A stretch of 42,377 bases of DNA from a virus (taxonomy: Duplodnaviria; Caudoviricetes). Position numbers and translations under genes: made by a program. The notes beneath the pieces were generated by a model. That model had not been told where the DNA came from. It did no database searches and saw only the letters and a program-made list of their open reading frames with translations. Each line of letters opens with the position of its first letter. Positions within the stretch are counted from its first letter, which is position 1. Below are positions 1 through 42,377 of this stretch, piece by piece. The stretch is from positions 1-42,377 of the IMG/VR virus record IMGVR_UViG_3300037631_001783. One strand, 5' to 3'.

Positions 1-120
1 ATTTGATGAAGCTAAACAGGATTGGCTTTAGAAGTAAAACCATGACAGCACTGTGTGTGCCGGAAGTCTAAGTCCGATTTGCGTGGCCTTCCAGTCGTGC
101 AACATTCTGCTCCAGGTCTG
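1..120 (+). repeat. Terminal direct repeat, left copy (identical to 42258-42377); likely assembly circularisation overlap
   Basis: ATTTGATGAAGCT...CCAGGTCTG read at both ends; it cuts through ORFs. Confidence 0.97.
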
Positions 121-322
121 AGATTCGGGCGAATAGCTCTTGATCCCTAACCCTCAGATCAGCGTGGAGCACATCCATTCGTGACGCTAAATTATCCACA
201 GCCGAAGTTAGACGCACCAACGAATCCCTTCCATGCTGGTTCTCACGGTTGGCACCTTTGATACCAGAAGCGGCCACGCCTATTGACGCACCAGCAACAG
301 CAGCCCAGATTTCAACCACCAT
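68..322 (-). CDS. Small membrane-anchored coiled-coil protein, holin-like
   Basis: N-terminal hydrophobic segment plus heptad-like C-terminus; first gene of the minus-strand run leading to the endolysin across the junction. Confidence 0.5.
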   Translation of the reverse strand: MVVEIWAAVAGASIGVAASGIKGANRENQHGRDSLVRLTSAVDNLASRMDVLHADLRVRDQELFARISDLEQNVARLEGHANRT

Positions 323-345
323 TCGACCTCTAGCGTGAACTCATC

Positions 346-618
346 ATGGCAGAAGAACAGGCAAAGCAGGAGCAAGAACAAGAGCCCGAATCAACGCCGT
401 TGGCGGATTTTGTAAAGCTAGCTGTTCTTACATGGTCGATTGTGATGCTCAGCCTTAACTACCTGGGTTATGTCAAAGCCATGGATCCGACTTTTCCAGC
501 CTCGTTGCTTACGGGAACAATGACGAGCTTTGGCGTCAACATTAAACGTGCTGGCAAGAAAAAAGATGAGCCGCCTACAATCGCAGAACAAACACCTACT
601 ACGTCTAAACCCAAATGA
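346..618 (+). CDS. Two-TM membrane protein, unknown function
   Basis: Hydrophobic segments FVKLAVLTWSIVMLSLNYL and FPASLLTGTMTSFGV; acidic N-terminus; ATGA coupling to next gene. Confidence 0.75.
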   Translation: MAEEQAKQEQEQEPESTPLADFVKLAVLTWSIVMLSLNYLGYVKAMDPTFPASLLTGTMTSFGVNIKRAGKKKDEPPTIAEQTPTTSKPK

Positions 619-1112
619 GACGTTTTCTCTTCTTATCTTGCCTAACGTTTTTTGCGGTAAGTCCTGCTTCGGCGGATATTACGCACGCTATTAAATCCTC
701 AATTTCGCTAACTGTTGATGGAGCAGCGTCCCAAGCAATTCGGCAACCGTCTTCGTTTTCAGTATCTGGCTCTAACGTCACTTTGGGTACTCCTCCTGTG
801 CTGGGGGCACTTACTTCCGGCACTGCTCTTGGGTACACTCCTGGTGCTTACAGTATTACTACTGCTGGCGACAGCTTTTCGTATTCAGAGTCATACATAG
901 AAGGCGATGACGTTCCAACCATACTTTCAACAACGGTTACTGCAGGGGTCGTGCCAGCACTACCTACATTCGGGAATACAACAACAACTGCAGGCGGTGT
1001 TGCTGGCACTTTAGCTGGAACGATTGCTACAGATGGTGCAATAGCAATTACAGCAGGGTCGGCTGGTACAACTGCAATTGGCCAGGTTATTCAGGAGCTA
1101 ACTATCAAGTGA
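615..1112 (+). CDS. Secreted Thr/Gly/Ser-rich protein, probably beta-rich
   Basis: Sec signal MRRFLFLSCLTFFAVSPASA|D; coupled overlaps on both sides. Confidence 0.8.
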   Translation: MRRFLFLSCLTFFAVSPASADITHAIKSSISLTVDGAASQAIRQPSSFSVSGSNVTLGTPPVLGALTSGTALGYTPGAYSITTAGDSFSYSESYIEGDDVPTILSTTVTAGVVPALPTFGNTTTTAGGVAGTLAGTIATDGAIAITAGSAGTTAIGQVIQELTIK

Positions 1113-1531
1113 GAATCCTGCTGCTGTTGCTTTTGGCTGCTCCAGCTGCAGCGATTCCTGTAGTGCCAAATTTTCAGCAAGGTGTTTTGTCTTCCACGAC
1201 ACGCACCAAAACAAAAGTAACTGAGGTCATCAACTCATATGAGTACAGGACAGGTTATGAGTACAGCGCAAGCGGGACTAATATTGCTCCAGTAGGCGGG
1301 GCTATTGCTCCAGCTAGTCTGACTACAACAACAAACACATTGAATGGTGTTTCTAGTCGTTGGACTGGTCTTGACCCTGCTAGTAAACCTGCTTGGAACA
1401 TCGTCAAACAAGGCGCATCGTTTCAGTTCGTTGAAACGCTACAAGGGCCAGGATTAACAAACCACACCTTGATTAATAGAGATACAGATATTGAATCTTT
1501 AACCGAGACGACAAGCACGTTTAGCCAATGA
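1109..1531 (+). CDS. Secreted Thr-rich protein (resembles a conserved cyanophage hypothetical family)
   Basis: GTG start; signal peptide MRILLLLLLAAPAAA|IPVVPNF. Confidence 0.8.
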   Translation: MRILLLLLLAAPAAAIPVVPNFQQGVLSSTTRTKTKVTEVINSYEYRTGYEYSASGTNIAPVGGAIAPASLTTTTNTLNGVSSRWTGLDPASKPAWNIVKQGASFQFVETLQGPGLTNHTLINRDTDIESLTETTSTFSQ

Positions 1532-2235
1532 AGCGAGTTATCGCAACGCTTTTGCTGCTAACCGCTCCAGCACAAGCACAAGTCTCAAGCACTGCCGCTC
1601 CAGTAGCAAACAGCTCAGGATCGGTTACGAATCAGGCTGTCCAGGTAGTACCCTCAAAACAATTTACAAACACTTACGGCGGTGGGATTAGCTGTCAAGG
1701 TGCAACCTTAAATATCAACCCTTTCATCAGTACGACAACAGGCTGGGCGCAACCATACGAAAGCCACTACAACGAACCTGTATATGACACGATTGATGTT
1801 GTTGGTGCGTTTGACCCTGAAGGAAATGCAATTCCAGATGGAAGACCAGATAATCCGGGAGATGTTCTTTTCTATAAACCTATACGGACAGGACAAAAAA
1901 CAAACCTATCGATTAACGGCGGCATTACAGCCACAATTTCGATACCGCTGGATCGTCATCACGTACGAACTTGTCGTAAAGCCGCTGAAAAACAGGTGGC
2001 ACTTTTAGACGCAACACTTGCTGATAAAAGGTTGAATTACGAAATAGCTAGGTTGCGAAACTGCGCTGACCTAATGAAAGAAGGCATCATGTTTCACCCC
2101 AAATCGCCTTACAGCCAAATCTGTGCTGATGTCGTCTTGGTTAATCCGCCAGGCGTCTTACCGCCCCACACGCATTCAATACCTACTTCTTCAAAGACCG
2201 CTGAAACTTCCGACGCTGCCAAGCAGACTCAATAG
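1528..2235 (+). CDS. Secreted Cys-containing protein (resembles a conserved cyanophage hypothetical family)
   Basis: Signal MKRVIATLLLLTAPAQA|Q; ANSSGSVTNQAVQ motif; four Cys; C-terminal helical region. Confidence 0.8.
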   Translation: MKRVIATLLLLTAPAQAQVSSTAAPVANSSGSVTNQAVQVVPSKQFTNTYGGGISCQGATLNINPFISTTTGWAQPYESHYNEPVYDTIDVVGAFDPEGNAIPDGRPDNPGDVLFYKPIRTGQKTNLSINGGITATISIPLDRHHVRTCRKAAEKQVALLDATLADKRLNYEIARLRNCADLMKEGIMFHPKSPYSQICADVVLVNPPGVLPPHTHSIPTSSKTAETSDAAKQTQ

Positions 2236-2941
2236 GAGTGGCCTTACCTGTCTTCTCCTTGATCTTCTTGATCGTCTTTTTGACAAGAGGCTTGATCACC
2301 TTCAGCAAAATATCGCCTAATGGCTTGGCTAAGACTGCCGCTGTTGTTGCGACAACCGCAATCGTTGCAGTCGTGACCACAACAGGCGAGCCAGGTAAAT
2401 GGTTGCCGAGAATCGCTGGTATGTCCAACGACTTGAACTGGGTTTTGCATTCTCCATCGACTCGCTTGTAACCAGTAATGACAGCAGTCTGAAGCTTATT
2501 TTTAGCGCCTATAGGTATTGCGTCTGGTGGCGGACACGGTAATTCTGTGTCTACATTTGGAACGCCAGGGGGTGGGGACCCCGCTGGTGAAGGGGACTGA
2601 GCCGGTTGTTTCGAGGCAGCCGGTTTTTCTTTTGGTGCCTCAATTGCTGGTGGCTTAGCTGATCCATACGTCAACGTTCCAGGCGTAAAGTCCAATGCGT
2701 CATACGACGGCATCGTTCCATCGCAGACAACAAAATTGCCCCTTGCATCGTTGTCGTAAGCCTTTTCGTTTCCAGGTTGAGTATTACGTGTTTCAACGCA
2801 GCCAGGTATTTCAGCAACCGGAAAACCCAGCATTAATGTGATCGGTGGCTCTTGCGGAATGCTTTGCGGCGGGATACCTCTCCAAGTTGGTATTTCTGGG
2901 ACGTACACACGCCCCACACCAATCTCAGGTATTTCAGGCAC
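2183..2941 (-). CDS. Pro-rich protein with C-terminal TM segment and basic tail
   Basis: GTG start; four Cys; Pro-rich linker; VVVTTATIAVVATTAAVLA followed by a Lys-rich helix. Confidence 0.78.
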   Translation of the reverse strand: MPEIPEIGVGRVYVPEIPTWRGIPPQSIPQEPPITLMLGFPVAEIPGCVETRNTQPGNEKAYDNDARGNFVVCDGTMPSYDALDFTPGTLTYGSAKPPAIEAPKEKPAASKQPAQSPSPAGSPPPGVPNVDTELPCPPPDAIPIGAKNKLQTAVITGYKRVDGECKTQFKSLDIPAILGNHLPGSPVVVTTATIAVVATTAAVLAKPLGDILLKVIKPLVKKTIKKIKEKTGKATPIESAWQRRKFQRSLKK

Positions 2942-2944
2942 CGA

Positions 2945-3181
2945 TCAGAACGGCAACTTAGGCGTTTCGATTGCTGGTCCTGTAGCTGATGGCAGCTCAG
3001 GCATCACGTCATCAACCGCTGGCACCATATCAAGCACCATTTCAGTCAGTTCGAGCTTTAGCTCACTGATATAAAGCTTTGTCAGCGATGGGATTCGGGT
3101 GTAAAGCGCAACCGTCCCAATCACCATGCCTGCTGACATCGTGAATGCTGCGACCGACATTACGTTGAAGACTTTTTGCAT
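2945..3181 (-). CDS. Single-TM membrane protein
   Basis: N-terminal hydrophobic helix; Pro-rich C-terminus MPELPSATGPAI. Confidence 0.75.
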   Translation of the reverse strand: MQKVFNVMSVAAFTMSAGMVIGTVALYTRIPSLTKLYISELKLELTEMVLDMVPAVDDVMPELPSATGPAIETPKLPF

Positions 3182-3196
3182 GATTAGATGCCAAAG

Positions 3197-3233
3197 AAAA
3201 AACCTCCCCTGCTGTGTGAGGCCAGGGAAGGTT
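3197..3233 (-). terminator. Rho-independent terminator after the OMP gene
   Basis: Minus strand AACCTTCCCTG-gcctcacacag-CAGGGGAGGTT followed by a T-run. Confidence 0.75.
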
Positions 3234-3257
3234 GCAGTTGCTTTGTTAAAGACTAGC

Positions 3258-3626
3258 TCAGAAGCCGTACTTCAGGCCCAGCTTGGAACCCCAGCTGAAG
3301 TCGTCGCCAGTTACGCCGCTGAGTTCTCCGTAAACGGAAACGTTTTCAGCAACAGCGACTGATCCACCGAATTTGGCAGCAAATTCAACTTCGTTTTCGG
3401 ATCCTTGCGGCATCAGGATGGCAGGACCACCTTGAACGAACCAGGAATAAGCGCCTTCGCCGCCTTCGTAGCCAACGTCAAGGTTCAACGCACCGCCCAA
3501 GTAATCGTCGCCAACAGTTGCGCCATTAAATTCTGGGTTCAGATATGGTCCAGGTCCAGCGAGGGCAGACGCTGGGGCCAATGCAACTGCCGTAGCGGCT
3601 GCACCAAGAACAAGAGACTTGATCAT
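3258..3626 (-). CDS. Small outer-membrane beta-barrel protein
   Basis: Signal peptide ending ALA|G; alternating amphipathic strands; C-terminal KLGLKYGF with terminal Phe (BAM signal pattern). Confidence 0.8.
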   Translation of the reverse strand: MIKSLVLGAAATAVALAPASALAGPGPYLNPEFNGATVGDDYLGGALNLDVGYEGGEGAYSWFVQGGPAILMPQGSENEVEFAAKFGGSVAVAENVSVYGELSGVTGDDFSWGSKLGLKYGF

Positions 3627-3697
3627 TTTTAGAAAGGGTTGAGTTTTCTTGAACCAGATTAACTGGCCTGGTCAATGGACAGTTAGTGATCTGCTCC

Positions 3698-3904
3698 TTA
3701 ATTCTCGTCACTACCAGGGAGCCATAGGTGATGCTTTTTGAAAAGCCCCGTGTATAGACCGCGTTGAGGATGATCAGCTTTGTTGCGACCTTCGTGCAAA
3801 TAGAGCATGGCCATCCATGTATTTCTATTATTTTGGGCCTCAATGTCAGTGGCTCCGTAAGAAGCGGACATCAGTGGATCGGGTTTAGTAGTCACGTCGC
3901 TCAT
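3698..3904 (-). CDS. Hypothetical protein
   Basis: ORF in the late operon; start uncertain (3904 or 3922). Confidence 0.6.
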   Translation of the reverse strand: MSDVTTKPDPLMSASYGATDIEAQNNRNTWMAMLYLHEGRNKADHPQRGLYTGLFKKHHLWLPGSDEN

Positions 3905-3992
3905 CTTCGTAAAGGTCATCATCGACTGGGTTGAAAGCTAAGACAAGGGTTGTCAGTACAACCCCAGCCAACACGCCAAAAGTAAAGGTCAT
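3885..3992 (-). CDS. 35-aa single-TM peptide MTFTFGVLAGVVLTTLVLAFNPVDDDLYEDERRDY (absent from ORF track)
   Basis: Manual translation; ATGA overlap with upstream stop; hydrophobic N-half, acidic C-half. Confidence 0.6.
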   Translation of the reverse strand: MTFTFGVLAGVVLTTLVLAFNPVDDDLYEDERRDY

Positions 3993-4498
3993 TCTGTTGC
4001 GTTGTCTGGATCGGCAGTCCACGCAGGGTAATCCGTTCCAGTCACATATTTAGCTAACGCTTGGACACGCGCTAAATCGGCATGGGGTGATACGTCGCCA
4101 ATCTTGGCGCAGTCTTCGATTGCTTTGACTTTGGTGCCGCATTCCGTACGAATGGTTTGACGCCAAGTCTTCCAACCAGCGTTCATTGTTTTGCCACTCT
4201 CCTTGGCTTTGATGACGCGCCAATCAGACGGAGAAAGCAAGGTGTTTGCTGTGTGCTTTGTTTGAGCAACCCAGTTGGCTTGTAGATCTACATAGGTCTT
4301 GGGGATGAGGTTGCCGTCATCGTCAAATCCCCAATAAAATTTTTGGTCGTAATAAGGAGCTACATCGCCCCAGGTAATACCTAGTTTTGCACGGTCTTGT
4401 GAACTGCTTAGGCGTAACCAGTTAGCAGGGTATTGAACGTCGTTGTGCTCCCACGGAATATCCATGGGTAGACCGCGCGTGCCGATGTAATAGCCCAT
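3989..4498 (-). CDS. Tail fibre assembly chaperone
   Basis: Directly downstream of fibre gene; LLSPSDWRVIK and W..WRQ.IR motifs typical of fibre chaperones. Confidence 0.65.
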   Translation of the reverse strand: MGYYIGTRGLPMDIPWEHNDVQYPANWLRLSSSQDRAKLGITWGDVAPYYDQKFYWGFDDDGNLIPKTYVDLQANWVAQTKHTANTLLSPSDWRVIKAKESGKTMNAGWKTWRQTIRTECGTKVKAIEDCAKIGDVSPHADLARVQALAKYVTGTDYPAWTADPDNATE

Positions 4499-4522
4499 GA
4501 GGATGCAGGTGATGAACGAAGT

Positions 4523-7500
4523 TTAACGAGCAAGCCCGCCATTAGCCTGGAACGGATTTTCTGCTACGGCGTAATAAATTACTGTTTTACCAGAATCACC
4601 TAGAGGCGCTCCGTTGTGGCGAATTTTAAATCCATTACTTAGGAAGTCAAAACCTACTTGGCTGCTGTTATAAACACCATCTTCAGCGGCAGAGTCTTGA
4701 GCAATTAACGTTCCTCCTGTAGGGCCATTTGGTCGCCGAGAAGTATCAAGTAACATCCAATCGCCTGGAGTAGTAAACTTCGCCAAAATAAATCTTGTTC
4801 TAAACCCGGTATATACAAAAGCATTATCAGTTGTGCCATTAGGGCTGAAAGAACCGATGGCCGAATAGCCCGCGACAGGTGCGAAGCAATAGGCGATAAA
4901 ATCGTTTCCATTAGCGTTTGTATTGGCATTAGCGCCGACACTAAACACACTGCTTGTAGGCGTTGTATTGTTCCAAAAAGATTGAGTGCCAAACGCTTGA
5001 TTGCTGTTTAAGTAAGCACCCTTTGTATTACCTTGTGAGGCACTATATACAGCCCACCAGCCTGAAGATGAATCGCGATCTTTACACACGATAAATTCAG
5101 GGGCAGTATTCAACCCGTGGCCGATACTGGCACCTGCTGTATTGTTGCCTGTATAACTAACAATACTGAACCCAGCACTTGGCTGTGCTCTTACTTGTGA
5201 AGCAATGCTGCCGTCGTTGTTAGTTACAGTCGATGTTCCGGCGTCCCACGCCCATCCAACGTAACTACGCCCACTTGCGTTTACGCTTCCTGCAGTCGTA
5301 TTGGCACCTAAGCTGTAACCGTCCGAGTTGAATGCAGTAATGCCTGTCGCATCAGTACCTTCAGCAGCCGTATCGTTTGAATACAGTGTTTTACTTGACC
5401 CTCTAACAACATCAATAAGAGTGTGGTAATCAGAGTGACTACGAGCCTTAGTCCAAACAAAATCAGGACTAAAATTCAAGCCTGTAATATTTTGGCTTGA
5501 GCCCGTACCGGAATACAACTTCGTATCGAAATACTTACTGCCATCCGCAATCGTTGGGGTCGGTAAGTTTGCGGTGTTTAAAGACTTGTAGCCGCTTGGT
5601 GCGGTATACGCGAAGGCACGTTGGCCAAAGTTCCAAGTAGCTTTATAAGTTCTGCCACCACCACCACCGTCTGACCCGTAGCCAAAGAAAAATTCGTGAT
5701 CTGTTGAGATCGTTACTGCTGACCCAGTAGCAACATTATTTTTAAACCACTGGATGGTTTTTGTTGAACTATCTAAGTCAACTGCTATACCAATAACATC
5801 GCCATCTGCCCAACTAGTTCCATAGGATTGAACAAGACCGCCGGGTGAGCAAAGTTTGGCATCCGGTCTACAATTATATGTTGTTCCATCATTTTGATAA
5901 TATCCAGATGCGCCTTGAGAATATATGCCAATAGCAAAATCGACATCACCATCAGAAGCTCTAGTCGTTACACATTCGCAATACCATTTGCCCGTCTTAA
6001 AGCCAATAGTTGACGGGACATATCCCCTGTTCCCAGATCCACCAGAAGGAGCACTTGAGTTGCCACAAGTTAAATTACCATCTTCGGTAAAATATGCTGA
6101 CTTGGTTTTTCCAACTGGCGACATTGTTGCATAATTACCCACGACTTCATTTCCGACGCCCGTATCTGTAGGCTCTGCCGCGTTGCTTGGGGTGTCAACA
6201 AAACAATCATTTATTGCTGAGTCATCAACTGTTGCCGCAAATGCTGCGTAGATGTAAGTTTCTCCAGTCTGGTTAACATCGTTTGTGGAACTACCACTTT
6301 TCAACTGAAAACCATCGCTTAATGCGTCAAAGGCAAGACCATATTGGCCCGTAGGAGTAGAAAACTCGGCAGCACTAGAATTAGCACGCAAGATATTTGA
6401 TTGAGGATTTGATGAACTTCTAGCAGTATCAACAATATTCCAGTTGCTTCCATGAGAAGAGCCTTTCACCATAAGCCATCTTGGCTTAAATCCGGTTGTT
6501 ACTACAGGTCCCGTGGCACTACCATTGCCTATGTACGATCCAAACTTAGAAAATCCGGCAACTTCAGACCACACGTAGGCCACGTAATTATTGCCACTTG
6601 TATTAACTCCAACACTGTTTCCAATAGAAAAGACCGTGCTTGTTGGAGTAGTGCTATTCCATATACTGCCTGAGCCACTGTCAATGCCAGAAGTTGAATT
6701 AAGAACTATCCCATTACTAGTGCCTGCAAAACTTTTATGGTAAACCTGCCAATTGTAAGCAGAAGATCTATCTTTAAGAATAATTAGTGCCGGTACAGCA
6801 TTTAAACTATGGCCGACAGTAGCGCCCGATGTGTTGTTACCTGTATAAGTGCAAACACTAAACCCATAGGAAGCATTTGCCGAGACAGAACTTGTTATGC
6901 TGCCATCCGTATTTGACGACGCAGCGCCACCGGCCTTCCAGGCCCAGGCAACGTATGTGGATCCTGAGTTATTGCCACCACCATTATTGCCAAGCGTAAA
7001 GCCATTAGAGTTAAATGCAGACACTCCACTAACTGTAAATTCATTTCCAGTATTGTCAGCTTGCAGTATCTTTGATACTCCTCTAACAGAATCATATAAC
7101 TGATGAGATACGTTTGATTGAGACCTACCTTTCAACCACACAAAATCCGGTTGGAAAGCGAGCGATGATATTGACTGCGTGCCACCATTGCCGGTATAAG
7201 TAACAACATCAAAGTTTTGCTTGGCCGTAAGATTTGAGACCGCACCAACACTCAAATTGTTAACGGTCCAGGTGTTCGAGTTACCGGAACTGTCGGTGCC
7301 TAGCGCCGCATTACTGCTGTTATCCGCAAACTTAAGCCTGAATCCATTCGTTCCAAATGTCAGCCCGGCTGTATCAATGGCTTGCCAGACCCCGTTATCG
7401 TCAGTTTCGCCAAAGTCAGTCGGCGCAAGCGCCTGCCCGTCAATGAAGTTGACCTCGGCTAGGTAAGCATCAAGGTAATTGTTGTCATTTTCTTGGCCAA

Positions 7501-7999
7501 TGTCGTGTGTTACATTATTGTTCCATCGGGATTCTATATTCTGATTAGGGTATGTGCCTGTCCCAAAAGAAGTTATCTGGGAACCATTAACGTAAATTTT
7601 TGCTCGATCTGACGATGTACTACTAGTAGTATCCCACCTGACAACCAGATGCAACCATGAAGACGTATCTCTAAAAACTTGAGAAGTTATAAGCCTAAAA
7701 GTATGGCCACCGCCCTGATAATCATAAAACTCTAATGTGTCATCTGCTTTAAAATAAACGGCGGTGGTTGTCCCTACATGAGAAGTCGCCATCAATACAA
7801 CTTGAATAGATCCAAGCTTGGACCTTTTCACCCAGCCGCTCCAGGTCCAGGTGCGGCGATTGCCCGCAGACGCAAAATCTTTTAACAAGTACGCAGAATC
7901 ACCGCTGTTAAATCTGAGCGACCTGGCTATGGAAAAATCACCCGCCGCTCCAGCAGTCGTTGCTAGAAACAGCGGACTAGCAGCACCAGGAATACTCAT
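4523..7999 (-). CDS. Tail fibre / receptor-binding protein (LamG/ConA-like, SPRY-like and a duplicated beta domain)
   Basis: Start MSIPG at 7999 by ATGA overlap; WTWSGWVK..WLHLVV..KIYVNG (LamG-like); GKWYCE..GDVIGIAVD..NFGQ (SPRY-like). Confidence 0.85.
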   Translation of the reverse strand: MSIPGAASPLFLATTAGAAGDFSIARSLRFNSGDSAYLLKDFASAGNRRTWTWSGWVKRSKLGSIQVVLMATSHVGTTTAVYFKADDTLEFYDYQGGGHTFRLITSQVFRDTSSWLHLVVRWDTTSSTSSDRAKIYVNGSQITSFGTGTYPNQNIESRWNNNVTHDIGQENDNNYLDAYLAEVNFIDGQALAPTDFGETDDNGVWQAIDTAGLTFGTNGFRLKFADNSSNAALGTDSSGNSNTWTVNNLSVGAVSNLTAKQNFDVVTYTGNGGTQSISSLAFQPDFVWLKGRSQSNVSHQLYDSVRGVSKILQADNTGNEFTVSGVSAFNSNGFTLGNNGGGNNSGSTYVAWAWKAGGAASSNTDGSITSSVSANASYGFSVCTYTGNNTSGATVGHSLNAVPALIILKDRSSAYNWQVYHKSFAGTSNGIVLNSTSGIDSGSGSIWNSTTPTSTVFSIGNSVGVNTSGNNYVAYVWSEVAGFSKFGSYIGNGSATGPVVTTGFKPRWLMVKGSSHGSNWNIVDTARSSSNPQSNILRANSSAAEFSTPTGQYGLAFDALSDGFQLKSGSSTNDVNQTGETYIYAAFAATVDDSAINDCFVDTPSNAAEPTDTGVGNEVVGNYATMSPVGKTKSAYFTEDGNLTCGNSSAPSGGSGNRGYVPSTIGFKTGKWYCECVTTRASDGDVDFAIGIYSQGASGYYQNDGTTYNCRPDAKLCSPGGLVQSYGTSWADGDVIGIAVDLDSSTKTIQWFKNNVATGSAVTISTDHEFFFGYGSDGGGGGRTYKATWNFGQRAFAYTAPSGYKSLNTANLPTPTIADGSKYFDTKLYSGTGSSQNITGLNFSPDFVWTKARSHSDYHTLIDVVRGSSKTLYSNDTAAEGTDATGITAFNSDGYSLGANTTAGSVNASGRSYVGWAWDAGTSTVTNNDGSIASQVRAQPSAGFSIVSYTGNNTAGASIGHGLNTAPEFIVCKDRDSSSGWWAVYSASQGNTKGAYLNSNQAFGTQSFWNNTTPTSSVFSVGANANTNANGNDFIAYCFAPVAGYSAIGSFSPNGTTDNAFVYTGFRTRFILAKFTTPGDWMLLDTSRRPNGPTGGTLIAQDSAAEDGVYNSSQVGFDFLSNGFKIRHNGAPLGDSGKTVIYYAVAENPFQANGGLAR

Positions 8000-10425
8000 G
8001 AAACGTTCAGCAGCGAAGTAACCGTGATGCGCGTTGCGCTTTCGCAATAATAAGCCAATACATCAACCGCAGCAGCTGTTGTCGTCAACGTTGGGGCCGT
8101 ACCACCAGCAAACTTGTACTTCGTGCCCGCATAAGCAAGAGTCCTGCTTCCTGTTCCATCCTGCGTAACCACAATCACACCAGATTGACCAGCAGTCACG
8201 TTGGCTGGATCGCCAAGAGTTCTGTTGCCAGCAAGCGTCACGCTGAAGTTATTGCCAAGGCTCATGTCAACAGCAATAGTTGCCCCATCGGTCAATGCAA
8301 CAGGCGTTCCACGCTGTGCCTTCGTAAAGCTCTGAGTAACAGCAAGACCAGCAAGAGTCGTAGTCGAAGCAGGAATCGTGACCGTAACGTCAGCACCTGG
8401 ATCAGCAACACTCAACGTCAGCTCATGTGCGTCAGGCGTTGCACCCTCAAAGATCAGGCTGCCATTGAACGTAGCGTTGCCAACAAACAGTGATGTGCTG
8501 TCGAACGTTGCAACACCCCCAACGTCTAACGTTCCAGGAACATCAACATTGTCGGTAAATTCAACATCTGTGCCATTAGCAGCTGTCTGCAGCAATTGGC
8601 GAGCACTGCCATTTGCAAGCTTGCTGACTGCAATCTCTGCAGTTGCACTGATGTCCGCATTGGCAATCGTGCCATCAGCAATCATTCCACTTGAAATTGT
8701 TCCAATGTCACCCGTAGTTACAACGTTTCCCGTAACATCCGGGAATGTAATCGTGCGAGCTGCAGTTGGGTTTATAGCTGTAATCGTGGTTTCATATTCA
8801 TCAACTGCAGAACCCTCAAACGCCAATACAGTGTTCTGGCCCAGTAACACCGTCCCAGTAAATGTGGGGCTGGCAGCACTAATCTTTTCGCTGTCAAGCT
8901 CTTGAATTGCAGCTTGAACATCAGTCGCTGAGATACTTCCAGCAGCCGTAAAACTAATATTTGAAGCAGTCTGACCAGCAATTGCGTTTGAAACGTCAAT
9001 TAGAACAAAGTCAGCGCCTGCACCTGTAGACAGCAACATATCTGGCGGGGCCAGTGCAACTGAAGGCGCTGCACCAGAACCCGTACCAGAAGTCGAAACA
9101 ACGACGTAATAGTTTTGGTTTGTGACAGCTGGAGCAGGCAATGCCTGCCCACTCGTAAAACCAGCAGCACTACCCTCGCTTGTCACACTATCAAGCAAGT
9201 TCGCAGCGGCGTCATACGTTCCAGCAAGTACAAGGTTGCCGCTGATAATCGTGATTGGTAAGTATGAAGTACCCGTAAAAATGTAAAGGTCTTCATTAAG
9301 CTCGTCGAAGAAAAACTGACCCTTGAAATCACCATCAGGGAAAGTAACGACGTTGTCGGTTGAGCCAGCACCGCCGAACTTAGTAATTGAAGCGTCAGCC
9401 ATTTTTTCGGCTGTGACTGAAGCCGTGCCCAAAAGTGCGCTGCCAATTGTTCCACTTGTAATATTTGAAGCCGAAATATTGGGAATGTCAGAAGCTGCAA
9501 GAACCGCACCACTTGAAATATGGCCTTGACCATCAACCGTTACTTTCGTGAAAGTGCCAGCCGTTGTGCTGTTGCTGTGATTAAGGTTGCCGCTACCGTC
9601 AACAGCCAAACCCGTTCCAGGGATAACAGCACCCTTTGCGCTGCTAGTTGCTGCAGGTAAGTCACTAGCCGTTAAAGCACGGCCGCCAGTTACTAAACCT
9701 TTGACGCTGTAAGTGACGACATGGTGCGTTGAGCTGGCCGTTACATCGTTATCAACCTCAATCGTGTTGGCGTCCATTCGGAGCCCTTCACCATTGACAA
9801 CCACACCACCTTTGGCGCTTGTCGTTGCGACAGGAATATCACTGCCATCAATTGTTCTGTAAACAACCGCACCGCCCTCGCCAGTGGGGCCAGCTAAAAA
9901 CTTGTTTGCTGCATCAGTGTCATTCTGAGTTGCGGCAATAGCAACGCTTGAACCTGTGGTGGTGACAACAATGTCAACCAGACCAACCGTGCTGCCAGTC
10001 ACAGCATCGATGGAGCCAGCAGCTTTTAGGCTCAGCCAAGCCGACCCGTTCCAGCAATACAGCCTGTTATCACCCGTATCTAATGCCAGTTGCCCCATAA
10101 ACGCTCCAGAAGTTGGAAGCGTCGTGACTAGGTCAACCGTTGATTCGTCGGCAAGTTTGGCTGCTGTTACACCGTCGTTGGCAAGCTTGGCAGTCGTGAT
10201 CGCTGAATCGGCAACAGCTGCTGTAGCAACGTCACCCGCGCCAAAAAGGATCTTCGCCCCAGGGATCGTGTCATCACTAATTAAGGTGACGCCATTTGCG
10301 ACTAGGTCACCGACCGTTAGCTTTTTGGTCTCACTGGCGCTGCTATCGACAACAGCAACTAAATCACCAGCGGCTAGATCAGAGCCACCAAGAGCATTTA
10401 GCTCACTAATTTTTAAATCAGCCAT
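7996..10425 (-). CDS. Tail fibre shaft protein
   Basis: MADLKISEL N-terminus; ITTAKLA/VTAAKLA repeats; KVTVDGQGHI fibre motif; very A/G/T-rich. Confidence 0.8.
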   Translation of the reverse strand: MADLKISELNALGGSDLAAGDLVAVVDSSASETKKLTVGDLVANGVTLISDDTIPGAKILFGAGDVATAAVADSAITTAKLANDGVTAAKLADESTVDLVTTLPTSGAFMGQLALDTGDNRLYCWNGSAWLSLKAAGSIDAVTGSTVGLVDIVVTTTGSSVAIAATQNDTDAANKFLAGPTGEGGAVVYRTIDGSDIPVATTSAKGGVVVNGEGLRMDANTIEVDNDVTASSTHHVVTYSVKGLVTGGRALTASDLPAATSSAKGAVIPGTGLAVDGSGNLNHSNSTTAGTFTKVTVDGQGHISSGAVLAASDIPNISASNITSGTIGSALLGTASVTAEKMADASITKFGGAGSTDNVVTFPDGDFKGQFFFDELNEDLYIFTGTSYLPITIISGNLVLAGTYDAAANLLDSVTSEGSAAGFTSGQALPAPAVTNQNYYVVVSTSGTGSGAAPSVALAPPDMLLSTGAGADFVLIDVSNAIAGQTASNISFTAAGSISATDVQAAIQELDSEKISAASPTFTGTVLLGQNTVLAFEGSAVDEYETTITAINPTAARTITFPDVTGNVVTTGDIGTISSGMIADGTIANADISATAEIAVSKLANGSARQLLQTAANGTDVEFTDNVDVPGTLDVGGVATFDSTSLFVGNATFNGSLIFEGATPDAHELTLSVADPGADVTVTIPASTTTLAGLAVTQSFTKAQRGTPVALTDGATIAVDMSLGNNFSVTLAGNRTLGDPANVTAGQSGVIVVTQDGTGSRTLAYAGTKYKFAGGTAPTLTTTAAAVDVLAYYCESATRITVTSLLNVS

Positions 10426-10442
10426 GGACGGCTAGCTCCTGG

Positions 10443-11315
10443 TTAAAATTGCTGCTGCTGTAACGACAGTTTAGCGGTGCTGTCTTGCTCCAAGCGTATG
10501 TCACCAGAGTCCTCTTGCAAGAGAGCATCTGGCGCTTGGGTTGACATTCTTAAACGCAGCGGACCTGTTGTTATGAAATCAGCCGTAATTTGAACAGTGC
10601 TGTCAGGTGAAAACTGTATGGCGGCTGATGTAATAATTCCCACAACGCGCCACCAAATTTCATCCCCATCGCGAGCAGCGTTGTTGCCTGGGTTGTAGCC
10701 GTTCTTTTTGATATAAAAACGCCCAATAAAGTTACTGCCAACTTTTGTGCGGTGCGCTAGCTCGTACAAATACATTGGTACCTCTTTTTCCGTATCACCG
10801 GTATATTCCCAAAAAGCAGTAATACGGCCGGAGCCGGAAATTAAAGTATTGACTCTGGAACGAAACTCATCAGATAGCACCGTTGTGTCAACTGTTTCGC
10901 GCTCAGTATTAATTTCAAAGCTTTGTACCTGAGCTAAAAGACGCGGCGCAGCAGATTCAACAACAACCTTAATAGGTATTGAGTTGCCTGGAGTGGCAAG
11001 CGCAATCGCATTTGGTTTGCCGCCACTGACTGCATTGGCAAAACTGTCGTAAAGCCTGATCCCGTCTAGCTCGTCAACATGGACAAATCTTTTTATGCCT
11101 GCATCTGTATAGCTATTTACAAAATCAAGCGCACTGCCATCCGTACTTGTAATTTCGACTTGATCGCCTGAAACAAGTTGGCCGTGCTCAAAATCAAAGC
11201 TGAACCGTTTTTCAGTTGCGTTTACGTCAGAAACATTAATCGTTGACCGCAACTCGCCGCCATCGAAGACACGTCTTAATTCAACCTCGCCAAACGTGCC
11301 AAGATATACAGTCAT
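10443..11315 (-). CDS. Tail-tube-like minor tail protein / fibre attachment ring
   Basis: Start MTVYLG by TAATG overlap; VQSFEINTERETVDTT..ISGSG resembles the major tail protein core. Confidence 0.65.
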   Translation of the reverse strand: MTVYLGTFGEVELRRVFDGGELRSTINVSDVNATEKRFSFDFEHGQLVSGDQVEITSTDGSALDFVNSYTDAGIKRFVHVDELDGIRLYDSFANAVSGGKPNAIALATPGNSIPIKVVVESAAPRLLAQVQSFEINTERETVDTTVLSDEFRSRVNTLISGSGRITAFWEYTGDTEKEVPMYLYELAHRTKVGSNFIGRFYIKKNGYNPGNNAARDGDEIWWRVVGIITSAAIQFSPDSTVQITADFITTGPLRLRMSTQAPDALLQEDSGDIRLEQDSTAKLSLQQQQF

Positions 11316-11785
11316 TAGATATTCACGAATGTTGGGGCGCCACACCCTTGGAACGCAATGTCAGCCGCAAAAATTTCACCTACTGACATCGTTAGCGTCA
11401 CATTCGTAATTATTACCCGCAACTCAATGTAAAGACCGTCTGCCGACCCATCATCAACCTTTAGTCGAAGACTAGATCGAACTTCGTTTGGTGTATTTTG
11501 ATCGCCTTGCAATAGGCTTGCCCCCTGCCCAGGGCTTCCGTCTCTCGCTTTAATTACTTTGTTAATAAACGTACTAGCGTTGTTTAAATTTGATTCATCT
11601 CTGTAATAAAGGACACGACAGCTGCCACTGGTGTTGCGGCTATCAGGCTCGAAAAAATCATCGCTCTCGCTAAGAGTCCTTGTGTTCAGCACAGAAACAG
11701 TCGTGCTGACAGTCCAATTCTGAACTGAGGCAATGGTGTTGCCTTCAAGCAACAGACTTCCCTTTGTGCCGGTAAAAAAGGGCAT
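11315..11785 (-). CDS. Tail-tube-like minor tail protein
   Basis: FTGTKGSL..VQNWTVS..TSGSC..ADIAFQGCG pattern of tail tube folds. Confidence 0.65.
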   Translation of the reverse strand: MPFFTGTKGSLLLEGNTIASVQNWTVSTTVSVLNTRTLSESDDFFEPDSRNTSGSCRVLYYRDESNLNNASTFINKVIKARDGSPGQGASLLQGDQNTPNEVRSSLRLKVDDGSADGLYIELRVIITNVTLTMSVGEIFAADIAFQGCGAPTFVNI

Positions 11786-12165
11786 CAGAGCACGCCAATC
11801 AGATTAACTGTAACAGTGCTAATCCCTGAACGCACCTGGACGACCTTCGGGGGGCCTTCGTACCTGTACTTATTCCCAAAAGTCTTTGCATCAAGCTCAC
11901 TCGTATTGCTCTCCCAACCTTTTACGTAACCAGTAGGCATAAAGTCAAACGTGCCAAACGTCCCCTGCTCTTCTTGGTAATGGTCTAAAAACAGCTTGGC
12001 GTTGGCGTCCGGGATGTTTGCGTAAGTCAGAGACAGCTTCATGTTGGTGCGGTTGCTGCCGTACAAAATCCTATGCTCAACGCCGTTTTGACTCTTAAAG
12101 ACCTTGACGGGGAAGTCGCCAGCGTCATACGTGCGAGCGGTAGGGACTAAATCAGGGAAAGCCAT
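11785..12165 (-). CDS. Distal tail-like protein (lambda gpM-like)
   Basis: Size, position and FL..Q.G..F.F pattern. Confidence 0.55.
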   Translation of the reverse strand: MAFPDLVPTARTYDAGDFPVKVFKSQNGVEHRILYGSNRTNMKLSLTYANIPDANAKLFLDHYQEEQGTFGTFDFMPTGYVKGWESNTSELDAKTFGNKYRYEGPPKVVQVRSGISTVTVNLIGVL

Positions 12166-15100
12166 TAGACATCCTCCACTTCTACAGAGTTGGGGTCTTC
12201 AACGAATTTGGCAAGCTCACTAGCTCCATCGCTAGTGCAATTATGCTCAGAAGCCACAATATCCACTGTGCCCTCCTGCGAAAACGTTAACTGCTCAACA
12301 ACATAAACGTTCTCGCTCTTGTTGCCGTCTTGGACAGTGAACACAGAATTGTGGAATCTGGTGTCAGCCACCCTCCCACCGCTAATTTCCATCCGTCCAT
12401 CGTCTACGTCTTCTGAACCTACTTGGAAAAAGGTGACGCTATACATTCCATCAGAGAGGCTTTCGACACTTGTCACCGCCCCTGATGAACTGACCGTACC
12501 GTTATTTGCGCTTCTGTACGGAGAAGACTCAGTAATGACCTTGATGTATGAACCCGCTCTTAAATTTAAACCTTCTATCGTTGTTGAAAAACTAATTGTA
12601 TGAGTGACAAACTTACGAAGACCTAAGAAGTATTGCGCGACCTTAACAGCGTGGCCCCTAGAAGTGCAGAACTGTGTCAGATCAAAATTTTCTTCCGGCA
12701 AGTTTGCTGATGGGCTGCCTTTTATTTTTACTTTCATAACTCTTTCTTCTGGGAGTTTATTGCGCGACTCAAACCGATACCGAACTGTGGCTGTAAAGTT
12801 TCTGCGCTCTTCGCTTCTTAAATATTCGAGCTTGTAGCTGTCTTCCAAGATGTTGCCTGACGTAAACAGCTGATCAATTGGTACTGGCCCGGTGTTGATG
12901 TGACCGCTTGCTTTGTTGTACGGAAGAGCTGGCAGCAGAGAAAATTTCCCATCCATCATCACAAAGTTGCACAAGAAATAAGGCGCAGTGTCTGTGATGT
13001 ATTGACGAAGGTTTGTGCGTTCTGTAATCGCTCCATTAAAAAACAATTCTTGCTGGTGAATGAACCTAGCGGCCTCTCTGAAATCATCTACGTTCAGCAA
13101 GAACGCATTATCTGGGGTCATGCCCATAAGGTTGCCCGCTCCACCTTGCCTGTCAGTCAGCAGATAAAAAACAAGGTCGGTGAATAAGTGGCTTGGGCCA
13201 ACCGACGCTTGGTAATACAAATCACCCGGTTCGTCATAAGGGTTGTTTGCAGAAGCAGTCGTATCAGGATGCAAACGTTTCACAGGTATTCCTTGCCCGA
13301 TCCAGCAACGCAGCTGGTCCAAGCTTGTAAAGTTACGGCTAGCCTTGAGCGATAAACCGGCAATTGTTAAACCGTTATATTCTGGAACTTTGCTGTTAGG
13401 TAGAACTTCGTTGACGTAAACAATGCTGTGCTCAGGCTCTGATTCGTTTGATTTTTGCACCAAACCTCTATAGAAACTTAGATCTGCATACTGACTATGA
13501 TTTTCAAATTCGGTATCTCCTGTTAATTCAGACGTACCAGGGGTAGTCACAAGATCAGCGACCCTGTATTGGAAACCTACTTGGTTATAAGTCCAGTAAA
13601 AAGCGTTATTGGCAGGAGAAATGGTCTCAGTGTGCGTGAAAGTTTCGTCCTTATCCCAGTCGCTTGTCGTGTAACCGTCATTAATAACTTCAACAGGGCC
13701 GGAAAAATTCCACTTCTTTGTCAGGCCAGTAAAGTGACCCGCAGGTAAACTCATCACCTCAACATTAAGTCTGATTTTTATTCTTTTACTTCCTTCTTGA
13801 ATGCTTTTAATTGCGCTGCTTTTTGTTCCAAGTGCAAGATTTTCTGCATCGCCAAAGATGTCATAGAAATAGCCACCCATGCGCCCTTCAGGCACGCTTG
13901 TGGTGTTAATGTCCGTAATCCTGTAGTAAAACCCGGACCACCGAATTGCTTGCCCAGAAGGATGATTGTCTCTGAAATTATTGCTGCTTGGATAAGGAGA
14001 ATTGGAATAGCCTGGCTGCTCTGTGCCTTCTGTTGAACCCTCTCCACGCCTAATGAGAATAAGATCGTTCTTATTGAACCCTGGAGAACTACCAATTACT
14101 TGTGCACTAAGTATTCGCCAAACATAAATTTGACCGTTATTGGCTCTTGCGTATTGATCAGCTAGCAATGCTCGCTTGTCGACCGTCCATTGCACCCTGA
14201 CCCATCTGTTACCAGGCAGGTCTTCGCGAGTGTTTAAAGTTCTTTGTGTTCCTTCACCGCCTGGGTAATTATCAGCATTGCCAAAAATTGCAAAGGTAAA
14301 AGAACCCATCCGACCAGGCGGCTCTAGGTTGCCTGCATTTGCGTGCTCAACCATTGAGATGGCACGGCGAAATACACCACCCTGATCCGCAGGTCTCGCG
14401 GAATTGGGTTGTACTGCTGAAGGCACCGTGGTCTCTTCACCAACTATTTTGGTTTTTGGGTTGCGTAAAAATTCTTTGTTCTTTTCAATATCTTTCTTTC
14501 TGATCCTGGAGCCAGCCGTTTCTATTTCAAATCTTCCAAGACTTGAAATATTCTTATCTTCAAAAACAAGTGGTTCTATTACGTCAGAAATTGACGCGGA
14601 AAGAAGAATCATTTCTTCATCGTCAGACAACTGCGCTACCTCAGATGCCGCGACTGATACAAACTTGTATTCAAGCTCCTTAGGCTCTCCTTGTGGATGC
14701 TTGAACCTGATGAAGTTGTATTGATCAACAGGCGTGCTGCCCCTGACAACAAAAAATAAATCTATACGTCTAAATCTAAAGGCATTGTTGCTGCTATCTA
14801 CGCCAGCTTCGCGCACGTAAACTTGAAACACAGAAGACCTGACGATTGAGCCTGTGTACGTTCCAGAGCGCACTGATACTTCGTTCTGCTGAAACTTGTC
14901 TAACTGGTCTGGAGTGGGCAGATTGTTAAAAGAGCAAATGCCATTTAGCCGTTGAAAAACTCTACTTCGGATGCCTATCTCAGTTACAACAGCGGGCTTG
15001 TTGTTTCTGACGATAGCGGTAGCAATTCTTGTTACGGGATAAAATATAGGTTTAACTCCACTCCCATCAGCAATAAAATCTTTTTCAGGATCTATAACTT

Positions 15101-16607
15101 CATGGTCGTTTACAAAACCAATCCTTGCATCTTGCGACTCGTCAGTATCAATACACCTTAAGCTAATTTTTTGAGTCATATCGATCGTAGGGTCAAACCG
15201 TTGATGCCTGCGCCCTATAACCACAAACAATACGTTGCCAACAGCAAATTGCTCTCCAACCTGCATTGCTTCATCGGCTGCAAGCTGCTCTGCCTCGACC
15301 GTAGCATTAATGTCATCAACGTTTTCACCGCCTCTGTTATTGCTGCGCTGATACTTGTTTTCTGGAATTTCTCCTTTCTTGATTTCAAATTCAACAATGT
15401 CGCCAACATCAACTCGATCTCTTTCAGTTAAGTTATTACCTGGCACGTCAAGCACTGTTCCGTTTGTTCTTATAAGTGCGCTTAAACCCATGCGTGGGCT
15501 GTACTGACGGCCTTCGCCATCCATGTAAAACCGCCGTACTTTTTTTAACAAATTTTCGTTGCCTATGTCAAAATTTGAATCTTTGTCGCCAGTAATTTTC
15601 ATTTGACGCACCGTTAATGCGTGCTTTTGTTTGTCTTCAGTTCCCTTAATGATTGGCACAAGCTCAAAATTTACCCTGTAACCAGTGCCATTAGGAATAG
15701 CCCCGTACACCCCAAACTGAGTATTATTAGTAGGCGAAAACGCATGACAAAAACTTTTAGACCTAGCTCCGGTATCGCTTGGGCATTCAAATACATCATC
15801 ATCACTCGCATACTCGAACGGATCTCCTTTGCTCGGGTCGCCAGCCGATCCATAAAAAAGATTTCTCCGCTCCAAACGGTTAAAGCTTGACGCTGAATCA
15901 GTAAGCCCATCCGTCAGCATTGGTGAGTTGCGTTTCCAATAGAACGCAAAAAAGTCGCTGAACAGAATGTCTAAGGCGTTGTTGCCGAGAAAAATACCTT
16001 CAAGCTCAGGCTCAATAATCCCATCAGGGCTAACACCATCGGCAAAACCGTGTTCGCCAACAACAAACATCAACTTGGCTGATTGCTGCGTTCCATGGCT
16101 AAACATCCGTGACCAAACAAGCTTTGGCGTAACCAACATCCCGCCAACTTTTTTAGCCTTGACATAACGACCAAAAATGATCGGTATGGGAGAACCGTAA
16201 TCTGCAAGCTCATTTAAGCTGTCAAACCCACGGCTTGGGACAAAACGGCTTGCAGCGTTGACGCTGCCAAGGTCTAGCTGTGATCGTTTTGATGCTTCAG
16301 GTGCTTTAGGTTTTGGCGTCAGCAGGTATGAAACGCCAGTTAGTATAAGACTGACCGCAATACTTACAAGTGTGGCGGTTACTGGGTCGCCGTTAACTAC
16401 ATGAGGAATATGCTCATACTCTGCAGGTCTTAACCGACCGCGCCGCCTTACTTCAGCTGCAAAAAGTTGATACTCTTCTTCTGTAATTCCAATCGTCTTA
16501 ATTAACTCTTTCTCGTACGGAAGCAGTGGTACGTTGGAAACAGTTGGACCGAAGACCACTGAATCTTTTTTGATATTCGATTGACGTACAAAATTCCCGT
16601 CTGCCAT
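12165..16607 (-). CDS. Tail tip / hub protein (lambda gpI/gpJ-like)
   Basis: 1480 aa; N-terminal hydrophobic stretch then YGSPIPIIFG; follows gpL/gpK-like genes; true start may be about 50-80 nt downstream. Confidence 0.75.
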   Translation of the reverse strand: MADGNFVRQSNIKKDSVVFGPTVSNVPLLPYEKELIKTIGITEEEYQLFAAEVRRRGRLRPAEYEHIPHVVNGDPVTATLVSIAVSLILTGVSYLLTPKPKAPEASKRSQLDLGSVNAASRFVPSRGFDSLNELADYGSPIPIIFGRYVKAKKVGGMLVTPKLVWSRMFSHGTQQSAKLMFVVGEHGFADGVSPDGIIEPELEGIFLGNNALDILFSDFFAFYWKRNSPMLTDGLTDSASSFNRLERRNLFYGSAGDPSKGDPFEYASDDDVFECPSDTGARSKSFCHAFSPTNNTQFGVYGAIPNGTGYRVNFELVPIIKGTEDKQKHALTVRQMKITGDKDSNFDIGNENLLKKVRRFYMDGEGRQYSPRMGLSALIRTNGTVLDVPGNNLTERDRVDVGDIVEFEIKKGEIPENKYQRSNNRGGENVDDINATVEAEQLAADEAMQVGEQFAVGNVLFVVIGRRHQRFDPTIDMTQKISLRCIDTDESQDARIGFVNDHEVIDPEKDFIADGSGVKPIFYPVTRIATAIVRNNKPAVVTEIGIRSRVFQRLNGICSFNNLPTPDQLDKFQQNEVSVRSGTYTGSIVRSSVFQVYVREAGVDSSNNAFRFRRIDLFFVVRGSTPVDQYNFIRFKHPQGEPKELEYKFVSVAASEVAQLSDDEEMILLSASISDVIEPLVFEDKNISSLGRFEIETAGSRIRKKDIEKNKEFLRNPKTKIVGEETTVPSAVQPNSARPADQGGVFRRAISMVEHANAGNLEPPGRMGSFTFAIFGNADNYPGGEGTQRTLNTREDLPGNRWVRVQWTVDKRALLADQYARANNGQIYVWRILSAQVIGSSPGFNKNDLILIRRGEGSTEGTEQPGYSNSPYPSSNNFRDNHPSGQAIRWSGFYYRITDINTTSVPEGRMGGYFYDIFGDAENLALGTKSSAIKSIQEGSKRIKIRLNVEVMSLPAGHFTGLTKKWNFSGPVEVINDGYTTSDWDKDETFTHTETISPANNAFYWTYNQVGFQYRVADLVTTPGTSELTGDTEFENHSQYADLSFYRGLVQKSNESEPEHSIVYVNEVLPNSKVPEYNGLTIAGLSLKASRNFTSLDQLRCWIGQGIPVKRLHPDTTASANNPYDEPGDLYYQASVGPSHLFTDLVFYLLTDRQGGAGNLMGMTPDNAFLLNVDDFREAARFIHQQELFFNGAITERTNLRQYITDTAPYFLCNFVMMDGKFSLLPALPYNKASGHINTGPVPIDQLFTSGNILEDSYKLEYLRSEERRNFTATVRYRFESRNKLPEERVMKVKIKGSPSANLPEENFDLTQFCTSRGHAVKVAQYFLGLRKFVTHTISFSTTIEGLNLRAGSYIKVITESSPYRSANNGTVSSSGAVTSVESLSDGMYSVTFFQVGSEDVDDGRMEISGGRVADTRFHNSVFTVQDGNKSENVYVVEQLTFSQEGTVDIVASEHNCTSDGASELAKFVEDPNSVEVEDV

Positions 16608-16873
16608 GTGACTGCGAATGCCCAGGATTGCTGCGGTAACAGCAGAATATCCCCATCATACTCAGGCTTCTTGACCCGAAAACCCCAGTTCAACAAATCA
16701 CGCGATACTTCCCATTTGCTTGCCTCGTACCAGGACTGCTTAAACGGTGGCGGATCAATGCCGATATGCCCTAAAGCCTTGTAGCAAAGGTGGATACAGT
16801 CAATATGGCCATCACTGCCGTCAGCACCTAGCCGATACGGCATTCCAATGAGATCAGCGCAGTCGGACACCAT
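16502..16873 (-). CDS. NlpC/P60-like tail tip protein (gpK-like)
   Basis: LIGMPYRLG..IDCIHLC and GDILLL motifs; position. Confidence 0.7.
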   Translation of the reverse strand: MVSDCADLIGMPYRLGADGSDGHIDCIHLCYKALGHIGIDPPPFKQSWYEASKWEVSRDLLNWGFRVKKPEYDGDILLLPQQSWAFAVTWQTGILYVNRISKKIQWSSVQLFPTYHCFRTRKS

Positions 16874-17360
16874 TGCTAATTGGCAGGTTGCCTACAAGTG
16901 TTTGAGTCAGGGATCGATTTGGCACGTCCGTACCAACAGCATCTAAAACAGAACTAAGTTCTATGTTGAGCGAAACGTTGTCCCACTGTCCACCGGTTAC
17001 GACGCCTGTGTAAGTGTGAACAACAGTAGCTCCCGGGCTGGTCACTGTCTGACCTTGAACAGAGGTAGAGTTCTCAATAATTAACACCTGCACCATCATT
17101 CGGTAGCTTTTGATAATTGCGTCTCTGCCCCACTCTCTCGTCAAAGCATTGTTTGGAAAAACGAGGGATGCGTCCATTCCGTCGCCTGTGCGGTTAACAG
17201 TGACGCCAGAAAAACCAAATGGCACAAACTGAAAATTCGCATTTACATTGTCAGCGCCAGTGTGGGTCATGTTTTTTCCAATAAAAAAGTTCTGAAAGCG
17301 GAAGTCAGCACCGCCTTCAATCACAATTTGTAAGGCATGACCAAAAGCAAATGCCGTCAC
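16854..17360 (-). CDS. Minor tail protein (gpL-like)
   Basis: Directly after tape measure; FVPFGFSG and C-terminal P.R pattern. Confidence 0.6.
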   Translation of the reverse strand: MTAFAFGHALQIVIEGGADFRFQNFFIGKNMTHTGADNVNANFQFVPFGFSGVTVNRTGDGMDASLVFPNNALTREWGRDAIIKSYRMMVQVLIIENSTSVQGQTVTSPGATVVHTYTGVVTGGQWDNVSLNIELSSVLDAVGTDVPNRSLTQTLVGNLPISNGVRLR

Positions 17361-20131
17361 ATTCCTAGCCTCTTACGCGTACCACCGCTCATTTGTAACC
17401 TCTTTAACGTTTGCTGTTCACCCTGTTTAGCACCTTGGCTGGCGGCTTGCTTCATGCCAGATTGGAACTGATCAGCGGTTACATAGTCAACACTGTTGAT
17501 ACGTTCCACGGTGTAGCGAACATCGATTGGTGCGGCAACTGCAGTACCACCGCCGCTGTCTTCCGCTCCACCGCCACTGGTAGGAATGACGCTGTTTCCG
17601 CGCGAGCCGCGTGAATAACGAGACATGCTTTCACGCATTTTGGATTCAGGAATGACGTACTCAGGCTCGCCACCTTCACCAATTAATGCGTTGGTTGGCT
17701 TGTTGACATAACCACCTTCTGCATATTCAAACAAACTGGTATTGCCAAATACGTCACCAAGGCCACCTCCACCAATGCCTGCGACACCAGCAGAGCCCCC
17801 AGGGCTGGCGGCAGGGCTGTTAAACCCACCGCCCATCCCAGCAAACGCTTTTGCAATCCCGATCGCAATGTATTGAGCGATCATTTGTGAAGCGGTTTTG
17901 GCTAATACATCAGCCACACTCCTCAACATGTCGGCAAACACTTGCTTGACTGATGTCGCTCCAGTAACCAACCCCTGCAAACCGTTGACCAGTGAACCGC
18001 CAATTGCATTGCCAATTCCCTGAGAAACATCAACAGCAACTTGCTGCAGATTATTTAGGTCGTCAGTGGCTTTAGTAATAAAGGCATTCAGAGGCTGCTG
18101 CGCTACAGCCAAACGCTCCATGAGGCCTTGAGCTTGCGTCAGTTGATCGCCTTTAAGACCTTTATCCTCAAGCTTTTTCATCTCTCTTGCAATCTTCAGG
18201 CGATCTCGCTCCGCCTGACTGGTTGCTTCTGTCATCTTGAGTTGATGCTCAAGCCCTTCGATCGTTGTGTCAAAAAGCTCCTGACGCTTGCGCTGCTCCT
18301 CAGTAATGTCACGCTCAGTCTGACGTTGCGCTGCAAGCTTTTCGGTTGCTGCGTTGATGTTAATCGCGTCAATCAATCGTTGATCTTTGACCTTTGTTAG
18401 ATCTGTTAGACGCTTGGATTCAATCTGAGCAATTCGTTGCTCACCTTGTAAACGAATAACAAGCTGTGAATCGCTTGCAGCCTCGGCCGCAGCAATTTTG
18501 TCCTTAAAGGCAGAGATCTCAAGTATCTTCTGTCTTTCTTGCTCAAGTGCTGCCAGTTTTTGATCTAAACGTGCCTTGTCCTTGGCAGCTTTATCCCCGC
18601 CACTGACTGAAAAATCTCTTTGGTCCTGTTTTGTGATCGGAAGCGGCTTAGCAGCAACTTGAAACTGAGCTTCACCTAAAGCCTGCGTCCGTGCATCAGT
18701 CTTACTTAACCCTCCAGCGCCTTTGAACCCCCTACGTTTTCTTTTCTCGGTTATACCGGAATCGTCACCCGCCACTAACTCAGCGATTCGAGCGTCCAGC
18801 GCAGCTGCGCCATCCGCTCCAAGATCTACCTTCCGCGCCTCAACCTGTTGCTGTACCGTAATGCCACCAAGAGCCTGATTGACAATTTTTAAGAAGGCAT
18901 TAAGTGGACCAGAGATTAACTTGAATAACTGCACAGTCAGTAAGTTCCAAAGTCTTGTTGTTTCCTTGCTTGTTTCGCCTAAATCTTGCAACGCTTTGAC
19001 GCCTTCATTGCCAATCGCCTTTGCCATTTCCTGGCCAAGATGTGCCGCCAATTCCTCTACTTGACCCAGCTCTTCCAAGACGGCAGCACGCTCCCTTGCC
19101 GCATCGGTGCTAAACAAAGATTTTTCGCGCATTAATTCCAGCGCACCACCGGTTGAGTTCAAGGCTTGGCCAACCGTTGCAGCTTCTGTCGCGAACGCTT
19201 CGACCTGTGCAGTAAGTGCGCTGGCAGCAATTGATCCGCCTAAACCACCTGCCGCTCCACCAAGGCCGCCTGCTACCGCTTGAAGCGGGCCGCCGCCAAA
19301 CAACAGTGGGAAGCCAAATCCAGTGGCTACATCAGTGAATTTTTGTTTGCGGGCACGGCGACGTGCTGCAGAAGCTGTTTCTGCCTTCTTTGTCTCAGCG
19401 GCAAGTCTCTTTTCTGCTCTTTCAACATCACGCTTAGCCTTAGTTGAAGCTTTTTGGGCTGTAGAAGCGTTTTTATAATCGCGTTCCAAACGGTTTAAAA
19501 CCGCTTTGGCTTTTCTTACGGCCTCGTTATAAGCAGCTTGATCTCCTGTCTGCGCTGCCACTCCAATGCCTTTGACAAGACTTTCGGCACGGCCAAGGCC
19601 ACGACTATCAGAGACGCCACCAGCCTTAAGTGCCTCAATTCGCTCAAAACCACGTCTACCTTCTTCAAACCCTTTATTTCTAATAACCTGAAGACGATTA
19701 GATTCACGTTGTTTTTCAACAACGCGGCCTAGTTCTGTTGCTAATGCTCTAGCTAGGCGAATATTTTTTTGTCCCCCTCTTGTCCCAGCCTGAAATGCTT
19801 GCTTTATCTGGTCAACGCGACCTTGTAATTTACTGTTTGATTCGCCCCCTGCACGCGTAAACTCCCTAAGCTTTCTGTTGTAAAGGTCAGTGGCGGCGTT
19901 TAATTTAGATTGAAGTGTAAGCTTTTGCTCTGCAATACGAACACTTTTTTGGGAAGCTTGACGCTCAGTACGCGTTACAGTCGCTAAAGCAACTGTTCCT
20001 CTCTGGGCAGTGCTACCTCGTTTTAATTTTTTTGACTCTGAAACAAGGTTTTTTATCCTGGTCTCTGCTGCCTTTATCTTTTCCAGACCTGTGACAATCA
20101 GATCAATTTTTGCCTGATAGCTAGAGGCCAC
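17357..20131 (-). CDS. Tape measure protein
   Basis: 924 aa Ala-rich helical protein; C-terminal AEGGYV..LIGEGGEPEYVIP; follows tail chaperones. Confidence 0.9.
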   Translation of the reverse strand: MASSYQAKIDLIVTGLEKIKAAETRIKNLVSESKKLKRGSTAQRGTVALATVTRTERQASQKSVRIAEQKLTLQSKLNAATDLYNRKLREFTRAGGESNSKLQGRVDQIKQAFQAGTRGGQKNIRLARALATELGRVVEKQRESNRLQVIRNKGFEEGRRGFERIEALKAGGVSDSRGLGRAESLVKGIGVAAQTGDQAAYNEAVRKAKAVLNRLERDYKNASTAQKASTKAKRDVERAEKRLAAETKKAETASAARRRARKQKFTDVATGFGFPLLFGGGPLQAVAGGLGGAAGGLGGSIAASALTAQVEAFATEAATVGQALNSTGGALELMREKSLFSTDAARERAAVLEELGQVEELAAHLGQEMAKAIGNEGVKALQDLGETSKETTRLWNLLTVQLFKLISGPLNAFLKIVNQALGGITVQQQVEARKVDLGADGAAALDARIAELVAGDDSGITEKRKRRGFKGAGGLSKTDARTQALGEAQFQVAAKPLPITKQDQRDFSVSGGDKAAKDKARLDQKLAALEQERQKILEISAFKDKIAAAEAASDSQLVIRLQGEQRIAQIESKRLTDLTKVKDQRLIDAININAATEKLAAQRQTERDITEEQRKRQELFDTTIEGLEHQLKMTEATSQAERDRLKIAREMKKLEDKGLKGDQLTQAQGLMERLAVAQQPLNAFITKATDDLNNLQQVAVDVSQGIGNAIGGSLVNGLQGLVTGATSVKQVFADMLRSVADVLAKTASQMIAQYIAIGIAKAFAGMGGGFNSPAASPGGSAGVAGIGGGGLGDVFGNTSLFEYAEGGYVNKPTNALIGEGGEPEYVIPESKMRESMSRYSRGSRGNSVIPTSGGGAEDSGGGTAVAAPIDVRYTVERINSVDYVTADQFQSGMKQAASQGAKQGEQQTLKRLQMSGGTRKRLGM

Positions 20132-20162
20132 TGCAGAAACAACACACCTGTATCAGGACACT

Positions 20163-20360
20163 CTACCTGCGCCTACGGGCCTTTGCTAATTCCTTCTCCT
20201 GCTCTTCGTTCAAAATTTTAAAATACGCGCTCCAACCCAAGACTTCTTCTGCAGTCATCGTTGACCGTAGCTCCGACAAGCTCATGCCAAGCTCCTTGGC
20301 AATACCAAATTGCAGCATGAGCCAGTTGTCCTTACGAAGCTCGGCTCCTAGGATTTTGGG
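20163..20360 (-). CDS. Tail assembly chaperone frameshift extension (gpT part of gpGT)
   Basis: -1 frame after CCCAAAA reads ILGAELRKDNWLMLQFGIAKELGMSLSELRSTMTAEEVLGWSAYF...RRRR*. Confidence 0.85.
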   Translation of the reverse strand, partial: PKILGAELRKDNWLMLQFGIAKELGMSLSELRSTMTAEEVLGWSAYFKILNEEQEKELAKARRRR

Positions 20361-20689
20361 TCGATTGCCTCTTCTTCTTCGTCGTCAGTCAAAATTGCCA
20401 GCATCAAAGACTGTAAGTCCTTGTCCTTTACCTCGTTCTTTAAGACATCAACTTCACCAGCCAGAAACAAAGACTCCCCCACTTCATCCTTCGCTTTAGT
20501 AATCAGTAGCTGTAAAGCAAACGCATTGGCGTCATCCGATCCAGCACGCTTTTGGGCGCGTTCACGTTCTGCCATCGTCAGTGGCGTAACCCACATCTCA
20601 AACTCGCTGTCATCTGAAAGAGTAACGACTCTTTTTGTTGCCTCTAAATTTGCGGCTTTCTTGAGACGGTCAATGGCGCGTAATGCCAT
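20348..20689 (-). CDS. Tail assembly chaperone (gpG-like)
   Basis: Between major tail and tape measure genes; ends in a slippery site. Confidence 0.85.
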   Translation of the reverse strand: MALRAIDRLKKAANLEATKRVVTLSDDSEFEMWVTPLTMAERERAQKRAGSDDANAFALQLLITKAKDEVGESLFLAGEVDVLKNEVKDKDLQSLMLAILTDDEEEEAIDPKS

Positions 20690-20723
20690 GAGTTACAACT
20701 AATTGTCTTACTACACTAGCACT

Positions 20724-20750
20724 AAAAAAGCCCCTAACAATGTCAGGGGC
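20724..20750 (-). terminator. Rho-independent terminator after the major tail gene
   Basis: GCCCCTGAC-att-GTTAGGGGC followed by TTTTTT. Confidence 0.8.
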
Positions 20751-20771
20751 CTCTTTATCATCAATCGACTA

Positions 20772-21512
20772 TTAGCTCTTAGCGAAGTCGAATGTAGGAG
20801 CTGACGTTGGACGGAAGTTAATTGAAATCGCCTGAGCGTCGTCTGGAGTTACTGAGAAACTCGCAGAAGTCAGCACTGCTTCCATTGAAATGGAACGGCT
20901 GGCTGCATCGTCTGGCGTACCAGCTGAAACAACTGCATCCATATACAGCTTGAAGGTTGCACCAGCTTGGTTGCGCTGAGTAACGTCTTCAATCAAACGA
21001 GCCGAAATGCCGGTGTCGTCATCAGTGAAGTAAACCTCAGCTGAACCCGTGCCATCCGCAAACCCAGAGATAAAGGTTCGGAATGGTGCGCTTTGACCCA
21101 AAGTGCCACCGATGCTTGTCACATCGATTTCATCTCGGGTTATTTCAAAGTTCCAGGAGCGCACGTTTGCAACTGCTTGGAACTCAGTAAACGCAACTGT
21201 AAAGGCGCTAGTGCCGTCAGTCCCGTCACTTGACAGGGCGAGTACAGAACCGCCTGCTGTTGCAGAAAACGTTGCTGCTCCAGTAGAAGCGGTGTAGGTC
21301 TTGATAAAGACAGGAGTTCCTGCAGCTAGACCGCCGGGAAGAGTGCCCCCACCGGTAGTAAACGAAACTTTGTCGTTTACCTTGAAGTTCAGAAACGTTC
21401 CAACTTTGATCGTGTCGCTGCCGCTAGTTACATCTGCAGCCTTAAAGGTTCCAGATGTGCCAGCTGGCTTGTAATAAAGGGCTCCAGAGGTGCCCGAAAG
21501 GACGGTAGCCAT
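20772..21512 (-). CDS. Major tail tube protein with an inserted domain
   Basis: VRSWNFEITRDEIDVT..ISGFADGTGS core; followed by terminator and chaperones. Confidence 0.85.
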   Translation of the reverse strand: MATVLSGTSGALYYKPAGTSGTFKAADVTSGSDTIKVGTFLNFKVNDKVSFTTGGGTLPGGLAAGTPVFIKTYTASTGAATFSATAGGSVLALSSDGTDGTSAFTVAFTEFQAVANVRSWNFEITRDEIDVTSIGGTLGQSAPFRTFISGFADGTGSAEVYFTDDDTGISARLIEDVTQRNQAGATFKLYMDAVVSAGTPDDAASRSISMEAVLTSASFSVTPDDAQAISINFRPTSAPTFDFAKS

Positions 21513-21586
21513 TCGTGGTACTGAGAATGGTGGACTTACGGGCGAAACCCGGACTCATACAGCTTAGCGCGTTGTCCGCAAAACAT

Positions 21587-22018
21587 TTAACCGTGATCTT
21601 CGGCAATAAAGCCAGCGTCTATACGCCCCATCATGTGGGGGGATTGTTCAGTTGTTGAAAAAGTAGGCCCATTAACCGCCCCAGGTCGAAAATAAATACC
21701 CGTAGCTGCTCTAGTGGACGCGCTTAAAGAAAGTAGCGTTGTTGCCGCTGTGTTTACCAACGTTTGGTTCCTTGCAGGGCCTTTCCCTTTCTCGCTGTAA
21801 ACACGAATAACTACACTGCCTCTAACAAAGTCAAGATTGCTGGTCAGCGTTACTTCTGTTGTTAGGCCGAACGTAACATTTACTCGAACGTACTCTGTTG
21901 TTGTATTAGCTGGGGCAGCAGTGATGTTGTCGAAAAATACTGGCACAGCTGGTGACAAACTGTTAAAAGCAGTTAAAAGTGGATTTTCAACTGCGGCTCG
22001 AATTGCTTGGTAGTTCAT
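21587..22018 (-). CDS. Tail terminator-like protein
   Basis: Position before major tail gene; V.FDN..YVRVNV..G.V.IRVY pattern. Confidence 0.65.
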   Translation of the reverse strand: MNYQAIRAAVENPLLTAFNSLSPAVPVFFDNITAAPANTTTEYVRVNVTFGLTTEVTLTSNLDFVRGSVVIRVYSEKGKGPARNQTLVNTAATTLLSLSASTRAATGIYFRPGAVNGPTFSTTEQSPHMMGRIDAGFIAEDHG

Positions 22019-22557
22019 CAGCTAAATCCTTTTGCTTTACCAAATGTAAGGAATCCTTTGCCAAAACCTTTTCCAATGGACTTGGTTAAAGGTCCGCCTA
22101 ACCCGAAGGTTGACCACCAATCAGCGGGTGCAGAGCTTGCAGAACCCCCGTCCCCAACCACTTGCCCACGAGTGTCTCCTGGCGAGCGTCTACCGGTTTT
22201 TATTGTTTTGCTAAGCACTTTTCGTTCTTCTAAACGTTCCGTAGGCTTTGAATAAGGGACAAGATCCATTGCCTCCGCTGCATACGGAGAAGTGTTTAAT
22301 ATCGTGTATAAACCTGTTGTCTTAAATTTAGTTTTAGGGACATTTCTTAAAGTGTACTTATACAAACCTGTGGAACTGCGTGGACTTCCAGGGGCTTTAC
22401 CGGGAGCAACTGCATACCAAGATGCTGAAAATTCTCCTGAGTAAGCTGGCCCTGCTTCAACAAGATCATTCATTATTTGAACGCAAGCTGTCCTAGCTCC
22501 TTCAAGAGTGGCATCCTCTATGTCCTTTATCAAAAATTTAAGATCTCTCTTCGCCAT
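22018..22557 (-). CDS. Neck / tail completion protein (HK97 gp10-like)
   Basis: PAYSGEFSASW and ILNTSPYA motifs; position. Confidence 0.7.
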   Translation of the reverse strand: MAKRDLKFLIKDIEDATLEGARTACVQIMNDLVEAGPAYSGEFSASWYAVAPGKAPGSPRSSTGLYKYTLRNVPKTKFKTTGLYTILNTSPYAAEAMDLVPYSKPTERLEERKVLSKTIKTGRRSPGDTRGQVVGDGGSASSAPADWWSTFGLGGPLTKSIGKGFGKGFLTFGKAKGFS

Positions 22558-22934
22558 TACTGCGGCCTCGCAACGATTGTGTGGAGCAAAGGATCTTCGC
22601 CCCGAAGACTCAACACATTTAAAATCTTCGCTTCTCTAGTCACGCCAGCTTGCGAATACTGAATACGGTCAGCTTCAGTCGGGTAGTAAGAGTTCAACTC
22701 ATCACCACCAAGAATCACCTTGATGTCAGTTGTTTGATAAAGCCCTTCGCTTTCTCTTGCCGAAACATTAGAAATCAAACCCTTCAACACAACAGATGTA
22801 TCCGCACCAGTCACAGCACCTGTTGCTGGGTCGTAAGTGCGTGGCGTTGTCGTCTTAACAAGCGTGATGTCTTGACCCCATTCGTCCAGTAAATCCTTGG
22901 GGATTGACTTAAAAGTGCTGTCTACAAGTGACAT
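22557..22934 (-). CDS. Head closure protein
   Basis: WGQDITL..TYDPATG motif; position. Confidence 0.7.
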   Translation of the reverse strand: MSLVDSTFKSIPKDLLDEWGQDITLVKTTTPRTYDPATGAVTGADTSVVLKGLISNVSARESEGLYQTTDIKVILGGDELNSYYPTEADRIQYSQAGVTREAKILNVLSLRGEDPLLHTIVARPQ

Positions 22935-22935
22935 T

Positions 22936-23466
22936 TCAACCCCTCACCATACGAACTTGATAAGAGCCAGAACCTCCAAGGCAATAAGCACCAAGATAAG
23001 ACTGCAGCCAAGGGTAAACGTCGAATACGTTATTGACAGTTCCAGTAGCTTGGCTAGCAGTGTTGTACTTGACCTTGAGGTCTCCGAGTTCGACTTCTTC
23101 GTATAACCCCTTATTGCCGGTATTCCCTGTAATCGCGTCCGTGTCATTAGCCAGCTCAAACGCTAGTAGATATGTAGCTTTTTTAATTGCGTTTGGGATC
23201 GCGGAACAGGTCAGCTCTACACGATCGACATGATAATTATTGCGGGGCCAACTTAAAGCTTGGCTTGAGTCGCAACGATCACCATAGAAATTCAACGTGT
23301 CGATCCAGCTTGTAGCTGAAATTAAGGCACGATTTTTCTTGTCGTCTTGTTTGTTGTCCCACTGCGTTGAGCTTGGAACGGTTTCAAAATACGCGTCTGC
23401 CTCTGCCAACGTCACAAAGCTGTTGGCTGTCTCACTCTTGAGTGTGGCGTTAATCGTGGCAGCCAT
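22936..23466 (-). CDS. Head-tail adaptor (family often annotated DnaT-like)
   Basis: NSFVTLAEADAYF..QALSWPR motif; directly after capsid; start MAATIN at 23466. Confidence 0.75.
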   Translation of the reverse strand: MAATINATLKSETANSFVTLAEADAYFETVPSSTQWDNKQDDKKNRALISATSWIDTLNFYGDRCDSSQALSWPRNNYHVDRVELTCSAIPNAIKKATYLLAFELANDTDAITGNTGNKGLYEEVELGDLKVKYNTASQATGTVNNVFDVYPWLQSYLGAYCLGGSGSYQVRMVRG

Positions 23467-23482
23467 AAGACAATAATAAGGT

Positions 23483-23504
23483 GGCCCCACCTAATGGTAG
23501 GGCC
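23483..23504 (-). terminator. Hairpin after the major capsid gene (weak terminator or stabiliser)
   Basis: GGCCCTACC-atta-GGTGGGGCC; poor U-tract. Confidence 0.5.
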
Positions 23505-23520
23505 TTTGCTCTGATCAAGA

Positions 23521-24600
23521 TCAGATGGTGCTGGTATCCAGCGGAGTGTTGACAGTCAACTGAACCATAGGGATCAGGTCGATGTCATAAGTGGCGGCCC
23601 ACTTGTTAGCGGTAGCCAGATGAGCGTTGGTGGGGTTATCACCAGCGTCAGACCACTTAGTGCCCATCACGTGATAGGTGCTGTGGTAATCCACAGAAAG
23701 CACGTCTTGCTTCGAGAGGACGTTGCGATCAGCTTCAATCCGAAGATCTTGCTGCACGCCTTCAAGGATGGTGCCTGACTTAACCAGATAGCAGTAGAAC
23801 TCTTTCTGGTGGCCAGAAGTGCCAGGAGCGACAGTGTTGACTTGTGAGTCAACGACTACGCGCATCCCTGCAAACTCACCAACTTCGCGAGCGCCAATAC
23901 CAACGCCACCACCACCCCAGGTCACTGCGCCAGAAGCGGCAAGTGCTGAAGTAGAGAAGGTCAGCATCCCTACCTGATACAGGTAGTAAGCAACGGAAGG
24001 GTGAACAATCAGAGTGTCCAGCTCTTCACCACGCTCTCCGAGCTTGGAGCGTGCTTCTGCCACTGTTGCAGCAGTCAGGAAGTTGGCTTCAGCACCGCCA
24101 GAAGCAGCACCTTTACCTTTATCCAGTGCATTGGCAGAAAGTGCCGTGCCAAACAAGCCAGCAAGCTGTGAGAACAGACGTGCGCTGTTCAGCTTGTTGA
24201 TTGCATCAGCCAGCTGATTGCGGATGTGAAGCATTGGATCTTCACCAGCAGCCAATACCGCAACGTCATCTACGGCATACGCGAAACCGCGATGGCAGAT
24301 GGTTGCAATCTGGGTTCCGGTTCCGATCTTTTGAGGAGTCAGATAACCGCCAGAACTGGTGCCCCATGTTGCTGTTCCGTCCAGAATCTCCTCAGTTGGA
24401 GATACAGGATTGAACTCGGGGACTTGGATGCGAGTACCGCCTTCACGTGAATCGAGAAGTGCGTTACGGATGACAGCGCCAGACTTGATAAACAAGCTGC
24501 GCTCTTTGATGGCCTCAGACACATAGGTGCTGAGATTATTCCTCTTGACGATGTCCGCGAGTAGGACACCGCCGGAATAATTCTGAAATGGAGCAGCCAT
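23521..24600 (-). CDS. Major capsid protein
   Basis: 359 aa after scaffold; GEFAGMRVVVD and DLRIEADRN motifs typical of HK97-fold coats. Confidence 0.88.
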   Translation of the reverse strand: MAAPFQNYSGGVLLADIVKRNNLSTYVSEAIKERSLFIKSGAVIRNALLDSREGGTRIQVPEFNPVSPTEEILDGTATWGTSSGGYLTPQKIGTGTQIATICHRGFAYAVDDVAVLAAGEDPMLHIRNQLADAINKLNSARLFSQLAGLFGTALSANALDKGKGAASGGAEANFLTAATVAEARSKLGERGEELDTLIVHPSVAYYLYQVGMLTFSTSALAASGAVTWGGGGVGIGAREVGEFAGMRVVVDSQVNTVAPGTSGHQKEFYCYLVKSGTILEGVQQDLRIEADRNVLSKQDVLSVDYHSTYHVMGTKWSDAGDNPTNAHLATANKWAATYDIDLIPMVQLTVNTPLDTSTI

Positions 24601-24665
24601 TTCTTATTCAGGGATAATGTTTGCGGTGGATCAAGTCACAGACTTGAAATGGTGTCCCACAGGGA

Positions 24666-25376
24666 CTATTTACCGGCCTCTCTCCTGAGCACAGCTGCAA
24701 GATCAGGGTCGGAAGCATCCAAAGCCATTTGCTTTGTTAAGTTAATACTACCCTCTAGCCAAGGATTTGCGATGCCTGCGGCACCTGCAGTCCCTGTAGA
24801 TGGCTTAGCTCCCATGCCAGCTTGAGTGCTTGGCTTGAAGTGATGTTCAAAGCCAGAACCAGGATTTTTTAGCTTGGCTAAATAAACACCTAAGTCTTGT
24901 TCAACGCCACCGTCAAGAACTTTGACGCTGCCATCTTCAGACTTCTTAAGACCGTTCTGCACTAATTGCAGCATCTGCTCAGCATTAATCGCTCCAGCCT
25001 GGCTAATTGCAGACAATGCAGACGTTTGCATCGCTGCAGTTTCGTTTGAAGTGCGAAGCTCTTGCAATTGACGCTCTAGATCAGCAATTTGTTGTTGCTT
25101 GTCTTGAGCAGTTTTGTTGGCCTCTTCCCAAAGGTCTTTCCATTGACCCTGGTCTTCAAGCGTTTTTCTGCGTTGATCGTCTTGCTTTTTGTAGACATCA
25201 TCAAGCTTGCCCTTGATGCCTTGGAATTTATCCTCGGCTTCACTGGCACGTACTTTTAATGCCTGGATCTGCTGTTCGTACGCTGAAACGTCTACAGCAG
25301 GAGTTGAAGTCGCAGTCTCAGCCACGGGCTGTTCAGGAGCTGCCACTGGCGTCTCCTGGATGACTTGTTCTTCCAT
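24666..25376 (-). CDS. Capsid scaffolding protein
   Basis: Coiled-coil LEDQGQWKDL; C-terminal NPW..INLTKQ motif; between portal and capsid. Confidence 0.8.
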   Translation of the reverse strand: MEEQVIQETPVAAPEQPVAETATSTPAVDVSAYEQQIQALKVRASEAEDKFQGIKGKLDDVYKKQDDQRRKTLEDQGQWKDLWEEANKTAQDKQQQIADLERQLQELRTSNETAAMQTSALSAISQAGAINAEQMLQLVQNGLKKSEDGSVKVLDGGVEQDLGVYLAKLKNPGSGFEHHFKPSTQAGMGAKPSTGTAGAAGIANPWLEGSINLTKQMALDASDPDLAAVLRREAGK

Positions 25377-25378
25377 TT

Positions 25379-25492
25379 TTAGGATTTAGTGGACTCTTCT
25401 ACTTTAGTATCTTTTGTTTTACGCGCTGATTTTTTGGCAGCGGCAGTTTCTTTCTTTGCAGGAGGGTTGATCTCCTCAAATCGAAGTCCCAT
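25379..25492 (-). CDS. 37-aa Lys-rich peptide MGLRFEEINPPAKKETAAAKKSARK...
   Basis: ATG at 25492 fills the portal-scaffold gap. Confidence 0.5.
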   Translation of the reverse strand: MGLRFEEINPPAKKETAAAKKSARKTKDTKVEESTKS

Positions 25493-25514
25493 GAGAACAA
25501 AGGCTGTTATGCCC

Positions 25515-26966
25515 CTACTGTACCTCTGCCGACTGATTCTGCGACTCCGCTGATGTAGGCAGGATTTCACCCTGTACCAACATGTCGCGGAACTCTTCGC
25601 GATCAATAATGCTGTCTTGGAACAGCTGAGCCATTGCCGTAATGTCTTGGCCAATAAGACGCTGAAGGTCAAAGTCACGGCTGATCTTCACTTCAGGTGG
25701 CTCAATACCTAGATAATTAGCAGCCAAGTTGTAAGCCTTCTGCAAGCCAGACTCCAGATCCATCGATACCATCGACAACATTGAATTTGTGTCGATACGG
25801 TCTAGTCGTCGTGCGTCGGCTGATTCAGCTACAAATTTTTGTTGGCTAAGCGTGCTGATGCCCAACGTCGCCATTTGTTGCTGTAATTCTTGGATCTCCG
25901 CAGATTGCGCTTCAAAAGCACTAGCGGCAGGCTCCACGTAGTAGACCTTGTTTCCCGGCTGCGTCGCCATCGCATAGTTAACACTAATCGCCATATCTTT
26001 AGTCTGGTCATCCCAACCCTCAAGCACCAACATCGGTTGTGATGCGATATGCAGGCTATGAATCAAGTCAGCTTGACGCTGGAAGTGAGCAAGATTTAGA
26101 TGAGCAATGTCCAGTAACGGTGGACGACTTGTCAGTGTGTCCGTCTTGTTCGCGTAGATCGTGACCAAGGGGACTTGATCAAGTGAATACGGCCCAGATT
26201 CAATAAGCTCAAACTCCGACGTAGCGTCTGATTGGTCAAACGAAGAGGGGTATGGGAAGTTCCCTTGCATCGCTTTCTTTTGCTCTTCTTGCCGATAGAC
26301 GCGATAACGACCCGGCTCAATGACACGAATCTGGTCATAGACTTTTTCTCCAAACTCACCGTCAGCTACAACAGCTTTTTCGCCAATTCGCACTTGCGTC
26401 AGGTTGCCGTAATTCGATTCCCGATCCAAACGCCAGCCATACACTTTGGTTGGATCAACCTCAATCCAATATGGACGACGGTTTAATGCACGCTCTTCTG
26501 CAAGGCTTCGGGCTTCTGTTGGAGCGGGAAAGTCAACCAACGTATGACAATGGCCATAGGTCAGAGCACAAATCACCAGACGACGTGCATACTCATCCAG
26601 ATCTGAACCACAGCCATCAACATCTTTGTTGAAAACTTCTGTCCAATATGGATCGCCAACAATATTGATTGGCTTACGCAGAATTAAACCTGCCGCCGCT
26701 CGAATCAACCGTTGGGTATATGGCGTAAATACAGCACGATTTACACGCGCTAGATACGCGGAATAATCTTCGCGAGGCTCTAATGGCAGAAATGCTTCGC
26801 TGTTATCACGTAAATACTCAGTGCCAGAGACCACGGCTTTCATGATTTCCCAGCCTTTCATCTGGTCAATCACTGCCCGTGTTCGGACAAATGGACTGTC
26901 AACACTCCCCATGTAGGAGCTGCTGACCAAATGGGTCCGAACGAGCCCTGGGACGGAGTAAGTCAT
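25515..26966 (-). CDS. Portal protein (DUF4055-like)
   Basis: 483 aa; FLP.EPRE..Y.ARV.RA and PPLLDIAHLNLAHFQ motifs. Confidence 0.88.
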   Translation of the reverse strand: MTYSVPGLVRTHLVSSSYMGSVDSPFVRTRAVIDQMKGWEIMKAVVSGTEYLRDNSEAFLPLEPREDYSAYLARVNRAVFTPYTQRLIRAAAGLILRKPINIVGDPYWTEVFNKDVDGCGSDLDEYARRLVICALTYGHCHTLVDFPAPTEARSLAEERALNRRPYWIEVDPTKVYGWRLDRESNYGNLTQVRIGEKAVVADGEFGEKVYDQIRVIEPGRYRVYRQEEQKKAMQGNFPYPSSFDQSDATSEFELIESGPYSLDQVPLVTIYANKTDTLTSRPPLLDIAHLNLAHFQRQADLIHSLHIASQPMLVLEGWDDQTKDMAISVNYAMATQPGNKVYYVEPAASAFEAQSAEIQELQQQMATLGISTLSQQKFVAESADARRLDRIDTNSMLSMVSMDLESGLQKAYNLAANYLGIEPPEVKISRDFDLQRLIGQDITAMAQLFQDSIIDREEFRDMLVQGEILPTSAESQNQSAEVQ

Positions 26967-26986
26967 GTCATTATTTTAACCATTGA

Positions 26987-27253
26987 TTAGTTGTTGCAAC
27001 CCCATCTCCTTCGAGCAGCTTTGCCTCGTTCTCCAGTCCAACTCTTGCTGCGAGCACAAAAAGATTTCTTACGCGCTGCTTCTTTCTTGGTTTTAGGCTT
27101 GCCGGTGACAGGTGCTTTTAGATTTGAGCCGGTTTCTTTATTATATTTAGCCCTGCCTTTTGCAGTCAGTCCTGCACCTTTACTTGCTGGAAGTTTTTCA
27201 CCACGGCCAACACTAAGATTTGGCCCTTTTTTACGCTTTTTCTTTTCAGCCAT
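26987..27253 (-). CDS. Small basic protein (DUF6321-like)
   Basis: GLTAKGRAKY..GSNLKAP..RKKSFCAR motif. Confidence 0.7.
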   Translation of the reverse strand: MAEKKKRKKGPNLSVGRGEKLPASKGAGLTAKGRAKYNKETGSNLKAPVTGKPKTKKEAARKKSFCARSKSWTGERGKAARRRWGCNN

Positions 27254-27465
27254 TACTTCTTCTTTTTGGGTGGCTTTTTAGCGGTTTTAGCAGATTTTTT
27301 GAAGTCTTTTGCGGTTGGTGCGCCAGGATCGCCCGCTTTTCTCATCTTTTCGCCAGATCCAGCCGCAATTCGCTTCTTTTTGGCTGCGATATTTGCGTAC
27401 AGCCCTTTTTTCTTTTTGGCGGGGCGGCCTTTCTTGCTGCCGTAGGTTCCGGGGCCTTGGGGCAT
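27253..27465 (-). CDS. Small Lys-rich protein
   Basis: GLYANI.AK.KRI.AGSGEKMR..GAPT motif; TAATG coupling to next gene. Confidence 0.7.
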   Translation of the reverse strand: MPQGPGTYGSKKGRPAKKKKGLYANIAAKKKRIAAGSGEKMRKAGDPGAPTAKDFKKSAKTAKKPPKKKK

Positions 27466-27500
27466 GACAGATGGGCAGTAGGGTTGCTTCAGTCTAACGC

Positions 27501-27599
27501 TTACTTTTTCTTCTTACTAGTGGTCTTCTTCTTGCTCTTACGAACAGCCTTCATATAGCCCTCACACCGCTTTGTCGCAGCACTTTTCTTGTCAGCCAT
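27501..27599 (-). CDS. 32-aa Lys-rich peptide MADKKSAATKRCEGYMKAVRKSKKKTTSKKKK (absent from ORF track)
   Basis: Manual translation; TAGACT -10-like box upstream. Confidence 0.6.
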   Translation of the reverse strand: MADKKSAATKRCEGYMKAVRKSKKKTTSKKKK

Positions 27600-27656
27600 C
27601 TCGATAAGCAATAACTAATGACCTAGTCTAGGCTTTCGTGCCAATCAATAGCTACT

Positions 27657-27887
27657 TTGAAGTGCCCCAAATGCGGATCGTTTCGCGTGCATGTCGTTAC
27701 GACTAAGAAAACTGTTGAAGGGCCGTATGAAACTGTGCGTCGGAGGCACTGCACCAGTTGTGATTTTCGCTGGTACACCGCACAAGCACCAGAAGTAAAC
27801 ATCGGTGCTTACCTGCATTGGGAGGGAGATATGGTTCGAGTGCCTTTAACAGCAAGCTGCTGCTCTAGTACAAGCGATAAGACGTAG
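27657..27887 (+). CDS. NrdR-like N-terminal zinc-ribbon protein (no ATP-cone)
   Basis: CPKC...VRRRHCTSC.FRWYT matches the NrdR CxxC..RRR.CxxC..RFTT pattern; TTG start. Confidence 0.7.
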   Translation: MKCPKCGSFRVHVVTTKKTVEGPYETVRRRHCTSCDFRWYTAQAPEVNIGAYLHWEGDMVRVPLTASCCSSTSDKT

Positions 27888-29115
27888 TGCCCATTGCTTC
27901 TGGTTTTGCCAAATTAAATTGTTGCAAAACTAAATAGCCAAATGCGTCAAATGCGTGGTCTACTCCCAAATTTTTGTTAGGTAGGCCGGTGTTTGGTGTG
28001 TAAGTTAGTGTTCTTAAATCCTTGATTAGTTGTTTGCAACGTGGGTGAATTACCGTTCTTCGCGTTCCAGCAGCATCAAATAAGGCAGTATTTACAGCTG
28101 TAATTTTGTCGCGTATTTTCCAAGGTGCTTTTGGTGATTGAACGTTAAAGCCGCTGCGGCGTAAAATCGTGTGGTCTGTTACGCCAATGCCAGAAGTTTT
28201 TCTTGCGCCGCCTGTAGGGTCCGGGCACGCGATTACGCGACGATCCACGCCATAGCGGCGGGTTACTTCTTCTGCGAAATCCCAGGTTGTCGCTCCACCG
28301 CGCAGCATGATTTCGTCGAAGACGTACAGCGTTTCGTTGTCTTTTACGGCGCAAATGCCACTCATTGGGTCAACGTTGAAGTCAACGCCTAGTAGTAAGG
28401 GCAAGACCTTGATGTCTTTGGCTTCGGTGGATATGTTTTCGTCGCTGAAACTTATGGCGACTAAGCCTGTAAGGTTCTCGAAGCTGGCTTCAAATTCTTG
28501 GCGGAATGTACGAGAGTCAAGTTGGGCTCGGGCTGCTTCAACTTCATGGGCAGGGACGTTGCCGCCCTCAATTGTTGTGTAGCACCAGCGGATCCAGTCG
28601 CCTGTTTTGTCTTCTTCGCAGTAGCACCACAGGTCGTAGAACCAGCTGGCCGTTCCATCTGGGGTAGAGATGAAAAGTGCCCAGCCTTGTTTGTCTGCTA
28701 GAGCGGGGCGGATGACCTCGAACCAAACTTCTGATTCCATGAAGGCGGCTTCGTCTAGCACTACTCCTGCTAAAGATCGGCCACGAAGCGCCATTGCGTT
28801 TTCTGTGCCTTTTAGTTCGATCGTGGAGTCGTTTACAAGATCTAGGCGTAAGTCAGTTTCGTTCTTGGAGCGTATGTATTCCTTCGGGATTGTCTTTTTT
28901 AACGTTTTCCAGGCAATGTCCTTTGCCATTCGGTATGTCGGGGCGCAGTAAAAATAGGTTTCGCCCGGACGTTCCAGGGCTTTGGTGAATAATTCGATGC
29001 AGGAGAGGTAGGACTTGCCGAAGCGACGGCCTGCAACCAATATGCGGAATCTTTCTTTGGCGCTAAATACAGTTCCTTGGGCGGGACGAAGGCTTATATC
29101 GAGTGTTTTCGCCAA
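27865..29115 (-). CDS. terL: Terminase large subunit
   Basis: Walker A AGRRFGKS; Walker B VVLDEAA; ISTP; nuclease GVDFN and DHAFDAFGY. Confidence 0.95.
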   Translation of the reverse strand: MAKTLDISLRPAQGTVFSAKERFRILVAGRRFGKSYLSCIELFTKALERPGETYFYCAPTYRMAKDIAWKTLKKTIPKEYIRSKNETDLRLDLVNDSTIELKGTENAMALRGRSLAGVVLDEAAFMESEVWFEVIRPALADKQGWALFISTPDGTASWFYDLWCYCEEDKTGDWIRWCYTTIEGGNVPAHEVEAARAQLDSRTFRQEFEASFENLTGLVAISFSDENISTEAKDIKVLPLLLGVDFNVDPMSGICAVKDNETLYVFDEIMLRGGATTWDFAEEVTRRYGVDRRVIACPDPTGGARKTSGIGVTDHTILRRSGFNVQSPKAPWKIRDKITAVNTALFDAAGTRRTVIHPRCKQLIKDLRTLTYTPNTGLPNKNLGVDHAFDAFGYLVLQQFNLAKPEAMGTTSYRLY

Positions 29116-29124
29116 AAGTGTTAT

Positions 29125-29541
29125 TTACTCGGGTTTTTCGATCTTAACGTGGATTTCAGGTAATGTGCTACTTTCTTCCACCTGATCGCAACCGACCATA
29201 CGTGCCAGGGAATCGAGGACGTTGGCAGCTGTTTGCATTTGGCCTCGTTTTACGGCGGAGTTGTAGAGGCGGGAGCGCATAGAAAATATTCTGGAGGCCA
29301 TATCTTCGCGTTCGCGCTCAAAATCTTCGCGATTTAGGACTTGGACTGCTTTCCAATCGCGGAATGCAGTGGCACGTCCCACCTGTTCTTTGCTTGCGTG
29401 GTCGAGTACCAGTTGAAGAGCGGGTAAACCCTCTAATTGGCGGCGATATAGGCGAAGAATGCGGGCTTCTTGGATGTCCTTCGGGTTTTTTGGACCACCG
29501 ATTCTTTTTACTACCTTCTCTTCGGTGGTGTTTTCGTCCAT
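29125..29541 (-). CDS. Terminase small subunit (putative)
   Basis: Immediately upstream of terL; HTH-like VGRATAFRD followed by helices. Confidence 0.65.
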   Translation of the reverse strand: MDENTTEEKVVKRIGGPKNPKDIQEARILRLYRRQLEGLPALQLVLDHASKEQVGRATAFRDWKAVQVLNREDFEREREDMASRIFSMRSRLYNSAVKRGQMQTAANVLDSLARMVGCDQVEESSTLPEIHVKIEKPE

Positions 29542-29756
29542 AACTAGGAAACAACCTTTGCAGCCACAATAGCAACATGTAAAGCCATATCTAGGGGTCT
29601 ATTTTGTTTTGGGGGTGTAGCACATAAGAAGTGTGTTTTTTGACCCCTGCCCCCGGGTAGCACAATAGATAGGTTTGGCAGTATTTATTTAAGTCCCCTG
29701 GGGGATCCTTTAGCAATTGTTAAGATTGCTACCCCACCCCCTCTGGCCGATGATAA

Positions 29757-29767
29757 TGTGCTACACT
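29757..29767 (+). promoter_or_regulatory. Extended -10 promoter of the rightward early operon
   Basis: TGTGC-TACACT in the large intergenic region. Confidence 0.55.
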
Positions 29768-29811
29768 ATAGACATGGAGGGAGGGGCACCAGGAGTCCAC
29801 CTTCAGTAACA

Positions 29812-29831
29812 GAACCTAGAAAACTGCATAG
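29812..29831 (+). promoter_or_regulatory. boxA-like antitermination element
   Basis: GAACCTAGAAAACTGCATAG resembles cyanobacterial rrn boxA (GAACCTTGAAAA core, recalled). Confidence 0.6.
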
Positions 29832-29946
29832 CAGAAGCACGCGATTTCGCGGGAGACTCCATGCGCCTTTATGCCCGGCGCTGTGGCAATCAGTCAATCT
29901 CGCACCGCGTGTGATGGAGCACAATGTCCTTCATTCTATCACTTAA

Positions 29947-30225
29947 ATGAAAGCTTCAACCGTTCAAACGTTCCGTGGTCTGGCCGCCTGTGCTGTGCAT
30001 CTCTACTCGAGTTCATACAGTGACGACAGCCGGATCACGATCCGTGATACTAACAACGACGATAAGCTCGAGCTTGAGGGTTTGACCAATGCTGTCCTGC
30101 GTGGTGCAGTGCTTGGTTACGTCAAAGAGCTCGGGTATCGCAAGGAAGACGAAGAAGCGGCAAAGTTTCTCCGCAAGCTATCCACCGAGCTAGCCAAAGC
30201 TCTGCCTCAGGAGGTAGTACAATGA
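29947..30225 (+). CDS. Hypothetical early protein
   Basis: ORF after leader; coupled to next gene. Confidence 0.7.
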   Translation: MKASTVQTFRGLAACAVHLYSSSYSDDSRITIRDTNNDDKLELEGLTNAVLRGAVLGYVKELGYRKEDEEAAKFLRKLSTELAKALPQEVVQ

Positions 30226-30401
30226 ACCATACGGTTTACTGCTACTACGGCTGCAAGTTAGGCTGGGCTCGATTCAAGGGGTCCGGTCGCCCCAGGGTTA
30301 AAGCAGACGCGGAACGACTCGCCGTCCTATGGCGTCGAATCAATCCTCATCGTTGCTACAGAGCACACGCTCTCCCTGTTGAGCTTCCTTCTTTCATCTA
30401 A
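30222..30401 (+). CDS. 59-aa basic hypothetical protein (absent from ORF track)
   Basis: GGAGG RBS; ATGA overlap; MNHTVYCYYGCKLGW... Confidence 0.6.
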   Translation: MNHTVYCYYGCKLGWARFKGSGRPRVKADAERLAVLWRRINPHRCYRAHALPVELPSFI

Positions 30402-30408
30402 TCAAACG

Positions 30409-30439
30409 CCCCAGGGTTCACGCTCTGGGGTTTTCTTTT
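30409..30439 (+). terminator. Rho-independent terminator
   Basis: CCCCAGGG-ttcacg-CTCTGGGG followed by TTTTCTTTT. Confidence 0.75.
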
Positions 30440-30453
30440 ACCCTAAATTTAAA

Positions 30454-31038
30454 GTGACTAACGAATTAAAGCGTCGGGTCGATCAACTTGACGGTTGTCA
30501 AGGCCATTGGGTTCTGATCGAAGATGGAAAACCTAGTCAAGTCTGGTGGGATCAATCCCATGATGAGTTGTTTACCCGTTGCATCGATAATGGCTGGCGG
30601 GAGTTGTCCCTCGGATTCGTTCCGTCATTGTTCGGTTACAGCGATTACGGGACAACGGGCCTGGTGGGATTGTCAAACTTCAGGACATTTCTTGATTCAG
30701 ACGATCCACACAACGCCATCCATGAGATTGGTTACGGTCACAACGGCTGCGGCATTGCGGTTGATATTCGATTTATCACTGATGAAATGATCGAATCAAT
30801 CCAAGCCGTAGAGAGTTACCCGTTGCTATCTGACGATGACCATTCCGAACTGGAATCGGAGGGAATCTCAAAGTATTGGGAGACCGAGAGCGTCAGCGAT
30901 CGCGTCGGAATGCTTCAGCAGTATGGGCTATGCATCTTTGCCGCTAGGCGTGATGACACTCCATGGCGGGACGGGTTCGACTGTATCCGTGACAGTATCA
31001 CCGAATATTTAAATTCTTATCCAGCTTCAGCACTATGA
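30454..31038 (+). CDS. Acidic hypothetical early protein
   Basis: Probable GTG start at 30454, downstream of the terminator. Confidence 0.7.
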   Translation: MTNELKRRVDQLDGCQGHWVLIEDGKPSQVWWDQSHDELFTRCIDNGWRELSLGFVPSLFGYSDYGTTGLVGLSNFRTFLDSDDPHNAIHEIGYGHNGCGIAVDIRFITDEMIESIQAVESYPLLSDDDHSELESEGISKYWETESVSDRVGMLQQYGLCIFAARRDDTPWRDGFDCIRDSITEYLNSYPASAL

Positions 31039-31043
31039 ACAAC

Positions 31044-31070
31044 AAAACGGCCCCAATTAGGGGCCTTTTT
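31044..31070. terminator. Bidirectional terminator between convergent genes
   Basis: AAAAC-GGCCCC-aatta-GGGGCC-TTTTT. Confidence 0.8.
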
Positions 31071-31074
31071 AATG

Positions 31075-31551
31075 TCACCTAAAGTCGGAGATTGAAGAGC
31101 GCAACTCCCGGGCTTCGGCTTCCAGTGCATAAGCCCGTTCTGCCTTCTCTTTAAGTTCTTCTAGGGTGTAATCTACGCGGCGCTTGTAGCATTCCAGTAG
31201 CCGCGTCATAACGCCGGTTTGATCGTTGAAACGCGCCAGGTAGACATCAGCCGATAGGTTGATCGGGGTACCTTCTCCCCCTGGGTAGCAAGTCGCCCGA
31301 ATGAACACGTTTAACGAGCCATAACGCCCCACCAGAGATAGAAAGGGTTTTCCTTGCAAGTTGTATCCGTTCTGCTGACAGTAGTGGTCAAACTGTTTTT
31401 GGAGCTTGGCAACCGCTCCACCGTGGCCGCTAGTCTTCCACACCTTTTGATCCTGCCAATCGCTGAGTAAACGCACCAGGTGACCTTCAGTAAGGTTGCA
31501 AAAAGCGTTGAACTGGTTACGGGCTTGGACTTGTTCCAGAGTTGCTTGCAT
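31075..31551 (-). CDS. Hypothetical protein (isolated, opposite strand)
   Basis: 158-aa ORF with its own terminator and a divergent promoter region. Confidence 0.7.
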   Translation of the reverse strand: MQATLEQVQARNQFNAFCNLTEGHLVRLLSDWQDQKVWKTSGHGGAVAKLQKQFDHYCQQNGYNLQGKPFLSLVGRYGSLNVFIRATCYPGGEGTPINLSADVYLARFNDQTGVMTRLLECYKRRVDYTLEELKEKAERAYALEAEARELRSSISDFR

Positions 31552-31608
31552 GTTGCGGTGTTGGTTGAACTGATGCTACTGTAGCAGAGTAACCAACGAA
31601 TACAACCG

Positions 31609-31833
31609 ATGGACCACGACATTCTCAGAATCGAAGAGGTGGAGGTGATCCGATCGCACCACACCGGAGAGATTGAACTACGAGTTCACGCCATCGTTGG
31701 CGACATGGTGCAAACCGCTCCAGCAGCTTTGTATCCGCCTGACATTGCAGAGCCTGCCCAATACGGTCCAGCGCATTGCATGGCAACCGTCACGGTTTAC
31801 CTAGATGACGTTCAGTGGGAGGTCGCAGAATGA
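31609..31833 (+). CDS. Hypothetical protein
   Basis: ORF coupled by ATGA to next gene. Confidence 0.65.
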   Translation: MDHDILRIEEVEVIRSHHTGEIELRVHAIVGDMVQTAPAALYPPDIAEPAQYGPAHCMATVTVYLDDVQWEVAE

Positions 31834-32183
31834 AGCGCACCAATCAAGAAAGGGAAGCACAACTAGAGGAAGCGAAGCGACTCCTCGATATGGGCCTTAA
31901 ACGGGCCGACGTAGCAGCAACGCTCCAACGTGACTACGGCTTAAGCAGAGCGACGGCTTATCGGGACTGTGAATCAGCCGATATTCAACGCTTCGCAGAA
32001 GATGCGGGAATCGATGCGGATTCCGTTCCAGGGATTAGCTACGAAGACAGGGACGCGTTGATGAGAATGACGCGCCAACTGTTAATCACTGCCTTTAAAG
32101 GTGGCAACGTTCAAGACTATGCACGTTTAGTGCGTGAATACGAAAGACTCGCCCGAATGGGTGGGTTGTCTCAAACAGTCTGA
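31830..32183 (+). CDS. Helix-turn-helix DNA-binding protein
   Basis: RADVAATLQRDYGLSRATAYRD; GGAGG RBS before ATG at 31830. Confidence 0.7.
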   Translation: MKRTNQEREAQLEEAKRLLDMGLKRADVAATLQRDYGLSRATAYRDCESADIQRFAEDAGIDADSVPGISYEDRDALMRMTRQLLITAFKGGNVQDYARLVREYERLARMGGLSQTV

Positions 32184-32208
32184 GATTTTGTCTCACTTAC
32201 GTTCCAAC

Positions 32209-32379
32209 ATGAAAAACACCAGCATCGAGTTCACGTTCAGAGAGTTAGAAACGCTCCATGATTCCGTATTCATGGAAATGGGTTTCTTTGAAAATATTAG
32301 ACAGTCTGATTGTGTCAAGTACAAAATGCTTCAAGCATTGCATCAAAAACTAAACACCTATCTGTATTCAGAAAAATGA
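32209..32379 (+). CDS. Small hypothetical protein
   Basis: MKNTSIEF...; ATGA coupling to next gene. Confidence 0.55.
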   Translation: MKNTSIEFTFRELETLHDSVFMEMGFFENIRQSDCVKYKMLQALHQKLNTYLYSEK

Positions 32380-32582
32380 ACTTAACTGAGATCAAAACAG
32401 CCGTGATGGCTGGCAAAACGGTCCACTGGGCATCCAATGCCTACGTTGTTATCTACGCTCCAAAGACTGATGAGTTTCTGATCAAGTGCCTGCTCAATGA
32501 CCATTGCATTGGGTTGACTTGGAAAGATGGCGTGACCATGAACGGCAAGCCGAGCCAATTCTTCATACCGTTCCAGTCCTAA
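32376..32582 (+). CDS. Small hypothetical protein
   Basis: MNLTEIKTAVMAGKTVHW... Confidence 0.65.
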   Translation: MNLTEIKTAVMAGKTVHWASNAYVVIYAPKTDEFLIKCLLNDHCIGLTWKDGVTMNGKPSQFFIPFQS

Positions 32583-32812
32583 GCAAAAGGCCAAGTCATT
32601 TGTAGATCAGCGGCATATATATCCTCATCGTTTATATCGATGGGGCGTTCTGCCACGTAGGCGTTGAACAGTTGCTTTAGACGTTCCAGAGTCATCCTTA
32701 ATGCCCTGGCTTGTATAGCCACATTCATCTGTCCCGTATAGAGACATTCCAGTGCCTTACTTAGTTCTTTAGGGCTTGCTGGGCCGTATAAAGGTTCATT
32801 CTCTCTAACCAT
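32579..32812 (-). CDS. Small hypothetical protein (possible HTH)
   Basis: ORF downstream of the exonuclease, converging on the plus-strand run. Confidence 0.55.
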   Translation of the reverse strand: MVRENEPLYGPASPKELSKALECLYTGQMNVAIQARALRMTLERLKQLFNAYVAERPIDINDEDIYAADLQMTWPFA

Positions 32813-33564
32813 TGACACTCTGCCCCACGTAATTCTAACTCACTGAGCAACCGAACTTGAGGTGCTCCACTGCGTCGGGCTACTACAACCGCTCCACACT
32901 TGGGCTTTAACCCAGTCAGGTGCTGCAATCCCAGGGAATACGCTCCAGTCTGGCATATATAGTTTGACAACATTTCTTCACTACGGGCGTTAACGCTGGT
33001 CTTCCAATCAGCGATGCAGAGCTTGCCATCTAGGTCGATTAAAGCGTCAGCCGTTCCAGCCCAGCCTCGTGGGTCATGAATGGAAAATTCGATGGCATGA
33101 ATGGCCGTTACGTTCTCTCCGATCCAAGACCGTAGACCTCGGGCGTACCCAGAGGCGCTCCAGGAGACCCTAGGAGCCCCCTGAATGGCTTTTTCGATTG
33201 CCCAGCTAGTGATTCCTTTGGGGGCACGTTCCAGGCCGTCATCTCCAGCCCTCCAGCTACCTCGCTTGTTTGCAGACTGTCGCGCCAGCTTTGCTGCCGT
33301 CTTGAGGACATATTCCGCGTGATTGTGCGCCAAAGTGCCGCGCTGGCAAGCAATGTCACGCTCCATGGGAGCAGTTGGGCGTTCCAGCCAGCGGTCGAGT
33401 GCATCTTTTTGCCATTGGGGTGAGGTTTCTTTGAGAATGTGTGTCACTGAGGCGTAAGACACGCCGGACTCATCGCGATACACACGGTGCGGACCAGAGT
33501 CGTCACGTTCCAGGGTCCAGCGGCGTAAACCAGCTAATGCGTTTTGAGAATCAGTTGCTTGCAT
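32761..33564 (-). CDS. PD-(D/E)XK exonuclease (RecB/Cas4-like phage nuclease)
   Basis: YASVTHIL, RGTLAH, AGTADAL..IADWKTS, Q..AY motifs. Confidence 0.88.
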   Translation of the reverse strand: MQATDSQNALAGLRRWTLERDDSGPHRVYRDESGVSYASVTHILKETSPQWQKDALDRWLERPTAPMERDIACQRGTLAHNHAEYVLKTAAKLARQSANKRGSWRAGDDGLERAPKGITSWAIEKAIQGAPRVSWSASGYARGLRSWIGENVTAIHAIEFSIHDPRGWAGTADALIDLDGKLCIADWKTSVNARSEEMLSNYICQTGAYSLGLQHLTGLKPKCGAVVVARRSGAPQVRLLSELELRGAECQWLERMNLYTAQQALKN

Positions 33565-33742
33565 CTACCAAATCCATCTGATTCTTGAGCCAAGCCTTTT
33601 GTAGCTGATGAGCTTTGGGTTCTATCAAGTGCATCGAACTAACAATTCCAGTGATATTTCCTACTGAGATTGAAACTCTGCCGTCTTCCAAGATTGTGGT
33701 GATCGTCTCTGGTAAAGGTTTTTCGTAGTGACGATCAGGCAT
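33551..33742 (-). CDS. Small hypothetical protein
   Basis: MPDRHYEK... start at 33742. Confidence 0.55.
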   Translation of the reverse strand: MPDRHYEKPLPETITTILEDGRVSISVGNITGIVSSMHLIEPKAHQLQKAWLKNQMDLVDASN

Positions 33743-33774
33743 TGAAGGGCTAAAGCTGATTAATTGTATGCAAT

Positions 33775-33798
33775 AAAAAAAGGGGCGGTTAAGCCCCT
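33775..33798 (-). terminator. Rho-independent terminator after putative ssb
   Basis: AGGGGC-ttaacc-GCCCCT followed by a T-run. Confidence 0.8.
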
Positions 33799-33811
33799 GA
33801 AACATGCTGTT

Positions 33812-34402
33812 TTACTCAGCACTGAATGGGTTGCCGTCATCCAGCATTCGATCAATGTCGAAGCCAGCTTCTAAGGCGTCGTCCCAGGCAGCTTTGGTTG
33901 CCTTTTCACTGCCTTTCTTTTGTGGGACAGGACGCAAGCTGTACTCACTTGCTTTGCCTGAACCCTCTTTGCCCAAAACAAAGTCGTGCTCCAGCAGATT
34001 GGAGTAATCCTCCATTTGGGAGATGCCGTCCAACTCACGAAGAATGCTCTTTTGAGTGATTTGGATTATTTCGACTCTTGCAGTCGTGTAGTTGTAAACC
34101 GGAGCAGCAACAGCAAATTTGCTGGGCTCGGCACTTTCACCATCGAAGCTCGCACGACGCTCAAAATTGTCACCCATTTCAGCTTCAATTTCTTCTGAAG
34201 TGGGATCCTGTACGAAACGGAACGGCTTCTTTTTGTCGTTGCCGTCTGTAGATACGCCCCAGCACTCGTAAAACTCGATTGGTTGGTCGCTGAGCAAAGC
34301 AAAGCGAACAGTCTCGCCAGAAGGAACTTTAGAAGGATTCAGATAAGGACGGTCGCCGCTGCCTGCTACCGCAGATGAGGCTTTTTTGGAAAGAAATGGC
34401 AT
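33812..34402 (-). CDS. Putative single-stranded DNA-binding / recombination protein
   Basis: Next to exonuclease and primase; aromatic beta-rich core; acidic tail DDGNPF. Confidence 0.6.
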   Translation of the reverse strand: MPFLSKKASSAVAGSGDRPYLNPSKVPSGETVRFALLSDQPIEFYECWGVSTDGNDKKKPFRFVQDPTSEEIEAEMGDNFERRASFDGESAEPSKFAVAAPVYNYTTARVEIIQITQKSILRELDGISQMEDYSNLLEHDFVLGKEGSGKASEYSLRPVPQKKGSEKATKAAWDDALEAGFDIDRMLDDGNPFSAE

Positions 34403-34440
34403 TTTGTAGATGCTGAGGGCTGATTGCCCGGTGCTTTAAA

Positions 34441-34480
34441 AAGGTAGCACACTGACAGCGGGTGTCAACTGTTGTAGAAT
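34441..34480. promoter_or_regulatory. Overlapping divergent sigma70-type promoters
   Basis: Plus: CTGACA-17-TAGAAT; minus: TTGACA-16-TACCTT. Confidence 0.75.
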
Positions 34481-34550
34481 GAAAAAACCTCCAGGGCCGG
34501 AGAAGCCTCTGGAGGTAACTGTTGAACTACTAACCACGTCACTGTAGCAA

Positions 34551-36986
34551 ATGGATCTCGTCAAATTTGTCCGCTCTTTGCCTGAAAATTGGGCTACTGG
34601 GCCTATCTACGCAAAAGGCGTTCCACTGCCGAAAACAGGCCACCCAGCTTGTGGCAAGTCTCCGCTTAACAAGGCTGGCACCGAACCACACAGGATTGTT
34701 CGCCCGTATGCGGCTGCCCGATATATCGAACAACAGCCTGATGTCTTCAAAGCGATCGGTGTCTACACAGGGCCATGTAGTGATGGGCTCGTAATTCTTG
34801 ATGTTGACGCCAACCTTTCGATACTGAAAAAGAAGTGGGGCACGACTTTTAAGGATGTTCCAGTTGTTATTTCACCTAAGAAAAATGCTGCCAAATACCT
34901 GTTTCGTATTCCAGAGAAAAACTGGCATGAAGTTAGGGGTTTAGTGCTTTCTCAGACCAATGCTGGTTGGGAAGTTTTATGGGGCAAGCAGGGTGTAATT
35001 AGCGGTGCGTACCCAAAAGGTGGGGAATATGTTTTTAAAGGTGACATTAATGCTATTCCAGAGATTCCTGGGTGGCTTTTAGCAGAAATGCAGGAGTCTT
35101 TTAGAGAATATAACGAAAAAATTGAAGGTAGAACTATAAAGGATTTTAGGTATGCGTCACGTTCCAGGGAAGAGCTTATTGCTATTGCAAAGTCTTGTTT
35201 ATCCGTAATTCAGCCCGAGGGACGGGGATCTGAAGATACTTGGTGGCGTATTGGAGCCATGCTTCATTCAGAGTTACCTAATGAGGATGGTTTAAATATT
35301 TGGCGGGAATGGTCTTTACAGGATGAAGAATATAGAGAGGATTGGGAGAATGACGACCCATGCCTTAAGCGTTGGGAAGCTGGGTTTAAATCCAATGGTG
35401 GACTGAGTTTTGGCAGTCTTATAAGTTATGCAGACCACTACGACCCAAAGCGTGCCCGATTTCAAAGGGACAATCTTGCATCGGTGGTGGCTGAAATCGA
35501 TCAGACGCCAATAAGTTTCAGAGATGCAACGCTTTCATTTGAAGAAGCGATGAAGCAGATGGGTGAAGCTATGAAGATATCTAACCCTGGTAAACGTAAC
35601 TTTGAAGCTAATAGAATTGCCCAAGAGTGTAAGTACAGGGATCAGGCAAAACTTGAGCAGGTTTATGCTGACCATATAGGATTTGAACAAGACGAAGGAT
35701 CTTTTACATTGGATAAATTAAAAGGAAAAATAACTGGACGTGAATTTTTAATCCCTGATGTTCTTGCTAAGCCTGCTGTGGTTCTTATATATGCCGAAGG
35801 CGGTAAAGGAAAATCAACTGCTGCATGGACGCTGGCCAAGCACGTTGTAAATGGAACACCTTTTGTCGTTCGGGGTAAACACGTTCCAGTGCAAAAAGGT
35901 GGTTGCTTGATCTTGAATGGCGACCAGCCTTTGGATGATTTGGATAGCCAGCTTGATGAGGTTGAGTTTCCTCGCACGTCTGACGTGATGATCCATAACA
36001 ACTGGAACTTGCAGTATTACGCCCAGTTCCAGGCTCTGATGACAGAGCGCAAACCAAAGATGGTCATCGTTGACTCCTTGATTGGTTGTTCTGGCGGACG
36101 TGCTTTTGATGAAAACAAGTCGGATTTTGCTACGCCGCTTTATTGGCTGACACGGAACAACGGGGTTTTATTTCCAGCGACCACGATTCTGATCATCCAC
36201 CACGCAAACAAGCAGGGCGGTTTTAGGGGTACTACCGCTATTAGAGACGCCGTTACAGAGACCTGGAGGCTGTCTGAACCGACTGACAAGCAGTTAGAGA
36301 GCAACGACGCCACTACGCCCCACAGCCGGATCATCAGCGTTGAGAAGAGCCGCAGCGGACGTAGCGGAACAGCTCTGATCATGAAGCAGGAATCTGACCT
36401 GACTTTCTCCATCTCAGACTTCACCGCTGAAATTGACAGCACCAACACTTCACCGAGCGGGATCAGTGATCGGGTCTTGGCTCGGGTGCGCTCCATCTAC
36501 CCACGATCCATCAGCAGAACAGAGCTGGACTCGGATCCGATTGTTGGCGGCAATGTTGCGGCTATACGGAAGTCGCTCCAGCGTTGGGTTAAGCGTGGGC
36601 TGATCGAAACTTCAGAAGGGGTGTTGATTAAAGGCAAAGGTGGGGACGTTCCACGGCTTTACAAAGCGGTTATTGAACAACCCCCACACACGCGCGTGCG
36701 CGGAGAGGGTAAGAAAAGTGTCCCACTTACACCTAAACCCAGTACTGGAGCGGATTCTGCAGTGGGACAAGCAGTGGGACAACCGCAAAAAACGGAGAAG
36801 GTGTCCCACTCATCAAAGACCAGTGGGACAGCCCCCACGAAAACAGTAAAGTGTCCCACTGCTAAACCTAGTGATACGAACGGATCTGCCTCAGTGGGAC
36901 ACTCAGATCAATATCCCCCCGCGAGGCGATCTCCAGAGGATCTTCACCAGCTCATGCTTAACGCCAACAAAATATGGGGCAGATGA
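34551..36986 (+). CDS. Primase-polymerase / PriCT-2 / RecA-type (AAA_25-like) helicase / winged-helix replication protein
   Basis: GLVILDVD (prim-pol); WWRIGAMLH..W.EWS (PriCT-2); AEGGKGKS Walker A; VIVDSL Walker B; IIHHANK. Confidence 0.88.
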   Translation: MDLVKFVRSLPENWATGPIYAKGVPLPKTGHPACGKSPLNKAGTEPHRIVRPYAAARYIEQQPDVFKAIGVYTGPCSDGLVILDVDANLSILKKKWGTTFKDVPVVISPKKNAAKYLFRIPEKNWHEVRGLVLSQTNAGWEVLWGKQGVISGAYPKGGEYVFKGDINAIPEIPGWLLAEMQESFREYNEKIEGRTIKDFRYASRSREELIAIAKSCLSVIQPEGRGSEDTWWRIGAMLHSELPNEDGLNIWREWSLQDEEYREDWENDDPCLKRWEAGFKSNGGLSFGSLISYADHYDPKRARFQRDNLASVVAEIDQTPISFRDATLSFEEAMKQMGEAMKISNPGKRNFEANRIAQECKYRDQAKLEQVYADHIGFEQDEGSFTLDKLKGKITGREFLIPDVLAKPAVVLIYAEGGKGKSTAAWTLAKHVVNGTPFVVRGKHVPVQKGGCLILNGDQPLDDLDSQLDEVEFPRTSDVMIHNNWNLQYYAQFQALMTERKPKMVIVDSLIGCSGGRAFDENKSDFATPLYWLTRNNGVLFPATTILIIHHANKQGGFRGTTAIRDAVTETWRLSEPTDKQLESNDATTPHSRIISVEKSRSGRSGTALIMKQESDLTFSISDFTAEIDSTNTSPSGISDRVLARVRSIYPRSISRTELDSDPIVGGNVAAIRKSLQRWVKRGLIETSEGVLIKGKGGDVPRLYKAVIEQPPHTRVRGEGKKSVPLTPKPSTGADSAVGQAVGQPQKTEKVSHSSKTSGTAPTKTVKCPTAKPSDTNGSASVGHSDQYPPARRSPEDLHQLMLNANKIWGR
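36718..36902. repeat. Seven copies of TGTCCCACT/AGTGGGACA in mixed orientation (iteron-like)
   Basis: Copies start at 36719(F), 36761(R), 36773(R), 36802(F), 36822(R), 36852(F), 36893(R). Confidence 0.9.
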
Positions 36987-37249
36987 AACGAAAGGCTGAA
37001 CGCCCGAAGAATTACCACCTTCAAGGGGAACAGATGAACTGGGACGCGTTTCCGGGCAAGCAAGACAGCGTTGCTCGGAGAACATCCATAAAAGAATGGT
37101 GGAGTCTTTTAAACGAGTCTTTAGGAGATCCACCACTTGCTTGTCGGCTTACCGAAAACCCCAAAGTCGAGTACGAAATTTTTGTAAGTCACCCAGAATT
37201 AGCCTGGGACGTTTTTTGGGAAAGCCTGCGGTTGCGAGGAAAACTATAA
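36983..37249 (+). CDS. Hypothetical protein
   Basis: ATGA coupling to primase stop. Confidence 0.6.
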   Translation: MKRKAERPKNYHLQGEQMNWDAFPGKQDSVARRTSIKEWWSLLNESLGDPPLACRLTENPKVEYEIFVSHPELAWDVFWESLRLRGKL

Positions 37250-37260
37250 TGTGCTACGGT
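37232..37260 (+). promoter_or_regulatory. Putative sigma70-type promoter
   Basis: TTGCGA-17-TACGGT with a TG extension; TATAAT also present in the spacer. Confidence 0.5.
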
Positions 37261-37281
37261 ACCACTGTTATTTATCGAGCT

Positions 37282-37467
37282 GTGACAGAAAAACAAACCA
37301 ATGCCACCATCAAGACCGCACACAATTACGGTGGTGCATTCATCAGTAAGCTGTCTGAAGCGGCACTGCTAGCTGATCCTCGTAATCGCTCCAGGGTTCT
37401 GGACGCGTTTCCAGAGATCGTGTCTAAATACGGACCCGGCAGTGCCTTTTACAACGAGTACCTTTAA
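37282..37467 (+). CDS. Small hypothetical protein
   Basis: YGGAF..L..A...AD..N motif; probable GTG start at 37282 (alternative 37249). Confidence 0.65.
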   Translation: MTEKQTNATIKTAHNYGGAFISKLSEAALLADPRNRSRVLDAFPEIVSKYGPGSAFYNEYL

Positions 37468-37721
37468 TGAAAGAAATTACAGTCCGCATTCCCGAAGAAG
37501 TTTTAGCTCAGGTAGACAAAGAAGCCGGGTCTAAACATATATCAAGAGCCCAGTTTATACGAGACAGACTTGTTCCCAGAGAAGCTAAAGATGTTGGGGA
37601 CTATGGCCCTAAAGACTTCCACACTTTGGTAAGCCTGGTAAGGCGTAGAACGGGTAATGGCATGGACAGGAGACAACTAGAAAACGTTGTTGCCATTGTT
37701 TTTAATGAATTGGCTTCTTAA
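37467..37721 (+). CDS. Ribbon-helix-helix (CopG-like) regulator
   Basis: ITVRIPEEVLAQVDKEA...SRAQFIRD. Confidence 0.78.
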   Translation: MKEITVRIPEEVLAQVDKEAGSKHISRAQFIRDRLVPREAKDVGDYGPKDFHTLVSLVRRRTGNGMDRRQLENVVAIVFNELAS

Positions 37722-37779
37722 CTGTGTTGCACGCTGGTGTTTTAAACAACGTCATGGTTCTATCAGGCGGTACCCCAGC

Positions 37780-38052
37780 GTGAGAGACAATGTTCAGTTT
37801 ACCTACTGCAAAACGCTAATGACAGCAGACTGCATTACATACGAAAGGTTAGCTCTTGCGCGTTATACAAGCTATGACCCTGAAAACAGAGTCTTAGCTG
37901 TGGAACAAGTAACGTACCAGGATGACGCAGATGGTCACACAGAATTTCAATGCCAAGTTACAGCTGCTTTGAACTTTGGTATTGATGTGGCTGTTATGAG
38001 TTTTTACGATATAGATCATTTTCCATTCTTGGAACACATACTTACAGAGTAG
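37780..38052 (+). CDS. Hypothetical protein
   Basis: ORF; start uncertain. Confidence 0.55.
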   Translation: MRDNVQFTYCKTLMTADCITYERLALARYTSYDPENRVLAVEQVTYQDDADGHTEFQCQVTAALNFGIDVAVMSFYDIDHFPFLEHILTE

Positions 38053-38086
38053 TGTGCTACACTGCCAGAGTTGCTTGACACCACAC

Positions 38087-38341
38087 ATGTCTGACTCAGC
38101 AGCCCTCTACAGGGCACAAGAAAATCTCCGAATGATGGAAACCTGTCCTACTTGGTTCGACCACTTAGACAAGGTTGAGGCCGCTATGGCCGAAGAAAGC
38201 CGTGTTTATGACATCCGTGTTGCAGCCGGATGGGAGTTGGATGAAGGTGGCTGGTACGCCCCATGCCCCGAAACGGACCAAATGATTCACGAATGGGATT
38301 GGCTCGATCTGGGCTTGGCTTATCCCGAGGCAAGCAAATGA
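38087..38341 (+). CDS. Hypothetical acidic protein
   Basis: ATG downstream of TGTGCTACACT; coupled to the polymerase gene. Confidence 0.6.
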   Translation: MSDSAALYRAQENLRMMETCPTWFDHLDKVEAAMAEESRVYDIRVAAGWELDEGGWYAPCPETDQMIHEWDWLDLGLAYPEASK

Positions 38342-40137
38342 GTTACGACGTTCTCAGAGGGATAGAGCATCTGAACGAAATCGACACGGCTGTGTCCATT
38401 TGCTTTGACGTGGAAACGCTCCAGCTTCAACCTGAACAAGGGAAGCTCCGTTTAATACAGCTGGGCTGTCAGGTCAGAAAGATTATTGTTGTCATCGATT
38501 GTTTTGAATTAAATGAAAGCGACTGGGACGTGTTGGGCCGCTTCTTCAGCAACGGAGACCGTTTCTGGCTTGCCCATAACGCTGTGTTTGATATTGGGTG
38601 GCTTCAGCAGTACGACATCCACCCAAATCCGGCAAACCTCGGTTGCTCCATGCTGGCCAGCCGTCTTCTGTCCAACGGACTCCCCAATAGAAAACACAGC
38701 CTCAAAAGTGTTGTTAAAAAATATCTGAGCATTGATTTAGATAAGGAGCAGCAAAGATCGGATTGGTCTGGGAATTTAACCGATGAGCAAATTAACTATG
38801 CAGCTAAAGATGTAGAAGTCTTGTGCGAATTAGATAGTATACTAAAACAAGAATTAGCCGAATTTAGTCTTGCTGGTGCTTACAGACTAGAGTGTTTAGC
38901 TTTACCTGCTATGGCGCAAATGCAAAGAACAGGGTTGCCTTGGAACGGGAAAAGACTTAATGGTAAGAAAATAGATTACGAGCATGATATACAGGAATAT
39001 GCAAAGGATTTTGTTCGGATGCTGGATGCAGCTCTTCCAAAATCAGATAAGCTACCCAGGGATGAGGATGACACATTTAATTTACGTCCCAGGGACGAAG
39101 GCAGCGTGCGAGCTGGGACTAAAAAATACAAAGGTTTTAACTTAAATAGCCCAAAACAGTTGAAGGAAAAGCTATCTGCTGTACTTAAGTGCAAACTTGA
39201 TAGTGTTTCAAGGCAGTCCCTGCGTGAGTTTGCGGGGCATCACCCTGTTATTCAAGTTTATTTGGATTGGAAAAAAGCTGAAAAGAGACGCCAAATGATT
39301 ACTTCAATACAAGAAAAAATGCAGCCTGACGGTTTTGTTAGAGCTAGTTACATGCAGTTGGGCGCAGAAACGGGAAGGATGACATGTTTTAATCCCAATA
39401 ACCAACAGATACCTAAAGATCCGCAGTTTCGTGGATGCGTAGAGGCTCCTGAAGGTTGGCTTTTGGTGGATGCTGACTTTAGTCAAATGGAATTAAAGCT
39501 GGCTGCTGCTATAGCTAAAGATGAAAAGATGAGTCAAGCGTTTAAAGACGGTCAAGACCTGCATAGTGTTACAGCTGAATCTATTGGGTGTACGCGCCAA
39601 ATAGCAAAGTCAGCAAACTTCGGTCTTTTATATGGTTCTGGGCCAAGCGGTCTTAGAAATTACGCTGCAGGTATGGGGGTAAGCATGACTTTAGAGGAGG
39701 CCACAAAAATTAGATCTGATTGGTTTAAAGCTTTTGACGGTATTGCTTCTTGGCACAAAGATATGTCTAAAGAAGCTGAAGAGTCTAATTGCATAAGTCA
39801 AATACGCGTACCTGTATCTGGTATGAAACGAGAGTTATTAGCAGACATGAATAGGTTGACTATTAGATGTAATACACCGGTTCAGGGTGCTGGTGCCGCC
39901 ATCCTTAAACTTGCTCTTGGCAACCTCTGGCCTTTGGTTAAAGAAGCGGGGGAAGACACGGTAAAAATTGCTGCTGCTGTGCATGATGAAATTTTGCTTC
40001 TAGTTCGGGAGGAGGCAGCCGAAGAGTGGGCAAAAACCCTAAAACAAGTAATGGAGGAGGCCGAAGCTCACTGGCTTGGTGACATACCAGCGTTAGCAGA
40101 GGTTTCTACTGGTAAAACTTGGGAGGAAACTCACTGA
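38338..40137 (+). CDS. polA: DNA polymerase family A with 3'-5' exonuclease, no 5'-3' exonuclease domain
   Basis: Exo I FDVET, II HNAVFD, III YAAKD; motif A DFSQMEL, B RQIAKSANFGLLYG, C VHDEI; start 38338 by ATGA overlap. Confidence 0.95.
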   Translation: MSYDVLRGIEHLNEIDTAVSICFDVETLQLQPEQGKLRLIQLGCQVRKIIVVIDCFELNESDWDVLGRFFSNGDRFWLAHNAVFDIGWLQQYDIHPNPANLGCSMLASRLLSNGLPNRKHSLKSVVKKYLSIDLDKEQQRSDWSGNLTDEQINYAAKDVEVLCELDSILKQELAEFSLAGAYRLECLALPAMAQMQRTGLPWNGKRLNGKKIDYEHDIQEYAKDFVRMLDAALPKSDKLPRDEDDTFNLRPRDEGSVRAGTKKYKGFNLNSPKQLKEKLSAVLKCKLDSVSRQSLREFAGHHPVIQVYLDWKKAEKRRQMITSIQEKMQPDGFVRASYMQLGAETGRMTCFNPNNQQIPKDPQFRGCVEAPEGWLLVDADFSQMELKLAAAIAKDEKMSQAFKDGQDLHSVTAESIGCTRQIAKSANFGLLYGSGPSGLRNYAAGMGVSMTLEEATKIRSDWFKAFDGIASWHKDMSKEAEESNCISQIRVPVSGMKRELLADMNRLTIRCNTPVQGAGAAILKLALGNLWPLVKEAGEDTVKIAAAVHDEILLLVREEAAEEWAKTLKQVMEEAEAHWLGDIPALAEVSTGKTWEETH

Positions 40138-40295
40138 TGATCAGCGTTTACTGCACAGACATAGGGTGGTTTTCTTCTTGTAAAGGCACGGTAATGTATC
40201 ACAAGGATTTGCAGGAGGCTATGGATGCCGCTTACAGGAAGGCAAATAGTGATGGAGCGTTTAAAAAAGGCAATACGCACCGCTACTGCAGGTGA
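40137..40295 (+). CDS. 52-aa hypothetical protein (absent from ORF track)
   Basis: GGAGG RBS; TGATG overlap; MISVYCTDIGW... Confidence 0.45.
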   Translation: MISVYCTDIGWFSSCKGTVMYHKDLQEAMDAAYRKANSDGAFKKGNTHRYCR

Positions 40296-40428
40296 TCTTC
40301 AGCGAGCTGCAATGTTTTTAGAAGAAGCAAAAAAAGTAAGGGCGGGATGCACGAACCAGCGTGCTCAAGCTCGTCGTGCCCAATCAACTGCTTGGAAAAA
40401 GAAAACCGATTCTTCTATTACATGGTAA
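40225..40428 (+). CDS. Small basic hypothetical protein
   Basis: GGAGG upstream; helical basic ORF. Confidence 0.65.
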   Translation: MPLTGRQIVMERLKKAIRTATAGDLQRAAMFLEEAKKVRAGCTNQRAQARRAQSTAWKKKTDSSITW

Positions 40429-40452
40429 TATAGTTGTAGCACTCTGAACAAC

Positions 40453-40701
40453 ATGGCCCTTCGACACGGCAATAAAACTTACTTTCAAATCTTGTTGGAT
40501 CCTCATCGAGCAGAAATGATTCAAGAAGCTGCAGCAAAAGAAGATAAAAGAGCCACGGCTTGGATAAGAGAAGCTATTTACTCTGAACTAAAAAGATCTA
40601 GTCCTACTTCTTTATATAACGAGGCTATGGCTAAAGATCAGGCAGAGTGGAGACAATCTATTCGTAAACGCGTTGAAGGACGCGCTAAACAGAAGGATTG
40701 A
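40453..40701 (+). CDS. Possible ribbon-helix-helix-like DNA-binding protein
   Basis: YFQILLD..RAEMIQEAA...ATAWIREAI; TGGTAATAT extended -10 upstream. Confidence 0.55.
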   Translation: MALRHGNKTYFQILLDPHRAEMIQEAAAKEDKRATAWIREAIYSELKRSSPTSLYNEAMAKDQAEWRQSIRKRVEGRAKQKD

Positions 40702-40702
40702 A

Positions 40703-40909
40703 ATGAGATACATACTAAGAACGCACCAGGATGAAGCTCTGTATTTGGCAGCCTTTTACAGAAACCCTAGGCAAGTTTGTTTGTTTACTCCTTTTTTAGA
40801 GGATGCTTGTAGCTATAAAAATAAAAGTATGGCTTTGGATGCCGCACGGCACTTAAAAAATCTATTTGACATTACAGCTGAACTATTGGATTCTCCCGAA
40901 AATGACTAA
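40703..40909 (+). CDS. Small hypothetical protein
   Basis: AAGGA RBS; ATG at 40703. Confidence 0.55.
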   Translation: MRYILRTHQDEALYLAAFYRNPRQVCLFTPFLEDACSYKNKSMALDAARHLKNLFDITAELLDSPEND

Positions 40910-41084
40910 CCCAAATTGGACTACAAGACCACAAGACAACATTGATGCGGCAATAGCAAGAGTGAAAGCAACTTTGCATGAGTCTGATCCAAAACTAACT
41001 ACGCTTGAAAAGTCAATTAGACAGTCTTTTTTGCGTCGGAAAGCACGGCGTCCAATAAAGCAATGTGGCCAACCGCCTGTTTAA
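40902..41084 (+). CDS. Small hypothetical protein
   Basis: MTNPNWTTRP...; overlaps previous stop. Confidence 0.5.
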   Translation: MTNPNWTTRPQDNIDAAIARVKATLHESDPKLTTLEKSIRQSFLRRKARRPIKQCGQPPV

Positions 41085-41265
41085 GCAATTTACCCTGATG
41101 CCATTGCTGACGTGCCATGGCAACACATAGCCGCGATAGCACGTCAATGTTTTCGCAGTCTTCTATTTCTCTGATACTACGTTCCAGGGTAAGTTCTTCT
41201 TCAAGGCTTTGAGTGACGTGCATCCATTCCATTGATGGATCGTAAGGCTCGTTTTTCGGAGGCAT
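41017..41265 (-). CDS. Small helical protein, NblA-like candidate
   Basis: AGGAG RBS before 41265; SLEEELTL..I.....L..L...M.RQ.....LLKQ helix-loop-helix pattern. Confidence 0.4.
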   Translation of the reverse strand: MPPKNEPYDPSMEWMHVTQSLEEELTLERSIREIEDCENIDVLSRLCVAMARQQWHQGKLLKQAVGHIALLDAVLSDAKKTV

Positions 41266-41410
41266 AAGGCTCCTCACTCTTAAATCGTATGTAATCACCT
41301 ATAGCGGGAAATAACCAGTCCTGCACTGGTAAACAAGCTTGCCAATTCACAGGTTGAACGCAGTTCATCACGACTGTCGTCCAGAACGCACTGATATATC
41401 CCCAATTCAT
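41201..41410 (-). CDS. Small Trp/Cys-containing protein in the lysis module
   Basis: ATGA coupling to endolysin stop. Confidence 0.6.
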   Translation of the reverse strand: MNWGYISAFWTTVVMNCVQPVNWQACLPVQDWLFPAIGDYIRFKSEEPYASEKRALRSINGMDARHSKP

Positions 41411-42126
41411 CGATCCACAAATACAGCCCAGCCGCTTGCTTCTCCTTCGATAGACCAACGCTGGTAAAACGCAGGACGCGACATCCTGATCAACTCACCA
41501 GATTTTGTGGTGTCATGGCCGCCATGATCCATATCTGGCTTGCCCATCGGATCCATTGCAATGAAGTCGTCTTTGTCGTAGCCAATGATTACGCTCCAAT
41601 GACCGCAACCCTCGCTATCGCACACTGCTGGTTTGCCCTTAGTCAGATCGCCTTTATGCAACCAGCCAACCATGATTGGTCTGCCAGCATCGATCTCAAT
41701 CTCAATGTCCTCAACCCTGGCATCTCTGCGAAACTGAGCGTCTAGGCCAAGTGATCTCAACGCAGAAACTTGAGCGTGGACTGCTGTCGTATCACCAAAC
41801 TTTCGGCGTATATGTCGATAAGCGTCTTGGCTTTTGATGCCATGGTGGAACGCCACAACCATTGCGGCTGCTGCGTCAAAACACTCTCTATAGCCATAAC
41901 CCGTGAGGCTATCTAGCTGGTTGTAGTACGGAACGCCATACACCTCTTGGTGGATGCCACTGGTCTTCCACATCTCAAACCACTCAGCTTCGTCGTCAAG
42001 TAGATCTTGATCGATGGAGCGCTCCAACTCCGCAATTGCAGCTAGCTGATGGGGATCGCCTTTTTTGAAGAACTGGAAAAACGGAAGGAGTGATAAGCCC
42101 ACAACGATTACGACCCAAAGCCACAT
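41407..42126 (-). CDS. Putative endolysin, C39-like cysteine peptidase with N-terminal hydrophobic anchor
   Basis: VPYYNQ..RECFDAAAAMV (Cys), GHWSVIIGYD (His), MDP (Asp). Confidence 0.75.
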   Translation of the reverse strand: MWLWVVIVVGLSLLPFFQFFKKGDPHQLAAIAELERSIDQDLLDDEAEWFEMWKTSGIHQEVYGVPYYNQLDSLTGYGYRECFDAAAAMVVAFHHGIKSQDAYRHIRRKFGDTTAVHAQVSALRSLGLDAQFRRDARVEDIEIEIDAGRPIMVGWLHKGDLTKGKPAVCDSEGCGHWSVIIGYDKDDFIAMDPMGKPDMDHGGHDTTKSGELIRMSRPAFYQRWSIEGEASGWAVFVDR

Positions 42127-42300
42127 TTACTTCTCAACGCGATCTCCAGGGAACAGTAGATCCTGGACATACTTACAAGCCACATCGTCCAACTGGTTGT
42201 CAGTTTGCTCGCTGATCTTGATCAAGCAGTCAAGTAGCAGTTGTTTTACGGCCTTTGATTTGATGAAGCTAAACAGGATTGGCTTTAGAAGTAAAACCAT
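42127..42300 (-). CDS. 57-aa lysis-module protein MVLLLKPILFSFIKSKAVKQLLLD...TDNQLDD (absent from ORF track)
   Basis: Manual translation; stop abuts endolysin ATG; TDN.LDD motif recalled from small phage holin-like proteins. Confidence 0.7.
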   Translation of the reverse strand: MVLLLKPILFSFIKSKAVKQLLLDCLIKISEQTDNQLDDVACKYVQDLLFPGDRVEK

Positions 42301-42377
42301 GACAGCACTGTGTGTGCCGGAAGTCTAAGTCCGATTTGCGTGGCCTTCCAGTCGTGCAACATTCTGCTCCAGGTCTG
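42258..42377 (+). repeat. Terminal direct repeat, right copy
   Basis: Identical to 1-120. Confidence 0.97.

What the first reader, a model, noticed from the sequence alone, without database searches (positions are those of the whole stretch)
346..3626. Seven-gene cassette of envelope-targeted proteins: candidate phage-encoded envelope-spanning complex
Seen: between the tail fibre region and the lysis genes, every ORF has a signal peptide or TM segment. The plus arm has four translationally coupled genes (2-TM protein, then three Sec-secreted proteins of 165, 140 and 235 aa) and runs against the late operon. The converging minus arm encodes an OM beta-barrel, a 1-TM protein and a Pro-rich, Cys-containing protein with a C-terminal TM. 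Knowledge: tailed virions assemble in the cytoplasm, so Sec-exported proteins are not expected to be ordinary virion parts. From memory, similar hypothetical genes recur together in unrelated marine cyanophages; this needs verifying. Inference: the parts list (inner-membrane anchors, Pro-rich periplasmic spacer, secreted subunits, OM pore) resembles a miniature secretion, pilus or channel apparatus. It could remodel the infected-cell surface for superinfection exclusion, grazer evasion, nutrient uptake, or a non-canonical OM-lysis step.
Basis: partly seen in the sequence, partly recalled or inferred. Interest (0 to 1): 0.9.

Follow-up and report, generated by a model that had tools for sequence, protein, structure and literature searches.

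The report
Cyanophage envelope-spanning lysis candidate cassette
This marine virus carries a block of genes for predicted exported and membrane proteins that it shares with unrelated viruses of ocean cyanobacteria, and these proteins likely build a tube across the host's envelope that would help the virus burst out, a step whose machinery is unidentified in these viruses.

Summary
The seven genes are real and the cassette is conserved in sipho-, myo- and T7-like cyanophages. Its core is four genes (E, A, C, D); B and F are near-core; the half-barrel OMP (G, DUF680) is separable. B, C and D have signal-peptide-like leaders family-wide (heuristic) and almost no lipobox. C folds as two 24-residue strands, weakly resembling beta-barrel tube subunits; D has an amphipathic hairpin plus a long helix. 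Here and in T7-like phages the block sits in the lysis slot. In hand-picked genomes it tends to replace endolysin: 10 of 12 cassette-less cyanophages carry one of two endolysin families, against 0 of 8 carriers; this phage and two others have both. Best reading (0.5): a spanin-unrelated lysis module spanning the envelope. Against: Syn5 lacks it yet lyses faster than carrier S-TIP37 on the same host, and no assembly is shown. Part of the cluster is in print since 2010 as 'hypothetical' (PMC3037559). This scan found it at least six times before on other DNA.

The parts
346..618 (+). A: 90-aa inner-membrane protein, DUF6450 / phrog_721 (T4-GC218, 'gp161'); holin-like topology inferred; core
615..1112 (+). 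B: 165-aa predicted Sec-exported beta protein, phrog_564 (T4-GC237), paralogue of C; not found in the T7-like minimal module
   Evidence: hhalign 74.5%, E 2.7e-5; relatives carry DUF6322
1109..1531 (+). C: 140-aa predicted Sec-exported protein, DUF6322 / phrog_650 (T4-GC236); model has two 24-residue, mostly polar strands, candidate soluble beta-tube subunit; core
1528..2235 (+). D: 235-aa predicted Sec-exported protein, phrog_848 ('gp165', T4-GC235); conserved N-terminal segment, amphipathic beta-hairpin, 42-residue helix, four invariant Cys; candidate outer-membrane ring; core
2183..2941 (-). E: 252-aa Pro-rich acidic ectodomain, C-terminal TM, basic tail; phrog_570 ('gp164', T4-GC234); N-out/C-in anchor inferred, no signal peptide; core (short form phrog_9426 in podoviruses)
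2945..3181 (-). F: 78-aa single-TM protein, phrog_568; the 'plasmid stability' label has no Pfam or NCBIfam support
3258..3626 (-). G: 122-aa cyanophage OMP-like half barrel, PF24653 / DUF680; accessory, linked in this clade
68..322 (-). X84: hydrophobic N-terminus plus coiled coil; lysis-slot gene beside the cassette
42127..42300 (-). Y57: small amphipathic protein, phrog_2738, also in the lysis slot of Syn5, P-SSP7, S-TIP37, P-SCSP2
41407..42126 (-). C39-peptidase endolysin (phrog_10051) with hydrophobic N-terminus; adjacent across the terminal repeat

Best explanation
The block is a mobile gene module of marine picocyanobacterial phages that likely acts late as a lysis (host-exit) device unrelated to spanins, by building a predicted tube from inner to outer membrane. 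Inferred steps: B, C and D are exported by Sec; C (with its paralogue B) polymerises into a soluble beta-barrel tube, about 8 nm per ring by strand length; D inserts an amphipathic hairpin into the outer membrane as an oligomer, its disulfide-clamped helix facing the periplasm; E and F anchor the assembly in the inner membrane through Pro-rich stalks; A times or opens the inner-membrane step. The assembly would breach the outer membrane and, in phages without a recognisable endolysin, could be part of what replaces it. Shown: genes, conservation, position, distribution. Predicted: leaders, topologies, monomer folds. Untested: oligomers, contacts, function.
For: (1) Position: here A abuts X84-Y57-endolysin. 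In P-SSP7 and S-TIP37, E-A-C-D lies between tail fibres and small terminase with Y; in P-SCSP2 the same genes lie beside Y, between the large terminase and upstream late genes. In cassette-less P60 and S-CBP4 that slot holds an endolysin plus X. (2) Near-complementarity with endolysin: of 12 cyanophages lacking D (controls 79, 127), 10 match phrog_10051/C39 or phrog_181; 0 of 8 carriers do (5 tested for both families, 3 for one). ACG-2014f, picked for its endolysin, lacked D as predicted. In DSL-LC02 and DSL-LC03, which have both, they lie 4-6 kb apart. (3) Timing: the T4 late motif (recalled) precedes B in 46 of 118, A in 69 of 112 myovirus-like loci, background 61 of 3060. (4) PMC6139136 lists these cyanophages as spanin-less and allows that an N-out/C-in membrane protein plus an OMP could do the job (passages); E has an acidic N-side in 188 of 190 and a basic C-side in 190 of 190 long homologues. 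(5) C's best structural neighbours are tube or pore-stem subunits, all weak.
Against: Syn5 has no cassette and neither endolysin family, yet on WH8109 it lysed sooner (1 h vs 3 h), with larger burst (94 vs 11.5), than carrier S-TIP37 (PMC9381782 table passage). S-CRM01 also showed neither D nor phrog_10051. Cassette-less Syn5, P60 and S-PM2 are on the same spanin-less list as carriers. This phage, 58 of 80 close loci and DSL-LC02/03 have both cassette and endolysin. The genome set was hand-picked, is not phylogenetically independent, and only two endolysin families were tested. In myoviruses the block lies among metabolic genes and tRNAs, not beside lysis genes. No known lysis system uses a beta-tube (own knowledge). 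Fold matches are below significance (best E 0.0086, TM 0.23; Z 4.2). E has no signal peptide to export a 185-residue N-terminus.
Confidence: 0.5

Rival explanations
1. A secretion pore or surface fibre that remodels the infected cell (superinfection exclusion, aggregation, grazer avoidance), analogous to the curli system carried by pelagiphages; B and C would be the exported fibre or tube, D the pore.
For: C also weakly matches spore-appendage fibres (Z 2.1-2.8). Cross-family phage transfer of an OM secretion system has precedent (PMC9599517 passages). Carrier S-TIP37 has the longer infection. Lytic phages of the same hosts lack the block.
Against: No CsgG, CsgA or secretin match; no ATPase or chaperone in the block; it does not explain the lysis-slot position or the endolysin pattern.
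Confidence: 0.25
2. A lysis-delay or envelope-stabilising module that tethers the two membranes and prolongs infection.
For: Lysis-slot position; carrier S-TIP37 is slower and less virulent than Syn5.
Against: The clades differ in many genes; does not explain why carriers tend to lack endolysins; burst is smaller, not larger, in the carrier.
Confidence: 0.12
3. A nutrient (phosphate) uptake channel.
For: G lies beside pstS in S-SKS1 and S-TIM5; DUF680 was linked to phosphate limitation and was lost in one host under replete conditions (PMC6224464 section 9).
Against: This concerns G only; G is in 21 of 76 myovirus-like D loci and absent from two carriers. No pstS match among the 40 window proteins scanned.
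Confidence: 0.08
4. Virion (tail collar) proteins.
For: C's top fold matches are phage collar proteins; the block lies near tail genes.
Against: Conserved leaders; none of T4-GC 218, 219, 234-237, 414 is in the virion table of S-SM1, S-PM2 and Syn9 (non-detection is not absence); one module in three tail types.
Confidence: 0.05

Closest known systems
Cyanomyovirus cluster of hypothetical proteins T4-GC 218, 219, 234, 235, 237 with a 'plasmid stability' gene (PMC3037559)
   Same: Same genes: A=218, E=234, D=235, C=236, B=237, F=414 by the Syn1 annotation; absent from S-PM2 in both the paper.
   Different: The passages seen give no function or envelope link. This copy is in a siphovirus, lacks GC219, includes G and abuts lysis genes.
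Two-component spanins (lambda Rz/Rz1, T7 gp18.5/18.7)
   Same: Late, envelope-spanning parts list, lysis-locus position.
   Different: No lipoprotein (lipobox in 0 of 119 B, 1 of 157 C, 2 of 144 D); E is N-out; secreted subunits are beta-rich; four or more genes.
Pelagiphage curli / type VIII secretion module (PMC9599517)
   Same: Phage-borne multi-gene envelope module moved between phage families in the ocean.
   Different: No sequence or fold match to CsgG, CsgF or CsgA; no clear host-chromosome homologue found.
Beta-barrel tube subunits (phi29 and Andhra lower collar, lysenin and PA-type pore stems, SpoIIIAG)
   Same: Long two-stranded hairpin in the C model.
   Different: Shape only, below significance; C's strands are mostly polar and come from its two termini.
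DUF680 / PhCOG173 / PF24653 cyanophage OMP
   Same: G is a member (E 3.4e-33, over cut-off).
   Different: Here it is embedded in the cassette rather than beside pstS.

Membership tests
Two-component spanin | Outer-membrane lipoprotein (lipobox) o-spanin | tested here: not met
   lipobox in 0/119 B, 1/157 C, 2/144 D leaders
Two-component spanin | N-in/C-out inner-membrane i-spanin with periplasmic coiled coil | tested here: inconclusive
   F has the inferred topology but a short Pro-rich tail; E is reversed; no spanin family hit
Two-component spanin | Complements an Rz/Rz1 lysis defect | not testable with these tools
   needs experiment
Holin (for A) | Match to a holin family; small TM protein in lysis locus | tested here: inconclusive
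   only DUF6450 matched; size, charge and position fit
Curli / T8SS | CsgG pore and CsgA/B repeats by sequence | tested here: not met
   no Pfam or NCBIfam hit at permissive E, no PDB sequence hit
TolC / outer-membrane efflux protein (for D) | OEP repeat and alpha/beta barrel fold | tested here: inconclusive
   three TolC-type rows at E 3.8-4.8; no Pfam OEP hit
Aerolysin-type or PA-type beta pore-former (for C) | Fold and lipid-facing stem | tested here: inconclusive
   Z 3.3-4.2, rmsd 5-6 A; strands weakly amphipathic
T4-GC 218/234-237 cluster | Homology and gene order B-C-D facing E-F | tested here: met
PF24653 Phage_OMP (for G) | Score above curated cut-off over full length | tested here: met
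   114.9 bits vs 27

The most novel reading that the evidence does not exclude
A third kind of phage exit machine: a self-assembling beta-barrel conduit (C/B tube, D outer-membrane ring, E/F/A inner-membrane base) that crosses the cyanobacterial wall and lets most oceanic cyanophages lyse without spanins and often without a classical endolysin.
Probability: 0.3. Interest if true: 0.92.

Novelty: categorically new. Interest (0 to 1): 0.72.

Why it matters
Cyanophage lysis releases a share of ocean primary production, yet these phages are listed as spanin-less (PMC6139136) and the carriers tested show neither of two common endolysin families. D matches 416 of 50,697 phage records, all named Synechococcus, Prochlorococcus, Cyanophage, Marine or uncultured. 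A four-gene minimal form in S-TIP37 and P-SSP7, with natural cassette-less phages on the same hosts, makes the question testable by one deletion. The class 'categorically new' refers to the system: no part matches a characterised machine. The gene cluster itself was noticed in 2010 without function.

Tried and rejected
Complex prediction of 3 C + 3 D: no answer, score 0.00, controls not folded, job unlike the calibration; not used either way. D fold searches: nothing significant, only the helix aligned. Profile searches of D and C against PDB sequences: 0 and 1 irrelevant hit. ESM Atlas returned only the same viral families. BFVD search with C: significant rows were unnamed or cyanophage proteins. 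TolC-half idea for D, from a recalled motif: not supported beyond E about 4. 'Plasmid stability' label for F: no family support. Cellular homologues: 22 GTDB-collection loci from one degenerate pattern; the 7 read in detail sat among T7-like late genes, read as phage DNA in MAGs or SAGs; a weak test of absence. Promoter and terminator scans at chance level. One RNA run held 0.06 of the words; contigs only, no conclusion. S-TIP37 proteins not found by accession in supplements of PMC12695635, one PDF unreadable. Strict clade link rejected: SS120-1 carries C and D and S-CBP4 lacks them; their clade labels A and B are recalled. A weak C match in a 3048-aa S-PM2 frame (E 0.008) was treated as chance. 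PF20048 search in five non-carriers had no positive control and is not counted.

Full report
Setting. The window is a whole 42,377-nt virus record with a 120-nt terminal repeat. It has a siphovirus-type late operon on the minus strand, a family A polymerase and a primase-helicase. Homologues point to a marine picocyanobacterial host; the host is inferred.

Observation. The seven ORFs, their overlaps and the convergent layout are as described. I call them A90, B165, C140, D235, E252, F78, G122. All have PHROG families of unknown function except F, labelled 'plasmid stability'. Pfam gives DUF6450 for A, DUF6322 for C and Phage_OMP for G. B and C are paralogues. A simple leader test passed in 119 of 119 B, 156 of 157 C and 144 of 144 D distinct leaders, against 272 of 2000 controls, with lipoboxes in 0, 1 and 2. 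This is a heuristic, not SignalP.

Distribution. D matches 416 of 50,697 phage records. The same seven-gene order occurs in Autographiviridae phage uvMED S37-C6; B-C-D facing E recurs in Syn1, S-SKS1 and S-TIM5. Among fetched loci with enough flank, 40 of 40 close relatives (of 80 fetched) hold all seven. In 76 myovirus-like loci (label by query; some contigs counted twice) B, C and E were in 76, F in 74, A in 65, G in 21. T7-like phages P-SSP7, S-TIP37 and P-SCSP2 keep only short E, A, C and D. So the core is four genes. D was absent from 12 cyanophages and one pelagiphage, with controls ringing; C was absent from the 12 of these 13 tested.

Structure. The C model (mean pLDDT 84.7) pairs two 24-residue terminal strands. 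Its nearest folds are phage collar tubes and pore stems, all weak (best E 0.0086; Z 4.2, rmsd 5.2 over 52 residues). The strands are mostly polar, which fits a soluble tube better than a lipid-facing one. The D model (pLDDT 79, pTM 0.47) has a hairpin whose second strand is strongly amphipathic across the family (faces 2.07 and -1.48), a 42-residue helix and four invariant cysteines. It has no significant fold match. E is acidic before and basic after its TM segment in 188 and 190 of 190 long homologues. G is described as a six-stranded half barrel modelled as a dimer (bioRxiv 10.64898/2026.10.24.761521, abstract and passages). Oligomers and contacts are not shown.

Context. Across the terminal repeat, A abuts X84, Y57 and a C39 endolysin. 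Y57 homologues flank the module in P-SSP7, S-TIP37 and P-SCSP2 and also occur in cassette-less Syn5. In cassette-less P60 and S-CBP4 the slot between tail fibre and small terminase holds an endolysin, an X-type gene and a small membrane protein; a homologue of that small protein lies about 200 nt from A in uvMED S37-C6. The cassette is therefore an addition to a lysis locus in sipho- and podoviruses, but not visibly so in myoviruses. There the T4 late motif (recalled) is enriched upstream of A, B and G.

Endolysin pattern. Of 12 cyanophages lacking D, 10 match phrog_10051/C39 or phrog_181: S-PM2, S-CBP4, P60, S-CBP42, P-SS2, S-CBS1, S-CBS2, S-EIVl, ACG-2014f and S-CBS4 (N-terminal module only). 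Syn5 and S-CRM01 do not (S-CRM01 tested for one family). ACG-2014f was chosen for its endolysin; without it the count is 9 of 11. Of 8 carriers none matched (five tested for both families, three for one; S-H68 is a partial genome). No record named 'Prochlorococcus' is among the 105 C39 matches, while 28 match D. Exceptions with both: this phage, 58 of 80 close loci, DSL-LC02 and DSL-LC03. The set is hand-picked, related genomes are not independent, and other hydrolase families were not tested.

Literature. PMC3037559 (passages; supplement file 1 parts 3-4; its figure file was unreadable) reports the cluster in 15 of 16 cyanomyoviruses, without function; its virion table lists none of these clusters. 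PMC6139136 (passages) lists carriers and non-carriers alike as spanin-less. PMC6224464 (section 9) found DUF680 inactivated on passage in WH8102. PMC9381782 (passages) shows Syn5 faster and more virulent than S-TIP37 on one host. PMC9599517 (passages) is the precedent for a phage-borne secretion module. Searches listed no paper that assigns B-E an envelope or lysis role; the library omits most subscription papers, and bioRxiv supplements were closed.

Verdict. A real, conserved, probably late envelope module. I put lysis by a trans-envelope assembly at 0.5, a surface or secretion role at 0.25, lysis delay at 0.12, nutrient uptake at 0.08 and virion parts at 0.05. My first reading was a secretion-type channel; earlier scan notes moved me to test lysis. 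The slot comparison and the endolysin pattern were tested here; those notes are not counted as support.

Noticed in passing
window 42127-42300 (-); L270:3666-3836; L266:6422-6577; L267:3907-4068: Y57 (phrog_2738), a 51-57 aa amphipathic protein in the lysis slot of sipho- and T7-like cyanophages with or without the cassette; not among P-SSP7's listed annotations. Candidate holin or outer-membrane disruptor.
   Followed up: partly
L003:8408-8980 (Syn1, T4-GC219): Extra gene between E and F in myovirus-like loci: N-terminal TM plus a Gly/Ala-rich hydrophobic C-terminal segment resembling a glycine zipper (resemblance recalled); 61 ORFs clustered; no Pfam hit.
   Followed up: partly
L267:4524-5510 (S-TIP37): RefSeq omits gene A and starts D downstream of its leader; in myoviruses D is often called with an upstream start that hides the signal peptide.
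   Followed up: partly
L285:7609-8576 (S-CBP4, KC310804): The C39 endolysin is split over two frames and unannotated in this record; sequencing error or real frameshift not resolved.
   Followed up: no
L020:6422-6646 and L019:6499-6660: Many close relatives carry an unrelated small ORF inserted between E and F; at least two families.
   Followed up: no
L248 (188-kb contig of a Nonlabens isolate assembly); L250: Bacterial assemblies hold contigs of cyanomyovirus size with the cassette; likely phage DNA co-assembled.
   Followed up: no
window 346-618 versus L006-L084: A is about 50% identical in many relatives whose flanking genes are 85-98% identical, suggesting allele exchange at A; G behaves similarly.
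   Followed up: no
window 3627-3988: Several short overlapping ORFs between G and the tail assembly gene were not assigned.
   Followed up: no
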